Virus record (IMG/VR): IMGVR_UViG_3300025736_000010
Span: 32,001 to 96,000 of that record
DNA: 64,000 bases
DNA from: a virus
Direction: 5' to 3' (one strand)
Made by a program: the position numbers and the translations under genes. Shown one piece after another: positions 1 through 64,000 of this stretch. The notes beneath the pieces are model-generated. The model made no database searches, was not told the origin of the DNA, and saw only the letters and a program-made list of their open reading frames with translations. Every line of letters starts with the position of its first letter. Position 1 is the first letter of the stretch.

Positions 1-32
1 CGCCGATCTTTCCGCTGATAGGCCAGACAGAC

Positions 33-293
33 ATGACTGAAGGAGTTAAAATGGATAAAGAAAAGATTAACGGGATGCTTGCGGACGCGATTGAAGACGG
101 GAAGTCAGCAATGGAATATATGGTCGATGTGTTTGCAGCAACGGGAATAACAGACTCATTGACTGATCTTGCTGAAGCGCTAGAAGATGTTGCAGACATG
201 GCGCATGATGCGGGAATAACTATTCGCGAAACAGCATTGGCGGCGGGAATACTCGGAGTTGAAGATTTGGATGAGAATTGCGGAAAAGATTAG
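33..293 (+). CDS. hypothetical acidic protein
   Basis: ORF track; AAGGAG RBS before second Met (MDKEK); co-oriented operon. Confidence 0.6.
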   Translation: MTEGVKMDKEKINGMLADAIEDGKSAMEYMVDVFAATGITDSLTDLAEALEDVADMAHDAGITIRETALAAGILGVEDLDENCGKD

Positions 294-477
294 AGAAGAG
301 ATTGAAAAACAATCTGGAAAACATTATTCACAGAAAGAAGCCGATATGGTTGAGCTAATCATAGAGGCAGGAACATCACATATACGCGCAACAACTGAAT
401 CAATGCTAGAAGAACACTTATTTGATTTTAGCAGATCACAAGTAGAAATTCTTGATGAAATTATAGAGTCATTGTAA
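259..477 (+). CDS. hypothetical protein
   Basis: ORF overlapping the previous gene in an operon arrangement. Confidence 0.55.
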   Translation: MKIWMRIAEKIREEIEKQSGKHYSQKEADMVELIIEAGTSHIRATTESMLEEHLFDFSRSQVEILDEIIESL

Positions 478-486
478 GGGAGGAAT

Positions 487-1302
487 ATGAAACGCATAGC
501 AAGTATAGCAGATATGCATTGTGGCCATCGAGCCGGATTGACGCCAACACAATATCTATCACCAGATCCTAAATGGCGTGATGTAGAAGAGGACTTATGG
601 ACTCGCTATTTGGACTTGGTAAAGCAATTTGATACTCCAGATATTCTAATTGTTAACGGTGATTGCATCGACGGGCGCGGTGAGCGTAGCGGCGGGACTG
701 AACTTATAGCCCCATCTTTAGCTACGCAACGAGACATGGCGGTTAAGTGCATAATGCAGTGGAAAGCACCAAAAGTAGTTATTTCTCGTGGGACAGATTA
801 TCATACGAGCTGGGGAGGAGAAGACTGGGAAGATCTAGTTGCCGAAAAAGTTCTAGCCGAAACAGAAAAACTATACCCTAACAAAGAAGTCACGGTGGTA
901 ATCAAAGATCACCCATTCATCAATGTAGATGGCGTAACGTTCGACATCAAACACCACATTGGAAGTTCAGCAGTTCCTTACGGAAGCGGCACTGCAATCG
1001 AAAAAGACAAGACATGGAACGAACAATGGTGGATGAACGATGAGGGGCAACCGCTAGCTGATGTAATTATGCGAGCACACGCCCATATTTGTCACGGATC
1101 TTACGGCTATCGCGGCTCTCGACGATGGGATGCAATCCGTCTAGCTGCGCTACAAGCCGCTGGGACAAAGTACGGTGGTCGTAGATGCAGCCGAACAGTC
1201 CATTGGGGAATCCAGTATGGCGACGTAGATAACGAGCGATACCGGTTTGACGATTTCATTGCCCGTGTTAAAGGGAACCAAGTAAAGGCGGTGAAAATGT
1301 GA
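487..1302 (+). CDS. calcineurin-like metallophosphoesterase
   Basis: Motifs D-x-H (IADMH), GD-x-x-D (NGDCIDG), GTDYH, HH, AHAH; GGAGG RBS. Confidence 0.8.
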   Translation: MKRIASIADMHCGHRAGLTPTQYLSPDPKWRDVEEDLWTRYLDLVKQFDTPDILIVNGDCIDGRGERSGGTELIAPSLATQRDMAVKCIMQWKAPKVVISRGTDYHTSWGGEDWEDLVAEKVLAETEKLYPNKEVTVVIKDHPFINVDGVTFDIKHHIGSSAVPYGSGTAIEKDKTWNEQWWMNDEGQPLADVIMRAHAHICHGSYGYRGSRRWDAIRLAALQAAGTKYGGRRCSRTVHWGIQYGDVDNERYRFDDFIARVKGNQVKAVKM

Positions 1303-1547
1303 ACGAGATAGAGACGATTATTGTTCCAGAAGAAACACCTGATCCATACCAATACCCGCTGTGGTCGCCAGGCGAGGAAGGTACGCTACGTAGATGGTAT
1401 CACACTCTTGGGATTACTCAATGTACCGAACATTGGTATAAACTTACTGGGCGGGATAGATCCTATAAGCAGATTGAAAGAAAGGCAAATAGTATGCTCG
1501 TGTCCGGGAACATTCCAGACGACTTCTTGGAGTTGCTTGGCAACTAG
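1299..1547 (+). CDS. hypothetical protein
   Basis: GTGA overlap with upstream gene. Confidence 0.55.
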   Translation: MNEIETIIVPEETPDPYQYPLWSPGEEGTLRRWYHTLGITQCTEHWYKLTGRDRSYKQIERKANSMLVSGNIPDDFLELLGN

Positions 1548-1561
1548 GGCGGAGGAAATAA

Positions 1562-1801
1562 ATGGCGATATGGTGCTGGGTTTTAATTGGACACACTTTG
1601 GTTTGGGCAGCCAGCAGCTCTTTGGTTAATTTCTTCAGCCCTGAGTTATGGGATGAAACTTCATTAGGCGATAAGGTAATTGGATATTTCGTTGCAGAAA
1701 GGCAGCTCTATAGAGGGATAAAAGTCCTTATACTGTATAGGAAGAAACTATTCCCGAATATATACAAAAATAGCCAGGACGAGGACGAATACGATGACTG
1801 A
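1562..1801 (+). CDS. hypothetical protein, hydrophobic N-terminus
   Basis: GGAGG RBS; N-terminal hydrophobic stretch. Confidence 0.55.
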   Translation: MAIWCWVLIGHTLVWAASSSLVNFFSPELWDETSLGDKVIGYFVAERQLYRGIKVLILYRKKLFPNIYKNSQDEDEYDD

Positions 1802-2051
1802 GAGTTTAGCACAGAAACTATTTGCGGCGCTTAGTAAGAACAGCGGAATGTACCTAAACGACTATGAAGTGGCTCGCATGTCAGGATTGTCAGAGGATGA
1901 ACTTGAACTGGCGAAAAGCGAACTTGATGAAATACTAAAAGGAAGCGATACGTCAATAACGGTAACAAAAAAAGGTGATAGAAGGTGGAAGATGGTTTCT
2001 CGAAGGCCGAAAGTAAAAAAGGAAGAGGAGAAGCAAGTCGGGTTATTTTAA
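1794..2051 (+). CDS. hypothetical protein (possible winged-helix)
   Basis: ORF with GAGG RBS; helix-turn-helix-like pattern by eye. Confidence 0.5.
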   Translation: MTESLAQKLFAALSKNSGMYLNDYEVARMSGLSEDELELAKSELDEILKGSDTSITVTKKGDRRWKMVSRRPKVKKEEEKQVGLF

Positions 2052-2053
2052 TT

Positions 2054-3148
2054 ATGGATAAAAAAGTAATGGTAATAAGCGGATGTAGGCCGGAAATTAT
2101 TAAAATGTTTCCTATAATCGAAGAGCTTAGAAACAGAGACATTGAGTGCGTTCATGTGCATACCGGCCAACATACAGACCTAGCGATGTCAACGATGGAA
2201 GCCCTGGGGATATATCCAGACATTGAATTCTCGGCGATAGAGCATTCTGTGGGATTCGCCAACTCGTCATTGTCGTATATTTTGGACAAACTAGACGGTG
2301 TTATCATCAATGACATAAGCCCAAGCGTTGTTGTGGTCCAGGGCGACACCTCGACTACGCTCGCTGGTGCATTATTCGCGTTTCATCACGAGATCCCTTT
2401 GGTCTATGTGGAAAGCGGCCTGAGAACATATAAAAAAGAACCATATCCAGAGGAGATAAACAGGCAGATCATAGCAAGAATCGCCGACGTTAACTGCTGC
2501 CCTACTAAAAACGCAATGAACAATTTAATCAGTGAAAACGTAATCGGCGAGAAATACGTAGCTGGAAATACAGAGGTAGACGCCATATATTACGCGCTCG
2601 ATAACTGCGTTCCTAAGAAGTGTTACAGCGTTGACGACGGGCGTAGAACAATCGTAGTTACATTACATCGGCGCGAAAGTATAGGAATGCCAATGCGAAA
2701 TGTTTGCAGAGATATTGTGAAGGTCGCAGAAACAACACCTGTGGATGTAATCGTAACAAAGCATCCAAATCCCGGTGTGTCGAAAATCATCGAGGAAGAA
2801 CTGGAAAACATTGATCTGCAACTTAATAGCACGATGCTTGTAGTAGAGCCAATGGATTTCGTGTCGTTTGCGCATCAAATGGCAAAATCCACACTAATCA
2901 TCACAGACTCAGGTGGAATACAAGAGTCGGCATCGGCATTAGGAATTCCAGTAGTTGTGGCTAGAAACGTTACAGACAGGCCAGAATGTTCATCAGTTAT
3001 AGCAGGAACAAACGCCGGAAACGTATACACAGCGGTAATGAAAATATTGAAATCGCAAGAACTGTACGACGAAATGGCAAAAGCAAAGTGTCCGTTTGGA
3101 GATGGACATGCGGCGGAAAAGATAGTTGACTTGATATTGGAGGTGTGA
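2054..3148 (+). CDS. wecB: UDP-N-acetylglucosamine 2-epimerase (non-hydrolysing type)
   Basis: G-x-RPE-x-IKM, HTGQH, VQGDT, ESGLR, PEE-x-NR, TLHRRE, TDSGGIQE, PFGDG-x-AA motifs; start moved to ATG 2054. Confidence 0.9.
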   Translation: MDKKVMVISGCRPEIIKMFPIIEELRNRDIECVHVHTGQHTDLAMSTMEALGIYPDIEFSAIEHSVGFANSSLSYILDKLDGVIINDISPSVVVVQGDTSTTLAGALFAFHHEIPLVYVESGLRTYKKEPYPEEINRQIIARIADVNCCPTKNAMNNLISENVIGEKYVAGNTEVDAIYYALDNCVPKKCYSVDDGRRTIVVTLHRRESIGMPMRNVCRDIVKVAETTPVDVIVTKHPNPGVSKIIEEELENIDLQLNSTMLVVEPMDFVSFAHQMAKSTLIITDSGGIQESASALGIPVVVARNVTDRPECSSVIAGTNAGNVYTAVMKILKSQELYDEMAKAKCPFGDGHAAEKIVDLILEV

Positions 3149-3149
3149 A

Positions 3150-3377
3150 ATGTATTCAGTTTATTTAGTATATGAAGACAACGAACATAGACACGCCGTT
3201 AAGGACGTGATAGGCATTTTTTTTGAACAGATTGACGCTTATGAATGGGCGGCAAAACTAGAAAAGGAAAGAGACGACAACGAACGCGAAAGAGCGAAGA
3301 CATCGACTATTGGTTTTATTGAGCCTGAAGACCGAGACTGGCGATGTTTTACAGTAGAACATTGGAACGTAAGATAA
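3150..3377 (+). CDS. hypothetical protein
   Basis: GGAGGT RBS. Confidence 0.6.
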   Translation: MYSVYLVYEDNEHRHAVKDVIGIFFEQIDAYEWAAKLEKERDDNERERAKTSTIGFIEPEDRDWRCFTVEHWNVR

Positions 3378-3383
3378 AAACAC

Positions 3384-3411
3384 TTGACATTTACAAGAAA
3401 TGTAGTATAAT
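3384..3411 (+). promoter_or_regulatory. sigma70-type promoter
   Basis: TTGACA-16 bp-TATAAT upstream of AAGGAGG RBS. Confidence 0.75.
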
Positions 3412-3428
3412 ATAGAAAAGGAGGATAC

Positions 3429-3617
3429 ATGGACATACTTAAGTTCTCTAAAATAATAACACTTATGTCCACTCAGACTTGGCGAGATGTGTATTTCGAG
3501 ATGCTGTACCAAATGAAGAATTCAGATGGTGCTTGCCAACGTGCGTTCAATAATAGGATGCGGTCTATCGGTATGGCTGAATTTGCCGAAGATATATCGC
3601 ACAGACTTAGGTGGTGA
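3429..3617 (+). CDS. hypothetical protein
   Basis: AAGGAGG RBS downstream of promoter. Confidence 0.6.
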   Translation: MDILKFSKIITLMSTQTWRDVYFEMLYQMKNSDGACQRAFNNRMRSIGMAEFAEDISHRLRW

Positions 3618-3883
3618 CAACAATGAATATAGCCAAGCAAGAGTTCGATAAAATTCAAAAGAAACACAAAAGAGACCTAGCAGAAAGAGAGATTGATATC
3701 AAGAGGATGATGGGTGTTCTGGCGAGTTTGCTGGATCTATTCTCGGATACTAAATCGCCGGAGGATCTGACGTGGGCGCTTGAAAACATCAGCGAGTCAT
3801 CGACAGATGCTATTATTGCTAGATGCGCTGAGGCGTCGAGTTTGGTGGAGCTTTTGGAGCAGAAGTATCTATTTGAAGCGTAA
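3611..3883 (+). CDS. hypothetical coiled-coil protein
   Basis: Overlaps previous ORF; helical composition. Confidence 0.55.
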   Translation: MVTTMNIAKQEFDKIQKKHKRDLAEREIDIKRMMGVLASLLDLFSDTKSPEDLTWALENISESSTDAIIARCAEASSLVELLEQKYLFEA

Positions 3884-3889
3884 TATAGG

Positions 3890-4900
3890 ATGGTTAACGT
3901 GGCTAAAATAATTACGGCAGATGTGCTGGAGTGGTGCAAAACATACGATGGGCCTAAGTTCCATGCAATTCTATGTGACCCTCCTTACGAGTTAGGGTTC
4001 ATGGGGAAAAATTGGGATAAGACAGGCATTGTGTTTGATCCGGCGACTTGGGAGGCGTTGGCCGAACATCTATATCCCGGTGGATTTGGGATGGCGTTTG
4101 CATCATCGAGGGGATGGCATCGTTTAGCTGTAGCGATTGAGGATGCTGGATTGCGTATACACCCAAGTATTTTTGGTTGGAATTTTGGCTCGGGATTTCC
4201 AAAAGCTACAAGGGTAAAGGGTTCTGAGGTATTTGAAGGCCATCGGTATGGTCTACAGGCAATGAAACCAGCACTTGAGCCGATCATTATTTTTCAGAAA
4301 AACTACGAAGGAAAGCCAGTAGAGAGCATAGTAGAGACAGGTGCTGGGGCGTTGAACATTGACGGGGCGCGGATCGGGACAGAGGAAAGAGAGTACAATT
4401 TGAAGGGCGGCGAAAACTTAAACAAATTATCTCGCAAAGATGGACATGATTCCGAATCAGCTAAGGGCTGCGGAGCTTACGGAATAGGCGCAAAACAAAC
4501 ATCTATCGGCAGTAAAACAGTACAAGGCCGCTGGCCCGCAAATTTCTACGTAGACGAAGAAGCAGCGGCAAGGCTTGGCGAGCAGAGCGGGGAGCGAAAG
4601 AGTTCGATATACGATACGAGCAAAGGAGACACATGTGGATTCCACGATTCTCTTGGGAGAAAGAAATTGCGCAAACGTACTGATGTTGGTGGCTACGATG
4701 ACACCGGCACAGCCGCAAGATTCTTCTTCAACGTAAACCGTCAGATAGACGAATCAGATCCTGTACTGTATCAAGCGAAGACGTCTAGGAAAGAGAGGGA
4801 TGCGGGGTTGGATGACATGGCTAGCATTAGAGAAAATCTAACGGACAAAGAACGTGAATATGTTATGGTGGAGTTGAGGAAACATGGGTTTCTTGAATAG
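3890..4900 (+). CDS. DNA N6-A/N4-C methyltransferase (beta class), piece 1 with catalytic motif
   Basis: DPPY motif IV, GSGFPK, KPA-x-EPI, GALNID, GRWPAN, ARFF, K-x-S-x-x-ERDAGL; no SAM-binding motif I. Confidence 0.85.
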   Translation: MVNVAKIITADVLEWCKTYDGPKFHAILCDPPYELGFMGKNWDKTGIVFDPATWEALAEHLYPGGFGMAFASSRGWHRLAVAIEDAGLRIHPSIFGWNFGSGFPKATRVKGSEVFEGHRYGLQAMKPALEPIIIFQKNYEGKPVESIVETGAGALNIDGARIGTEEREYNLKGGENLNKLSRKDGHDSESAKGCGAYGIGAKQTSIGSKTVQGRWPANFYVDEEAAARLGEQSGERKSSIYDTSKGDTCGFHDSLGRKKLRKRTDVGGYDDTGTAARFFFNVNRQIDESDPVLYQAKTSRKERDAGLDDMASIRENLTDKEREYVMVELRKHGFLE

Positions 4901-5732
4901 CGGATTCTATTTCGGAACGAACGATGGAAGGAGATTTATGAACAATACATTCCCAAAAGCGAAGAATGCGCAAACCGCACTTTCTCATATAGGCATCCTG
5001 AGATTTGTCGAGCGCCACTCTCTTGGATTGTCTGGCATCAAGATTAGAAAACTTATCGCGATTGCCGTGCCAGTAGTCGCCGTCGAATTGGATAACAAGT
5101 CCGCGCTCAGGAATAAATGCGTCAACGACGAATTTTTCAAACAACATAGTTTGTTTTGTATAGCCAATCTTCATGCCGTCAAGGATTTTATATCCAGCAA
5201 TCTCAAGCTTGTTCGGGCTAAGTGTTTGTTGTATGGCATTCATCTCAAGAAGGCGTTTCTTAACTGCCGGGTCGTTGTTTCTGCATGTAATAGAACAGTA
5301 AGTTGGGTTAGTCTGCTCGGCACGAGAAGGCGACAACCTATATCTCTTTCCGCATATTTTGCAGATGAATTCTATTTTATTACGCCCTTGCCATTTATTA
5401 GCACAAGCAATAGAACAGAATTTGGCTTCTTCGGAACGGCACTTTGGAGCGTAAAAGACAGTACTGCATTGTTTGCAAACACACATTTTCCCGGTTTTTC
5501 TCTTTGCGTTTCTCGACTTATTGCCGCATTCAGCAGAGCAAAACATATGTTGGTTGTACGTTTGTTGAAACTCTTTCCCGCACCATTCGCATTCGCTGAT
5601 TGGAAGCCTACTCGCGATGCCTTTGCATTTCTTAGAGCAGTAACGGCCTCCGTTCTTTTTTTTATTAGACGCGCAATCGGACCACTGAAACTCCTTCCCA
5701 CATACTTCGCAAATTCTAGTTATTTTTGGCAT
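4863..5732 (-). CDS. Vsr/DUF559-like (PD-(D/E)xK) homing-type endonuclease with N-terminal Cys4 zinc-finger repeats, inserted in reverse in the MTase
   Basis: Repeated CxxCGKxF...YCSxxC fingers; C-terminal FVVD...VIQFDGDYWHG...D..QD..GLRILRFWE; probable start ATG 5732 (MPKITR). Confidence 0.85.
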   Translation of the reverse strand: MPKITRICEVCGKEFQWSDCASNKKKNGGRYCSKKCKGIASRLPISECEWCGKEFQQTYNQHMFCSAECGNKSRNAKRKTGKMCVCKQCSTVFYAPKCRSEEAKFCSIACANKWQGRNKIEFICKICGKRYRLSPSRAEQTNPTYCSITCRNNDPAVKKRLLEMNAIQQTLSPNKLEIAGYKILDGMKIGYTKQTMLFEKFVVDAFIPERGLVIQFDGDYWHGNRDKFSNLDARQSKRVALDKSQDAYMRKCGLRILRFWECIVHKSPSIVRSEIESAIQETHVSSTPP

Positions 5733-5738
5733 GTGTAT

Positions 5739-5767
5739 ATTATACACGATACAGAACGAATTGTCAA
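5739..5767 (-). promoter_or_regulatory. sigma70 promoter giving a leaderless endonuclease mRNA
   Basis: Minus strand TTGACA-17-TATAAT-6 nt-ATG. Confidence 0.8.
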
Positions 5768-5782
5768 GGCAATGGTGATAAC

Positions 5783-5884
5783 ATGATGGTTAAATACGCT
5801 GATGTGCCAGAGCATTTGAAGAAATATTTTAAGAGAAATTCCGGGGGTGATAATAGTGGGGTGCGGAATTCGCATCCTACTTGA
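5783..5884 (+). CDS. DNA methyltransferase piece 2 (33 aa, ends ...VRNSHPT)
   Basis: Manual translation MMVKYADVPEHLKKYFKRNSGGDNSGVRNSHPT*; N-x-HPT is the first half of the conserved HPTVKP motif; below the ORF-track cutoff. Confidence 0.7.
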   Translation: MMVKYADVPEHLKKYFKRNSGGDNSGVRNSHPT

Positions 5885-6123
5885 ATGCCGTTAAGCCTAT
5901 AGACCTAACACGATGGCTAGCAACATTACTATTGCCACCAGAAGAGTATGCGCCGCGCAGAATCCTAGTGCCGTTTTCAGGCTCAGGATCAGAAATGATC
6001 GGGGCGTCATTAGCTGGCTGGGAAGAAATCGTTGGGATAGAAATGGAAGAAGAGTACGTAGAAATAGCAGAGGCGCGATTAAAGCACTGGGAAAATAAAA
6101 CAGAACAACTCAAGCTTATATAG
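5881..6123 (+). CDS. DNA methyltransferase piece 3 (SAM-binding motif I)
   Basis: VKPIDLTRWL...PFSGSGS...GIE...EYVEIA-x-x-R; TTG start overlaps the TGA of piece 2. Confidence 0.85.
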   Translation: MNAVKPIDLTRWLATLLLPPEEYAPRRILVPFSGSGSEMIGASLAGWEEIVGIEMEEEYVEIAEARLKHWENKTEQLKLI

Positions 6124-6133
6124 AGGAGCAAAA

Positions 6134-6937
6134 ATGACAAACGCAAAAGTTATAGAAAAGAATAATGACCTAGTAGTTATCGAAGTAGACGCAGGGTATT
6201 CGGCGACGTTTCTAGAACTTCCCGGAGATTTCTCGCCAGAAAGCTTTTTCAAGGCAACTGAGGTCGTTGAAATACAAAAACAAGACTGCCATACCTGTCC
6301 GCACGCATCTTCAAGTAAATTCGACAAGATTAGGAAGGGCGTTAGTGAAGATGGTAAAAAACATGATATTCTATATGGCCGCGTGATTGGTACAAATCGA
6401 TGGGAAGTTGCGAGTTTTATGTATGAGAAGGCGGAATGGTCGGATTCTGAAGCGAAAGAACACTGCAAGAATCATGGTGGGGTCGCTTTCGAGAAGGCGG
6501 TGGGGAAGGTTGAGGAAGTGGAAGAGGTTGTCGAGGGCGGGTTTGTAGTGAAAAAGGCCGATCAGCTTCGACACCTTGTATACGGCGTAGCTCTAGATGT
6601 CAACACTGTAGATCTGCAAGGAGATTTCGAGGTACCTCTTGAAGTGGAGAAAGCGGCTCACAGATACCTACTGAATTTGTGGGCTGAAGAGAAGCCATCG
6701 ATGATTGGAGCACAACACGACTATCCTATTCCGGCGGCAATTGTGGTAGAGTCCTACATTGCGCCAGTGAGCTTCTACTTTGACGGAACTCCTCACGACG
6801 CAGATCATCTAGTAGAAAAAGGGAGCTGGATTATAGTCAGTTTAATTAGCGACGATGAAGAATTTGATCGCGTATTAAGCGGCGAGTATTCCGGTTATTC
6901 GGTGCAGGGTACTGGCCAAAGGAAACCAATAGCGTAG
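6134..6937 (+). CDS. XkdF-like prohead (maturation) serine protease
   Basis: LVYGV..DLQGD..EKAAH..H..VESYIAP..KGSW..GEYSGYSVQG; upstream of scaffold and capsid. Confidence 0.8.
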   Translation: MTNAKVIEKNNDLVVIEVDAGYSATFLELPGDFSPESFFKATEVVEIQKQDCHTCPHASSSKFDKIRKGVSEDGKKHDILYGRVIGTNRWEVASFMYEKAEWSDSEAKEHCKNHGGVAFEKAVGKVEEVEEVVEGGFVVKKADQLRHLVYGVALDVNTVDLQGDFEVPLEVEKAAHRYLLNLWAEEKPSMIGAQHDYPIPAAIVVESYIAPVSFYFDGTPHDADHLVEKGSWIIVSLISDDEEFDRVLSGEYSGYSVQGTGQRKPIA

Positions 6938-6946
6938 AGGGAGCAA

Positions 6947-7147
6947 TTGAAAAAGAAAATAGAATATCTAACACCTAAACAGTTGCGTACAAAATTTATG
7001 CTCAGCTTGTCACGAATATACACTTTGTTGAATGACCCTGTTGACCCAATCCCTCATCACAGGATTGGCACATCTTACAGGATTATTGTTGACGAACTCG
7101 ACGATTGGCTGAAAAGACATCATAAGATAATGGGTAAAGAGCGGTGA
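6947..7147 (+). CDS. excisionase-like/MerR-type HTH DNA-binding protein
   Basis: YLTPKQL...SRIYTL...IPHHRIG..YRI..ELDDWL pattern. Confidence 0.75.
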   Translation: MKKKIEYLTPKQLRTKFMLSLSRIYTLLNDPVDPIPHHRIGTSYRIIVDELDDWLKRHHKIMGKER

Positions 7148-7151
7148 TTCA

Positions 7152-7808
7152 GTGAATAAAGAAAAAAAGCGAGAATACAATAAGAGATATCGCGAGAAAA
7201 ACCGCGAACAAATAAGCGCCAAAAATGCTGCTTATTACGTCAAGAACAAGGAGAGGCTTTTGGCCGATCACGCTGTTTATGCAACAGGGCATAGAAAAGA
7301 GAAAAAAGAGACTAATGCTATTTATCGTGCAAACAATAAGGAGAAGAAAAAAGCCTACAACGCAGAACACAAAGAAGAAATAAAATCTTATAGCGCTGAT
7401 TATTACATTAAACATAAAGAGGAGAGAAGGGTTTACGACGCAGCTTATCGTGCTTGCCATAAGGATGAGATAAAAGCTTATAAGGATACTCACAAGGAAG
7501 AGGCAATCGCTTATCGAATCGCGAACAGGGATAAGTGCGCGGCCCATTCTGCCAAGCGGGCGGCTTTAATAAAAGAGGCTACAATAGGAGATTTAGAACA
7601 AATTTCAGAAATATACCGCCAGGCTGATGAGGACGAAGGTATAATATGTTATATATGTGGCGAGGTAATCGATCTTGGAATGCGCCACGTTGACCATGTT
7701 TTCCCCGTGAGCAAGGGAGGAGCACACTGCGCAGACAATCTGAAGATAACTCATGCGCGCTGTAACTTGATAAAAGGGTCAAAGTTGATCGAAGGAATAA
7801 ATATTTAG
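7152..7808 (+). CDS. HNH endonuclease with Tyr/Lys-rich helical repeat arm
   Basis: CYICG..HVDHVFPVSKGG-x-H..NL..H..CN..K. Confidence 0.85.
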   Translation: MNKEKKREYNKRYREKNREQISAKNAAYYVKNKERLLADHAVYATGHRKEKKETNAIYRANNKEKKKAYNAEHKEEIKSYSADYYIKHKEERRVYDAAYRACHKDEIKAYKDTHKEEAIAYRIANRDKCAAHSAKRAALIKEATIGDLEQISEIYRQADEDEGIICYICGEVIDLGMRHVDHVFPVSKGGAHCADNLKITHARCNLIKGSKLIEGINI

Positions 7809-7831
7809 ACTAGTAGTTTTGCAATAACGCA

Positions 7832-7867
7832 GAGACGCCCGCCATAACGACGGGCGTTCTTTTTTTT
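7832..7867 (+). terminator. rho-independent terminator
   Basis: GACGCCCG-loop-CGGGCGTT followed by a U tract. Confidence 0.8.
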
Positions 7868-7911
7868 GCGATTGGTCAGAGCCTATCGCAGCTGGACATC
7901 TGAACAGTAAT

Positions 7912-7940
7912 ATTATACAACATTTTTCGGCTAATTGCAA
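7912..7940 (-). promoter_or_regulatory. antisense sigma70-type promoter
   Basis: Minus strand TTGCAA-17-TATAAT. Confidence 0.55.
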
Positions 7941-7985
7941 GCCAAGAGCCATTTTCCCATATATCCCACACATTCCAAAAACTAC

Positions 7986-8014
7986 TGGACAATTATACTT
8001 AATTATCGTATAAT
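7986..8014 (+). promoter_or_regulatory. sigma70-type promoter for scaffold/capsid genes
   Basis: TGGACA-17-TATAAT, 10 nt before ATG 8025. Confidence 0.65.
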
Positions 8015-8024
8015 CATAATTGCT

Positions 8025-9002
8025 ATGGATGACACAAAATACTGGAACGAATTGACGGGGACACAGGGTGTTAGCGAGCTGCTGGATCTGGATATCGATA
8101 GAACAGATTTAGTTGGTTCACCGGCCATTGGACGTAAATTTCTTTTGCTGAAATCTAATGATGGCGAACACCAAAACACAGAAGTTAAAAAGGAGGAATA
8201 CATGGACAAGCTTATCGAAGTCCTAAAAGGCCTGATTGCGCACGCCGATAACTCGGATTTTGCGGATCAAGCTGTTGATGTCTTAGATCGTTTACAGAAA
8301 TCTGAAAACGAGGAAGACGTTAATGGCTTACTCAATGACCTTGAGGCGGCATTTGGCGAAAGCGATACGATTACCAAAGAGCAGTTTGGCGAATGGGCGA
8401 CTAAGGCCGAGGCACTTATCGTAAAGGATGAAGACGAGGATGAGGAAGAAGAGGAAGTTATCGAACCTGATCCTGTCGAAAAATCCGAGGACGAAGAGTC
8501 CGACGAAGAGGAAGCCGAAGAAGAGGAGGAAGACGTAATGGATAACGAGATCGAAAAATCACTCTCGGAGAAAATCGAGAAGCAGGCTGCGGAACTTAAG
8601 TTGGCGAAGGCCGATCTTAGGAAGCAGCAAGTGGAGATTGAGTCTCTTCGTGTAGAGAAACAGCGAAAAGAATTGGTAGAGAAAGCCTCTAATGATCTTA
8701 GTCATCTAGGTAAAGCCTCTGATGAAATTGGCGATCTGCTCATGTCCCTTAGACTTGCTGGAGTTCCCGACAAGATCTTTGACGGAGTTTATGGGCTGTT
8801 GAAGTCTAATAGCGAAATGATTAAGCAAAGTGGATTCTTCAATGAATTTGGCACATCTATAGAGGAAGACGAATCTGATCCTCATGTCAAGACAATGAAG
8901 TCTGCCAAAGAGCTTGTGGCGAAAGGAGATTTCCCAACAGTAGCACAAGCATATGCGTCTATCTATAAGGAAGACCCGTCTGCTTTTGACGCTGAGGAAT
9001 AA
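8025..9002 (+). CDS. capsid scaffolding protein (N-terminal protease-tail-like segment; internal start at 8202)
   Basis: Acidic low-complexity and coiled-coil protein immediately upstream of cement and MCP; LDLDIDRTDLVGSPA..FLLLKS near the N-terminus. Confidence 0.75.
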   Translation: MDDTKYWNELTGTQGVSELLDLDIDRTDLVGSPAIGRKFLLLKSNDGEHQNTEVKKEEYMDKLIEVLKGLIAHADNSDFADQAVDVLDRLQKSENEEDVNGLLNDLEAAFGESDTITKEQFGEWATKAEALIVKDEDEDEEEEEVIEPDPVEKSEDEESDEEEAEEEEEDVMDNEIEKSLSEKIEKQAAELKLAKADLRKQQVEIESLRVEKQRKELVEKASNDLSHLGKASDEIGDLLMSLRLAGVPDKIFDGVYGLLKSNSEMIKQSGFFNEFGTSIEEDESDPHVKTMKSAKELVAKGDFPTVAQAYASIYKEDPSAFDAEE

Positions 9003-9020
9003 AAATAGGAGGATGGTTAA

Positions 9021-9413
9021 ATGTCTACTGAAAGTTTTGGCGTAAAACAGTCGTTTAAGGCTGATGCCGATTATTCAGATAAGCAATATTACCTTATGTA
9101 TATTTCAGCTTCCGAGACGGTCACTATTTGTGGCGAGAAAGGTCTTGTTATTGGAATTATGTATGGCAAGCCTGAGTTGGGCGCATACGGTGATGTTCTT
9201 ACCGCGCCAGGTGTTATGGCGAAGGTAATTGTAGGAGATACTGTTGCCGCCGGGGATTTGCTTGAGAGCGATTCTGCCGGACGGGCCGTTGCATTTACAT
9301 ACGCGAGTGGCGGAACACACGAAACTTATACTGTTGGACGAGCAGTTACAGGCGGTGCCGAGAACGGAATTATCACGGTACTAACAGGCTTTTGCCTGGC
9401 CGGGAAATCTTAA
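9021..9413 (+). CDS. capsid cement/decoration protein (DUF2190-like)
   Basis: 130-aa Gly/Ala-rich beta protein between scaffold and MCP; GD.L.SD..GRAV. Confidence 0.7.
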   Translation: MSTESFGVKQSFKADADYSDKQYYLMYISASETVTICGEKGLVIGIMYGKPELGAYGDVLTAPGVMAKVIVGDTVAAGDLLESDSAGRAVAFTYASGGTHETYTVGRAVTGGAENGIITVLTGFCLAGKS

Positions 9414-9427
9414 GGAGGCGATGACAA

Positions 9428-10444
9428 ATGACTTATATTAAGAAAACTGGAATTGCCCAACCTGGTGATGTCCATGTAGATACCGGCTTAACGATGGTTT
9501 CGGTTGCTTATAAAGAAGCTGCGGAGATGTTCCTTGCTCCTAAAGTTTTCCCGAACGTACCAGTAAAGAAGCAATCTGATCTCATCGCTAAGTTTGACAA
9601 GAATGACTGGCTCCGTAACCAGGCTAAGATTCGCGCTCCTGGCACTGAGTCTGCTGGCGGCGGGTTCGACATCGACATCTCAGATCAGTATTTCTGCGAT
9701 GTTCATGCAATGCATAATGATATTCCGCGAGAGCTTTTGGCTAACTCGGATATTGCAGACCTTTCCCCGCAGATGGCTGAGTGGGTTGTACAACAGTTGC
9801 TTATCGACCGAGAACGCGACTTTGTAACAAACTATTTTACCACAGATCTATGGGCAGACCAAACCACAGAACACGACGCTACCGGACACGCTACTAGTTC
9901 TACGTGGCCGTATTTCATCTATTTCAGTGATGGCGCAGATTCTGATCCTCTCGGAGTAATCCGAACAGGCAAGCAGAAGATCTTGTCCACGACTGGATTT
10001 GATCCTAATACACTGGTTGTTGGGCGCGAAGTGCATGATATTCTTGCACTGCATCCTGACATCAAGGAAGTGATTAAGTATACGCAGACTGGTATTGCAG
10101 ACCTTCACGGAAATGCTTTGATGGCATCTCTGTTTGGCGTTGACCGATACTTTGTTGGCAACAGCGTTTATGCCTCGAACAACGAAGGCGAGACGGCTGC
10201 TTACGCGTTTAACTTTGCAAAGAATATGCTGTTGTGTTATGTACCTAAGTCTGCCGGGCTTCTTCAGCCAGCGTCTGGGTATACATTTGAGTGGACGGGT
10301 CTTAACGGTCTCGGCTACAACACAAGCATGAGCAAGTGGTGGATGCAAAATACGCGATCATGGAGAATCGAGGGCGAAATGGCCTACGATGCTAAAATAG
10401 TTGGCAGCGACCTTGGACTATTCTTCAACGGCGCGGTTGCATAA
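9428..10444 (+). CDS. major capsid protein (HK97 fold)
   Basis: 338 aa; VHVD..LT..SVAY, FP.VPVKKQSD, RAPG, PN.LV.G, P.SGYTF, DLG.FF pattern; position. Confidence 0.85.
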   Translation: MTYIKKTGIAQPGDVHVDTGLTMVSVAYKEAAEMFLAPKVFPNVPVKKQSDLIAKFDKNDWLRNQAKIRAPGTESAGGGFDIDISDQYFCDVHAMHNDIPRELLANSDIADLSPQMAEWVVQQLLIDRERDFVTNYFTTDLWADQTTEHDATGHATSSTWPYFIYFSDGADSDPLGVIRTGKQKILSTTGFDPNTLVVGREVHDILALHPDIKEVIKYTQTGIADLHGNALMASLFGVDRYFVGNSVYASNNEGETAAYAFNFAKNMLLCYVPKSAGLLQPASGYTFEWTGLNGLGYNTSMSKWWMQNTRSWRIEGEMAYDAKIVGSDLGLFFNGAVA

Positions 10445-10465
10445 ATAAATAAGGGAGGTAATTAG

Positions 10466-10996
10466 ATGTATAAAGTACTTACGCCGTTCAACATGGGCGG
10501 AAAGAGGATCAATAGAGGCACGATGCTCGAAGATGGCGATATTGAACATAGTAGAAACTATGTATCGCTGAGAGCAGATGGATATATCGAAAAGATGGCC
10601 GACAGGTATGGCCGGGAATTCGTACCGCACTGCTATATTGCGAATCGAACGTTCACGGGAAAAGGAACAGAGTATAGGCTTAACGATTTTGTTGACCTTC
10701 GAGAAGGAGGCTGGCGAAACGAAGTCAAACTTTTAGAGTCTAAGTATCTCCGATATGCTACATTGGAAGAAGTGTTGACACACTCTCCACAAGGTTCTAT
10801 GGGGGCTACTCCCGGCCCCCTAGAGCCGCCTAAACTCTACAAGAATATAGGCTGGCTTATCAAGAGATATAAAGGTGACGGAGCTTCTATTCCAGAAATG
10901 GCTGAAGAAGCGAACTGTTCAAGATCTACACTATGGACGGCTTTGAAGAACGCAAATATTAAAACGCGATCTGTTGGACGACCGGCAGAAGCGTAA
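10466..10996 (+). CDS. post-capsid head-associated protein with C-terminal HTH
   Basis: Follows MCP; C-terminal WL..RY..G.SI.EMA.EA.CSRST. Confidence 0.55.
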   Translation: MYKVLTPFNMGGKRINRGTMLEDGDIEHSRNYVSLRADGYIEKMADRYGREFVPHCYIANRTFTGKGTEYRLNDFVDLREGGWRNEVKLLESKYLRYATLEEVLTHSPQGSMGATPGPLEPPKLYKNIGWLIKRYKGDGASIPEMAEEANCSRSTLWTALKNANIKTRSVGRPAEA

Positions 10997-11074
10997 CTAA
11001 ACTTTCCATGGAGGAAAGAGAGAATAATTAAGAAGGGGATGATGTAGGGAGGCATAGGCCCTGGGGGTAAAATA

Positions 11075-11887
11075 ATGAGTAGGCACATTGATGCGTCTAG
11101 CGAATTCTTGAGGCGCGAGTATGTCGATAACGGCAAAACTACGACTCAAATTGCAGATGAGGTTGGGTGCCATAGAACGACTATTATTAAAAGACTTAGT
11201 CGTTTTGGCATTCCAGCTAGGCGCGGGGGCTCTCCGTCGAATCATATAGATGTGTCTGATAATCTTTTAGAAATCTTGGACGGGAGTTTGTTGGGTGACG
11301 GTTCTATGGGAACTCAACATCGGACTTCTGCATACTACACGCTGGGACAAAAACACAGAAAATATATAGAATTTATGGCCAGCTACTTTAAGAGTCTCGA
11401 TGTTCCTTGTGGGAATATCTATAAACGGTATAGAGTTAACGATAGCGGCACAATAAGCAATTTGTTTTCTTTTAAGACCGCTGACTGCGTAGAACTGTTA
11501 GAACAACTAGATAGATGGTATCCACGAGGAATAAAGATTGTACCTAAGGATGTTAGATTAACGCCATTAGCAATGAGAACGTGGTTTCTAGAAGATGGTT
11601 CTTTTTACACGAAAGGTGGATGCACTTTGGGCACAATTAGACTACATACGAATTGGTTCACAGAAGAAGATGTTCGTATGCTTATAGATAGGCTAAAAAT
11701 CTTACTAAACACACCACGAATCAACTTTAGGTTGAGCAAAGGAAAATACCCAGAAATACAATTTGGGCACAAAGATGCAGTACAGAAGTTTTTTGACTAT
11801 ATTGGGCCTTTTCCGAAAGAACTTTATAAGGATTATGGCTATAAAATGTTAGATAATCGGGATTTCATCGAGAAAGAAGCAAATTAG
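11075..11887 (+). CDS. LAGLIDADG homing endonuclease with N-terminal HTH
   Basis: ILDGSLLGDG and TPLAMRTWFLEDGS motifs. Confidence 0.85.
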   Translation: MSRHIDASSEFLRREYVDNGKTTTQIADEVGCHRTTIIKRLSRFGIPARRGGSPSNHIDVSDNLLEILDGSLLGDGSMGTQHRTSAYYTLGQKHRKYIEFMASYFKSLDVPCGNIYKRYRVNDSGTISNLFSFKTADCVELLEQLDRWYPRGIKIVPKDVRLTPLAMRTWFLEDGSFYTKGGCTLGTIRLHTNWFTEEDVRMLIDRLKILLNTPRINFRLSKGKYPEIQFGHKDAVQKFFDYIGPFPKELYKDYGYKMLDNRDFIEKEAN

Positions 11888-11938
11888 AACGGAAGATAAT
11901 GTTGGGAGGCATAGGCTTCTAGGAGTTGAGGCGAATAT

Positions 11939-14275
11939 ATGAGCATAACAAGGAAAGACTTAGGCGAATGGGTGGTCGGGGATTTAACCGTCGCCGACGA
12001 CATGACAATCGGGGGGGATATTGATCTTGCTGGCGACATCGAGATCTTAGGACAATTTACTATTGTAGACACACTGGCTACTGGGAAAGCGTTCAGCGTT
12101 GACGTTGATGTTGCATTGGCTAGCGATGCGTATGTATATGGTATTGACGTAGACTTACAACAGACAGCAGCGTTTGCTGCCGGTACATGGTCTACTAGCG
12201 GCGGAATGATTGGTGTAAGATCCGATCTCCATGTTGATATGAAAATTACTGAGGCATACGCTGGATATTTTAATGTATACATAGATCCTGCGGCAACATG
12301 CACTCTAAACGACATGCTAGGTGTGTTCGGGCGAATAACGATTGTTGGCCCTGTTACAGCAGGTGCTGCGTCTAGCCAGATTGCTGCGTTACGCGGTAGC
12401 ATTGCCAACACGAGCACTGGAACTTACGATGGGCAGGTATTTGCACTGTCGTTGGACTACGGCTCTGATATCAATTATGGGAACACTACCGCGTTGATTT
12501 ATATGTGGACACATGGTAATGCGTATTGCGACTACGGAATGTATCTCGATAACTGGTCTCCGTACATGACGGCAGGTATTGCGTTGGCGGAAACAGCAGG
12601 ATCATCTCCAGCTATGGGCCATGGTATCTTAATCACGGCGGCCTGTACCACCGCAGCGATTCAAACCGGCGTAAGTGGAACTCCGGCAGGAGACACGATC
12701 TTCTACGGCACCACCGCTACAACCTATCTACATTGGGATGCAAGCGAAGACGATCTACTTCTAGTCGGAGCAGCAACTCAACTTGCTGTTGCTGGAGACA
12801 CAGACTCTTCAAGCACTACAACTGGTTCTCTGCGAACAGCAGGTGGGCTTGGTGTAGTTAAAACGCTGTATGTCGGAACTGGCGCAGATATTACAGGGAG
12901 CCTTGCGGTTGACGGCACTCTTGTTGTTCTTGATGGCGCTACGTCTACGCGAGAAATTAGTGCTGGATTTACGAGTCACGAATCTCCGGCGAACCGTTTT
13001 GGTCTAAATGCAACTGAATATATGCAGATTGCGACTGCCGTAACGACTGGAATTACTTTAATTACACATACGGGCTCAGGCGCTACTGTGACATGGACCG
13101 TCCCAACAATGAGTTTGGTTGCCAATACATCAGTTACTGGAACGCTTGGAGTTTCAGGCACGTTGTCCGCAGGATTGGACGCGACTGCTGGAACGATTGA
13201 ACTCTATCCTGGAACAACTAATACAGGAACGACTACAATCACTATGTCCGACAATACTGGCGATACTATCACGAATATCAACGTTGCTCTTCAGGCTGCC
13301 GCACGGACTTATACAATTCCTGACGCTGGCGCAGATGCTGCGTTCTTGATGACGGATTCTTACAAGACTTGGTGGCCTTTTGCTATCGGTCTTGCCGGTG
13401 AGGATACTGACGGGGCTGCAACTAATGGTGCTGGAATGGCTGGTGGCGTTGTAGATCTGACTACGCACACTTACAATACTGGTGCATATGGTGCAGCAGA
13501 TGTTATGTGTTTGGCTTACGACCATGGCACAACTACATGGGAAGACCTTAAAGCATCTAGTTCGTTGACAGGATGGACTGACGACTATCAGTTCCAACCG
13601 GATGCTGGATCTGAGGAAGCCAACGATGCGTTTGCTGTGGGAATGACTACTAGGTTCTGCGAGATTGCTTTTACTGATCTTTCGACGGGGTCTGGTGCCG
13701 TGGCGACATATTCTAACGATGCTGGCAAGTGGCAGTATTCTACTGGCGCAGGCACATGGTCTGATTTGACAGTGTACGATGGAACAGACTCGACAGCACA
13801 AGATGGCCTGCGGCCTCTTCAACGAATTGGGGCGATTTCGTTTGCTCCGCCTTCTGATTGGGCTACGGCTACTTATGATACCGACAAGACAGGATATTGG
13901 ATTCAGTGGGTTTGCACCGCCGCCGCGATCACTGCGTGTGGTGTTGCTGGCGCTGTTACGGTTCCTTGCGCTGTTATCCCGAATGCAGATGCCTTCGACA
14001 CTCCGTTCAAGGCAACTATCGGAGAAGTGCGAGCGACTGATATGGGCATTACAGTACATGACCAAATAGTAAAGTTTGTTGTTGGAAACTTTACCACAGG
14101 AATCTTCTCGCAAGAGTTTTCGTGGACTGCTTCTCAGTACAACGATACATTCACCCCCACAACGCCACTGGCTGTTGCTGCGGATGACATTGTCGGAATC
14201 TGTATTACTGATGATACAGCATCTACTGTGAACCCAGTGATTCAAATAGAGCTTGAGGCAACGTACTTAAACTAG
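11939..14275 (+). CDS. large virion structural/fibre-like protein
   Basis: 778 aa rich in Thr/Ala/Gly/Asp; TTGSLRTAGGLGV fibre motif. Confidence 0.65.
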   Translation: MSITRKDLGEWVVGDLTVADDMTIGGDIDLAGDIEILGQFTIVDTLATGKAFSVDVDVALASDAYVYGIDVDLQQTAAFAAGTWSTSGGMIGVRSDLHVDMKITEAYAGYFNVYIDPAATCTLNDMLGVFGRITIVGPVTAGAASSQIAALRGSIANTSTGTYDGQVFALSLDYGSDINYGNTTALIYMWTHGNAYCDYGMYLDNWSPYMTAGIALAETAGSSPAMGHGILITAACTTAAIQTGVSGTPAGDTIFYGTTATTYLHWDASEDDLLLVGAATQLAVAGDTDSSSTTTGSLRTAGGLGVVKTLYVGTGADITGSLAVDGTLVVLDGATSTREISAGFTSHESPANRFGLNATEYMQIATAVTTGITLITHTGSGATVTWTVPTMSLVANTSVTGTLGVSGTLSAGLDATAGTIELYPGTTNTGTTTITMSDNTGDTITNINVALQAAARTYTIPDAGADAAFLMTDSYKTWWPFAIGLAGEDTDGAATNGAGMAGGVVDLTTHTYNTGAYGAADVMCLAYDHGTTTWEDLKASSSLTGWTDDYQFQPDAGSEEANDAFAVGMTTRFCEIAFTDLSTGSGAVATYSNDAGKWQYSTGAGTWSDLTVYDGTDSTAQDGLRPLQRIGAISFAPPSDWATATYDTDKTGYWIQWVCTAAAITACGVAGAVTVPCAVIPNADAFDTPFKATIGEVRATDMGITVHDQIVKFVVGNFTTGIFSQEFSWTASQYNDTFTPTTPLAVAADDIVGICITDDTASTVNPVIQIELEATYLN

Positions 14276-14282
14276 GATTAAC

Positions 14283-14306
14283 TGGCGGGGTGTAAAAGCC
14301 CCGTCA
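14283..14306 (+). terminator. GC hairpin (terminator-like)
   Basis: TGGCGGGG-loop-CCCCGTCA; weak U tract. Confidence 0.5.
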
Positions 14307-14314
14307 ATATTACC

Positions 14315-14343
14315 TTGACAAACATGAAGATTTATAGTATAAT
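14315..14343 (+). promoter_or_regulatory. sigma70-type promoter
   Basis: TTGACA-17-TATAAT. Confidence 0.8.
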
Positions 14344-14379
14344 TGACATACAAATAAAAGTAGTAGGGAGAGTGAAAAG

Positions 14380-14850
14380 ATGTTGAAGGGTTTGAAAGTG
14401 CTTGACCGATGGAATCTTGTAAGCCTTTTGCCAGAAAAGGGCGGATTGCATACACAGCTTATTGTGCAGAAACTGCGTGAGAAGTTGTTGATGGATGCAG
14501 ATGAAGTAGAGGAACTTGGGCTAACTACTGGCGTGATTCACGAGGAGTGCGGAAACCCAGTACAGAACATTGGTTCAGAGTCGGAGCCGAAATACCACTG
14601 TCTCGTATGTGACAAGGTGATCACAGACACTAAAGGTTCTCCAGGACAAACTATATGGAATGCTGCAAAAGACGTTGGCGTCGATATAGAACTAAAAAAG
14701 GCAGAGCGCGGTATTTTTATTGAAGTATTTGCCGAGCTAGACAAGGGCGGGGAAGTAACACCACAACATGTTGCAGTTTGGAATTTACTGGAAAAGGGCT
14801 ACCCGAAAGCATTTACGCCGCCAGATAATGACGACGAAGAAGAGGAGTAA
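14380..14850 (+). CDS. hypothetical protein (possible zinc ribbon / fibre chaperone)
   Basis: GGGAG RBS; HxxC...CxxC. Confidence 0.6.
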   Translation: MLKGLKVLDRWNLVSLLPEKGGLHTQLIVQKLREKLLMDADEVEELGLTTGVIHEECGNPVQNIGSESEPKYHCLVCDKVITDTKGSPGQTIWNAAKDVGVDIELKKAERGIFIEVFAELDKGGEVTPQHVAVWNLLEKGYPKAFTPPDNDDEEEE

Positions 14851-14859
14851 TAACGAGAA

Positions 14860-15774
14860 ATGAAATATCCCAATAGGGACGAACTTATAGCTAAAGCGAA
14901 AGAGCTGCGGGAAGGCGGTCTTAGTTATAGGGCTATTGCCTCCGCGCTTGGCGTTAAAGCTCATATAACAATAATACACTGGCTAAATCCAGCAGTTCGT
15001 GCAAATAAAGCTCGGTATAGAGAAGAAAACAAGGATAAAGTTAGAGAACAAGACCGCATAAACTCTGCTCGTTGGTATAATGAAAATAAGGATAGGGCTA
15101 GAAAAACGCAAGAAGCTTATCGTCTTACTCACAAAGATGAATTAAGTGCATTAAACAAAAAGTATCGAGCTGGGCATAAAGATGAATTAAAAACAAAGAG
15201 GTCTCTATACTACGCCGAGAACAAAGATGAAATATGTGCTAATAGCCTGGCTTATTATTATGAACACAAGGACGAGTGTGATACCAGGAGTAGGCATTGG
15301 TTCTCAGAGCATAAAAACGATCCAGGATTGCTGGCAAAACGGAAAGAATATCAGGAAAGAAATAAGGGGAAAATACGTATTAGGAAGAAAGAATATAATA
15401 AAGTGCATAAACAAGAAATCCTCGAACGCAACAGAAAGAGGAAAACGCTGATAAAAACTGGAGATACGATAATAGAAGATCAATACAGTGCTGTTTGGGA
15501 AGAACAAAACGGATGTTGTTTTTATTGTGGAGAACCGATGATTCGCGATGGGAATTGCTATGCGGATAACTATTATAACGTTGAACACATAAATCCGATC
15601 TCAAATGGTGGCTGGCACCAACTAAGCAATATTGTGTATGCTTGTAGGAAATGTAACTCAAAAAAAGGCAAGAAATTAGTTGAGGTCTGGATGCCTGGCA
15701 TTATAAATAAAATCAGGTCTAATCCAAGGCTTAGATACGATATTGAAGAGGCGCACATGCGCTGGCTAGTATAG
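14860..15774 (+). CDS. HNH endonuclease with HTH and Tyr-repeat arm
   Basis: CFYCG..VEHINPISNGG.H..NIV.ACRKCN.KKG. Confidence 0.85.
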   Translation: MKYPNRDELIAKAKELREGGLSYRAIASALGVKAHITIIHWLNPAVRANKARYREENKDKVREQDRINSARWYNENKDRARKTQEAYRLTHKDELSALNKKYRAGHKDELKTKRSLYYAENKDEICANSLAYYYEHKDECDTRSRHWFSEHKNDPGLLAKRKEYQERNKGKIRIRKKEYNKVHKQEILERNRKRKTLIKTGDTIIEDQYSAVWEEQNGCCFYCGEPMIRDGNCYADNYYNVEHINPISNGGWHQLSNIVYACRKCNSKKGKKLVEVWMPGIINKIRSNPRLRYDIEEAHMRWLV

Positions 15775-15784
15775 GAGGTATGAG

Positions 15785-15988
15785 ATGGCTAGAGGAAACG
15801 GACAAGGCCCTCAAGAGAGAGGCCCCAAAACTGGTAGAGGGCTTGGAGATTGCGAGCCTAAAACTGAAACAGAACGAACATCTGTTTATGAACGAGGAGC
15901 TGGAAATGGTGGCTGGCAGAGACAAGGTGGAGGGGGAAAGCGTGACGGATCTGGCGGCGGACGCGGGTTAAACCGACGAGGTCGATAA
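15785..15988 (+). CDS. DUF5320-like Gly/Arg-rich small protein
   Basis: MARGNGQGP..RGP.TGRGLG.C pattern; GGAGGT RBS at suitable spacing. Confidence 0.65.
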   Translation: MARGNGQGPQERGPKTGRGLGDCEPKTETERTSVYERGAGNGGWQRQGGGGKRDGSGGGRGLNRRGR

Positions 15989-15990
15989 GT

Positions 15991-16266
15991 ATGACAGATA
16001 AGAAAAAGATGACGCCAGCGGGGATTTTACAAGCAATTCTTGGTGACGACCCTAAGACGATTATAAGCGCAATCAGGGGTAAACGCGCAAAGCGACTTGG
16101 AAAGAAAATTCCGCCGGATAAATATAAGAAGCGAACCGTTGGACTAAATAAAGACGGAAAGCCAGTTGTGAAGAAGACCGAATATACAAAGGTTCATTTG
16201 GATAAGGTTGCTGCCGCTAAAAAGGCCGCCGCTAAAAAGACTAAGAAAGTTAAGAAGGAGGAATAA
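15991..16266 (+). CDS. basic Lys-rich protein
   Basis: AAAKKAAAKKTKK tail; GAGGT RBS. Confidence 0.6.
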   Translation: MTDKKKMTPAGILQAILGDDPKTIISAIRGKRAKRLGKKIPPDKYKKRTVGLNKDGKPVVKKTEYTKVHLDKVAAAKKAAAKKTKKVKKEE

Positions 16267-16267
16267 A

Positions 16268-16834
16268 ATGGGAATAGTAAAATACGGGTCAAAGCTTGTT
16301 ACAGGAAAATCGCAAAATAGCGGAGCGTCAGGCATTCCTGTAGGTACTGGCGTTACAGCAATTGATGGGTCTGGAGTTGTTCACAAAACTGTTATTGATC
16401 TCAGTTCTGTTGCAATGACTGGGACTGATAATACGATTATGTGGTTTGCGGAAGAAATATTTAATGCTCCCGCCGGAAGCACTCTGATTTTAGGCGCTAT
16501 TGCTGACCTAACGATCTTGGGATCGGACGGCGTAAAGACCGGAGCTGAAGGGGACTTTGGCCTCGGCTCAATAACCTGCGACGTTGCCGGGGCTCTTAGT
16601 GGCCTGGATCAAGATATAATTCCCAGCACTGGGATTACTCTTTCATCCTTCACAGTTGATGTTACAGGAAGGAGCGCGGCAATAATCAGTAGCGGCGCTC
16701 CATATGACGGCTCAAGCACTGCGACGAAGGTATGGCTCAATTGCATAATTGACTCAGGAGACTTCACGACTACTGGCGTACTTACAGTTACAGGTACTGT
16801 TACGCTTACATGGTGCAGCTTCGGCGACTACTAG
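16268..16834 (+). CDS. virion structural protein
   Basis: GGAGG RBS at ATG 16268; beta-rich Gly/Thr/Ser composition. Confidence 0.6.
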   Translation: MGIVKYGSKLVTGKSQNSGASGIPVGTGVTAIDGSGVVHKTVIDLSSVAMTGTDNTIMWFAEEIFNAPAGSTLILGAIADLTILGSDGVKTGAEGDFGLGSITCDVAGALSGLDQDIIPSTGITLSSFTVDVTGRSAAIISSGAPYDGSSTATKVWLNCIIDSGDFTTTGVLTVTGTVTLTWCSFGDY

Positions 16835-16847
16835 GAAGAGGTGAGCT

Positions 16848-17225
16848 ATGGCCAATGAAGTAACTAACGGAAAAGCAGGCTCGCTTAAAACGGTTACGTG
16901 GACAAACGCTACTACGACTAACGTTACTCCAGATACTGATTTTGAGATCGATTTACGCAATTCTGACTATTGCACAATCCAACTAGACTCTACAGCGACG
17001 GCGAGCACTTCTTCTAGTATTGATTGCAACGTGTGGGCTAGCAATGACGGCGTTGTGTGGGATACACTAGCGAGATGGGACGGATATGATACACTTGCGG
17101 ATAATAAAATCCATTCATTCGCAATTACTCTCGGTGCTGCGTTTGTCAGACTGCGTTTGGATAACAACACTGGCTCCAGTAGGGCAGATGTTACAGCTCG
17201 CGTATGGATTGGTTTGAAGAAATAG
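16848..17225 (+). CDS. virion structural protein (jelly-roll-like)
   Basis: GAGGT RBS; SNDG..W...VRLR pattern. Confidence 0.6.
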   Translation: MANEVTNGKAGSLKTVTWTNATTTNVTPDTDFEIDLRNSDYCTIQLDSTATASTSSSIDCNVWASNDGVVWDTLARWDGYDTLADNKIHSFAITLGAAFVRLRLDNNTGSSRADVTARVWIGLKK

Positions 17226-17260
17226 TTTAGGCGCGGCTTAATTATAGCGACAGGAGACAG

Positions 17261-17563
17261 ATGGTAAGAATAAGGCCAGAACAGATTCGCGGACGAGTGC
17301 TATCGACTCCACCTACAAATCCGTCAGAAGAAGATCTCTATCTAGACGACGGAACAAATACAGCGTCTGGAACATTAGGATTTAGGCGATATGACGGAAG
17401 CGCGTGGGAAGATTTCGGCCTGCAATCTGGGGCTGGATCTGAAACACTTGAAGGGTTAACTGATGTTAGCATAACAAGCGTAGCTAATAGCAATCGTCTT
17501 GTTTATGATAGCGCGAGTAGCAAATGGAAAAACGAGGACGTTATTGATGGCGGAAGTTTCTAG
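17261..17563 (+). CDS. small fibre-associated protein
   Basis: L..LTDV.I...LVYD...KWKN motif, C-terminal IDGGSF. Confidence 0.65.
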   Translation: MVRIRPEQIRGRVLSTPPTNPSEEDLYLDDGTNTASGTLGFRRYDGSAWEDFGLQSGAGSETLEGLTDVSITSVANSNRLVYDSASSKWKNEDVIDGGSF

Positions 17564-17590
17564 AAACAATATTAAAGGAGGATATGAATA

Positions 17591-19051
17591 ATGGCTAACC
17601 AGATCCAGATTATGAGAGGAACTGCTGCTAACCTAGTTACCAAGGGTAACCTTGCAGCAGGCGAGTTGGGGTTCAGTACAGATACATTCCAGATGCACGT
17701 TGGTAGTGGGGCTGCGAATTATGAGTTCGTGATGCACCAGCTGTTTGGCGCTCAATCGATTATAGCAGCTACCGCTGATAACACACCGGCAGAGTTGACT
17801 GTTGGAGAGCAAAGTGTTGTCGGGCGTATTACTAGCGGTAATGTAGCGGCATTGACAGGTGCAAACCTATGGACAATCCTTACCGGGCAGGCAGCTGCTG
17901 ATGTTTCGATGAATTCTCACAAACTTACAAGCGTAACCGACCCTACTGGCGCACAAGATGCAGCGACTAAAGCATACGTAGACGCTCTAGTTCAGGGATT
18001 AAAAATTCACGATGCTGTGGCGTGCGCTACAACTGCAAATATTTCATTGACTGCCGAACAGACTCTTGACGGAATCCTTACATCTACAAGCAGAGTGCTT
18101 GTTAAAGATCAGACAGCTCCAGAAGAGAATGGTATTTACGTGTCTGCTGCCGGTGCATGGGCTCGTGCTGCCGATATGGATGCTGCTGCTGAAGTGCCGC
18201 AATCATTCGCATTCGTTTCTGGGGGAACAACGCTAGGATCTACCGGATGGGCATGTACTGTTGATCCAGACGGTTTCGTACTCGATACGACAGCAATGCC
18301 TTGGGCGCAGTTCTCCAGCACTGGTTACGTTACAGCAAGCGCCGGATTAACAAAGACCGGCAACGATATTGCTCCCGATGGGAACCTTGAAGATCTAAAC
18401 ACAGTTGGCCCAGTAGATGGCGCTGATTACTTCTTGGCAGGAACTGCCGCTGGGGCGTTGGCGTGGGAAACTGGAGATACAGTTAGAACATCTCTTGGGT
18501 TAGCAATTGGAACAGATGTTCTTGCAGAGCAGACAATTGGTATTGCAAATGACAATCTATTAGAAGTAGACGGTACTCCATTAGATACAGAAGTAGCAGT
18601 GTTCACTGCAAATGGCATTAACGGTTTATCTAAGGCTGAGACAATGGCACACCTTTCTGCTGGCGCTACTGCTGATTTCTCGATGAACACTAATAAAATC
18701 ACCGCAGTAAAAGATCCGACGGCAGATCAAGACGCTGCTACTTTCAAGTGGGTTACTGATAACTTTGCTTCTGGTTCTGCCGGTGCAAATACAGCACTAA
18801 GCAACCTTGCAAGCGTTGCAATTAACCTACCGTTGCTTCCAGACGCAGCAGCTGCTGACGATTTCGGCTCTGCTACATTGCCGTTTAAGACAATGTTCTT
18901 TGCCGGTACCTCTGGAACTCCAGGCACGAATAATTTCCAATTAACTGGTGCAAGCACATCTGGAACGCGAACTGCGGCATTCCCAGATAAGTCTGGTTAT
19001 GTGCTAATAACAACAGCTGCAAGCGTTATTGACGGAGGAGCATTTGTATAA
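17591..19051 (+). CDS. fibre protein with Mtd-like N-terminal domain
   Basis: IQI.RGTAA...LAAGELGF.TDT; DAATKAYVD; RVLVKDQ...ENGIY; C-terminal IDGGAF. Confidence 0.75.
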   Translation: MANQIQIMRGTAANLVTKGNLAAGELGFSTDTFQMHVGSGAANYEFVMHQLFGAQSIIAATADNTPAELTVGEQSVVGRITSGNVAALTGANLWTILTGQAAADVSMNSHKLTSVTDPTGAQDAATKAYVDALVQGLKIHDAVACATTANISLTAEQTLDGILTSTSRVLVKDQTAPEENGIYVSAAGAWARAADMDAAAEVPQSFAFVSGGTTLGSTGWACTVDPDGFVLDTTAMPWAQFSSTGYVTASAGLTKTGNDIAPDGNLEDLNTVGPVDGADYFLAGTAAGALAWETGDTVRTSLGLAIGTDVLAEQTIGIANDNLLEVDGTPLDTEVAVFTANGINGLSKAETMAHLSAGATADFSMNTNKITAVKDPTADQDAATFKWVTDNFASGSAGANTALSNLASVAINLPLLPDAAAADDFGSATLPFKTMFFAGTSGTPGTNNFQLTGASTSGTRTAAFPDKSGYVLITTAASVIDGGAFV

Positions 19052-19054
19052 TAG

Positions 19055-19083
19055 TTGCAATTTAACTTATAATTGTGTATAAT
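19055..19083 (+). promoter_or_regulatory. sigma70-type promoter followed by a hairpin
   Basis: TTGCAA-17-TATAAT; then GGGGAGAG-loop-CTCTCCCC. Confidence 0.65.
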
Positions 19084-19143
19084 AACAAAAGGGGAGAGGC
19101 AATCTCTCCCCGATCTTAATAAATAAAAGGGAGGAGTATTAAT

Positions 19144-19761
19144 ATGATGGAAGAAGCAAAAATTAGCCAAGTAGCAAATGAAACGGCGAAGCCTGCTGGG
19201 ATGCCAATGCTAGTTACAGAGGATGACCTTCAGCTCGAAATTGGTAGGTGGGTTGTGGCCTCGCTCAACAAGGACAAAATCCTCAACCGCATGGTTGAAA
19301 TCCAGCAACAACAGTCGGCTGCCATTGCAAATATGAAGGCGACGATAGACGCAGCGGCTCCATTAGCTGAGTCTAACTCAAAGCTAGGCGCAAAGAATAA
19401 AGAACTTGGCGATGCAATAACAGCTGTGAGGGCTGAGGCCAAGGCTGGAATAGACGCCGCCAAGAACGAGGCTAATGCAATAGTTGCAACAGCTAAGTCT
19501 GAATCTAAGGCGATGATAGCAACTGCTAAAAATGATGCAACAGCAAGTATATCTGCCGCTAAAGCAGACTCTGATGCAAGAGTAGTTATAGCAGAAGAAG
19601 ATGCTGGCGCTAAAGCGGACGCAGAGGTAGTTGCAGTTAAAGAAGAAGCTAGAAAATTAGCGGATGAGGCTACAGAGAAACTAGAAAAGCAAGAGAAGAT
19701 AATCGTTGATTTGAAAGCAAAGTTGGCAAAATTAAAGCCAGCTAAAAAGAGGAAGAAGTAA
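19144..19761 (+). CDS. Ala/Lys-rich coiled-coil protein
   Basis: GGGAGG RBS; periodic helical repeats. Confidence 0.65.
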   Translation: MMEEAKISQVANETAKPAGMPMLVTEDDLQLEIGRWVVASLNKDKILNRMVEIQQQQSAAIANMKATIDAAAPLAESNSKLGAKNKELGDAITAVRAEAKAGIDAAKNEANAIVATAKSESKAMIATAKNDATASISAAKADSDARVVIAEEDAGAKADAEVVAVKEEARKLADEATEKLEKQEKIIVDLKAKLAKLKPAKKRKK

Positions 19762-20501
19762 TGTCAAATACAGTAAAGATTCGTAGTGGGACAGCGGCTA
19801 ACCTTGTGACACTGGGGGCGCTTGAGGCAAGTGAACTTGGACGCGAGACAGACACAGACAAGGTATATATTGGAGATGGGGCTGCTAATCATGAGTTCGT
19901 TATGCACGATCTGTTTGATGCTCAGAGTGTCTTGGCAGCTACCGCTGATAATACTCCTGTGAAACTTACAATTGACGAACAAACAGTCGTAGGAAGGATC
20001 ACAAGTGGCAATGTCGCAGCGTTGACAGTAGCACAGCTTCAGACGCTGGTACTGTCTGCGAACTTACCTGAGAACGTGACGATCAAGCTAGATCCAATTC
20101 TCAGTGCGGATACGAAGTGGACAGGTACTACTCGTGATGTGGTAGCTGGAACAACTGCTCTTGTCTACGGATACTGTTACTACATGGCTGCTACCGGGAA
20201 ATGGGAACTGACAAACGCTACTGCGATAGCCACTTCTCATGGTGAGGTTGGTATGTGCGTTGTCGCTGCTGCGACAGATGCGACCGGCACGTTGTTGATG
20301 AGTGGAATGATTCGTGCAGATGATGAGTTTGATACATTCACCAAGGGTAGTGACATCTTCTTGAGTGCTGCTAATGCCGGGAAGTTGACAGAAACAGCGC
20401 CTACAGGCACAACTGACTTCGTTGTGAGGATCGTGGCGGCAGCTCCAACGGCTGACAGCATATCGTTCACTGGCGAACAGGCATACGCGACATTGGCATA
20501 G
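19761..20501 (+). CDS. fibre/decoration protein, N-terminus paralogous to 17591
   Basis: First ~95 aa align by eye with the 17591 protein. Confidence 0.7.
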   Translation: MSNTVKIRSGTAANLVTLGALEASELGRETDTDKVYIGDGAANHEFVMHDLFDAQSVLAATADNTPVKLTIDEQTVVGRITSGNVAALTVAQLQTLVLSANLPENVTIKLDPILSADTKWTGTTRDVVAGTTALVYGYCYYMAATGKWELTNATAIATSHGEVGMCVVAAATDATGTLLMSGMIRADDEFDTFTKGSDIFLSAANAGKLTETAPTGTTDFVVRIVAAAPTADSISFTGEQAYATLA

Positions 20502-20511
20502 GAGATAGATA

Positions 20512-20715
20512 ATGAATGGCAAGAAAGAAATAAGTCGAGATAACATACAAGCCGGCCGTAAAGCTGTTGACGCTTACCGTGAAGCCCACGCGAAACTTCA
20601 TGCAGGCGGTTGGCACAAGGGCATATCCGAGGATCACGCGCCGCTTTTGGAGAAGCTTGTCGCCACCCTTGAGAAACTGGGCATCACTTCGATTGAGAGG
20701 TTAAAATGGAGTTAG
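20512..20715 (+). CDS. hypothetical protein
   Basis: AGGAG RBS. Confidence 0.55.
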   Translation: MNGKKEISRDNIQAGRKAVDAYREAHAKLHAGGWHKGISEDHAPLLEKLVATLEKLGITSIERLKWS

Positions 20716-21449
20716 TCAAGCGAGAAACCTGCCAAGAATACTTTGAACGCCGCCTGCGAGAGGGCTGGAAATGCATCAGCCTTGAGGGGTATAATGCTGT
20801 CCTTTTGTCTCCTGATGGTATCAGGCGGGAACTTGACCTAAGGAATGACGTTGAAACCCTTAGACCCAGTGGAGGTTCCTTTGCCACGTTTGGTTATTAT
20901 GATGGTAGTTATCATGGTGGCCTGCGAGAGGAGAATTGGAAACAGGTTGATGAGGTTACTGCTGATGACGATGCCACTTTTGTATATCAGGCTATTACGG
21001 CATGGTCCGAAGACCACTATACATTTCCAGCCCATTCTGATGGTTCAGGGACTATCAACAATATTAAAGTATACTGTCGTATGGTTGGACTCGGGGGAAC
21101 AGAACAGAGTAAATGTGTAGCTTATGTTAATAGCGTTTTATATTACGGGGACGTAGAGACTTTAACTACGTCTTGGGCATCTTATTCCAAGACATGGACC
21201 AAAAACCCTAATACAGGACTTGATTGGACTTGGGATAATATAGATGCTTTAATAATTGGTGTTGCCCTTAATAACAATAACGGCACGGTGGCAAAATGCA
21301 CCCAAGTCTATGTTGAGGTTGATTACACGGCGTCTGGAGCAACCAGCATAAAAACAGTCCTCGGCGTACCAATTGCCGACATCAAGACAATCATGGGAGT
21401 GCCTATCGCCAATGTGAAGTCATTCCTTGGAGTATCGAATGTTAGTTAG
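20706..21449 (+). CDS. virion structural/adhesin-like protein
   Basis: NP.TG..WTW..I..L.IGV domain; C-terminal triple IK..GV repeat. Confidence 0.65.
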   Translation: MELVKRETCQEYFERRLREGWKCISLEGYNAVLLSPDGIRRELDLRNDVETLRPSGGSFATFGYYDGSYHGGLREENWKQVDEVTADDDATFVYQAITAWSEDHYTFPAHSDGSGTINNIKVYCRMVGLGGTEQSKCVAYVNSVLYYGDVETLTTSWASYSKTWTKNPNTGLDWTWDNIDALIIGVALNNNNGTVAKCTQVYVEVDYTASGATSIKTVLGVPIADIKTIMGVPIANVKSFLGVSNVS

Positions 21450-21472
21450 GACAAATATAGGAGGTAATTAAA

Positions 21473-21796
21473 TTGGCAACAGTACAAGGAAGCATACCAG
21501 AAACATGTCTATACGTTGACGATGCGCGTGATTTAGCGATAAGCGTTACTCGTGGCAATGTTTCAGGTAGCTATGCTGCCGTTACGCCGGATTCCGCGAC
21601 AATAAAAGTTGATACAACCGATGGAACTGAAGTTATGGCAGAGGTAGCCGCTGGCGTTTCTGGGAGCCAAGTATATTACCCAATAAACACAGATAACATT
21701 ACTGACACTGCCAGGCGATTAGTTGTTACTTGGAAAGTAGTGTACGGTGACGAAATAGCACGCTTACTACATTATCTAACAATACAGGAAGTATAA
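21473..21796 (+). CDS. Ig-like structural protein
   Basis: AGGAGG RBS, TTG start; beta-rich. Confidence 0.55.
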   Translation: MATVQGSIPETCLYVDDARDLAISVTRGNVSGSYAAVTPDSATIKVDTTDGTEVMAEVAAGVSGSQVYYPINTDNITDTARRLVVTWKVVYGDEIARLLHYLTIQEV

Positions 21797-22113
21797 TGGG
21801 ACAGTATCGAGTTAGTAATATTACGATAGGATATTCTGGAGAGGATGAAACCGACCTATACAGATCGGCAGACACGAGCATAATGTATTCTATTACAGAG
21901 TTATCCTTGCCGCTTTGGGTGCATACACACGGTTATTTTGCTGTGCCGTCAGAACAGATTGATGGTGAGAGAACTGACTTTACATTCCAAGGTAGCTACA
22001 TGGAGATTTTGTTGAACGGAATACCGCAACTCTACACAAAGACGGCAACCGGAATAAGTTTAGATGAGGCTCCTGTTGTTGGAGATCATTTATGGGGATG
22101 GTGGACACTATAA
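21796..22113 (+). CDS. structural protein
   Basis: DG..T.F...NG...I.L.EAP..GD repeat unit. Confidence 0.55.
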   Translation: MGQYRVSNITIGYSGEDETDLYRSADTSIMYSITELSLPLWVHTHGYFAVPSEQIDGERTDFTFQGSYMEILLNGIPQLYTKTATGISLDEAPVVGDHLWGWWTL

Positions 22114-22364
22114 CTTATCACATGCACAGATGGTACAGAGACAGCAGCAGTACGACTAATCCAGTTTCTGGTGTTGTTAACGGTGTGAATAAGACATTCA
22201 CTTTATCGGAAACGCCAATAACTGGGACTGTTAGAATGTTCGTGAATATGGAACAATTACCAACGGAAGATTTCACGGTGAGCGGACTGATTATAACTTC
22301 TGCTGAGGCCCCAGTGACGGGTGACGATGTATGGTGCCACTATCAGATAGAGGTGGATGAGTGA
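22092..22364 (+). CDS. structural protein
   Basis: G..NG.NK.FTL...P...AP.TGD unit, related to the previous gene. Confidence 0.55.
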   Translation: MGMVDTITYHMHRWYRDSSSTTNPVSGVVNGVNKTFTLSETPITGTVRMFVNMEQLPTEDFTVSGLIITSAEAPVTGDDVWCHYQIEVDE

Positions 22365-22384
22365 TAAAACCAGATCATAAAAAC

Positions 22385-22413
22385 TTGACAAGTAAACGTA
22401 TTTATAGTATAAT
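22385..22413 (+). promoter_or_regulatory. sigma70-type promoter
   Basis: TTGACA-17-TATAAT before AAGGAGG RBS. Confidence 0.8.
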
Positions 22414-22441
22414 TAGTAGACGAAAAGGAGGCAATTAGAAG

Positions 22442-22894
22442 ATGTGGCATTATAGCGGAAACCCAGGAGACAGCAACATTGATGCTATTAGATTCTACTC
22501 GCAACTTACAGATACTGACGATCAACGGTTAAGTGACGAAGAGCTTACTTTTTTGCGCACTAAAGAAGATACTAATATAGGTGCTGCTGCGCGTGCGTGC
22601 GAGACGTTAGCTGTGAAATATGCCTCTGAAGCGGACGTCAAGGTTGGAGCCAGTGGGGAATTTAGCATAAAAGCGTCTCAACTCTCCTCCCAGTTTTCCG
22701 CTATGGCTGTTGTGTTGCGTAGAGAAGCATCTAAACATGCATCTCCGTGGTCTGCGGGAATTAGCGTAAGCGAGAAGCTGGCGCAAGAAGAACGAACTGA
22801 CAGAGTAGAACCTGCATTTACAAGGGATCAGTTTGGAGGAGAAGGTGCTGGACAGAACGTATCACCTGAATGGGACGATGAGGGATATAGGTAA
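22442..22894 (+). CDS. head-tail adaptor protein
   Basis: W.YSG.P....D.IRF...DTD...LSDEE...AAA.ACE. Confidence 0.75.
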   Translation: MWHYSGNPGDSNIDAIRFYSQLTDTDDQRLSDEELTFLRTKEDTNIGAAARACETLAVKYASEADVKVGASGEFSIKASQLSSQFSAMAVVLRREASKHASPWSAGISVSEKLAQEERTDRVEPAFTRDQFGGEGAGQNVSPEWDDEGYR

Positions 22895-23571
22895 TGGCAT
22901 TATCATATTCTAGCCAAGTAGATAAGTCGATAAAGTATATGCTTAACAGACTAGGATCGACAGTCACGTATAAGCGGCTGCAAGCGCCTGGCGAGTGGAA
23001 TCCTGATCCATCTAAGGTTATTGACATTTTGTGGGAGTGGCCAACTTTCAAAGCAATTATATATGATGTTAAAACCTCTGATGTCGAGGAGAGCGGCGGC
23101 AGGCTTGAGTTAGGTGATAAGGCATTTGCTTTTCTTAGTGATGTGTTTACGTCGCATACAAATGAAGAATACATTAAATTCACCGCTGGCGCGACAGAGT
23201 TTATGGTAGGAGAATTGTTGACAGGTGCGACAAGCGGAGAAACAGCAAATGTGGTTAGCTCATACGAAGACAGCGGGACATGGGCTGCTGGTACAGCAGT
23301 TGGAGTAGTGTGGGTTAGCGGAGCTTCTGGTGAGTTTGGAGCGTCTGAAATTATTAATGGAAGTGTCGGCGGAACAAACATGGCGACAACTACAAAGACG
23401 AACACTTCTGGCGGGACTGACAGTGCTGCGCCGGAATCTGGTGACAAGATAGTTTATGGCGGGGATACGTATAAAGTTGATCTAGCTGCAACTGGCGGTG
23501 GAACAATTATACGAGAAGATATTACAGGGATAACAAGTACGATATGGGCGCGGGTGATAGAAAATGGCTAA
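22894..23571 (+). CDS. head closure protein with inserted beta domain
   Basis: G..VTY.R...GDK...P.SGD.I..G..Y frame with an internal F.VGE.LTG.TSG insert. Confidence 0.65.
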   Translation: MALSYSSQVDKSIKYMLNRLGSTVTYKRLQAPGEWNPDPSKVIDILWEWPTFKAIIYDVKTSDVEESGGRLELGDKAFAFLSDVFTSHTNEEYIKFTAGATEFMVGELLTGATSGETANVVSSYEDSGTWAAGTAVGVVWVSGASGEFGASEIINGSVGGTNMATTTKTNTSGGTDSAAPESGDKIVYGGDTYKVDLAATGGGTIIREDITGITSTIWARVIENG

Positions 23572-23929
23572 TTCTGTACAATGGAAGTTGGAGGGTTTCT
23601 ATGATAGAGCTGGAACGCAAACGCTTAGTTCTGGATTAATTACCAATACATTTACACAATTTGGTATTCAGAGCACTAGGGCTATGTTGAATAGACTGCT
23701 TCCACAACTAGCGGCGGCGGCGACTGCTCTGTGTCCTAGAAGCGGACTAGAAAAGGCTCACTTGCAGGACTCAATAGAGTGGTTTGTTTCGCCAACAGGA
23801 TTGTGGGGCGCGTATGGATCTAATTTCCCATATGCAATTTTTGTTGAGGCAGGTACTGTAAATATGACCGGACGACATTTCTTAACTGGCGCACTTAACG
23901 TAATTAAAATGCAAAACTTGGGAGGCTAG
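23564..23929 (+). CDS. HK97 gp10-like tail completion protein
   Basis: CP...L..SI...N..YA.FVE.GT..M....FL..A. Confidence 0.75.
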   Translation: MANSVQWKLEGFYDRAGTQTLSSGLITNTFTQFGIQSTRAMLNRLLPQLAAAATALCPRSGLEKAHLQDSIEWFVSPTGLWGAYGSNFPYAIFVEAGTVNMTGRHFLTGALNVIKMQNLGG

Positions 23930-23930
23930 A

Positions 23931-24167
23931 ATGTTTTTAGTATTACACAGAATCGACACAGAACACGGAGTAATGGGCGCGGAACCAAAGTACATCGAGT
24001 ACAATTTGCCTATAGATCTATTAGGGCCATTCGAGGTACATCCACAAGGAACAATGGTATACTTGCGAAACAACATGGGATATGTTATAATTAAAGAAAC
24101 GACAGAGGCAGTACGCAACAAAGTAATGGAATTGATTACGAATGTTGCTCGGCAAAATAATGGGTAA
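23931..24167 (+). CDS. hypothetical protein
   Basis: GGAGG RBS; V.ET.E.V pattern. Confidence 0.55.
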   Translation: MFLVLHRIDTEHGVMGAEPKYIEYNLPIDLLGPFEVHPQGTMVYLRNNMGYVIIKETTEAVRNKVMELITNVARQNNG

Positions 24168-24177
24168 GGGGTAGATT

Positions 24178-24597
24178 ATGGCAGACTTATCTACAGAGCT
24201 AGAAGAGGCGGTCTATAATTTGGCTGTCGCTGATAGCGATTTGTTGGATGAAGTTGGCGGAAGGATGAAAAACGGCAGACCTATTGCCGGATGGACTTTC
24301 CCGTACATACTGTATAGTTTCCCAAATCTACCATCAACGAACGTATTTCAGTCAAGTTCACCAGTAGCGACATCCATTAGCATATATTTTGACGTTTTTA
24401 GCGAGAACGACTTTTTGGCGTCGGAGGCAGGACCCATAGCAGGTTACATAAAAACCGTTTTTAACGGTGCATCTCTGACAATGACTGGATATCAGAATAT
24501 GACTATCAAGTTAGTATCAGAGAGATCGACGCAAGAAGAAGAAACAGGACTGTGGCACGCGCAACTTGGATATCAAGGAATGGCGTGTACTACTTAA
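24178..24597 (+). CDS. tail terminator (DUF3168-like)
   Basis: A.Y..L..D..L...VG.R..P...FPYI...DVFS...WH; position before tube gene. Confidence 0.75.
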   Translation: MADLSTELEEAVYNLAVADSDLLDEVGGRMKNGRPIAGWTFPYILYSFPNLPSTNVFQSSSPVATSISIYFDVFSENDFLASEAGPIAGYIKTVFNGASLTMTGYQNMTIKLVSERSTQEEETGLWHAQLGYQGMACTT

Positions 24598-24637
24598 TTA
24601 AGAGGATATACCTAGAAAATAGGTATGGAGGTGAAAT

Positions 24638-25039
24638 ATGACTGTTTATCAGGGCGCATCAGGCTACTTTATGGCAGCCGCAACTACTACCAGTGCAGCA
24701 TTGGTTGGCGAGATTAACCGGTACACCATAACAAAAACTTCCGATGCGATTGATACTTCTGTATTCGGAACGCGATGGAAGAGCTATGTTAATGGGTCAG
24801 TGGGTTGGACCGCCAGCATTAGCGGGTTCTACTATTGCGGCGATGCGGCACAAGAGGATATCGAAGATTCAATTGATGACGGAACTGCAATCGATTTGTA
24901 CGCCCATGTTAGTGATGATATTTATCACTATGGCGTTGGGTATACTACAAACTTTACAGTTGAGCAGTCGCACGACGGGGTCGCCACTCTTAGTGCGGAC
25001 ATTCAGGGGACAGATATTCTGTATCGTACCTGCCCGTAA
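24638..25039 (+). CDS. major tail (tube) protein
   Basis: G.SG...IDTS.FG..WK.YV.G...W.AS.SG...G.G..T.F...G.AT.S....GT; followed by terminator. Confidence 0.8.
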   Translation: MTVYQGASGYFMAAATTTSAALVGEINRYTITKTSDAIDTSVFGTRWKSYVNGSVGWTASISGFYYCGDAAQEDIEDSIDDGTAIDLYAHVSDDIYHYGVGYTTNFTVEQSHDGVATLSADIQGTDILYRTCP

Positions 25040-25060
25040 ACTCGTGTTTTAGCGTACTTT

Positions 25061-25091
25061 AGGGCTTGGCGTAAAAACCAAGCCCTTTTTT
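25061..25091 (+). terminator. rho-independent terminator
   Basis: AGGGCTTGG-loop-CCAAGCCCT followed by a U tract. Confidence 0.85.
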
Positions 25092-25093
25092 AC

Positions 25094-25122
25094 TTGACAA
25101 ACTTTGCTAAATAGTGTATAAT
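25094..25122 (+). promoter_or_regulatory. sigma70-type promoter
   Basis: TTGACA-17-TATAAT. Confidence 0.8.
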
Positions 25123-25148
25123 CATGCTATTGATGGGAGGCGGTTAAA

Positions 25149-25685
25149 ATAGAGTGGAGAGAAATTCCTGGTTATGAGGATAACTATTTGTGTTCCGATC
25201 ATGGGGATATATTTAGTTTGTCTCACAACAAGATAAAAGGTAAAAGACTGTCTAACAACGGATACCTTAGAGTCAATCTATATAAGAAATGCAAGCAAGA
25301 AACAGCGCTTGTTCATTCTGTTGTGGCGAGAACGTTTATTGGTGAACGCCCAGAAGGAATGCAAATAAACCACAAAGATGGTGATAAAACCAACAATCAC
25401 GTATTAAATTTAGAGTACGTTACTAGTAAAGAAAACTCTAGCCACGCTATTCGCACAGGATTGTTTAATCCTGTAGGCGAAAATAATGCAAGCAGCAAAC
25501 TGTTAGAATCTGATGTTGTGGAGATACAGTATATGATTGATAGCAAGAATTTTATGCAAAAACAGATTGCAGACAAATATCATGTTTCTTCCGCAACAAT
25601 ATCGGCTATAGCGACTGGTAGAATCTGGGGCACAGTAACAAATATTGAGTACTGCCCCAAAAAGAGAATAAAGGAGAGTGCATAA
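25149..25685 (+). CDS. NUMOD4-HNH homing endonuclease (probable non-canonical ATA start)
   Basis: EWREIPGYE..Y..SD.G NUMOD4 lies upstream of the first standard start; VH..VA..F...INHKDG.K.NN...NLEY. Confidence 0.8.
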   Translation: MEWREIPGYEDNYLCSDHGDIFSLSHNKIKGKRLSNNGYLRVNLYKKCKQETALVHSVVARTFIGERPEGMQINHKDGDKTNNHVLNLEYVTSKENSSHAIRTGLFNPVGENNASSKLLESDVVEIQYMIDSKNFMQKQIADKYHVSSATISAIATGRIWGTVTNIEYCPKKRIKESA

Positions 25686-26824
25686 TTAATATCTTGATGT
25701 GTATATCTACAGAGCAAGACATAGAATCTCCGTCAATGGGATCGGAACGCGAAATGCTTGGCTATTCCGAGGCTTTAGCGGAAAGGGGGCACGTAGTATC
25801 AATTGTAAACGTACTTAGAGCGGCTCCTGACTGGAACATTGATTATGATGTTTGTCATCTGGTAAATGCAGGTGGATGGAAAGGCGCACCGATTCTAACA
25901 GCGCAAATGTGCAAGTTAAAAGGAATACCAGTTGTGATTTCTCCTGTCTACTGGCCCACAGATGAGATGCAGCGTGAAATCGCGGAAAAGTTCAAAAAAA
26001 ATCCAGAACTTGTATCAGACCAATTTGGCGCACATCTACAAGGCGTTAAGAGCATGTTGGAAGAGGCTGATTGGTTGTTGCCAAACGCTGAAATTGAGAT
26101 GGACAGAGTAGCAGAATTATTGTATGGCGATACATCAAATCTTTATGACGATGAAATAGATCAAATTGGATATACAGTTATCAGCAACGGTGTTGATGTT
26201 GCGAACGAAACAGACATGGCGCTCCGCCTTAACTACGAGGAATTGCTATTTGACGATAGCCTTGAGGATATTCTAGCAGATAGATTTATTCTATGCGTTG
26301 GCAGGGTCGAAATTAGGAAAAACCAAGCATCTCTCGTCGAAGCGATGAAACCACTGTGGGAAGAAGATCCAGACCTACAGTTAGTATTGATGGGGGCAAA
26401 GTCAATACCATACGTAGATTACATCAAGGAAGAGATTAAAGGCAAGAATATTCTATTTTGTCCTCCAGGCCCTCCTGTAGCTGTTGCTAAGATGATGCGT
26501 AGATGTGCCGTCCATGTTCTAGTATCGCTCATCGAAACTCCGGGATTAGTGAACCTAGAAGCTGCTGCCCTCAACAAACCTATCGTCGTAGCAGACCGTG
26601 GTTCTGTCTCTGAGTATTTTGGCAGCGAACCAGGGGTCTTCTACTGCGATCCATTTGATATCGAAGGAATGACTTTTGCATTACGAGGCGCGTTGAAAAT
26701 GAAGGAAGCCAATGTTCTTGGTGATTTTGTACGTAAAACGTATTCACACGCTAAGATTGCTGGTGATATCGAGGCAGTTTACGAGAAAGTTATTGCCTCA
26801 ACGCGAAAAGGAAACATTAAATGA
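25685..26824 (+). CDS. glycosyltransferase family 4 (GT-B)
   Basis: L..RGH.V, NGVD, VGRVE.RKN, ETPGLV.LEAAA..PIV; probable ATT start at 25685 (track gives 25694). Confidence 0.85.
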   Translation: MNILMCISTEQDIESPSMGSEREMLGYSEALAERGHVVSIVNVLRAAPDWNIDYDVCHLVNAGGWKGAPILTAQMCKLKGIPVVISPVYWPTDEMQREIAEKFKKNPELVSDQFGAHLQGVKSMLEEADWLLPNAEIEMDRVAELLYGDTSNLYDDEIDQIGYTVISNGVDVANETDMALRLNYEELLFDDSLEDILADRFILCVGRVEIRKNQASLVEAMKPLWEEDPDLQLVLMGAKSIPYVDYIKEEIKGKNILFCPPGPPVAVAKMMRRCAVHVLVSLIETPGLVNLEAAALNKPIVVADRGSVSEYFGSEPGVFYCDPFDIEGMTFALRGALKMKEANVLGDFVRKTYSHAKIAGDIEAVYEKVIASTRKGNIK

Positions 26825-28470
26825 GGGCCGCACTTTTAACAAACCAACTATTTTTATGGGAAAACCCAAACGAACTAGCAATAGGCGGAGGAGAACGGTT
26901 TTCGCTACAGTTTGCGCAATTGCTATTAGATCTTGGATACGAAGTTCATATATATCAGTATTCTCCGGTAGGATTTGACAAAATGCACAATGGAACGCAC
27001 GTTCACGGCATTCCTAATTTCAAAGGCGACGGACTATTGTGGACTGGAATGTGCGATTACTTTTACGATTACACGAAGCGCTTTGATCGTGTGTTTATTA
27101 ATCTTCCTGATTTCGCGGCTGGTAAAGTTCGCGGCGACGCAACGCTAATTACGCACGGGGTTCTCTGGTGCAATAAGCCAGTCGGCGAACTACCTGACGA
27201 TAAGAAAGAAAAACTTTGTAAGATATGGAGCAAGGTTTATAAGAATGTTGTCGTCCATGAATTTACGAGAGAAACAATTCGAGAACTTGGGTTAGACGAT
27301 GTTGCAGATAAGATAGTTTGCATAGGTAACTATGTTGATACAGATATATTTAAGCCAGCCAATAAGAAGCCAATTATTATATTTCCTGGCAGAGCGGAGG
27401 TTTTCAAGGGGACAGGACTAATGCAGGAAGTACTTGAGCGTCTTTCTGATACTGGTTGGGAGGTGGCGTGGGTTGGGGATGGAGCACAGTTTGATAAACT
27501 AAAGACGCTGGAAGACAAGTATAGTAATTTTAGCGCAATAAGCGTTCCTTTAGACACAATGCATGAAGTTTATTCACACGCATCAATATGTATGGTGTTT
27601 AATATATCATCTCGCGGTAACAGCTTGACGTTGATGGAGAGCATGGCTAGCGGTTGTGCGTGTATCGGAATTGACGGCGGAACAACGCTTATAGAAGATA
27701 AAGTAAACGGATTGTTGTGTAAGCCTAATGCGCAGGATGTGGCTGACAAAATTAAGCAGTTAATTGCAGATGAGGATCTACGCAACAGGCTTGGTTTTCA
27801 AAGCCGGAAAGACATTATTAGCGAACACAACAAAGAAAAGTGGGAAAGAGAATGGATTAATGTAATAGATGGAGAGGGAGGAAATATGACAGACATTTAC
27901 CAAGAACGCTATGTAAAGCACCAAGAGGCTAAGAAGAATATGACGGCTACAGATAAAAAGCCAGAATACACAGACACAGAGATTATGACGCTATTTAAGG
28001 TAATGCACGAACGCAGAAGCCAGAGATTGTTTAACGATGACAATATAGATACAGACAGGCTAAAGGGTATTATGAAAGCCGCAGAACTTGCTCCTTCTTC
28101 ATGTAATCGCAAAGCCGTTAGGGCAGAATTGATTAGGTCGGAACATGATATATCGTTGTTGTCGAAGCTTCTTGTAGGTGGATCTGGTTGGTTAGAAAAT
28201 GCGAACGCTGTTGTGTTGTTGCTTGCTGATATGGCCGCATATAAATCGCCAGCAGAGGTTGGGTTTATGCCGTTTCTTGACGCAGGCGTGATTGCGCAGA
28301 ATATCTATCTTATCGGTGAGGCTCTTGGCGTTGGTGCGTGTTTCGTTAATCCAAATATTCGCGAGGCTGACAAGGAAGAATTTGATTCGTCGTTTTTGCC
28401 AGATGGATATCGATTCTGTGGAGCACTTGCTCTTGGGAATTATGATTTAAGGGAGGCAAAGCACGCTTGA
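26821..28470 (+). CDS. GT4 glycosyltransferase fused to a nitroreductase-like domain
   Basis: GGGER, GR...KG, VGDG, LMESMASG; C-terminal RRSQR.F, APSSCNR, DAG..AQN..L...LGVG. Confidence 0.85.
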   Translation: MRAALLTNQLFLWENPNELAIGGGERFSLQFAQLLLDLGYEVHIYQYSPVGFDKMHNGTHVHGIPNFKGDGLLWTGMCDYFYDYTKRFDRVFINLPDFAAGKVRGDATLITHGVLWCNKPVGELPDDKKEKLCKIWSKVYKNVVVHEFTRETIRELGLDDVADKIVCIGNYVDTDIFKPANKKPIIIFPGRAEVFKGTGLMQEVLERLSDTGWEVAWVGDGAQFDKLKTLEDKYSNFSAISVPLDTMHEVYSHASICMVFNISSRGNSLTLMESMASGCACIGIDGGTTLIEDKVNGLLCKPNAQDVADKIKQLIADEDLRNRLGFQSRKDIISEHNKEKWEREWINVIDGEGGNMTDIYQERYVKHQEAKKNMTATDKKPEYTDTEIMTLFKVMHERRSQRLFNDDNIDTDRLKGIMKAAELAPSSCNRKAVRAELIRSEHDISLLSKLLVGGSGWLENANAVVLLLADMAAYKSPAEVGFMPFLDAGVIAQNIYLIGEALGVGACFVNPNIREADKEEFDSSFLPDGYRFCGALALGNYDLREAKHA

Positions 28471-28495
28471 CAAACTCCGAAAAATAGTGTATAAT
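28467..28495 (+). promoter_or_regulatory. sigma70-type promoter for a short non-coding unit
   Basis: TTGACA-17-TATAAT. Confidence 0.75.
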
Positions 28496-28500
28496 CACTA

Positions 28501-28555
28501 ACGTTACTCTTCTTTGTTGCTCCCGGCCCTGAGAAATCGGGGCCTCTCCTTTGTT
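28501..28555 (+). ncRNA. candidate small RNA (~55 nt)
   Basis: Between a consensus promoter and a GAAA-tetraloop hairpin; no ORF. Confidence 0.4.
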
Positions 28556-28562
28556 AATACAC

Positions 28563-28591
28563 TTGACTTTTACACAAAAATATGTTATAAT
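28563..28591 (+). promoter_or_regulatory. sigma70-type promoter
   Basis: TTGACT-17-TATAAT. Confidence 0.75.
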
Positions 28592-28614
28592 AGGTTAATA
28601 AGGAGAGTGAAAAT

Positions 28615-29127
28615 ATGAAAGCAAGTGAACTAAGAAAGAAGATCAGTGTAAAGTATGCAGAGGGTATTGTTAAGACGGATGATGGCAAAGAGGTAGTTGT
28701 TCGATTTCCGTTGTTAACATCCGGTGACTGGGGAGAGTTCAAGGACATGACATCCATTGATATCTGGGATCTCTTGCTTTCCGTCAGTGCAGGCTCGGAC
28801 AGTGCGAAAGTTGCCGATATGAACGAAGATGAATTGGCAGAGCATCAGAAAGAGACAAGTATTAATCTGCTTAAGAAGATCGATCAGAAGTCGCAGATTG
28901 TTATGATCTATCTATCTCTAAGACGAGATGACGAAGAAGTAGAAATGGACGACGTTGACTGGATTGTGTCATACGGTATGAATCAGTCGGAATACATCAA
29001 GATTGTTAACTTCTTGCTATACGGCGTAACTTCTGAGCAAGTAAAGGATCTCCAGGAAGACGGTGATACAAAAAACGAGCCAAAGGACAAGACGGCCAAA
29101 GTTGGGGATACGGAGGAAGATCTATAA
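28615..29127 (+). CDS. tail assembly chaperone (gpG-like)
   Basis: Between tube and tape measure genes; slippery A AAA AAC near the 3' end. Confidence 0.75.
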   Translation: MKASELRKKISVKYAEGIVKTDDGKEVVVRFPLLTSGDWGEFKDMTSIDIWDLLLSVSAGSDSAKVADMNEDELAEHQKETSINLLKKIDQKSQIVMIYLSLRRDDEEVEMDDVDWIVSYGMNQSEYIKIVNFLLYGVTSEQVKDLQEDGDTKNEPKDKTAKVGDTEEDL

Positions 29128-29468
29128 GTTGGGGCGGAATTAAGATATTCTTCGGAAAGTGGTATGGAATAAAAGAGGAGGATATGTGCCAGATGTATTG
29201 GAGCGAGATTCTTGATAACGCTCAGGGCGTAATGATACTTGAGGGAATCGAGAACTCGCGCCAAGCTCTTCCGATGACAGATGCTTCTGGAATGATGTCG
29301 TTTAGGACTCAGCAAAAAGAACAGATGAAAGGAATCTGGGAAATAATGTTCCCACATTCTGTGCAATATCATGAGGAAGAGGCAGAAAAGCTACAAGCGT
29401 TCAAGAGCAGGAAAGAGATGTATCAGAAGATGGCTGACGATATAAATCGGAAGAGGGGTATAAAGTAG
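29070..29468 (+). CDS. tail assembly chaperone -1 frameshift extension (gpGT-like)
   Basis: -1 frame is open from slippery site 29070-29076 into ORF 29184..29468. Confidence 0.7.
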   Translation, partial: KKRAKGQDGQSWGYGGRSISWGGIKIFFGKWYGIKEEDMCQMYWSEILDNAQGVMILEGIENSRQALPMTDASGMMSFRTQQKEQMKGIWEIMFPHSVQYHEEEAEKLQAFKSRKEMYQKMADDINRKRGIK

Positions 29469-29479
29469 ATTAGTGCGCC

Positions 29480-29508
29480 TTGACAAACGGCTGTTGATAG
29501 TGTATAAT
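29480..29508 (+). promoter_or_regulatory. sigma70-type promoter for a short non-coding unit
   Basis: TTGACA-17-TATAAT. Confidence 0.75.
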
Positions 29509-29511
29509 ATC

Positions 29512-29598
29512 GGTGTCGTCTAGGAGACTTGACACTCCAGGATGATACGTATAATATCATTACTTGACAGGAGCCTCGTTATAGCGGGGCTTTTGTCT
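29512..29598 (+). ncRNA. candidate small RNA with three AGGA motifs
   Basis: Promoter, hairpins and terminator GAGCCTCG/CGGGGCTT-TT; no ORF. Confidence 0.45.
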
Positions 29599-29601
29599 TG
29601 C

Positions 29602-29630
29602 TTGACAAACGTTGGGGAATAGTGTATAAT
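29602..29630 (+). promoter_or_regulatory. sigma70-type promoter
   Basis: TTGACA-17-TATAAT. Confidence 0.8.
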
Positions 29631-29665
29631 GGTTAATATACGAAGCACAAGGGAGAGTGATCGAC

Positions 29666-29899
29666 ATGCGAAAAGAAGAGTTGGACTATAATGCAGATGA
29701 TGTAGCATTGATTGGAGAGCGAGAAATAGCTGGCGGAGTATTTGAGATAACTGGTGGTATTGGTCGCTGGATTGAAGTTAACTTAGATGGGAAGGGAGAA
29801 GCACACACTGATTTTCAACGCACAAATATAAAGAGAGACGAATACGGGATAATAATTCTGGAATTTACAGAAATGCTAGATAAATATATCGTTGTTTAG
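29666..29899 (+). CDS. hypothetical protein
   Basis: GGGAG RBS downstream of promoter. Confidence 0.55.
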   Translation: MRKEELDYNADDVALIGEREIAGGVFEITGGIGRWIEVNLDGKGEAHTDFQRTNIKRDEYGIIILEFTEMLDKYIVV

Positions 29900-29910
29900 C
29901 GGGGAGATAT

Positions 29911-30912
29911 ATGGCTAAACGTGTAACTGATGAAGAGAGGGTTAAGATTCTGAGTATGCGCGAACAAGGGATGACATATAAAGCGATTGGTTTAGAGATT
30001 GGAAGGGGGAGAACAACAGTTGCCTCTGTGTGCGATCCTAAATATAAGGCTTATGCAAAAGCATACGGACAGTCACCAGAGCGCAAGGAAAAACAAAAGG
30101 CACGAAGAGCAACGCCAGAATATAAAGCTTATGCTAAAGAGTACAACCAAAGGCCAGAGCAAAAGGCGTATATGAAAGCGTATCGGCACACCCCTCGTTA
30201 TAAAGATGCGAGAAGTTTGTATATGAAGGAATATAAGGACTCTAAGGAGTTCAAGGAGTCTCGCAAGAAATATCGAGAATCGCCAAAAGGAAAGGCTACT
30301 ATAAGAGCTTACGAACAATCTGCGAGCAGGAAGGCACATAGGTCAGCTTATGGAAAAGAATATTGGCAAAGACCGGAAGTTAAAGCAGCCAACATTGCAT
30401 ACAATCAATCTCCTGGGCGCATAGCTTATAGGCAATCGCAAAGACATAAAGATCTAAAGGCTGCCTACGGGAAAGAATATCGCCAAAGGCCAGAGGTCAA
30501 GGCAGCCAGAGAAGCTTATCAACAATCACCAGAATATAAAGCATTTATGAGCGACTATCAAAGGGGTCCTGGGCGGTTAGCGCATAACCTGCGCTCAAGG
30601 CTAACATCGGCAATTTATAGCGACCAAGCTGCTGGCGGCGCAATAGACGATCTTGGATGTACTATAGATGAACTAAGGGAATATCTTGAATTGCAATTTA
30701 AGCCGGGGATGTCTTGGGACAACTGGGCTTTGGATGGCTGGCACATTGACCATATCCGCCCGCTAGCATCATTTGATCTTACAGACCGCGCTCAATTTTT
30801 GGAGGCGTGCCACTACACAAACTTGCAGCCATTATGGGCAGAGGAGAATTGGAGCAAGGGCGACAGGTTGGATGTTGATGAGCATAAAATCACAGACAAC
30901 GGAGGTGATTAA
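29911..30912 (+). CDS. HNH-type endonuclease with HTH and long Tyr-periodic repeat arm
   Basis: LGC....L..YLE.QF..GM.WDN...WHIDHIRPLASFDL...HYTNLQPLWAEEN. Confidence 0.85.
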   Translation: MAKRVTDEERVKILSMREQGMTYKAIGLEIGRGRTTVASVCDPKYKAYAKAYGQSPERKEKQKARRATPEYKAYAKEYNQRPEQKAYMKAYRHTPRYKDARSLYMKEYKDSKEFKESRKKYRESPKGKATIRAYEQSASRKAHRSAYGKEYWQRPEVKAANIAYNQSPGRIAYRQSQRHKDLKAAYGKEYRQRPEVKAAREAYQQSPEYKAFMSDYQRGPGRLAHNLRSRLTSAIYSDQAAGGAIDDLGCTIDELREYLELQFKPGMSWDNWALDGWHIDHIRPLASFDLTDRAQFLEACHYTNLQPLWAEENWSKGDRLDVDEHKITDNGGD

Positions 30913-30913
30913 C

Positions 30914-31171
30914 GTGAACCTTAAAATTCTTGTTAAGGACGACTACTACAAGGGCGTATTTATTGACGGAGAGCCAATTCCAGAAGTCTATTTAGTTGAA
31001 ATTAAAATAGCTACTCCTAGCGACGATAGTAACACTATCAAGGTATATCGCTACAAGAAAGAAAACGACAAAATTGTCATAGTAGATGATGAAGCAGTAA
31101 CAATCATCGACGAGTACTTGGTTAAGGGCGAGATTGTCTTTGATACGGAAGTAATTCCAGTAGAAAAATAG
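30914..31171 (+). CDS. hypothetical protein
   Basis: GGAGGT RBS, GTG start. Confidence 0.55.
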   Translation: MNLKILVKDDYYKGVFIDGEPIPEVYLVEIKIATPSDDSNTIKVYRYKKENDKIVIVDDEAVTIIDEYLVKGEIVFDTEVIPVEK

Positions 31172-31182
31172 AGGGGGCAGAC

Positions 31183-31566
31183 ATGAGTGATAAAATAAGG
31201 GTGTATACGAAAAATGCGCCAAGTTTAGAAAGCCTGCAAGAGATGCAAGCGACACGTGACTGTTTAGAGGATGAAGCCGATGAGATTGCAGAACAAATAA
31301 GGTCGGCGGAGGCCGTATATCACAAGACCAGAGTATTTGCTGACCCAGATTGGTATTGCCGTGCTAAGAACGCTCTCAAGATTAAGCGCAAAATGAAGGC
31401 CCGCCTTGATCGAACTATTAGCCTGCATCGGAAATCTGAGAGCGAGAAAAAGTCAGCTACCTTTGAGCGATTCTTTATCGAAGAGGCTCGCAGTGTCTTG
31501 TCAACCGAGGAATTCGACAGCATAATTGAATCTACAAAACGAAGAACAGACGTAAGCCAACTTTAG
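31183..31566 (+). CDS. hypothetical protein
   Basis: GAGGGG RBS; helical protein with D..W..RA..AL motif. Confidence 0.6.
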   Translation: MSDKIRVYTKNAPSLESLQEMQATRDCLEDEADEIAEQIRSAEAVYHKTRVFADPDWYCRAKNALKIKRKMKARLDRTISLHRKSESEKKSATFERFFIEEARSVLSTEEFDSIIESTKRRTDVSQL

Positions 31567-31614
31567 ATAAGACACAAGCGTAGTCCCTACTTTCTTGATG
31601 CATCTCCTTTCACT

Positions 31615-31643
31615 AGGCTTCGGGTAAAACCGAGGCCTTTTTC
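31615..31643 (+). terminator. rho-independent terminator
   Basis: AGGCTTCGG-loop-CCGAGGCCT followed by a U tract. Confidence 0.8.
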
Positions 31644-31656
31644 TATGTAAATACAC

Positions 31657-31685
31657 TTGACTTTTCCCCTAATATATGGTATAAT
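31657..31685 (+). promoter_or_regulatory. sigma70-type promoter (extended -10)
   Basis: TTGACT-17-TATAAT with TGn. Confidence 0.75.
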
Positions 31686-31772
31686 AGTAAGAATAGAAGA
31701 ATAGCGCAAAGAAAGAACGTAAGCGAATAAGAGGGATGTTTGATAAAAAATGGGGAGAGGGGTATCGAATAG

Positions 31773-32711
31773 ATGGGCGTAAAAAGAGTAACGCCGGAAG
31801 AAAGCGCCTTAATGATAACTGCATACGAGAATGGAGCTACTGGGAAAGAAGCTGCTGCTCTTTGCGGTAAGTCTACACGTACATTTTATGGCGTTCTGAG
31901 AAGGGCTGGTAAAGAGTCTAGAGGCAATAGGAAGTATTCGCTCGACGAGGACTTCTTTGGGGTTATAGACTCTGAAGAGAAGGCATACTGGTTGGGATTT
32001 ATAGCCGCTGATGGCGGGGTTTATAAGCGCACGCTTGAAATTACATTAAAATCATCCGACGTAGGACATTTAAGAAAATTTGCCTCTGCTATTAATTCAG
32101 ATTGCCCAATCAAAGGGATTAGAAAAGATGGAATAATAACAAAATATAGAATACGAATAAACTCGGTGAAGGTTGTAAAAGATCTGAGTATGCTTGGGAT
32201 CGTTCCGAATAAAACTTTCATTGTGCGCCCAACACCGGGCATTTCAAAATCTCTGTTAAGACATTATTGGAGAGGAGTAGTAGATGGGGATGGTTGTTTG
32301 CGTATTTTTAAAAGCCATCGATCTACTGGCAAATTACAGGCACGAGTTGCACTTGCTGGTAGTTTTTGGATAGTCGATGGGTTTAGAGAGTTTGTTTTGG
32401 GGTTTACGAATTCGCGTACAAAGCCATATAAAAAGGAAAACATATTTCAAATAGATTATTGTGGCCTCGGGCTTCCGCAAAATATTGTGTCTGTGTTATA
32501 TAGCAATGTGCGTATCGCGCTAGACAGAAAAGACGATCTTGCAAAACAAATATTAGCATTAAAAAAGTTTGAATCAAAATATATTCATATAACAAAAGAT
32601 ATTATTCTTTCCGCATATAAGGATGCAGGGAGTTGGAAGGGTGCTGCCCGCAAACTAGCAATTCCAGAGACAAGCTTGTGTCGTATCCGCGACAATCTTA
32701 TGGTGATATAA
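31773..32711 (+). CDS. LAGLIDADG homing endonuclease
   Basis: KAYWLGFIAADG and RHYWRGVVDGDG. Confidence 0.9.
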   Translation: MGVKRVTPEESALMITAYENGATGKEAAALCGKSTRTFYGVLRRAGKESRGNRKYSLDEDFFGVIDSEEKAYWLGFIAADGGVYKRTLEITLKSSDVGHLRKFASAINSDCPIKGIRKDGIITKYRIRINSVKVVKDLSMLGIVPNKTFIVRPTPGISKSLLRHYWRGVVDGDGCLRIFKSHRSTGKLQARVALAGSFWIVDGFREFVLGFTNSRTKPYKKENIFQIDYCGLGLPQNIVSVLYSNVRIALDRKDDLAKQILALKKFESKYIHITKDIILSAYKDAGSWKGAARKLAIPETSLCRIRDNLMVI

Positions 32712-32712
32712 T

Positions 32713-35700
32713 ATGCCCGCACTCGGAGCAATGGCTGGATCTGCTGTTACTGGCAATATAGGGAGCGCATGGGTAACTGTAGGAGCGAATACAAGCCAGC
32801 TTGTTAGTGGTATGGGCGCAGCGACAACGTCCATGAAGACATTTGGAAAAGCTGCTATGGTCCTGTATGCTGTTGTCGCTGCTGTTAAAGCAACTACAAG
32901 CGCATTCATTGAATTTGATCGCCAATTGAAAAACACATGGACATTGCTCGATTCGTCATCTAAACAGATGGACGCTACAGGCAATAGTGTAAGGACAATG
33001 GCTAGGCAGTATCAAACAGGCGCTGCCGAGGCACAAGAAGCGCTTTATCATATCGTCAGCGCCACCTTCTATAATGCAGATGCCATGCGCATTCTAGAAG
33101 AAGCCACCAAAGGCGCAGCCGCTGGACTTGCATCTCTTGGCTCTACCGGCGACATGCTCACAACTGTATTGAATGCGTATAGAATGTCTGCTAGCGAGGC
33201 TACTACAATTAGTGATTATTTGTTCCAGACAATCCGTTACGGGAAGTGTGTGACAGGCGATACTAGAGTTCTTCTGTCAAACGGAAAATACGAGAGAATC
33301 GATGGTTTAGAGAATGGCGCAGAGGTTGTCTCGTTTGATGGTGAGCGTTTTGTTCCTAAAAACGCTGAATGGGTATATCAAGGTGAAAAGATTGTTGTAA
33401 AACTTACGACACAACTGGGTCGCGAGATTAAAACGACATTTAATCATCCTTATCTTACAAAAGACGGCTGGAAAAAGGTGATGGACCTTTCTGTCGGTGA
33501 TGAGATAGCAGTACCGACAAACATCCCATACTTTGGTAACGTTCATGTTGATAAGAATAAAGCAGCGTTCTTAGGCTTATGGATTGCTGAGAGTGCGCCA
33601 GAAGCCGGTTGCCCGAGGATAACAACCTCTCTATATAAAGACAAGCTAGAAGAAGTTGCTAAATATTTTGGATGCACTATTAATAATGTTGAGAAAAGGC
33701 CTGGCAAGACTCCGGTGTACGATTTCTCTAATAACTATAACGGGAATAAGGCGATGGAGTTCTTGCGCGAAACTGGGCTAGACAACTGCACTACTGCGAC
33801 AAAATACGTGCCAGATGAAGTGTTTTCTTGGGACAAAGAATCAGTGGCTGAGTTTTTGCATTGGTATTTTAACGGTGATGGGTGGTTGAACAGGGGGATA
33901 GATAAAGGGCGAGGGTATAATCACCAGCTTGGCGTTTGTTCAAAGTCAGAAATCCTTATTAGGCAAGTTAGCCATCTATTATTGCGCTTTGGCATTGTAG
34001 GCAGAGTTAGGAAGAGACGATACTCTGAAAAAATAATAAAGAGCCTTGTAAGAGAGAACAATAACGAGTTTTGGGTATGGGAATGTGCTAGGAACACTGA
34101 TATACGTAGATTTGTAAAATTTATAGGAATAGACAGGGAATTTGCTGAAGAGGCTGCTAATAGACCATTCGCCGAAAGGCGCGATCATGCTAACTGTAAA
34201 ATATCGTCTGATGATGTGATTAGCATTCACGAGCTATACGCAGCTGGTGAACATACCGCCACGGAAATATCAAAGATGTTCGGCATTAGCCAACAGTACG
34301 TTTCTGATATTGTACGCGGAAAGAGAAGAGGGGAAAGTCTTGTATTCCCTAAATCACTTGACGTTAAAACACACTATAGATATGACAAGATAGTTGAGAT
34401 CGAAGAACTGCATAAAGAGAAGGTATACGATTTAGTTGTTCCAGATTTGCACAACTTTGTCGCGGAAGATATTATTGCCCACAATACCACCATGTCAGAG
34501 CTGGCGCACCAAATGGGTCGTTTGAGCGGAGTTGCTGCGCCGGTAGGTGCCTCATTCTCGGATATGAGTGCAGCAGTGGCGACGCTAACAAGACAAGGAA
34601 TTAGAACTGACTGGGCAATCACGAGTCTGCGCCAAACTCTCATGCAATTCATCAAACCTGTTAAAAATCTCAAAATGGCGCTGAAATCTCTTGGATATGA
34701 GTCAGGTGCTGTGCTAATCAAGCAAGAAGGGTTTGCTGGCGCGCTGAAGCTGATCACTAAATACGCTGAAGAAAACGGCATTGAGATGGAGCAAATGTTC
34801 ACCAACGTTCGTGCCATCACTGCTGTTCTTCCTTTGGCCACGACTGCTGCTGGCGAGTACGCAAAAGATCTTGACAGAATGGCGCATTCTAGTGGCGCCG
34901 CAACTGCTGCGTTTGAAAAACAGACTCAATCATGGTCATATCAGATACAAAAGTTTACTACAATGCTTAATGATTTTGCTATTAGCCTGGGCGAGCTATT
35001 AATGCCAGCACTGAAGGGCGTAATGGTGGTTATAGAGGGAATTACAACCGCGTTGCGGCCCGTTTTGGCGTTATTTAAGATGCTCGGAGGGGATCTTTTA
35101 TTGGGGGTCGTTTCAACTGCCGGGGCTATGGCTGTTGCTGTGTGGTTGTCCGTAAAGGCGTGGGCTGCATTAGCGGCAACGGTGTCGAAGGCGGCAGCCG
35201 CGATGGGGATTGCTACGGCGGCTACTGTTGCTTTAACGAAGGCCCAACAAGCATTAGCCTTGTCTACATATACAACTGGCGGACTTATTCCGAACGTTTC
35301 TATGGCTTTTGCTGGAGGGGCTACCGGTGCCGCTGGGACGGTTGGATTTTTAGCATCGTTAAAAAAATCAATAGGTAAAATTATTTCAAAGTTTGGTGCC
35401 TTGAAGTTGTTGGGGGCGGGCCTGGCCGGGGCTTTTGCAGTTAAACAAATAATGAATATTGAGGTCGAGCCCGTTATAAAGATGGGACAGGTGCAAGGGG
35501 GCGCGACAGCAAGGAAGGCCCTAAGTGATTCGCTGAATAATGTGCTTGGTGGGGTTGCTGGTGGAGCAGTAATGGGGGCTATGATTGGCGGGCCGTGGGG
35601 AGCGCTTGCTGGTGGCGTGACGGCCGGTGTTGGCATAATAATAAGAATAGTCCATGAAATAAGAACAACTCAAGCAGAACTAGACGCTCCAAGAATAGAA

Positions 35701-38700
35701 GAGCTGAAAAGTAAATTCATAGCTGAGTTTGATTTTCCTGAAGGAATAAAAGGAACCATAGAAACAGTAGAAGATTTTTTACGCAGTTTCGATAACGTTC
35801 CAGATGGTGCACTTGATGCTATAGTGAAAGAACTTGAAAGATTTTATGATGTTGAGTGGGATTTTCTTACGCCTGAAACGCACGTTCTTACAAAGACAGC
35901 CTCTGAGTTCAAGAAGTTTTTTGGCGACATGTCGTTTATTGCTTCTGCTGGGATGGATGAAGTTCTATCTTCATTTGAATCTGCTTGGAGAAGTAGCAAA
36001 GTATTAGAACTTACTGGTGGTGCGGCCACTCCAACTTCGTCTGAACTAATGCTTATGGGTGAGGATGCTTCGGCATTTTGGACAGCAGCAAGGAATTTGC
36101 GAACAGACACAATGGACGAAGCAAATATTGGCGACATTCTTGACTTTTATGCAGAACAAGGAGCGGAAGTAAGGGCCGCTATTTATGGCGGACTAGCTTC
36201 AGAAGAGATAGATACAATATCTGTGCAAAGAGCAATATATGAGGCCATAAATGCTTACAAGGGGGAAAATAATCCAGCACAGGCAAGAAAGGCTCTTGAG
36301 CTGGCCGTGAAACCGTTGCTAGATGTTCTTGACGCAGATCAAATACTTGCATTTATAAGTGAAGGATTCGTCGGGACGGCCCCTGGCATGATAAAAACAA
36401 TTCTAGACGCGGCTGGTAAGACTATAGAAGAATATTTATCATTCCTTGAATCTTCCGCAACAATGCCAAATGTTCCGCAGATTGAAATGGCCGGAATAAG
36501 CGAAGGCATGTTTAGCCTGTCTCTGGCGGCGACTGGGCTTGATCCTCTTGTGTCTAAATTAGGTAGTGAGTTTTACGTTTTGTGGAAAGCGATGGACGAG
36601 GCGGACCTTGCGGACAAGGCGGCTGAGTGGAAAAAAATGAGCGACTTGCTGGACGATTGGACTGAGAGAGTGGAGATTCTAGCACAAGCAGACGAGATTA
36701 CAGAAGCCCAGGCAAATATGCTTGTTTTAACCATAGGAAAACTTGGGGATGCAATAGGGATAACAAACAAAGAAACTAAATCCTTAGTAGACAGTCTGAA
36801 CGAAATTAAACTTTCAAATCTTTTGAAAGGTCTTAATAATCTAGACACATTAATGGTAGATGCAGTTAAGGAGTCATTATCTACTAGATATATTCCTTCT
36901 GATATCTCGCCAACAGGTACATCCAACATTGATCAATCTGCTTCAGCCTTTTCTGGTATTGACCAAACGGTTGGGGCTTTTAGCGATTCAGTTTTCTCAT
37001 TTACGGGTGGAATAGAAAAGATCAATCAAGGCATTGAAAGTTTTGTAGAAACCGGAATAGAAGGAGTTGAGTCTCTAAATGCAGGCGCAGATCTATCTGG
37101 ATTTGTAAGTGCAATACAGGAAGCTGTAGGAATTGCAACATCGCTTGGAACAATTATAGAAGGAATTGGGGCGTGGATAGACATGGGGAGTCTTGACAAA
37201 TTCACAGAGGAACAACAGAGAGAAATTCTTGAGCATTACGAAACCCTAAAGGCGCTTAAAGAAAAATACGATGCTGCTGAACTTGCCAGGGCCAAGGCAA
37301 CCGCAGATGCTATAAGAAGAGCAGATCTCTGGGGTGCCATTATTGAAGGAATGGAGTCTGTTGCGAACGCATTGGCATCAGCAATAATGCCAGAGGATTC
37401 AAACTATAAGGGCACAGCATCGTCTGTAATTGGACTAGGAACAACGGCTGCTTCTTATGCTCTTGGGCTTATTAGCGGACCTGTTGGGTGGATAGCAGCA
37501 GCCGGAACTTTAATTGCAAGTGTTATAACTGACTCTGCCAACGCGATGAAAAAAGCTAAAGAAAAAGCGATGCAAACATTTTCTGAAATAGTGTCCATTG
37601 GCTCCGATATATTCGACGGCCTAAAGAACGCCATTACTACTACAATATCGTTGTTCGGCGATCTTTCAGATGGAACACAGAAACTTATAAATGGATTTGC
37701 AAGCCTATTCACACAAACTGAGGTATACGGGAGATTGCAAAGCGCTCTAGCCTCTGCGCAAAGTACAATATTCAACATGCTTCTAGGATTCCTATGGCCT
37801 ATCGTTGCTGTTTTCGAGGCGCTCTTCGGAGTAACTACAGAAGTAGCTGAGGTAATAGAAAAAGAAACTGAGGCGAGAATGGCAAGCCTTAATGTGCCTT
37901 CTGGATACAAAGTAACTAGGGCAGAGTGGGAAGCAGCTACCCCTGGGCAACCTGGTATGCCGACTACAACTACAGACACACCAGACATACCAGACAAGCC
38001 AGACTCGGACCTACCTGAATGGGTACAAGAATTCATAGACCAGTGGGGTAGTGCGATTGATGACGCGATAGAGCCACTGAAAAGATTTGGCGACGCTTTA
38101 ATAGAAATGTGGCAAGTATTAATGCCTGGAGTAATGGATGCGCTTCTTGAGTCTGTACATGAGTTTGGAACAAACATGCTTGGAATTGCGGAAAGGATAA
38201 GAACAGACTTGTTGCCTGTGCTTGAAGATACTCTGCCGAACACTATATCAGGATTGTTCGATTTCTTTGCTGGGGCAATCGAAGGTGTCGCGATATTGTT
38301 TGTTGATGTACTGACAAATACGATGCCGAGCATAGAAGGATTTGCAATCGCACTTGGACTGCTTGGAGATGAATTTCCAAGGCTTGCAGAACAACTTGCA
38401 GAAGGATTAAGCCCCGCGATAACTTCTTTAATCGACGGCATATCAACTCTTATAAACGTGTTAATAGGGACTGAGGGGTTCGATTGGACTAACTTATTTG
38501 GAGATGGTTTTGATTGGACTAACTTTTTCGGAGATGTAGACATTGATTGGGAAGATATGCTTAGTGGTATATCGCCGTTCTTTGACTGGCTGAATGAAAA
38601 TCTTAGTGATATCGAACTTACGGCGTTAGATGACATTGTTAGAACTGTGACCGGCGCATTTAATCTATTAGCCGGGGCAGTTGAAGGAATAATAAACTTC

Positions 38701-39732
38701 TTTGTTGGACTAACATTGCCTAATTTGGACTCTATTGCAGATTTATTTGATGTTCTTGGCGATATAGGTACATTGCTCCCTGATTTGGGGCTAGCAATAG
38801 GGCTTGGATTGGCACCAGTTATGCAGACAATTTTAGAAGGAGCATTAATTCCATTAGCTGGGTGGATAAGGGACACGTTTATTCCTGATCTTGAGGGTTT
38901 ATTTGGTGCATTTGGTAGTTGGTGGATTACTAATATGGACCCGTGGCTTCAAGATGACTTCTTCCCAAGGATAGCTGGATGGTTGGAAACCATATATGGT
39001 TATTTAGATCCAATATTTGAATGGCTGTCAGGTGATGTTTGGGATTGGTTTTCTGGTCCAGTTTGGGATGCAATACAACCTTTTGTTGATTCTGTTCTTG
39101 AAATGTTTGAGGAATTTGGTGAATGGGTTGACGAAAACTGGGATGAGATATCAGAATTCTTAACCACAGTGTTAGCAGAGAAACTCGGCGACCTTCTTAG
39201 CGAATTAGATGGTTTTCTCGAAACCGTGAAAGAATGGACAACTGGTGGCAACCCAATGGCTAATGCACTCAGCAATCTTAAAGATTCATTTGTTTTATTG
39301 TGGGATGTGCTAAAGCCGCTTGTTGGGCCTATATTTTATGCTGCTATCCTTCTACTTACGGCAGGAATAAGTATATTAGCTGGCGTTGTTTTAGGAGTTT
39401 TGATTGCGGTAGTGGCTGTTTTAAATGCAGTTATATGGGCGTGGAATAATCTTATACCATTTTCAACCAATATTGACTATATTGATTATCCAAGCCTGGA
39501 TGTTGGCGGTGAAATACTGAGTAGCGGAATTGCATTAGTCCATAAGGGAGAAGTTGTTGCACCGGCAGGAACAGCTCCGCTTGGCAATTATAGTGGCGGC
39601 GGGAAGGCTATAGATAACACAATAGTTCTAGACGGCAATGTTTTATATAGAGGAATGAGAAAAGTAAATCAACGAGAACAACGAAGGAAAACAGGATCGT
39701 CAATAGGGGGGAGGGCGTGGAACAGTGCGTAG
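32713..39732 (+). CDS. tape measure protein (TP901-type core) containing an intein
   Basis: 2339 aa; TMP core, TM segments, W/F-periodic repeats, C-terminal GG....G.A.VH.GE.V; downstream of chaperone. Confidence 0.9.
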   Translation: MPALGAMAGSAVTGNIGSAWVTVGANTSQLVSGMGAATTSMKTFGKAAMVLYAVVAAVKATTSAFIEFDRQLKNTWTLLDSSSKQMDATGNSVRTMARQYQTGAAEAQEALYHIVSATFYNADAMRILEEATKGAAAGLASLGSTGDMLTTVLNAYRMSASEATTISDYLFQTIRYGKCVTGDTRVLLSNGKYERIDGLENGAEVVSFDGERFVPKNAEWVYQGEKIVVKLTTQLGREIKTTFNHPYLTKDGWKKVMDLSVGDEIAVPTNIPYFGNVHVDKNKAAFLGLWIAESAPEAGCPRITTSLYKDKLEEVAKYFGCTINNVEKRPGKTPVYDFSNNYNGNKAMEFLRETGLDNCTTATKYVPDEVFSWDKESVAEFLHWYFNGDGWLNRGIDKGRGYNHQLGVCSKSEILIRQVSHLLLRFGIVGRVRKRRYSEKIIKSLVRENNNEFWVWECARNTDIRRFVKFIGIDREFAEEAANRPFAERRDHANCKISSDDVISIHELYAAGEHTATEISKMFGISQQYVSDIVRGKRRGESLVFPKSLDVKTHYRYDKIVEIEELHKEKVYDLVVPDLHNFVAEDIIAHNTTMSELAHQMGRLSGVAAPVGASFSDMSAAVATLTRQGIRTDWAITSLRQTLMQFIKPVKNLKMALKSLGYESGAVLIKQEGFAGALKLITKYAEENGIEMEQMFTNVRAITAVLPLATTAAGEYAKDLDRMAHSSGAATAAFEKQTQSWSYQIQKFTTMLNDFAISLGELLMPALKGVMVVIEGITTALRPVLALFKMLGGDLLLGVVSTAGAMAVAVWLSVKAWAALAATVSKAAAAMGIATAATVALTKAQQALALSTYTTGGLIPNVSMAFAGGATGAAGTVGFLASLKKSIGKIISKFGALKLLGAGLAGAFAVKQIMNIEVEPVIKMGQVQGGATARKALSDSLNNVLGGVAGGAVMGAMIGGPWGALAGGVTAGVGIIIRIVHEIRTTQAELDAPRIEELKSKFIAEFDFPEGIKGTIETVEDFLRSFDNVPDGALDAIVKELERFYDVEWDFLTPETHVLTKTASEFKKFFGDMSFIASAGMDEVLSSFESAWRSSKVLELTGGAATPTSSELMLMGEDASAFWTAARNLRTDTMDEANIGDILDFYAEQGAEVRAAIYGGLASEEIDTISVQRAIYEAINAYKGENNPAQARKALELAVKPLLDVLDADQILAFISEGFVGTAPGMIKTILDAAGKTIEEYLSFLESSATMPNVPQIEMAGISEGMFSLSLAATGLDPLVSKLGSEFYVLWKAMDEADLADKAAEWKKMSDLLDDWTERVEILAQADEITEAQANMLVLTIGKLGDAIGITNKETKSLVDSLNEIKLSNLLKGLNNLDTLMVDAVKESLSTRYIPSDISPTGTSNIDQSASAFSGIDQTVGAFSDSVFSFTGGIEKINQGIESFVETGIEGVESLNAGADLSGFVSAIQEAVGIATSLGTIIEGIGAWIDMGSLDKFTEEQQREILEHYETLKALKEKYDAAELARAKATADAIRRADLWGAIIEGMESVANALASAIMPEDSNYKGTASSVIGLGTTAASYALGLISGPVGWIAAAGTLIASVITDSANAMKKAKEKAMQTFSEIVSIGSDIFDGLKNAITTTISLFGDLSDGTQKLINGFASLFTQTEVYGRLQSALASAQSTIFNMLLGFLWPIVAVFEALFGVTTEVAEVIEKETEARMASLNVPSGYKVTRAEWEAATPGQPGMPTTTTDTPDIPDKPDSDLPEWVQEFIDQWGSAIDDAIEPLKRFGDALIEMWQVLMPGVMDALLESVHEFGTNMLGIAERIRTDLLPVLEDTLPNTISGLFDFFAGAIEGVAILFVDVLTNTMPSIEGFAIALGLLGDEFPRLAEQLAEGLSPAITSLIDGISTLINVLIGTEGFDWTNLFGDGFDWTNFFGDVDIDWEDMLSGISPFFDWLNENLSDIELTALDDIVRTVTGAFNLLAGAVEGIINFFVGLTLPNLDSIADLFDVLGDIGTLLPDLGLAIGLGLAPVMQTILEGALIPLAGWIRDTFIPDLEGLFGAFGSWWITNMDPWLQDDFFPRIAGWLETIYGYLDPIFEWLSGDVWDWFSGPVWDAIQPFVDSVLEMFEEFGEWVDENWDEISEFLTTVLAEKLGDLLSELDGFLETVKEWTTGGNPMANALSNLKDSFVLLWDVLKPLVGPIFYAAILLLTAGISILAGVVLGVLIAVVAVLNAVIWAWNNLIPFSTNIDYIDYPSLDVGGEILSSGIALVHKGEVVAPAGTAPLGNYSGGGKAIDNTIVLDGNVLYRGMRKVNQREQRRKTGSSIGGRAWNSA
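33247..34485 (+). mobile_element. LAGLIDADG intein (413 aa) in the tape measure protein
   Basis: GK|CVTGDTRV; block B TFNH; FLGLWIAE / YFNGDG; VYDL.V..HNFVA..IIAHN|T. Confidence 0.92.
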
Positions 39733-41263
39733 TATGGTGAACGGAGACTCAACAACAGAATGTTTGCCTCGCATTAAAGTCAAAGATGGCGACGGAACGT
39801 GGATAGACCTTACTGATCGGCTATATTCAGTTAGCCTTGACGATAGTTTAGAGGCAGATTCAGCGTCAGTGAGTCTTGAGTTTAGAAATAACTCGGACAA
39901 ATACGTGTCTGGTGCATCTAATTACAATCTAGATCCACTAGACGTGTCTTCATTGTACTACAAAAATTCTGAGCCGATATTCGGTCGATACCACGAAGTG
40001 AAGCTTGAGGTTAGCAAAAACGACGGCGTAAATTACTATGAAGTATTTCGTGGATACGCAGGCCCGGAAACAGTCAACGTTACAACTTCAACAGACAGAG
40101 ATGATACAATAACGCTTAGGCCCTGCGATTTGAGCTTCCCGTACAAAGAGTTCCACTTTTATGACAGCCTCATATACAAATCGGCGGACGCTGTGAGCAT
40201 AATGACGCAGATATTCACCGACCATGGGTTTAACGAAACAGTAGAAGAGGTTGATGCCCCTGCATTTCACGTTGAAGAGGTTCGCACAGGAGAAACAAAT
40301 GTTTGGGCTGCGCAGAAAGCATTAATTGGCCCTACAGGATATATATACAGAATCAAATGGAACGAGGACGTAACGTCTGCTTTCAAACCATGCGTATACG
40401 ACCCAGACAGAACTAAGACAGTTCCAGACGCAGCTTTTGCAGGAACATTCCAACACAGAAGAATAGATATAAGCGAGGCGGATGTAAGGACAAAGGTTGT
40501 AGTAATTTACAGGCACAGAGACAGCGGAACAATTGAATACGCGCAGGCCGAGAGCGAAGCAGCAAGAGACAAGTACGGGATTCCTGATGGGAGTGGAAAC
40601 AGAAAACATAAAACAATGTGGCTAGCGGTTCAAGGTACCGGAACGAATTATAGTTTGATAGACACAGGACCAGAGGCGAAAGACCTTGCCGATTACGTGT
40701 TATACGACTTGAAAGAGCCTGTTCCAGATATCGAGGTTAGGATACCACGAATCATCCCTGGAATTGAGATACACGACCTTCTCTCGTTTATAGGAGATGA
40801 CTACACTGTGACCATGGGCGTAACCTCAGTTAACTGGGACTGGAATACCGATAACAAAATAGGAACTACAACTGTTCGTGGAACTACCGATAGGGTAATT
40901 GGGGAGTTCGGGCTTTGGCTCGCTCAAGATGCCCACTCGCCAGAAGTTATGCGGGATTTGCAATTGGCATTCTTACAAGGGGATGGAATGCCGCCAGCGA
41001 AACCTGCGACGCCTGAGTTGCTTTCGTTTAGAGGAGTTGATTCGGCTACTGGGAAAGAGACTTCGGTTGTTGTGGCGACGGCAACGCCGAATTCTGAGTG
41101 GGACATTTCTCATTATAGGTTTTTTTGGCAAATTGTAGGCGAGGCGGAAACTGAAAGTCGTGTAGAAACTAAACCAAGACTGGTCATAAAAGACTTGCCG
41201 GTAGGAGCAACAGTTAAAATTTGGGTACAGGCAGTCGATTGGAGCGCAAGTGGCTTGTCTTAG
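39725..41263 (+). CDS. tail hub/tip protein with C-terminal FN3-like domain
   Basis: Directly after TMP; S..KYG; PPAKP..P...W.QAVD. Confidence 0.7.
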   Translation: MRSMVNGDSTTECLPRIKVKDGDGTWIDLTDRLYSVSLDDSLEADSASVSLEFRNNSDKYVSGASNYNLDPLDVSSLYYKNSEPIFGRYHEVKLEVSKNDGVNYYEVFRGYAGPETVNVTTSTDRDDTITLRPCDLSFPYKEFHFYDSLIYKSADAVSIMTQIFTDHGFNETVEEVDAPAFHVEEVRTGETNVWAAQKALIGPTGYIYRIKWNEDVTSAFKPCVYDPDRTKTVPDAAFAGTFQHRRIDISEADVRTKVVVIYRHRDSGTIEYAQAESEAARDKYGIPDGSGNRKHKTMWLAVQGTGTNYSLIDTGPEAKDLADYVLYDLKEPVPDIEVRIPRIIPGIEIHDLLSFIGDDYTVTMGVTSVNWDWNTDNKIGTTTVRGTTDRVIGEFGLWLAQDAHSPEVMRDLQLAFLQGDGMPPAKPATPELLSFRGVDSATGKETSVVVATATPNSEWDISHYRFFWQIVGEAETESRVETKPRLVIKDLPVGATVKIWVQAVDWSASGLS

Positions 41264-41283
41264 AGGTAAAAATAGTGTATAAT
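41255..41283 (+). promoter_or_regulatory. sigma70-type promoter
   Basis: TTGTCT-17-TATAAT before AGGAGG RBS. Confidence 0.65.
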
Positions 41284-41306
41284 GTAAGTATCAGGAGGAT
41301 TGACTA

Positions 41307-41906
41307 ATGGACAAAAGTTTAACGACCGTGCTGGCATCAACAACGATTGCTGCCGGAGAGACATCTATTTTGGCATCGGCCACCGCAACTGACTGCTCAA
41401 GAGGAACACAATTAATATACACAGTTCATGCTACTTTTAACGCTTCTGCAACTGAGGGGCTTATGGTATACCTTTTCACCAGCACAGATAATGCAACCTG
41501 GGACAGCGTGGCTTGGGATTCTTGGGAAGTAGATAACGTTAGGCAAATCGGATATACCGCTGGCGATCTGTCGTGGATGTTCGGGGAGACTGTGACTGGG
41601 CAGTCAGGTGGTACTGGGACGGTCGAGAATTGGTCTTTAGATTCTGGAACATGGGCTTTGGATACTGCCGCCGGAAATGTTTATTTAAGTTCCCTGACAG
41701 GCACGTTTACAGACACTGAAACGCTCACGGGGTCTGATAGTGGATGTGTGGCAACACAGAGCGGCTCTGTGGCTGCGCACGCTCTTACCGCGACGTATTT
41801 TTCCACGACGCCAACTCCGATGTTCATTAAAGCAAGGGTTCATAATCTAGATACTACACAATCAATTACGCTGTGCAGTTTGGGGGCTGTAAGCCAGACT
41901 ATCTAA
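41307..41906 (+). CDS. virion structural protein
   Basis: Thr/Ser/Gly-rich; shares GE..TG..SG...DSGTWA domain with 22894. Confidence 0.6.
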   Translation: MDKSLTTVLASTTIAAGETSILASATATDCSRGTQLIYTVHATFNASATEGLMVYLFTSTDNATWDSVAWDSWEVDNVRQIGYTAGDLSWMFGETVTGQSGGTGTVENWSLDSGTWALDTAAGNVYLSSLTGTFTDTETLTGSDSGCVATQSGSVAAHALTATYFSTTPTPMFIKARVHNLDTTQSITLCSLGAVSQTI

Positions 41907-41908
41907 TC

Positions 41909-42751
41909 ATGCCAAAGCGACTAGATCTAGACGATGCTGACATAGTGCGCAGATACAAATCTGGCGAGTCCCAGTTATCAATAGCAACTAGTCTTGGCAT
42001 TACTTCGCCGCCGATATTTAGGAGGCTGCAAGAAGCTGGAGCATCACTTTGTTCAACTAAAGCTGAAAATACATACAATAATATGGAGTGGCTAATAGAA
42101 GAATATGTAGTTAAGAAAAGATCCGGCAGGGATATTGCGAGAGGATGCGGTGTCGGTCACCACACTATTTTTGCACGTATTGACAAATATAATATTGAAA
42201 GGTCTGCGAATCAAGAAGTTGTAGATTTGAGTGGGCAAAGATTTGGCAGGCTCGTCGCAATTAGCCTAGAAGAAGGAAGAAGAGGGTGGGGAGGTACATC
42301 ATGGGAATGTCGTTGCGATTGCGGTAGCGCAGTAAGCGTGTTATCAGGCAATCTTGTTTCTGGGCATACGCAAAGTTGTGGGTGTTTAAATGAGGAAATA
42401 ATAGCAAAATTCAGGTTTAAGCGCGGCGAGGAGCACCCAAACTGGAGTTATGATAAAACAGATGAAGAACGTAAAAGGGAACGTAGTTATCCTGGATATA
42501 AAAAATGGCGGAAAGCCATTGTGGTAAGAGATAATTATACGTGTCAAAAATGCATGGAATCTGGAGGCGATTTGCGGGCGCATCATATAGAATCTCATAA
42601 CCTGAACAAGGGGTTGAGGCTTGTGCTAGAGAACGGAATTACATTATGCGCCGGTTGTCACAAAAACTTTCACCGCATCTACGGCCTCGGGAATAACACC
42701 AGCGAACAATTCAACGAATTCATGCTAATGGATGGTGATTCTAATTCCTAA
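41909..42751 (+). CDS. HNH homing endonuclease
   Basis: DLSGQRFGRL..W.C.CDCG..SCGC; RD.YTC..C..AHHI..NGITLC..CH..FH. Confidence 0.85.
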   Translation: MPKRLDLDDADIVRRYKSGESQLSIATSLGITSPPIFRRLQEAGASLCSTKAENTYNNMEWLIEEYVVKKRSGRDIARGCGVGHHTIFARIDKYNIERSANQEVVDLSGQRFGRLVAISLEEGRRGWGGTSWECRCDCGSAVSVLSGNLVSGHTQSCGCLNEEIIAKFRFKRGEEHPNWSYDKTDEERKRERSYPGYKKWRKAIVVRDNYTCQKCMESGGDLRAHHIESHNLNKGLRLVLENGITLCAGCHKNFHRIYGLGNNTSEQFNEFMLMDGDSNS

Positions 42752-44675
42752 TCGTGAATTAATAATGGAACTGAACAGCGAACAAACAAACCTCGCTAGA
42801 ACTGGCGTCTCAATAGCTTCTGACGTTGCAACCATCACGGTAGTTGGTGATGAATTAAGCCCCTCCGCTCCGACAGGTCCTTCAGCAACCCAGATCCCAC
42901 AAGGTATTAAGGTGACTTGGCAAAACCCATCTACAAACTCAGATGGTTCAGTGTGTTATGATATGCGCTGGACAAAACTGTATTATTCAGCAACATCTCC
43001 TGTCACAACAAGCGATTCATCCTATACAGTCGCTGCACGCGCTGGAACTTCCTCTGCATTCTCTGATACTGTAGCCGTTGCAACCGCTCGCTACTATATC
43101 ATCACAGCTCTAGATAATTCTGGAAACGAGTCTACCGCAAGCAGTGAAGTCAATTCTACTGGCGGTCCTATTACTCCTACAACTGACATCCCCACAGATG
43201 CCAGTGGTCTGATCTTCGACGATACTGTAGGGACGGAAGGCGTGGTAGTTGGTGATGGAATCCTTGGAATTGCATTTCTAAATCCAGTTGACACTTGGGT
43301 AAACTTCGATCACTTTCGTCTATGGTATGCTGAAGATGATGGCGGCGGATTTGGCGCATGGGTTGAAATATCCCCAACCAACCGTATTGGCTATATACAC
43401 AAAGGGCTTGACACAACTCATGATTACCGCTACAAAGCTACTGTTGTTTCTACTGACGGCGAAGAGAGCACAACTCCAGATAAGGCAAAATCTGACGATT
43501 CTGGATATACGCCAAGCGGCTCTAACAATGATTTAATTGTAGCCGAGCTTGTGTTTGCAGAGAATATAGTTGCCGTAAACGAAGTCCGTGGAAACAATTT
43601 CTACGCATCAAGTTACCTACATATCGGGGCTGACAGCTGGCAAGGTGACGGGATACAATCAGAATATAATTCAGGCGATCCTAGATTTTACGTAGGTAAC
43701 GGCACTGCTGTTGCGGACGCCGCTGCTAGATTCTTTCAATTTGACGGAACCAACACAAGATGGAAAGGAGCGAACACAGAACTTGATGCCAGTGGAAACC
43801 TAATTGCTACTAGCGCGACGTTAACAGGTGTAATTACAGCGGACACAGGGTACATTGGCGGAACAAGCGGATGGGTTATAGCAGCAGGAAAACTCACGTC
43901 AACTGATATTGGCATGGCAACTACGGAAGGCGACGCTACCTATGCGTTCTGGGCGGGGAATGATACTCCCGCTAGCGCGGAATTTAGCGTAACTCATGCG
44001 GGCGCGTTAGTCGCTGGTGGATTTACAATAGACATTGATAATGGCCTCTATGCGGGCGCTGGGGCAACTAGGGTTCAAATGAAGCCTGGCGTTGGATTCT
44101 GGGCTGGGGCGACGGCATTTGTAGACGCTCCATTCAGTGTAGATGAAGTTGGCAATATGGCCCTTGGAGTTACTATTTTTACATGGGATGTAGCCACATC
44201 TACTGCCATTATGCAAGGAACGACGAAGACGGCTAATTCAGGAGAGCGCCTTGCAATCTTTGGGGCTGGCACCGATGCACACAACATGTTTGCATACGAT
44301 GCTGCTGGAATCCGCGCTTCAATCAACTCAGACGACATTCGTGTTTTCGGATCAGCTTGGGATGGAGACTCAGGAACCAAAGCAGCTGCAACGTTGAGCG
44401 TATTCCCATCGACGCCAGCGACTGTAGCACATATAGGTAACGACGAAGTGATTATAGACAACGACTTAATCGTAGGAAGGGCGACTGATCCATCGACGGG
44501 AGATGCGCTACACGTAACAGGGACAGGTCTCTTCACGAGCACAGTAGTTGTTGGAGACCACGGAGAGAGTACGACTCCAAGCATTGTCAACGTGCTGTTT
44601 TACACGACTGGAAACATCCCAGATGCCGATACTACCCCCAGAGGTACATTTGCTGTACAGGTGCCAGCAGCGTGA
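42732..44675 (+). CDS. tail tip/fibre protein with FN3 domains
   Basis: P.APTG..VTW..YY.I.ALD.SGNES; APFSV repeats; start may be 42765. Confidence 0.7.
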   Translation: MVILIPNRELIMELNSEQTNLARTGVSIASDVATITVVGDELSPSAPTGPSATQIPQGIKVTWQNPSTNSDGSVCYDMRWTKLYYSATSPVTTSDSSYTVAARAGTSSAFSDTVAVATARYYIITALDNSGNESTASSEVNSTGGPITPTTDIPTDASGLIFDDTVGTEGVVVGDGILGIAFLNPVDTWVNFDHFRLWYAEDDGGGFGAWVEISPTNRIGYIHKGLDTTHDYRYKATVVSTDGEESTTPDKAKSDDSGYTPSGSNNDLIVAELVFAENIVAVNEVRGNNFYASSYLHIGADSWQGDGIQSEYNSGDPRFYVGNGTAVADAAARFFQFDGTNTRWKGANTELDASGNLIATSATLTGVITADTGYIGGTSGWVIAAGKLTSTDIGMATTEGDATYAFWAGNDTPASAEFSVTHAGALVAGGFTIDIDNGLYAGAGATRVQMKPGVGFWAGATAFVDAPFSVDEVGNMALGVTIFTWDVATSTAIMQGTTKTANSGERLAIFGAGTDAHNMFAYDAAGIRASINSDDIRVFGSAWDGDSGTKAAATLSVFPSTPATVAHIGNDEVIIDNDLIVGRATDPSTGDALHVTGTGLFTSTVVVGDHGESTTPSIVNVLFYTTGNIPDADTTPRGTFAVQVPAA

Positions 44676-46726
44676 GTACCGAGGTAACATTCCACAGCAC
44701 TACCAGTGATGGGTATATGTACTCTAAGACAGACTCCAATTTTAGTGTAGCGAGAGATGCTGGGACTGCCGACGGGATTGATGCAGTAACTGATCGTCTT
44801 GGAGTTGGTCTTGACTATCCGAATGCTGCTGGAGACAAATACCGTTTCTACAGAACGTATCTATACTTTGACACATCATCTATCCCCGATGGGGCAACGA
44901 TCATAGCCGCAGAGATTAAACTATATGCAATAGGAGAATACACTATAATCACACCTGGGTTTTCTCTTGTTCTTATGAAAGACACAGATGAAACATACCC
45001 TCACGATCCTCTTGTTGTGGGCGATTTTGACCGAGCGTTCTATATTGGCGGTGGCGCTTCTTCACAATCTATCTACACTGGGCAATCAGGCTATAAGACA
45101 TTCACATTTAATGAGGTCGGAAAAGCACTCTGGGTAAACGATACAGGAACATCAAAGTTTGTTGTCATGTCATCGCTAGATATTGGGTACACAATCCCTA
45201 CGACGAAAATGTTCACTACGCTCTACTCGAACGAAGAAGGAGATGGTTATTGGCCAGAACTAAAGCTGACATATGCAACTCAATGCACTGTGACAACAGG
45301 GGCAGCAACAGTAATTCTGGCGAGCGGCGCTACAGGTAATGGGAACGTCACAGATGCTGGTAGCGAAACAGTCACAACACGCGGAGTAATCTGGAATGAT
45401 GATGGTACTGATCCTGTTGACTGGGACAGTAAGGACAATTTTGCGGCGGCGGTTGCTGGCGGAACAGGAGCATTCACAGCAGAGATAACTGGATGCGATG
45501 CAGAGACATCGTACTACTACAGGGCGTATGCAACGTCGTGGGCAGAGGATGTCGGCCCGAATGGTACATCTGTTGGCGCAGCAGTCCAGTTCACAACTAC
45601 GGCTGACTCAACTATCCTCACGGTAACAACGCAGGCAGCAACAGACGTTGCTATTACAACCGTGACTGCCAATGGAACAATTATTGAGGATGCAGCTCAC
45701 GATGTAACTGCATACGGATTTGTCTACAAACTTAGCGGCGATCCTGGGGTGCCAGCTGATCCAACAACCGCAGATAACTACACAGATGAAGGCGCTGAAT
45801 CATCGCCAGCAGAAGGTGCATTTACGTCTGTTAATGACCCAATAACTGGCCTTACTTCGGCATCAACATATTTCATCCGTGCTTATGCTACTACATCTGA
45901 AGATGGGACTGCCTATGGAGCATTAGACGTATTCTACACGGGAACTGAAACAACGGCGACTCTTTACTCATCCACAAGCGATGGCTACATTCATTGCAAG
46001 GGATCGTATCACACCAATTGGTCTACAACTTGGAATATGGCGCACGATAGCGATGGAAGTGCTGGGGGTTCTTATACTTCTGTAGACCAGGATGTAACCG
46101 GGGATGATATCTATGCTTACGTTAATGCTGGTACTAACGCATACAACATATATCGCGGGTATCTGTTCTTCGATACAAGCGGCATCCCAGCCGGAGTTAC
46201 TGTTATTTCTGCTACTCTATCTCTTTATATTAAAGGGAAGTACAAGGCAGACAGGGATTCGTCACTCGTCATTCAAAAGGGGGCAACAGGCTATCCGCAC
46301 GACCCGTTGGAAAACACTGACTACGATTATACAGAATACTCAGGCAGTTACGGATCATTAGCGTATGACGACGCAACAATATCCCAATACAACGACATAG
46401 TGCTTGATACGGGCATCATTGTTGCTGGAGGAGACACCAATCTATGCGTGCGCGAGGGGGAATATGATGTTGCCGATAGTGCATCGGGACTTGGATCTGA
46501 TGATTACGCAGGTTTCATATTCTATGCGGCTGAAAAACTGACTACGTATAGACCAAAGCTGGTTGTGGTCTACTCAGTAGCACAAGAACCATCATTCCCA
46601 TTGGTTAACATTGGCGATGCGTGGGTAGCACCTCTTAACATATTAGTTAACATTGGCGATGAATGGATTTCATATCTAGATCTTGACGTGAACATTGGAG
46701 ACGCTTGGGTTGCGCCGGTTGAATAA
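44672..46726 (+). CDS. tail-associated adhesin-like protein (duplicated carbohydrate-binding-like domain plus FN3-like domains)
   Basis: Two copies of SDGY...R.YL.FDTS.IP.G...YPHDPL; Y.RAYAT repeats; C-terminal triple VNIGD.W. Confidence 0.7.
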   Translation: MSTEVTFHSTTSDGYMYSKTDSNFSVARDAGTADGIDAVTDRLGVGLDYPNAAGDKYRFYRTYLYFDTSSIPDGATIIAAEIKLYAIGEYTIITPGFSLVLMKDTDETYPHDPLVVGDFDRAFYIGGGASSQSIYTGQSGYKTFTFNEVGKALWVNDTGTSKFVVMSSLDIGYTIPTTKMFTTLYSNEEGDGYWPELKLTYATQCTVTTGAATVILASGATGNGNVTDAGSETVTTRGVIWNDDGTDPVDWDSKDNFAAAVAGGTGAFTAEITGCDAETSYYYRAYATSWAEDVGPNGTSVGAAVQFTTTADSTILTVTTQAATDVAITTVTANGTIIEDAAHDVTAYGFVYKLSGDPGVPADPTTADNYTDEGAESSPAEGAFTSVNDPITGLTSASTYFIRAYATTSEDGTAYGALDVFYTGTETTATLYSSTSDGYIHCKGSYHTNWSTTWNMAHDSDGSAGGSYTSVDQDVTGDDIYAYVNAGTNAYNIYRGYLFFDTSGIPAGVTVISATLSLYIKGKYKADRDSSLVIQKGATGYPHDPLENTDYDYTEYSGSYGSLAYDDATISQYNDIVLDTGIIVAGGDTNLCVREGEYDVADSASGLGSDDYAGFIFYAAEKLTTYRPKLVVVYSVAQEPSFPLVNIGDAWVAPLNILVNIGDEWISYLDLDVNIGDAWVAPVE

Positions 46727-46746
46727 TATAGTTTCAGTGCAATCAC

Positions 46747-46775
46747 TTGACATTTGATACAAAATATGGTATAAT
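46747..46775 (+). promoter_or_regulatory. sigma70-type promoter (extended -10)
   Basis: TTGACA-17-TATAAT. Confidence 0.8.
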
Positions 46776-46830
46776 AGAGCATGGTTCAAGGAGAAGACTT
46801 GGAAAGGAATAAAACAGGAGGAAGATAGTT

Positions 46831-48744
<1,914 letters not shown>

Positions 48745-48794
48745 GGATTGGCGGTGTATCAAACGTAAGCTAAATAATAAATAGGGAGATACTT

Positions 48795-49697
48795 ATGGTA
48801 ATTGAAACTACAAAGATTAGCGTTTATTCTATTTGTCGAAATGAGGAAGCAAGTTGCAGAGTAGCATGGGAATCAGTAAAGGACGCTGACGAGCTTGTAG
48901 TAGTGATTGATAGCCGCACATCTGATAATACAGAGGAAATTGCGCGAGAATTTACCGATAAAATTTATCATTTTGATTGGTCCGAAAGTTTCTCAGAAAT
49001 GAAAAACTTCGCTGCATCTATGTGTTCGCATAATTGGGTATTCCACCTCGGAGGAGCTAAGACACTAGAAGAAGGTGGGATAGAAAAGATGAGGTCTATC
49101 ATACATGAGCACGGTGACGCACATGATTCCTTTCTAGTCAAACTTGTATCAAAGACAGTTTCAGAACATTCCCATTATCTACCGCATCTTTATCGAAAGG
49201 ATAATGTAGAGTACAGCGGCGCAATCCACGAGGTGATTACTGATACAGGATTCTACGCTGGCGATGTGGTAATTACATGGGGACAAAATCCGAACCATAA
49301 AGCAGATCCTGACAGGAACATGCGTATCCTAAAAAAAGAGGTTGCTAAAATTACGAATGGTGCTAGGTGGAAATTCTATTTAGCCAGGGAGTACTATTAC
49401 AGGAATGATTGGGAAAAGTCATTTAATTTGTTTAGCGAGTATATCAAGATTTCAAAGTTTAAAGCGGAGAAAGGAGACGCATACCTGCTTGCTTCTAAGT
49501 GTTTGTTTCAGTTGGGGAGGGGCAATGAAGCAAGAGAGCATTGCCTGCGCTCGATAGAGATAAACCCTGACCATGAGGAGGCCCTTCGCTTTATGGCAGA
49601 CTTGCACTATGAACCATGGAAAAGAAAATGGCTTCAATTCGCTGATATGGCTGAAAATAATGGCGTACTTTTCGTCGTTAAAAGAGCGAACTTGTGA
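48795..49697 (+). CDS. GT2 glycosyltransferase with TPR repeats
   Basis: I.RNEE, D..SD.T, W..SFS..KN, G.IHE, RN..IL, FYLAREY TPR; canonical DxD appears replaced (GGA). Confidence 0.8.
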   Translation: MVIETTKISVYSICRNEEASCRVAWESVKDADELVVVIDSRTSDNTEEIAREFTDKIYHFDWSESFSEMKNFAASMCSHNWVFHLGGAKTLEEGGIEKMRSIIHEHGDAHDSFLVKLVSKTVSEHSHYLPHLYRKDNVEYSGAIHEVITDTGFYAGDVVITWGQNPNHKADPDRNMRILKKEVAKITNGARWKFYLAREYYYRNDWEKSFNLFSEYIKISKFKAEKGDAYLLASKCLFQLGRGNEAREHCLRSIEINPDHEEALRFMADLHYEPWKRKWLQFADMAENNGVLFVVKRANL

Positions 49698-49723
49698 AAA
49701 GTGTAAAATATGGAAACGCCGCC

Positions 49724-49752
49724 TTGACAGAAAATTATCTATGTAGTATAAT
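49724..49752 (+). promoter_or_regulatory. sigma70-type promoter
   Basis: TTGACA-17-TATAAT. Confidence 0.8.
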
Positions 49753-49774
49753 ATAACTAATTGGAGGCAACAAA

Positions 49775-50221
49775 TTGCAGTCTAATATAGAACTTCTAGA
49801 GGAATTAACGAAGAACCTACCGATATTAGATCCTTTAATGTTTGCTGGAATAAGCAATTCTACAGTGTCTTATGCCGTTGAGTGCGGAGAAGGAACCGCT
49901 AAAAACCTCATGAACATTGACGGAATTGCAGTAGCCAATTGTATCTTTTCGCCAGACACCGTGTTGCCGAGACACAATCACGAAGAAAAGGAGTGGTTTT
50001 TAGTCTATTCTGGAACGCTTGATGTTGCCATAGATGGACTAGCCACAGAAGACATCGGGAGATTGATGGGCAACGGGAGCAATTTTATGCTAAAAGCAGG
50101 CGATTTTATCTTTGTTCCTCCGAGAATACCGCATGTTGTGTCTTCGACCAATGGCGCTAAATTTATTGCGATCACTATCCCAAGTTCTCCTGCATTTCCG
50201 GGTGACGATGCCAGAGAATAA
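49775..50221 (+). CDS. cupin-domain protein
   Basis: P.H.H...E...V..G and GD..FVP...PH. Confidence 0.85.
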   Translation: MQSNIELLEELTKNLPILDPLMFAGISNSTVSYAVECGEGTAKNLMNIDGIAVANCIFSPDTVLPRHNHEEKEWFLVYSGTLDVAIDGLATEDIGRLMGNGSNFMLKAGDFIFVPPRIPHVVSSTNGAKFIAITIPSSPAFPGDDARE

Positions 50222-50513
50222 CGGAGATGGGTGGGCGAATTGGGCCAATCATGTATTAGCCGAGCTAAAGAGGAACGCCGACGGAAATCAACGCATAGAA
50301 GATAAGCTAGACACAATGAACGAACAATTGACTCGCCATGAAGTGTACATCGAGGAAGCAAAAGACAAGGATATCATTGGCAAGGTTGTAAATAACACAA
50401 AGTTTGTCACCAACGTTAATAAACTCGTGTGGAAACTTGTCGGAACCGCTCTTGTATCCGCCGGAGGAATAACTGGACTTGTGAACTATCTGTCTGGTGC
50501 CTTTACCAAATAA
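50208..50513 (+). CDS. holin-like membrane protein (coiled coil plus C-terminal TM)
   Basis: Start MPENNG; single C-terminal hydrophobic helix; located after tail genes. Confidence 0.5.
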   Translation: MPENNGDGWANWANHVLAELKRNADGNQRIEDKLDTMNEQLTRHEVYIEEAKDKDIIGKVVNNTKFVTNVNKLVWKLVGTALVSAGGITGLVNYLSGAFTK

Positions 50514-50521
50514 AACTCGCC

Positions 50522-50613
50522 TTGCAATCATCTTCCTAATAGTGTATAATCATATCAATAAGGGAGGACATCAAACCAAAAGACTTGACAAACTGGTAGA
50601 TTTGTGGTATACT
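50522..50613 (+). promoter_or_regulatory. tandem sigma70-type promoters
   Basis: TTGCAA-17-TATAAT (50522-50550) and TTGACA-17-TATACT (50585-50613). Confidence 0.7.
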
Positions 50614-50638
50614 TGGTTAAATTATTGAGGAGGCTTAT

Positions 50639-51265
50639 ATGAAGAAGATTAAGATTGGGCTGCTAGTGGGAGTTTTAGTGGCCATGTGTATTGGGTTGGC
50701 GTCGTGTATGTTGCCCGGAGAGTTGGTAGGAGGCGCTGTGCCAGTGGCCAGCTTTGATGTAACAATTGACGACCTTGCGGTGACGTTTGACGGCAGCAAT
50801 TCCTATGATGTTTATGGTGGAGCTATTTCGTATGATTGGTATTTTGGTGACGGAGCAATTAGCGCTCGTAAGAAGCCGCGACATACGTATGCGAATTACG
50901 GTACATATAGCGTGTTGTTGATTGTCACCAACGAAAGTGGGGATACTGGACGGGCTGAAAGAGAGATAACTATCACAGGCGAGCTTGACTTTGATCCGGT
51001 CGTTTTGTTTTCATACATTCCGGCTAAAATTCAGACTGATTCAATCGTAATATTTAATGGCAGCGAATCACACGCGATTGGCACGAAAATCTATTGGTGT
51101 AGATGGGATTTTGGTGATGGAGAAACAACCGGAAAGGAAAGTTGGGAGAAGGCAAAAACAGTTTGGCATACATATCAAGACGCCGGAATTTATACGGTAT
51201 TCCTAACAGTATGGGATGGCAATGGAAAAGTTAAGTCTACGTGGCATAGTATAACTGTCAAATAG
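50639..51265 (+). CDS. PKD-domain lipoprotein (two PKD domains)
   Basis: Lipobox LAS-C; W.FGDG...HTY...G.Y.V.L.V twice. Confidence 0.85.
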   Translation: MKKIKIGLLVGVLVAMCIGLASCMLPGELVGGAVPVASFDVTIDDLAVTFDGSNSYDVYGGAISYDWYFGDGAISARKKPRHTYANYGTYSVLLIVTNESGDTGRAEREITITGELDFDPVVLFSYIPAKIQTDSIVIFNGSESHAIGTKIYWCRWDFGDGETTGKESWEKAKTVWHTYQDAGIYTVFLTVWDGNGKVKSTWHSITVK

Positions 51266-51266
51266 G

Positions 51267-51295
51267 TTGACTTTTTGACGAAACTATGGTATAAT
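51267..51295 (+). promoter_or_regulatory. sigma70-type promoter
   Basis: TTGACT-17-TATAAT. Confidence 0.75.
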
Positions 51296-51316
51296 ATTAA
51301 TCAGTAATGGAGGTAC

Positions 51317-51592
51317 ATGATGGAAGAAAAGAAAGGAGGGGCATTTTTCGAGTGGCTGAAGGCGCGAGGGGCTGGTTTTCTAGTTTGGATTCTCCGCACA
51401 GCTATTTGGCGAATCTTAGTTAAGATTCTAGAAAAGGCCAATTCGGCTGATATTGCAGACAAGGTTCGTCCTTACCTGCGAAGTTTGTATAAGAAACTTG
51501 GTCCAGACGCACAGGTTGCGATTACTGAGGCTATTAGGAAGATGGCGGCATTTGCCGAGGAACTATTAGAAAATGAAGAAGTAGGAAATTAA
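51317..51592 (+). CDS. small amphipathic/membrane protein
   Basis: GGAGGT RBS; hydrophobic helix. Confidence 0.55.
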   Translation: MMEEKKGGAFFEWLKARGAGFLVWILRTAIWRILVKILEKANSADIADKVRPYLRSLYKKLGPDAQVAITEAIRKMAAFAEELLENEEVGN

Positions 51593-51608
51593 ATCTAGGA
51601 GGTTTATA

Positions 51609-52079
51609 ATGAAGAAGTTTTTGATTGCACTTATTACGCTTGTCGCTTTGAGTACGGCTGTTTTTGCTGGCGGTCCATTGCTTGGTGTTGCTATTACCCC
51701 AATCAACGGTCAAAATAGTATGCTTACATTTGGGTATGACTTCGGTGACGTGAATCTTGAAATTCAGAAGGATGACTTGTCGACTCCATTTCTTCTTTGG
51801 AATTCCGCAGTTATGTGGACCCCGCGACTTCCAGACGGTTTTGGCTATAGGGCCGGGGCAAAGTTAACAATGAATTATGCACAGATAAGAAACACCAATA
51901 CCGGCAGACTGCAATATAATCAGTTTTCATTTGCACTTGGTGTTTCTAAAACATGGGGGCCTCTACAACTTTATGGCGATCTAAATCTTTCACCAAGAGG
52001 AGCTGGCAATCTTATCGTTCTTCCTGTTATCGGAGTTAACTTTCTGTTCGGGGATCTGATCCCAGACGTAAGTATCTAG
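51609..52079 (+). CDS. secreted protein, outer-membrane beta-barrel-like
   Basis: Signal peptide (AVFA|G); alternating amphipathic strands, terminal IGVNFLF. Confidence 0.6.
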   Translation: MKKFLIALITLVALSTAVFAGGPLLGVAITPINGQNSMLTFGYDFGDVNLEIQKDDLSTPFLLWNSAVMWTPRLPDGFGYRAGAKLTMNYAQIRNTNTGRLQYNQFSFALGVSKTWGPLQLYGDLNLSPRGAGNLIVLPVIGVNFLFGDLIPDVSI

Positions 52080-52089
52080 CATTACAAAA

Positions 52090-52116
52090 GCGTGGCGGAA
52101 TAAACGCCGCCACGCA
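52090..52116. terminator. GC-rich hairpin (U tract on minus strand)
   Basis: GCGTGGCGG-loop-CCGCCACGC preceded by AAAA. Confidence 0.55.
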
Positions 52117-52138
52117 CATCTTATAAAAGGGAGAAAAC

Positions 52139-52924
52139 ATGAAACGAATTCTAACACTAATTCTTCTTCTATCTCTATCACTTATGTATGGGTGTTTTGA
52201 GGCGCCTAGTGTGGTAGTAATCGAAGTAGTTTTGATTTCGCCAGAAGGCACTATAAACGCACCGCTGCTTAACGGCCAGCCGTTTGGGTATAATACGCCA
52301 CAGCCTGGGAATGCGCTGCTTGTTAGTTTTGCGTCTTACGTTGACCAATACGGTGCAAGCACTGGGCTATCCGACGACGAGAAATATACTGTAAAGAACG
52401 CTACATTCAGGATGCCATCTAAGTGTGAGAACGACACAGTATTTTGGACAGTAGACTTGCCGAGGAATCAGTTTAGGGTTGTGCCAGGTTGGACAGGAAC
52501 TATTAACCCGTATAATGGATTTGAATGGGCACCGTTCATTGGATGGGAACCTTACAAGTTTGATTGCAAAATGGAATATGGATCACAACTTCCTTATGGT
52601 ATGCCAGAAGGTGACGCCGAGATGTTTGTTGAGGCAGAGGCCAACAAAATTGACGTTGAGTTTGCTGCCGACCCCACGTTCGGAACCAGATACCCTGGAG
52701 GGTATTACAAACTTGACGTGTCGTACTCAGACAAGATCAATACACACAGATTTGTTGCAGAAATAGAAGAGCCTGGAGTTTACGATGTTAATTACTATGA
52801 TGTTGGTGGAAAACTGGTTGGTTCGTGGCGATACACAGTCCCGGCGACTTGGTTTACGATCGACGAGTTGTTCTATGTTCATGTTGGTGGAAATGGGCAG
52901 TGTGCGTTATCGGGAGAAAAATGA
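52139..52924 (+). CDS. putative lipoprotein
   Basis: Signal peptide with MYG-C. Confidence 0.6.
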   Translation: MKRILTLILLLSLSLMYGCFEAPSVVVIEVVLISPEGTINAPLLNGQPFGYNTPQPGNALLVSFASYVDQYGASTGLSDDEKYTVKNATFRMPSKCENDTVFWTVDLPRNQFRVVPGWTGTINPYNGFEWAPFIGWEPYKFDCKMEYGSQLPYGMPEGDAEMFVEAEANKIDVEFAADPTFGTRYPGGYYKLDVSYSDKINTHRFVAEIEEPGVYDVNYYDVGGKLVGSWRYTVPATWFTIDELFYVHVGGNGQCALSGEK

Positions 52925-53433
52925 ACACAATACGAAGAATAGGGGCTTGGCTGAGGAAGTGGCTTACTCTTAAAAACACTGTAGTTGTGCCAGAACCGCC
53001 GACTCCAATTAATGACAACGGAGTTTACATCACAGCTAAACAGGCTAACGATATCATTGTTGCTGCATTGGGAAAGCGGTTGGCATCACGCTCGCACATT
53101 CATTTAGCTGACGCGGAATATTACTGTCCGTCAAAGGAATACGTTGAACACCTAGTTGAGCAAGACAACACAGACTCGAATATATACGCTGCTGAGCGTT
53201 TTGACTGCGATGATTTTTCGTTCACACTAAAGGCTAGTTTTTGTATAGATGCGTATAGGAATGGAGTTCGCCGGTCTGCACATGCAGCAGGTATTGTGTG
53301 GGGAAAGATACCACATCCGCACGCTATGAACTGGGTTATCACTGACGATCTGAAGTTGAGATTGATTGAACCGCAAACCGACGCATGGAAAGAATGGGGA
53401 GATAAGTTCTCTATATGGTTGATGGCCGCTTAA
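52921..53433 (+). CDS. papain/transglutaminase-like cysteine peptidase (agglutinin C-terminal-like)
   Basis: D..YY.P, FDCDDF, G.VWG..HAMN..IEPQ.D. Confidence 0.7.
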   Translation: MNTIRRIGAWLRKWLTLKNTVVVPEPPTPINDNGVYITAKQANDIIVAALGKRLASRSHIHLADAEYYCPSKEYVEHLVEQDNTDSNIYAAERFDCDDFSFTLKASFCIDAYRNGVRRSAHAAGIVWGKIPHPHAMNWVITDDLKLRLIEPQTDAWKEWGDKFSIWLMAA

Positions 53434-53444
53434 TTGGAGGGAGA

Positions 53445-54086
53445 ATGACAGATAACTTACGAATTTGGAATAACGTAAAACAGCCACCGGCAGAAATGTT
53501 GAAGCCGATTCCGGCAGGTCGATTGAAGGGATTTACTGATATTGATCCGACATGGCGATTGATGGAACTTACTAAACAGTTTGGGATGTGCGGAATTGGA
53601 TGGAAGTATACTATTGAAAATAAGTGGCTAGAGGAAGCCGCATTTGATGAGGTAATCGCGTTTGTTGACATTTTTCTGTATGTTAAAGGCGACGATGGTT
53701 GGTCGGATGCAATCCCGGGACACGGAAGTTCAAAATTTACAGTGAAGGAAAGGAACGGACTATATAACAACGATGAAGCATATAAAATGGCATTAACGGA
53801 TAGCTTCTCGGTTGCGTGCAAGGCGCTTGGTTTCGGCGCTGACATTTATCTTGGACGCTGGGACGGTGCTAATTACGCTAATTATACTGTTGATGAGTCC
53901 AAGGTAGACGAGTGGCTCTCTGAGTGTGAGGCCGCTAGCAATTCCAGTGCAGATGTTTTTGCTGAGTGGTGGACAGGAAATAGGGATCAAATCAAGAACG
54001 AATGCGGAGACGCCGGAGCTGTAGAAGTCTACAATCTATTTACCGCATATCATGAAAGGCTAAAGAAAGAAGCGTCTGGTAGCTAA
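53445..54086 (+). CDS. Rad52/Sak-like single-strand annealing protein
   Basis: TDI.P.WR...LT..FG.CG.GW, G.G, EAYKMA.TD...CK.LG.GADIY. Confidence 0.75.
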   Translation: MTDNLRIWNNVKQPPAEMLKPIPAGRLKGFTDIDPTWRLMELTKQFGMCGIGWKYTIENKWLEEAAFDEVIAFVDIFLYVKGDDGWSDAIPGHGSSKFTVKERNGLYNNDEAYKMALTDSFSVACKALGFGADIYLGRWDGANYANYTVDESKVDEWLSECEAASNSSADVFAEWWTGNRDQIKNECGDAGAVEVYNLFTAYHERLKKEASGS

Positions 54087-54088
54087 CA

Positions 54089-54691
54089 ATGCGTATAATT
54101 GACTGCGAACAGCGGACAGACGAGTGGTATAAGGCGCGTTTGGGAATCCCCAGCGCGTCCAATTACGGGAAAATCGTTGACGGGAGCGGTAAGCCGTCTA
54201 AGTCTCAGAAGGACTATCTTAATAGACTAGCTGCTGAGAGGATAACCGGTGTGCGCGAAGAGACACATACATCGGCTGCTATGCAGACAGGTATTGATAG
54301 AGAAGATCTATCTCGCGGTGTGTACGCCATGACATATGAGGTCACGGTTGAGGAGGTTGGGTTCTGCCTTAGTGATTCAGGCAGATACGGCGCATCCCCA
54401 GATGGATTTGTGGGCGAGAATGGACTAGTCGAACTAAAGAATCCTTTGGCAAAAACCGCTGTTGGGTATCTTCGCAGTGGGAAACTTCCGTCTATCTATT
54501 TCCAACAAGTTGAAGGACAACTTCTCGTTACAAAGCGCGAGTGGTGCGATTTTGTGACGTACTATCCCGGTCTTCCGCTATTTGTTGTTCGTGTTGAACG
54601 AGACGAAGAGTTTTTGGCTCGTTTGGAAGATGAGCTTAATGTGTTCTGCGACAAACTAGATAAAGTTTGTAAGGAGTTAGGTGAGGAATGA
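54089..54691 (+). CDS. YqaJ/lambda exonuclease family protein
   Basis: EQRTDEW..ARLG, M..G...E, GASPDG, ELK.P, Y..Q..GQL. Confidence 0.9.
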   Translation: MRIIDCEQRTDEWYKARLGIPSASNYGKIVDGSGKPSKSQKDYLNRLAAERITGVREETHTSAAMQTGIDREDLSRGVYAMTYEVTVEEVGFCLSDSGRYGASPDGFVGENGLVELKNPLAKTAVGYLRSGKLPSIYFQQVEGQLLVTKREWCDFVTYYPGLPLFVVRVERDEEFLARLEDELNVFCDKLDKVCKELGEE

Positions 54692-54702
54692 ACTTTTCTC
54701 GC

Positions 54703-54731
54703 TTGACAAAACGTTAGAAATAGTGTATAAT
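54703..54731 (+). promoter_or_regulatory. sigma70-type promoter
   Basis: TTGACA-17-TATAAT. Confidence 0.85.
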
Positions 54732-54737
54732 ATAAAC

Positions 54738-54816
54738 GTTGGCGGCAAGGGCATCAGGCAGCATTGCCTATCCTACGGGTTGCCCGGTCGTCAACAAATA
54801 AACTTGCCGTAGGAGG
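54738..54816 (+). promoter_or_regulatory. structured 5' leader able to sequester the SD
   Basis: Nested stems; TCCTACGG complementary to CCGTAGGA, which overlaps AGGAGG. Confidence 0.6.
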
Positions 54817-54822
54817 TCGAGA

Positions 54823-55380
54823 ATGAAAGAGAAGTACGATGAAGAAATTATTGGAGAACGATGGGAACCAGTTGTTGGCTATAAAGGATGGTACGAGGTT
54901 AGCGATATTGGAAGAGCGCGTAATGTAGCGGACAGAAAGCATACATTCGTTGGTAAGATTCTGAAGCAACGCATAATTAGCAGTGGCTATTGCGGCATTA
55001 GTCTTTGTAGAAATGGCGATCAACATGATGCGATTGTCCACCGACTAGTTATGGCCGCATTCGTCGGCCAATGCCCAGAAGGCAAAGAGGTCAACCATAA
55101 GGATGGCGATAAAACCAACAATAGATTGGACAACCTAGAGTATGTAACACAATCTGAGAATATGATTCACGCATTTGATACTGGACTACATTCTCTCGGT
55201 GGCGAGAAAAACAATATGAGTAAATTGACTGAGGAGAACGTGCATGAAATTAGGCGGCTTTTGCGTGCTGGGTTGACGCATAAATCTATTAGCGCTCTTT
55301 TCAATGTTTCTCGCTCTTGTATTGGCCTGATCGCAACAGGGGAAAGATGGGCCTATCTAAAAGAAGAAGGGGAGGAATAG
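54823..55380 (+). CDS. NUMOD4-HNH homing endonuclease
   Basis: ERW.PV.GY.G.YEVSD.GR; VHRLV..F..VNHKDG.K.NN.LDNLEY. Confidence 0.9.
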   Translation: MKEKYDEEIIGERWEPVVGYKGWYEVSDIGRARNVADRKHTFVGKILKQRIISSGYCGISLCRNGDQHDAIVHRLVMAAFVGQCPEGKEVNHKDGDKTNNRLDNLEYVTQSENMIHAFDTGLHSLGGEKNNMSKLTEENVHEIRRLLRAGLTHKSISALFNVSRSCIGLIATGERWAYLKEEGEE

Positions 55381-56642
55381 TGGTAATTACAAAATTATTG
55401 CTACAAAATGTGTTAAAAATCAAAGCCGTGAATATAACTCCAATGGGGAATATTGTAAAAATCACTGGCAGGAACGCTCAAGGGAAATCGAGCATACTAG
55501 ACGGCATAGAAATTCTGCTAAGAGGGCCTTCTTCTTTCCCGGATAAGCCTATTAGGGAAGGAGAAAAACAGGGCGCTGGCCAGATTGATTTTGGAGATTT
55601 TGTAATCACAAGAACAATCGATCCACACAAATTAACAGTTGTCTATAAAGGGTCTGACGAAAAGATCAAGAGGCCGCAAGAGTTCCTGGATAGTCTTCTC
55701 AATAAATACACCTGCGATCCGTTGAAATTAATGGGCTTGTCGCCTTCTGAACAAATGAACGAAGTTAAGAATATTTTAGGTATTGACTTCACCGACTTAG
55801 ACAAAGAATACGATTCTATCTATGAAACTCGCCGAGATCTAAATCGGGACGCGAAAGCCTTGAATTCTCTAACTAAAGGATATAGTGCCGACTCTCCAGT
55901 AGATCAAATAGACGATAGCGAACTTCTGGCAAAACATAGTAATGCGCGAGAAGTAAATACTGCGAATGCTAAACTAAGATTCGAGCTTGAAACAGAACGT
56001 GATCGCGTTAAGTCGTTGAAGGAAGATGCGGCAAAGTTAGAAGATCAACTTCGTTCGATCAATGAAGAGATAGACAAGCGAACGGAGTCAGGTAAGGCAT
56101 TGGCGGAAACAGTAGCTGGCCTTGTAGACGTTGACGACGCCAATCTGTTTGCAGAAATACAACGTATCCAAAAACACAATAGCGAGGCAAGCAAGAACAA
56201 AGAGGTGGTAGGACTAGTCGTTGAGCTAAATGACAACGTAGCTGCGATAGAAAAGATAGAAGCCAGGATGGAAGAAATTAAGGAATACAAGATCAGCGTT
56301 ATTAGGGACGCAAAGTTTTCTATTGAGGGCTTGACTATACAGGATAATGCGTTATACTATGCAGGCGTGCCGCTCAACCAAGCGAGTCAGGCCGAAAAAT
56401 TGCGTGTGTGTATGGCGTTATCAATAGCAGGTAAGCCAGAAATAAAAGTCATCCTCATGCCGCAAGCTTCGCTGTTAGATGAAGACAATATGGAATTAGT
56501 ATCAAAAATGGCGGAAGAGTTGGACTTTCAGATATGGATGGAAATCGTTGGTGATGGTGATCCTCTTTCTTTCGTGATTGAGGACGGCGAGGTAAAACAT
56601 TCCCCTGACGGCGACGTTGTGGGACAAGAGAAGTTATTTTAG
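55380..56642 (+). CDS. SMC/Rad50-like ATPase
   Basis: Walker A GRNAQGKSS, long coiled coil, AS.AE signature; GTG start after GGAGG. Confidence 0.8.
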   Translation: MVITKLLLQNVLKIKAVNITPMGNIVKITGRNAQGKSSILDGIEILLRGPSSFPDKPIREGEKQGAGQIDFGDFVITRTIDPHKLTVVYKGSDEKIKRPQEFLDSLLNKYTCDPLKLMGLSPSEQMNEVKNILGIDFTDLDKEYDSIYETRRDLNRDAKALNSLTKGYSADSPVDQIDDSELLAKHSNAREVNTANAKLRFELETERDRVKSLKEDAAKLEDQLRSINEEIDKRTESGKALAETVAGLVDVDDANLFAEIQRIQKHNSEASKNKEVVGLVVELNDNVAAIEKIEARMEEIKEYKISVIRDAKFSIEGLTIQDNALYYAGVPLNQASQAEKLRVCMALSIAGKPEIKVILMPQASLLDEDNMELVSKMAEELDFQIWMEIVGDGDPLSFVIEDGEVKHSPDGDVVGQEKLF

Positions 56643-56650
56643 GGGGTAGT

Positions 56651-57049
56651 ATGTTAAATAAAGTTATGTTTATTGGGAGACTTACGCGGAATCCCGAACT
56701 AAAGACTGTTGGATCAGGAAAGTCCGTTACAACGTTTGGGCTTGCTCTGAACCGGAAATATAAAGACGCGCACGGCGATCTACAGGAAGACGTAACGTTT
56801 GTAGACATTGTTTGCTGGGACAAGCTCGCAGAAAACGTCGCTAAGTACCAGACAAAGGGAAAGAGAGTTTACGTTGAGGGGCGATTACAAATTGACGCAG
56901 TTGACGGAGAAGACGGCCGCAAGAAGTATTTCACCAAGATTGTCGCTCATACCGTGTTGTTCCTTGACAATCGTGAGGACTCAGAGCGAGCAAAGCCAGT
57001 ATATGGCGACAACGTACCGTATAAAGGCAACGAGGAAGTACCGTTCTAA
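56651..57049 (+). CDS. ssb: single-stranded DNA-binding protein
   Basis: NKV.FIGRL...PEL, F.DIV.W..LAE, KG..VYVEGRL, C-terminal EEVPF. Confidence 0.92.
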   Translation: MLNKVMFIGRLTRNPELKTVGSGKSVTTFGLALNRKYKDAHGDLQEDVTFVDIVCWDKLAENVAKYQTKGKRVYVEGRLQIDAVDGEDGRKKYFTKIVAHTVLFLDNREDSERAKPVYGDNVPYKGNEEVPF

Positions 57050-57060
57050 AGGAGGGGATA

Positions 57061-57807
57061 GTGGCTATTTGCGAGCGATGGGGTCCACTCAGAAAGGCAC
57101 AGTTTGGCTCGCTTAACAATTGTAGCATTGGGGCTGAGATGCTTTATACAAGAATCTTGGCCCGATGTGACTGCAACGGAAGTTATTTTGCGACGCCGGA
57201 AAAGATTAACGGACGTTTGTTTGAGAGCCGCCACATAAACGGAGAAACATCGCCGTCAATTATAGAAGAGTGGATTGACGAACTAGAGAACAACGGACTG
57301 ATAGTTGTGTTTTCTGATGGCGGAGAAGAATATTTGAATATAGTTGGTGTGTTCAGTAGCCGAGATAACGAAGTAAAGGCCGAGTTTCCAATACCGGACT
57401 TTTTAGAGGAGGTATTAGCTTCTAGAGAATCTAATGATGCTGGATTGCAAGCACGCAATAGGGCTGCCGATAGGATAACTGATTACATAAACGAGACTGC
57501 TAAGAAATACAACGTGAGTTTTAGCTATCGGCACTCTAAGACATCTAGGAATGTTATTATCCCTAGAATGCGCGACGACGGATATGTCGAATATGACCTA
57601 AAGTTAGTCGTAGAGCATAAATGCATGGAGTGGCTTGGTGATGATAAGATGATGGGATTTGTCAGGCCAATAACGCTTTTCAGGGCGTCCAAGTTTGAGG
57701 GGTATCTTAACTCTGCTAGGGCATGGGCGGCAGGCGGAAAGAGACAGAAGGGCGGATTGTATAGAGGACAAGAATCAAAGGATGACTATGGAGCAGTGGT
57801 GCGTTGA
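57061..57807 (+). CDS. phage replication initiator (conserved phage C-terminal domain)
   Basis: N-terminal wHTH-like region; W..D.KM...RP.TLF..KFEGYLN; upstream of loader. Confidence 0.75.
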   Translation: MAICERWGPLRKAQFGSLNNCSIGAEMLYTRILARCDCNGSYFATPEKINGRLFESRHINGETSPSIIEEWIDELENNGLIVVFSDGGEEYLNIVGVFSSRDNEVKAEFPIPDFLEEVLASRESNDAGLQARNRAADRITDYINETAKKYNVSFSYRHSKTSRNVIIPRMRDDGYVEYDLKLVVEHKCMEWLGDDKMMGFVRPITLFRASKFEGYLNSARAWAAGGKRQKGGLYRGQESKDDYGAVVR

Positions 57808-58454
57808 TAATCAATCGAGATTTAATTGGAGATAGGTTCGCCGAGTGTTCATTCGATAGCTTTGAAGTGCTGTCAGCGGCGCATAGGAAGGCCCTGGATG
57901 CGTGTAAGTCGCTGTTAGATGGAACTTCTGGCGGCGTTGTGCTTACTGGGCCTGTTGGTCGTGGCAAGACGCACCTGCTTGTGTCTCTGGCTAACGAGTT
58001 TAATAGAGAGGCTGATCTAGAACTACTTGACGATAACGACTATGTATTAGTTACTGATCCTGGTAACTGCGTAGTGTTCTGGCCGCACAAAGAACTATTC
58101 AGGGCTGTTACGGATGGGTTTTCAGACGGGTCTTCTTCTGGATATATTGAGGAATGCAAGGCTGCTGATCTTCTTATTATTGACGAACTTATGTCTGAAG
58201 GAACTGGCAATGATGGAAAAATAAGCCCGTATGTAAAGGAGCTTACTGAAGAGATAATAGAGCATAGGTACAATAAAGAGCTTCCAATAGCCATATCAAG
58301 CAATTTAGGATTTGCACAAATGGGCGGCGCGTATAGCCCTCGTGTTGTTTCTAGGCTTGCTGATATGTGTGGAGATTGTATTATATTACTTAATGGAGAT
58401 GAGGACTACAGGCTGAAGAAAAACGGGAGGAGAGATGGCAAAAAGAGATCCTGA
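57804..58454 (+). CDS. DnaC/IstB-like helicase loader ATPase
   Basis: GPVGRGKTHL, LLIIDE, II..RY, SN, R..SRL. Confidence 0.85.
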   Translation: MIINRDLIGDRFAECSFDSFEVLSAAHRKALDACKSLLDGTSGGVVLTGPVGRGKTHLLVSLANEFNREADLELLDDNDYVLVTDPGNCVVFWPHKELFRAVTDGFSDGSSSGYIEECKAADLLIIDELMSEGTGNDGKISPYVKELTEEIIEHRYNKELPIAISSNLGFAQMGGAYSPRVVSRLADMCGDCIILLNGDEDYRLKKNGRRDGKKRS

Positions 58455-59391
58455 CTTTAGGAAAGACGTGCTGGCGCTTGATGGGTATCGTTGTGTTATT
58501 TGTGGGTTCAATGGAGAAGATGAGGAGTATGTTGGATTCTTGCAGGCCGACCATGTTAGCCCTAGAGGATCTGGCGGTGACCCTACAAAGGACGATAGAA
58601 AGAATGGAATGACGTTGTGTTCTAAGTGTCATAGCTTGAAAACAGATGAGATCATTCAGATCAAAGATAACGAGTGGGATCGCGAAGACAAAGAAAACGG
58701 ATTGACAGTATTCCAGAATGGAGCAATCAGAGATAGAGATACGTTGTGGTTCTATATAAAGCACGACAAGGAACTATTGGAACAGAGTATTGACGCTCTA
58801 TCAGCAATGGCTTCCAGCGAAGCGCATAGGGCTAAGATCCTGGCGTTTGTATGGGAGCACTATAGCCTTTCTGGTGATTCTAAGTCGCCTCAACAGCTAG
58901 TCGCGGGACTTGGATTAGATCCTAATCAGTCTGAGAAAGAAGCAAGGGCATACGCACAACTAGAATCGTTAGGGCTAGAATGGAACGACGGCGTAAACTA
59001 CTCGAAAATAGAACTAATACTAAGCGCACTAGAGGGCAAGTCGTCTCTTACTGTAGAAGAGAACGCAAAATACACTGAGATATTGTTGCAAGCACGATCA
59101 GCGTCATTCACTGATCTTAAGAAGGATTTCGTGGAAGATGGGCTGATAGAACCCAACGGTAATGGTTCGAGTAAAGAAAAGCTATACGTTGCGTGCAACA
59201 AGGATGATTTCTTCAAGCATTGCCGCCCAGTATTCGCTAAGGAAGGTGGAATTCCGCTGGACGACAATCAAATACTATTACGAGTTGATAAGGTATATTC
59301 GCCGATGCGTAAGCGTGCTGGTAGAGTTTTTGTTATGAATGGATTGATTGAAGAGGAAGTCAAGGTGGATAGTTATGAACCTACTACGTAA
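58435..59391 (+). CDS. HNH endonuclease-domain protein
   Basis: DGYRCVICG..ADHV.P..N..TLC..CH. Confidence 0.75.
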   Translation: MAKRDPDFRKDVLALDGYRCVICGFNGEDEEYVGFLQADHVSPRGSGGDPTKDDRKNGMTLCSKCHSLKTDEIIQIKDNEWDREDKENGLTVFQNGAIRDRDTLWFYIKHDKELLEQSIDALSAMASSEAHRAKILAFVWEHYSLSGDSKSPQQLVAGLGLDPNQSEKEARAYAQLESLGLEWNDGVNYSKIELILSALEGKSSLTVEENAKYTEILLQARSASFTDLKKDFVEDGLIEPNGNGSSKEKLYVACNKDDFFKHCRPVFAKEGGIPLDDNQILLRVDKVYSPMRKRAGRVFVMNGLIEEEVKVDSYEPTT

Positions 59392-59735
59392 TTGGGAATC
59401 TCTGCTCTGTCGGCTTCCTCCAGCGCGTTCTTTGTTTCGCCGGGCTTGCCGCTATAAAACGCAATTACTCTGTCTGACTCTCCGATCATTTCTTTATCAC
59501 GGATAAGTCCAGCAATCGCACCAAAGCTTTCTCTGTCTGCTGGATAGCACTTGAATTCAATGTCGCTATCCAGCGCGTACTTTTTCGCCAACGATGATGC
59601 TCCCTTGCTATCGCTTGAAATGATACTGATTGTTTCCTCAGCATGGATGTCTACGAACGTATCTAAGACAGATTTCATGCCAGGATAGTCGTTGAAACTT
59701 TTGTCTCCGATAATCGCAATCCTTAGATCAGTCAT
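59373..59735 (-). CDS. SLOG-family (YspA/DUF2493-like) protein
   Basis: RIAIIG..F.DY..I.S...GA..LA..YA...A...AG.IR..M...IAF..G...T. Confidence 0.7.
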   Translation of the reverse strand: MTDLRIAIIGDKSFNDYPGMKSVLDTFVDIHAEETISIISSDSKGASSLAKKYALDSDIEFKCYPADRESFGAIAGLIRDKEMIGESDRVIAFYSGKPGETKNALEEADRAEIPNYVVGS

Positions 59736-60091
59736 TAAACACGTCCTCCGCAATGATCGCAATAGTTATCGAAGTCAAGCACAAGTTCCATAGGTTCAGA
59801 TGAATCAAATGCATCTTCCCATGAACCCCCCGGGGCGTATGTGAGACTTGCTAGTGCTGCAATCTGGCCCCAAGGAGACGATCCTTTCCAAAAGAAGAAC
59901 GCAATCGCCTTAACATTATCGGACTCCTTTTCAATTAGATATTCGCAAATACCTCGCATAGTTTCTTCGTATGGATTTTTACTAGCAGTAGTCATCCTGT
60001 AGATGATTCGCTTAGTATCGTTCTTGGCGTTCACCGTATCTAGCATTACTTCTCGTTCCTGAATTGTTACATAACTTGGTAATTTATCCAT
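59735..60091 (-). CDS. hypothetical protein
   Basis: GGAGG RBS; operon arrangement. Confidence 0.6.
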   Translation of the reverse strand: MDKLPSYVTIQEREVMLDTVNAKNDTKRIIYRMTTASKNPYEETMRGICEYLIEKESDNVKAIAFFFWKGSSPWGQIAALASLTYAPGGSWEDAFDSSEPMELVLDFDNYCDHCGGRV

Positions 60092-60407
60092 CGTTATCCT
60101 CCTCCCACTTGCCTTCTTTTATAAGCCTAAGTATCTTCTCGAATGGAACTAGCGCGTATGCCTCGCCTCTGTCTTCTCGAAATACAACGATATCAACACC
60201 GTCGTCTATTCTAAGATATTCGGGTAACTTCTTCCTGCGTTTCGCTTGAATCCGCACCCCGCCAATAACCACATCGACTTCTTTTACTTCTCCTAGAGCG
60301 CGGCCATCGCTGGCGTATGACCTTTCGGCCTCTATGCCAATTTCTTTTGCTTTATTTACAAGCTCCCTCTCAAAAACATTCCCCTTCACCTTATTTGGAT
60401 GCGTCAC
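60084..60407 (-). CDS. Hjc-like Holliday junction resolvase (PD-(D/E)xK)
   Basis: KG..FERELV...R..AS....DV...IQAK; GTG start after GGAGG. Confidence 0.75.
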   Translation of the reverse strand: MTHPNKVKGNVFERELVNKAKEIGIEAERSYASDGRALGEVKEVDVVIGGVRIQAKRRKKLPEYLRIDDGVDIVVFREDRGEAYALVPFEKILRLIKEGKWEEDNDG

Positions 60408-60582
60408 GCTATATAAACCTCCGTAATAGGGCATATCAAGTATGTCAAGCTAGTTAAGGGCGATTTCTTACGTGCAAATAAAATAGCAGTTTTGCACATG
60501 CTAAAACACTGTCCCTGTACGGGTTTGCGCGCGCATCTTTCGCCTATTTTGCTAAAACGCTTCAAACGCCCTCGGATTACGC

Positions 60583-60915
60583 TCATCTTCCCTTGTTGGC
60601 GATAACGCTTGCCAATGAGCCAGCCTTGCGCGGTGATTTAATCAATAAAGACTGAATCGGTATTCTTCCAGAAACACTAATGACGTAAGGATGCTTAGTA
60701 GTTGACAACTCAAGCCCATTTTTATTGATTTTGAAAAACGGTGACTCAAGAAGTGCTCGTGTTATTACCGGTATATGAGAACCAACTTCAGCAGTCCCTT
60801 CTTTGGCCGATCTAGCGGAAAAGTAAATACAAACTTCTTGCTCGTCGTCCTTAAGCCCATTTTTGTCCGGTACATTTTCTCCATTCCATTTCGATGAGTA
60901 CTGTAACTTAGCCAT
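60583..60915 (-). CDS. hypothetical protein
   Basis: AAGGGG RBS. Confidence 0.55.
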   Translation of the reverse strand: MAKLQYSSKWNGENVPDKNGLKDDEQEVCIYFSARSAKEGTAEVGSHIPVITRALLESPFFKINKNGLELSTTKHPYVISVSGRIPIQSLLIKSPRKAGSLASVIANKGR

Positions 60916-60923
60916 GTTCCCCC

Positions 60924-61115
60924 TTACCTCTCTCCGAATATAGCGTCAATATTATTAGGATGCCACCCAGCAGCCAATAGAACTGGCCTGATTAGCTCGT
61001 CTACCATTTGATCCATGTCAGGGTCCCAATTAGGAATCCCTACACTGTAAGCGCATGTACCTTCTGGATAGTCAACCTCCAACGTCAATCTAGTTGCGCA
61101 CTTGTCTTCAATCAT
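60924..61115 (-). CDS. hypothetical protein
   Basis: AAGGAGG RBS downstream of minus-strand promoter. Confidence 0.55.
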   Translation of the reverse strand: MIEDKCATRLTLEVDYPEGTCAYSVGIPNWDPDMDQMVDELIRPVLLAAGWHPNNIDAIFGER

Positions 61116-61139
61116 AGCGCCTCCTTCAATACAAACACA

Positions 61140-61201
61140 ATTATACACTAATCAACGCCAAAAAGCAAGCCATTGACAAACGCCTTGAAATACTGTATGA
61201 T
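61140..61201. promoter_or_regulatory. divergent sigma70-type promoter pair
   Basis: Minus TTGCTT-17-TATAAT; plus TTGACA-17-TATGAT. Confidence 0.7.
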
Positions 61202-61226
61202 TGTGATCGTAGCGAAAGGAGTACCA

Positions 61227-61835
61227 ATGAGACGAAAAGCAGATAAGATTTTGGTCTGTGATGTAGAAAGTACCTGTTGGGCTGGATTCCCGCCAAAGGG
61301 TGAAAGAAGCGAAATCATAGAAATCGGAGTAGTTCCAGTTGATCTTAGAACGCATGAAATCGGTGAGGGTGAATCAATATATGTTTATCCAGAAAGATCG
61401 ACGGTTTCAGATTATTGCACTGACCTTACTGGAATAACTACTAAAATACTAAAAGACAAAGGCGTAAAGTATGTAGATGCCATTAGAACGCTAACTGAGA
61501 AGTACGATTCGAGAAAGTACACTATGATCTCGTGGGGCGATTACGATAAGAATATGTTCTGGAAGATGGCTGATCTTCATGTAACTGATTATCCATTTCC
61601 GCCAACGCATATTAACCTGAAGTATTTCTTCGGAATGTGGATAGGGATGACAAACTTGATTGGCCTAAAGAAGGCGCTGGATAAGTTGGGAATGGAATTT
61701 GAGGGAGTCCAACACTGTGGAAGAGACGATGCCTATAACACTGCTAGGATATTTGTGGCGATGCTTGATTCATTTAAGCTCGTGCGGGATATGAGCATTG
61801 GCGAGCATCATGCGGAATGGGAGTCCCATAAATAG
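61227..61835 (+). CDS. DEDDh 3'-5' exonuclease (ERI-1/KapD-like)
   Basis: DVESTC, EIIEIG, LTGI, WGDYD, H.G.DDA.N. Confidence 0.85.
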   Translation: MRRKADKILVCDVESTCWAGFPPKGERSEIIEIGVVPVDLRTHEIGEGESIYVYPERSTVSDYCTDLTGITTKILKDKGVKYVDAIRTLTEKYDSRKYTMISWGDYDKNMFWKMADLHVTDYPFPPTHINLKYFFGMWIGMTNLIGLKKALDKLGMEFEGVQHCGRDDAYNTARIFVAMLDSFKLVRDMSIGEHHAEWESHK

Positions 61836-61878
61836 CACACATAACAAAGGAGAATACATACGCGAAACATAAGGAGGA

Positions 61879-62136
61879 ATGATGAAGAAATGCTTGCGGC
61901 TTGAGGATGAGACTGGACACCATATCGGTGATGTCAACGAAAAGGTTCTTGTCGATATTAAGAAATTGCGAAAGCTTGAAAAGGCTGGCGTTTACAAATA
62001 CTCTGCGCGTGAAGGTCTTGGTGGCGCCTATTACGAAATATGTGAGGGTGGTTGCCCTGTATGTAAACGAGATATGAAGCGCGATAAACATAAGCCAGGC
62101 TGCTGGTTAGGGAATTTGTTAAATGACAAGGAGTGA
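61879..62136 (+). CDS. hypothetical protein with zinc-binding motif
   Basis: AAGGAGG RBS; CPVC...H..GC. Confidence 0.6.
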   Translation: MMKKCLRLEDETGHHIGDVNEKVLVDIKKLRKLEKAGVYKYSAREGLGGAYYEICEGGCPVCKRDMKRDKHKPGCWLGNLLNDKE

Positions 62137-62139
62137 ATA

Positions 62140-62415
62140 ATGAGCGGTGGACATTTTGATTACGAATGCTTTAAGATTCAACACTTTGCGGATCAGTTGC
62201 GATGTGAAATTGACAACAATGAAAAAGAGGGAGACTTTGGCTACTTCTATGGCTTCAGCGAAGAGACTATCTCGCTGCTAAATGTTGCACAACAAATGAT
62301 TGATAACGCAGCAAAATTAGCATATCAAATCGAATGGTTATATTCTGGCGATATTGGAGAGGAACAACTTGTTGAGAGGATTAGTAAGGTTATGGCTGGA
62401 TTAGATGCTTCTTAA
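62140..62415 (+). CDS. hypothetical phage protein
   Basis: AGGAG RBS; MSGGHFDY...EW..SGD.GE pattern. Confidence 0.65.
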   Translation: MSGGHFDYECFKIQHFADQLRCEIDNNEKEGDFGYFYGFSEETISLLNVAQQMIDNAAKLAYQIEWLYSGDIGEEQLVERISKVMAGLDAS

Positions 62416-62460
62416 GAAACATAAGTCAGTCCCATAAATAACACACATAACAAATAAAAC

Positions 62461-62489
62461 TTGAAAATCAACTGAATATATGGTATACT
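62461..62489 (+). promoter_or_regulatory. sigma70-type promoter
   Basis: TTGAAA-17-TATACT with TGn. Confidence 0.6.
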
Positions 62490-62528
62490 ATTAGTCCGCA
62501 TTAAAACGGAGAGAAAATTCAAATAAAT

Positions 62529-64000
62529 ATGACAAAATTAAATAGGATAGATAGGTACTTGAGTCGGGAAGGCTGGGAAATCAGAGAGAATAGCAATATG
62601 GGGTACTCGCTACAGGGTTTGAACGTGAGTATAACTGAAAATGAAATTTCAAAATATTGGCTGAATGAGGTATATCCCAAGGATATTAAGGAGGCGCACG
62701 AGAGCGGGGACTTTCATATTCACGACCTTGGAACGTTGGGCTCATACTGTGTGGGATGGGACTTAATGGACCTTCTTACTAAGGGATTTAAGGGTGTTCG
62801 AGGGAAGATCGAATCTCTCCCAGCAAAACATCTAAGAGTTGCGATGTTGCAGATAGTTAATTTCATGTATACGCTACAGGGGGAAACGGCAGGAGCACAA
62901 GCGTTCTCTAATGTCGATACATTTCTTGCTGCTTTTATTAGGTCTGACAATGTTTCATACGAAGATTTGAAACAAAATGTCCAAGAATTTATATTCAATT
63001 TGAACGTCCCGACTCGCGTTGGGGCGCAAGCGCCATTCACAAACTTCACTTTAGATTTAGTCGTTCCAGACCATCTAAAGAAACTCCCAGCCATCGTTGG
63101 AGGGAAGCCGTGCGATTTTACGTATGGTGAACTACAGCATGAAGTTGACATGTTTAACAGAGCATTCGCTGAAATTATGATTGAGGGCGATGCTGGTGAA
63201 AGACCATTCACGTTCCCAATTCCCACATATAATCTAACAGAAGATTTTGACTGGGAAAACCCTATATACAATCCAATTTGGGAAATGACGGCCAAGTACG
63301 GCACCCCGTATTTTTCTAATTTTATTAACAGCGATATGAATCCCGAGGATGTCAGAAGCATGGCTATTCTTGGTTCACAGAATGTAATATATAAGAATGG
63401 GAATGGGAGGGTTTCTATAGATGAAATTAGAAACATTGTTTCTAGGTGGATAAGCAGCAAAGAAAAACCAAGCTATAGCATACTTAATAATGGAAAATTT
63501 GTTAGCATCTCAGACATGTTTGAAGTCCCGTATGATAAATACGATAAGTATGTGTCTATCATGCTTGATAATGGGTTGAAGCAGAATTTCTCGATGCAGC
63601 ATAAATGCCCTGTGGTGCGCGACGGAGAGATAACAAACGTTGAGAGCCAAGACCTAATTGCTGGCGATATGCTTCTTTTTGCAAAAAGAGCATATGATAT
63701 AGATGAGGCAATTGGTAGCTACGAAGCCGGATTAATGGTTGGTTATTTTCTTGGAGAAGGATGGAAACAAACACATAGTGATTCTGAAATAAACTTCGCC
63801 ATAAACATAGAAAGGGAAGACATAGTTAAAAGGATATATGATTTCTTTACTGCAATCGGGTGTGAAGTATCGTATTATAAACAGGAAGATGTGCACATAT
63901 TCAAGGTTCACGTTTATGGCAGACAGGCCGTTGGGTTTGTATCTCAATATATTCGTGGTACAACAGCAAAGACAAAAAGGATAGACTATAAAACGTGGAA
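62529..64000 (+). CDS. nrdD: anaerobic ribonucleoside-triphosphate reductase (class III), truncated by window end, intein-containing
   Basis: Manual translation (absent from track): ENSN..YS.QGL, H..GDFHIHDL, YC.GW, AGAQAFS, Q.PFTN, PFTFPIPT, AKYG.PYF.NF, DVRSM. Confidence 0.9.
   Translation, partial: MTKLNRIDRYLSREGWEIRENSNMGYSLQGLNVSITENEISKYWLNEVYPKDIKEAHESGDFHIHDLGTLGSYCVGWDLMDLLTKGFKGVRGKIESLPAKHLRVAMLQIVNFMYTLQGETAGAQAFSNVDTFLAAFIRSDNVSYEDLKQNVQEFIFNLNVPTRVGAQAPFTNFTLDLVVPDHLKKLPAIVGGKPCDFTYGELQHEVDMFNRAFAEIMIEGDAGERPFTFPIPTYNLTEDFDWENPIYNPIWEMTAKYGTPYFSNFINSDMNPEDVRSMAILGSQNVIYKNGNGRVSIDEIRNIVSRWISSKEKPSYSILNNGKFVSISDMFEVPYDKYDKYVSIMLDNGLKQNFSMQHKCPVVRDGEITNVESQDLIAGDMLLFAKRAYDIDEAIGSYEAGLMVGYFLGEGWKQTHSDSEINFAINIEREDIVKRIYDFFTAIGCEVSYYKQEDVHIFKVHVYGRQAVGFVSQYIRGTTAKTKRIDYKTW
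63363..64000 (+). mobile_element. intein in NrdD beginning with Ala, LAGLIDADG type (partial)
   Basis: After RSM the frame continues AILGSQNVIYK...LDNG..NFSMQH (block B)...DL..GD...VGYFLGEG (block C) instead of CCRL. Confidence 0.8.

Follow-up and report, generated by a model that had tools for sequence, protein, structure and literature searches.

A probable MobA/gene-60-type homing endonuclease cassette in a phage DNA methyltransferase gene, with a hairpin-associated mini-gap as a candidate site of translational bypassing

The window, a stretch of 64,000 nucleotides from a virus (IMG/VR record IMGVR_UViG_3300025736_000010, positions 32,001 to 96,000), contains a beta-class (PF01555) phage DNA methyltransferase gene that was very probably (a probability of about 0.9) invaded by a mobile homing endonuclease (HE) cassette of the MobA/gene 60 type. 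The cassette replaces the variable linker between KERDAGL and VKP, supplies a C-terminal tail to piece 1 and a methyltransferase restart with an N-terminal tail of its own, carries an inverted Vsr-like HE gene with its own consensus promoter, and places a hairpin, a stop codon, and an 8-nt gap inside HPT/VKP, the most conserved motif. A short bypass, by which ribosomes would cross this gap, is suggested by the sequence around it and is the least certain step of the reading. The elements concerned are the following.

3890–4900, plus strand: methyltransferase piece 1, an ORF of 336 aa with motif IV (DPPY), the target-recognition middle part, and a cassette-derived C-terminal tail
4817–4897, plus strand: C-terminal tail (A peptide, MASIRENLTDKEREYVMVELRKHGFLE), with 11 invariant columns across four loci
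4863–5747, minus strand: free-standing HE with tandem Cys-rich zinc-finger-like repeats and a C-terminal Vsr-like nuclease domain
4884–5786, plus strand: bridge ORF of 300 codons, antisense to the HE gene and in codon register with it
5739–5767, minus strand: consensus sigma-70 promoter (TTGACA-17-TATAAT, 12/12) serving the endonuclease gene
5783–5884, plus strand: methyltransferase piece 2, from ATG 5783 to TGA 5882–5884, 33 aa
5804–5830, plus strand: N-terminal tail (B peptide, VPEHLKKYF), with P, H, Y, and F, plus HPT, invariant across seven loci
5855–5881, plus strand: RNA hairpin with an 11-bp stem (5855–5865/5871–5881) and the loop GAAUU, from folding and covariation
5881–6123, plus strand: methyltransferase piece 3, 80 codons from TTG 5881 and 77 from the Val codon at 5890
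5882–5889, plus strand: coding gap of 8 nt (TGAATGCC), with the stop directly after Thr and GCC as the triplet before the Val codon

Judging from their motifs and homologues, ORFs 3890–4900, 5783–5884, and 5881–6123 are parts of one beta-class DNA methyltransferase. Piece 1 has CDPPYEL (DPPY at nt 3977–3988) and no FxGxG, and it shares 50–73% identity with intact PF01555 methylases of 370–460 aa. Piece 2 is composed of an N-terminal tail, a Gly-rich stretch, and RNSHPT followed by TGA, while piece 3, whose TTG at 5881 overlaps this TGA, reads NAVKPIDL...PFSGSGS and comprises VKP, a helix, and the SAM-binding motif I (PFSGSGS, nt 5971–5991). The initial annotation had described a methyltransferase in three ORFs with an inverted endonuclease, DPPY without a SAM motif in piece 1, a 33-aa piece 2, and intact motifs in all pieces; the coordinates and features hold throughout, and every piece-3 homologue retains an intact SAM motif. 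The order from DPPY in piece 1 to SAM motif I in piece 3 is that of the intact homologues and of the beta class, and PHROG DNA methyltransferase families match both of these pieces. In the Pfam search, piece 1 had no PF01555 match and piece 3 matched the C-terminal end of the profile weakly (16.7 bits; gathering cut-off, 26.7), so neither passes the threshold individually; this reflects the fragmentation of the gene, since the intact homologues carry PF01555. The HP(T/A/C)xKP motif before motif I is not contiguous, its DNA being interrupted by 8 nt, and HPTVKP would become continuous only if the gap were bypassed. The exact piece-3 ORF is found on eight contigs and the exact piece 1 on 11, in assemblies that are not necessarily independent, and a search of 50,697 phage records with the nucleotide sequence of the region returned a single 63-nt match only. 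A predicted complex of pieces 1, 3, and 2, modelled with alignments and without controls, scored 0.21 against a mark of 0.32, which speaks neither for nor against docking of the tails.

The 8 extra nucleotides between the Thr and Val codons are seen in comparison with the intact homologues P0002 and P0122, which agrees with the stop/start overlap and the cut in HPT/VKP reported in the initial annotation. P0002 (430 aa) has a C-terminal stretch of 59 residues, from EYAPRR to the end, that is identical to piece 3, and P0122, which is 97% identical, reads RNSHPTVKPIDL without the gap. Homologous breaks were identified in nine further distinct sequences, giving 10 distinct junctions with the window, and the finished genomes of the mycobacteriophages Fishburne, Malithi, KilKor, and Seagreen have the same layout; because the 10 junctions share descent, counts such as 10/10 are not independent events. 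The gaps in the relatives are 5, 5, 6, 7, 7, 7, 8, 8, and 13 nt long and fall in all three phases. The stop lies directly after Thr in nine of the 10 junctions, with TAA, TAG, and TGA all in use, and it was kept while its identity changed between Fishburne (TAA) and Malithi (TAG). In the tenth, L043, the place of the stop is taken by TTA, a codon that occurs 0 times among 624 neighbouring codons, so that a stop or rare codon directly follows the take-off codon, as in the MobA/gene 60 system. Immediately before Val/Ile, two junctions have a Thr codon, six have GCC or GCG, one has TCC, and one (L119) has AAT, which is implausible for landing. Only L097 (ACT/ACC), and arguably L106 (ACC/ACG), combines a take-off codon with a matching landing codon; the two codons of the window, ACT and GCC with a G-U at the first position, do not form a same-tRNA pair. 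The DNA pattern CCCCACCTGA-N(1-11)-GTNAARCC was found in 73 stretches of IMG/VR, only three of which are methylase junctions (L119, L138, and L014), and the remaining matches are consistent with chance. An in-frame TGA at L013 (CTT-TGA-CTT) was considered as the same module and rejected because no strong hairpin lies upstream (-8.8 kcal/mol).

The 3' arm of the hairpin consists of the codons (C)GC-CAU-CCU-ACU and terminates on the last base of the Thr codon. The window hairpin has a minimum free energy (MFE) of -17.3 kcal/mol (z=-3.0), and a homologous hairpin is present at 10/10 interrupted junctions and absent from all of about 50 intact loci. The MFE ranges from -15.6 to -27.2 in the nine of nine junctions folded, against a mean of -7.7 in intact junctions (n=73), none of which reaches -17. 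In the hairpin alignment, 97.8% of cells are paired and both sides change in four of 10 pairs, with a covariation of 0.49 versus 0.15 in shuffles, where the alignment was fitted to the model. A covariance model made from four sequences recovers all 10 junctions and has no other match in 632 kb. The G-rich 5' arm falls in different codon phases among the junctions, and selection therefore acts on the nucleotides. The G-U pairs fit the sense RNA only, and a DNA cruciform was rejected because G-T pairs become A-C on the other strand; an intrinsic terminator was rejected because no T-run follows. A conserved, covarying RNA structure at the take-off site is thus shared with the MobA/gene 60 system, in a geometry unlike that of the T4 take-off stem-loop. 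The comparison of these junctions indicates that hairpin, stop, and short gap are a conserved, selected module and not a scar. The initial annotation had suggested that the second break might be left from a lost element, which is contradicted by its travelling with the same cassette, by the compensatory changes that keep the pairing, and by its presence where the first break was healed (L108) or never existed (L119).

The order of tail A, stop, inverted Vsr-like HE, tail B ... HPT, stop, gap, and VKP recurs at L043, L097, L106, and L107 and in the mycobacteriophages Fishburne, KilKor, Seagreen, and Malithi. In Fishburne, KilKor, and Seagreen, a segment of 1.25–1.29 kb that begins ~55 codons before the end of piece 1 and extends through piece 3 is shared at 99.6–99.8% identity between otherwise different flanks, and such a near-identical cassette in unrelated mycobacteriophage backgrounds lends homing indirect support. 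Several loci hold parts of the arrangement: L014 has lost the HE and kept the split, its stop and start overlapping with nothing between; in L108 the halves are re-fused with the tails joined in frame and the gap retained; L119 has the gap without the split, adjoining a GIY-YIG gene; P0177, P0142, and P0152 have the B tail fused to an HPT-VKP-type junction with no gap; and in L096, L104, and L105 the same tails flank HNH endonucleases in another methyltransferase family. Comparison of Fishburne with Malithi gave a dN/dS of 0.10 for both piece 3 and the HE and of 0.36 for piece 1, with a dS of 0.30 for the part after the gap, and all motifs are preserved across 10 alleles that have reached saturation at synonymous sites. 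Neutral evolution of the pieces, which the initial annotation had named as evidence against a working enzyme, was not seen between Fishburne and Malithi.

The A peptide takes the place of the variable linker of intact homologues, and its codons differ synonymously between loci. It also occurs at another insertion point in a second methyltransferase family (L013, L096, L104, and L105). The consensus is LTDxEREYVMxELxKxG for the A tail and VPxHLxxYF for the B tail, which together flank the HE; conserved added C- and N-terminal tails, recurring in two methyltransferase families, are a further trait in common with the MobA/gene 60 system. An A-tail search of JGI metagenomes added four short contigs, and a B-tail search added one locus.

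The HE matches Pfam DUF559 at 21.4 bits (cut-off, 20.6). Its AF2 model (mean pLDDT 71) is closest to the catalytic domain of I-Bth0305I (3r3p; E 8.9e-5, TM 0.81), followed in Foldseek by Vsr (1vsr), so that fold and family both point to a Vsr-like nuclease, while a sequence search of the PDB returned nothing meaningful. Homologues are found at the same position in L043, L097, L106, L107, and 17 mycobacteriophage records; an HE-profile search of IMG/VR returned two already-known loci only. The true start is probably ATG 5732, which would leave the gene nearly leaderless, because the longest ORF has the -10 box within its first codons. The bridge ORF begins with an ATG 14 nt before the piece-1 stop, and its TGA overlaps the ATG of piece 2 (ATGA). 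TTA, CTA, and TCA are all absent among the 13 Leu and 21 Ser codons of the HE gene (P=3.6e-5 given the codon usage of the window), and an antisense frame that is open and in register is absent from all 46 other proxy genes. Comparable frames occur in L043, L097, Fishburne (gp58), L106, and L096, whereas L107 has a broken frame and L104 and L105 have only part of one. The bridge frame has a dN/dS of 1.59 versus 0.10 for the HE frame, by which measure the bridge protein itself is not under selection; this ratio, together with the match of the minus-strand product to Pfam and its fold similarity, led to the rejection of the plus-strand ORF 4884–5786 as a real gene. Antisense-frame calls such as Fishburne gp58 are probably what phrog_25269 collects. 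To our knowledge, keeping the antisense frame of an inverted nuclease gene open is an adaptation not described before.

In the proposed mechanism, piece 1 and the remainder would be separate polypeptides reassembled via the two tails, as are Aeh1 NrdA/MobE and T4 gp39/gp60; that the tails dock to each other is suggested by analogy. The open antisense frame would keep ribosomes on the methyltransferase mRNA, the overlapping stop and start would hand them from piece 1 to piece 2, and the gap would destroy the HE target in the invaded allele, conferring self-immunity as in T4. At the gap, peptidyl-tRNA-Thr would rest on ACU with UGA in the A site, and re-formation of the hairpin at the rear of the ribosome would draw the mRNA through; the tRNA would re-pair with GCC (one G-U and two G-C pairs), and decoding would resume at GUU-AAG-CCU. 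The product would have HPTVKP restored, with the junction peptide NSHPTVKPIDLTR, in a two-chain enzyme. Roles in bypassing are known for a 5' stem-loop and for a stop or hungry codon (PMC5009743; bioRxiv 10.1101/2022.08.31.505936). All gene-60 homologues have matched take-off/landing pairs (bioRxiv 10.1101/2022.08.31.505936), and the codon mismatch in eight of the 10 junctions, including ACU versus GCC in the window, counts against bypassing. Crossing by a short bypass is a tentative proposal, somewhat short of even odds, and is rated slightly above re-initiation at TTGA with three chains. Put more cautiously still, the hairpin, stop, and 5–13-nt gap may together be a maintained programmed bypass ("stop-hop") that is driven by the re-forming stem-loop and tolerates a first-position G-U, serving as a self-immunity device of the HE cassette, with the antisense frame kept free of stops for the ribosome relay.

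A three-chain enzyme is a slightly less probable and still substantial alternative, in which translation terminates at UGA 5882–5884 and re-initiates at the overlapping UUG 5881, or starts afresh after the hairpin melts, and pieces 2 (33 aa) and 3 (80 aa) assemble with piece 1. Separate translation of piece 3 is feasible because nine of the 10 junctions have an in-frame TTG, GTG, or ATG before the stop or at it, some with a good Shine-Dalgarno (AGGAGG-N5-ATG in L014 and GGAGG-N6-GTG in Fishburne); L107 also has an upstream in-frame start with a Shine-Dalgarno-like sequence. TTGA or GTGA overlaps occur in the window, L097, L043, and L108, in L119 the stop is followed 2 nt later by a GTG, and L097, at 69% GC, uses the rare ACT for Thr and thereby creates a TTG. 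The landing triplets are mostly not Thr codons, and of 82 short homologues in the protein collection about 20 have their start at VKP or immediately ahead of it, as gene-caller calls that are not proof of initiation. The hairpin could instead serve classical translational coupling. These points are set against the in-frame gap of L106, which has no start codon before IKP, and against the variable position of the start relative to the hairpin (from inside the 5' arm to 8 nt past it), whereas that of the stop is fixed. Furthermore, the supposed Shine-Dalgarno lies 17–19 nt from the TTG in the window and L097, and HPT and VKP, the halves of one motif, would be placed on two chains, one of only 33 residues. 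Of the multi-chain assembly put forward in the initial annotation, a non-covalent enzyme is the sensible reading at the first break because the pieces are under purifying selection in relatives, while two chains are slightly preferred to three.

The remaining explanations are much weaker than either the short bypass or re-initiation. It is improbable that the gene is dead or dying, with HE insertion and a frameshift having inactivated the methyltransferase and left its pieces as relics: two disruptions in one gene, a possible further frameshift in piece 1 of L043, and the sub-threshold Pfam scores of individual pieces would suit such decay, and they are opposed by the low dN/dS after the gap between two interrupted alleles at a dS of 0.30, by the intact motifs in 10 alleles with saturated synonymous sites, by the compensatory changes in the hairpin, and by a stop that persists as TAA in Fishburne and TAG in Malithi. 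A classical programmed -1 (or +1) frameshift linking piece 2 to piece 3 is very improbable. The window would need -1 at ACU-U, where a G-rich Shine-Dalgarno-like tract lies upstream and a stop occupies the A site, but the gaps as a set would require -1 (5, 8, and 8 nt), +1 (7, 7, 7, and 13), or 0 (6), no slippery heptamer is present, and tRNA-Thr cannot re-pair with UAC. Restoration of one polypeptide by RNA or protein splicing (a group I/II intron with an antisense HE, or split inteins) is hardly credible, as the initial annotation had also held: HEs of this fold are known from "fractured genes", where split inteins flank them, and from group I introns, as with I-Bth0305I (PMC3239194; PMC2677866), yet no Rfam match was found over 3000–7500 at E<=1, no intein blocks or Hint match were found in the tails of 27 and about 12 residues, which are conserved as protein, and L014 has a stop/start overlap with nothing between and L108 has its tails fused in frame. 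An assembly or sequencing artefact at 5881–5889 is barely conceivable; nothing specific speaks for it beyond the origin of the window in a metagenomic virus record, and the exact piece-3 ORF on eight contigs, homologous gaps in finished genomes of independently isolated mycobacteriophages, and a covarying hairpin tied to the gap speak against it.

Very few natural translational bypassing systems are known to us, T4 gene 60 having stood alone among phages for decades. If the stop-hop reading is true, a second, mechanistically distinct phage bypassing family would be added after T4 gene 60. The mini-gap can be used to ask why ribosomes get past a stop, whether by hopping or re-initiation, and with its covarying hairpin in phages from 43% to 69% GC it offers a diverse and simple test bed, which is also available in the easily grown Mycobacterium smegmatis phages Fishburne, Malithi, KilKor, and Seagreen. 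The three MobA devices (tails for reassembly of the split protein, a gap shielding the invaded allele, and nuclease loss or replacement) would represent a general toolkit that lets selfish nucleases enter essential or useful genes and leave them functional. Annotation pipelines call such methylases as three or four unrelated small genes and the antisense frame as "hypothetical protein". No description of a split methyltransferase with a homing endonuclease, or of bypassing in methylases, was found in the literature.

The closest known system is the T4 MobA/gene 60 element (Bonocora et al., 2011, via Manning & Atkins, bioRxiv 10.1101/2022.08.31.505936; PMC5009743). In that system, a free-standing HE likewise splits a conserved phage enzyme gene and adds C- and N-terminal tails; a non-coding gap lies a few dozen codons into the second ORF and begins with a stop or rare codon adjoining a conserved RNA structure; and variants that lose the nuclease, re-fuse the halves, lose the gap, or swap in VSR or GIY-YIG nucleases are all seen here. 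Unlike in T4, the host gene is a DNA methyltransferase and not a topoisomerase, the nuclease is Vsr-like and inverted with an open antisense frame, the gap is 5–13 nt versus 20–50, the hairpin precedes the stop, its 3' end falling at the take-off codon, whereas that of T4 encloses the stop, and the take-off and landing triplets are mostly non-cognate; bypassing and target protection are here putative.

In Aeh1 nrdA/mobE (Crona et al., 2011, PMC3045599), a mobile HE also fragments a gene, and insertion-derived tails on both polypeptides are needed for the active non-covalent enzyme; a similar role of the tails may be supposed here from that example, which differs in having no second break or hairpin-gap and in the family and orientation of its nuclease. 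The "fractured genes" (Dassa et al., 2009, PMC2677866) and I-Bth0305I (PMC3239194) share the nuclease fold and a gene halved around the nuclease gene; they involve split inteins or a group I intron, neither of which is found here. Short-distance bypassing is represented by synthetic "stop-hops" in E. coli and by the proposed 10-nt gaps in the terminase of Streptomyces phage Hau3 (PMC5009743), which are alike in the short gap and in having the A site occupied by a stop or a rare UUA, the latter as in L043. They differ in their matched flanking codons, and neither a covarying 5' hairpin nor a linkage to a nuclease cassette is described for them, the two features that accompany the gap in the methyltransferase gene.

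A beta-class (PF01555) DNA methyltransferase (MTase) is divided among three ORFs in the window, which belongs to an IMG/VR virus record of 112,896 bp and carries nearly all of its genes on the plus strand. The layout and coordinates of the three pieces and of the minus-strand ORF between them, as proposed in the initial annotation, were borne out by an ORF and sequence check.

Split MTase region of the window (coordinates, strand, feature)
3890-4900, plus: MTase piece 1, 336 aa, with CDPPYEL
4863-5747, minus: endonuclease ORF, between pieces 1 and 2
just upstream of the endonuclease gene, minus: perfect promoter, TTGACA-17-TATAAT
4884-5786, plus (MTase strand): bridge ORF, 300 codons, antisense to and in register with the endonuclease gene
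5783-5884, plus: MTase piece 2, 33 aa, C-terminal end RNSHPT, then TGA
5881-6123, plus: MTase piece 3, from a TTG overlapping the piece-2 TGA, NAVKPIDL...PFSGSGS

Upstream of the methylase, a UDP-N-acetylglucosamine 2-epimerase-like gene (1985-3148) was recognized by eye from its translation only; downstream, the interval from a protease-like gene (6134-6937) to the next head gene holds two genes at 6947-7808, one small and excisionase-like, the other for an HNH endonuclease (7152-7808).

Thousands of intact PF01555 methylases of 370-460 aa share 50-73% identity with piece 1, and their alignment gives the order KERDAGL, a variable linker of 0-45 residues, and RNxHPTVKPIDL...PFxGSGS. Two intact homologs define the interruption: P0002 matches piece 3 without a difference over 59 aligned residues that start at EYAPRR and reach the C-terminus, and P0122 (97% identity to piece 3) reads uninterrupted through ...RNSHPTVKPIDL..., so that the window has exactly 8 extra nt (TGAATGCC, 5882-5889) between the Thr and Val codons of the HPT|VKP motif, together with a replaced linker. 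The further claim that neither intein nor intron is involved held up, as the Rfam search of 3000-7500 returned no family at E<=1 and a search for an intein-like domain found none.

An assembly artefact was rejected because eight contigs carry the exact piece-3 ORF (11 carry piece 1) and the same three-part layout occurs in finished genomes of mycobacteriophages isolated independently (Fishburne, KilKor, Seagreen, and Malithi), in which the MTase parts are annotated as separate small genes (e.g., Fishburne gp57, gp59, and gp60). Homologous layouts were also found in the IMG/VR loci L014, L043, and L097 and the JGI contigs L106 and L107. In L043 (4908-6273), piece 1 itself lies in two overlapping frames (4908-5906 and 5851-6273), possibly a further frameshift or a sequencing error of the contig. 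Decay was likewise rejected: Fishburne and Malithi, both interrupted, differ by ~15% across the split-MTase stretch, with a dN/dS of 0.10 after the gap (dS 0.30), 0.10 in the endonuclease, and 0.36 in piece 1, and the post-gap value indicates that the downstream part is translated and useful in interrupted alleles.

The minus-strand protein combines Cys-rich repeats with a DUF559 domain, and the closest structural match to its AF2 model (mean pLDDT 71) is the catalytic domain of the homing endonuclease I-Bth0305I, with Vsr next; the position of the promoter makes ATG 5732 its likely start. The interruption is bordered by two tails, A (the 27-residue C-terminal end of piece 1) and B (VPEHLKKYF, N-terminal in piece 2), both kept as protein across loci with DNA differing at synonymous sites. 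The same pair surrounds HNH endonucleases at another point of the fold in a different methylase family (L096, L104, and L105) and occurs in that family without a nuclease in L013, indicating that the tails move together with the nuclease cassette. On the model of Aeh1 NrdA/MobE (PMC3045599) and of the CTE/NTE tails of MobA elements (bioRxiv 10.1101/2022.08.31.505936), they may help the MTase halves to reassemble.

Mobility is indicated by Fishburne, KilKor, and Seagreen, members of two phage subfamilies: a 1.25-1.29 kb segment that begins ~55 codons before the piece-1 stop and extends through piece 3 is 99.6-99.8% identical among them, with flanks that are unrelated or far more diverged. In KilKor (NC_053209, 3264-5444), piece 1 has 726 aa, ~320 aa longer than in Fishburne, so the methylase that received the same cassette there has an additional N-terminal region. 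Other loci differ in state: L014 keeps the split, with overlapping stop and start, and has lost the internal nuclease; L108 is one ORF with fused tails and a retained gap; L119 and L138 have an unsplit methylase with gap and hairpin, adjoining a GIY-YIG gene; and the proteins P0177, P0142, and P0152 join the B tail to an HPT-VKP-type junction with the gap absent. This range is the one that Manning and Atkins described for MobA/gene 60 elements (bioRxiv 10.1101/2022.08.31.505936). On the strand opposite to the L014 split methylase, and directly upstream of it, is an HNH endonuclease with zinc-finger repeats (4202-4963), and the GIY-YIG endonuclease of L119 (2667-3413), with NUMOD-like repeats, is ~520 nt downstream of its methylase.

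The start of the bridge ORF precedes the piece-1 stop by 14 nt and follows a tail-encoded GAGGA; the end of the ORF overlaps the start of piece 2 as ATGA. An open frame here requires an endonuclease without TTA, CTA, or TCA, and its 13 Leu and 21 Ser codons include none of them (P=3.6e-5 at the window's usage), at an ordinary GC of 43%; an in-register open antisense frame was found in 0 of 46 other proxy genes. Equivalent frames coupled at both ends are present in L043, L097, Fishburne (gp58), L106, and L096, and the frame is broken in L107. Since the encoded protein is not conserved (dN/dS 1.59), we infer that only openness matters; an open frame would relay ribosomes and avoid polarity across the inverted gene. 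Fishburne gp58 (NC_021302, locus 2483-3271) and Malithi gp54, both annotated as 'hypothetical protein', are antisense frames of the Vsr-like endonuclease, which the Seagreen annotation puts on the correct strand. Because the bridge ORF has a match to phrog_25269 at 1e-16, that family is probably made up of such antisense calls.

Ten distinct junctions were compared, read after the HPT codons.

Gap sequences at the ten junctions
window: TGAATGCC
L097: TGACC
L043: TTAAAGCC
L014: TGAGGCC
Fishburne: TAATGCC
Malithi: TAGAGCC
L106: TGAACG (in frame)
L107: TGAGGCGCGTTCC
L108: TGAAGGCG
L119: TGAAT

The gap lengths cover all three phases, and no single frameshift therefore explains the set. A stop directly follows Thr in nine of ten; in L043 the codon is TTA, absent from 624 neighboring codons. 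A hairpin of 8-12 bp is present at all ten junctions; the (x)His-Pro-Thr codons make up its 3' arm, and it ends at most 2 bases from the Thr codon. The MFE ranges from -15.6 to -27.2 kcal/mol (9/9 folded junctions); intact junctions, 73 in number and with a higher mean GC, average -7.7, and none reaches -17. The codon phase of the G-rich 5' arm differs between loci (GGG-GTG or G-GGT-GGG), which places the constraint on the nucleotides, and G-U pairs in the window and L097 are compatible with sense RNA only. Searched against 632 kb that included ~50 intact loci, a covariance model built from four sequences hit the ten junctions and no other site. In the alignment fitted to this model, 97.8% of cells are paired, both sides change in four of ten pairs, and covariation reaches a score of 0.49, compared with 0.15 in shuffles (0/500) and <=0.12 with partners slid. 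The L119 methylase carries the hairpin and a 5-nt gap, and the sequence in the region of that gap is TGA-ATG-TGA, in which a GTG is nested. In L013 (IMGVR_UViG_3300035698_009019, 2380-2440), ~350 nt upstream of its nuclease-free tail split, the catalytic motif holds an in-frame 6-nt insert (SPPYWGL-TGA-L-RDYG), read CTT TGA CTT with matched Leu codons around the stop, a classical 'stop-hop' arrangement; no strong hairpin was found upstream of it (fold -8.8 kcal/mol).

Ribosomes may cross the gap by bypass, a reading given a probability of about 0.4. With tRNA-Thr on ACU, UGA in the A site, and the hairpin 5' arm just out of the ribosome, the mRNA would be drawn forward as the hairpin re-forms, an action proposed for the gene 60 5' stem-loop (PMC5009743), and the product would carry the junction peptide NSHPTVKPIDLTR. 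The landing triplet before Val/Ile is a Thr codon in two of the ten junctions and GCC or GCG in six, which offers tRNA-Thr a G-U and two G-C pairs (L108 pairs an ACG take-off with GCG); L107 has TCC in this place, and L119 AAT. Take-off and landing codons are always matched in gene-60 homologues (bioRxiv 10.1101/2022.08.31.505936). Re-initiation at piece 3, at a start codon overlapping or near the stop, is only slightly less probable: TTGA/GTGA overlaps or nearby in-frame starts exist at nine of ten junctions, some with good Shine-Dalgarno sequences, but L106 has no such start, the position of the start varies relative to the hairpin, and 18 nt separate the window's TTG from the nearest G-rich tract.

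Literature searches returned nothing describing such an element in methylases, and the split methylase with its gap is testable in cultured phages. Among known systems, the T4 MobA/gene 60 element comes closest; the proposed methylase cassette differs from it in host gene, in nuclease fold, in the inversion of the nuclease with an open antisense frame, in a much shorter gap, in hairpin position, and in landing triplets that are mostly unmatched.
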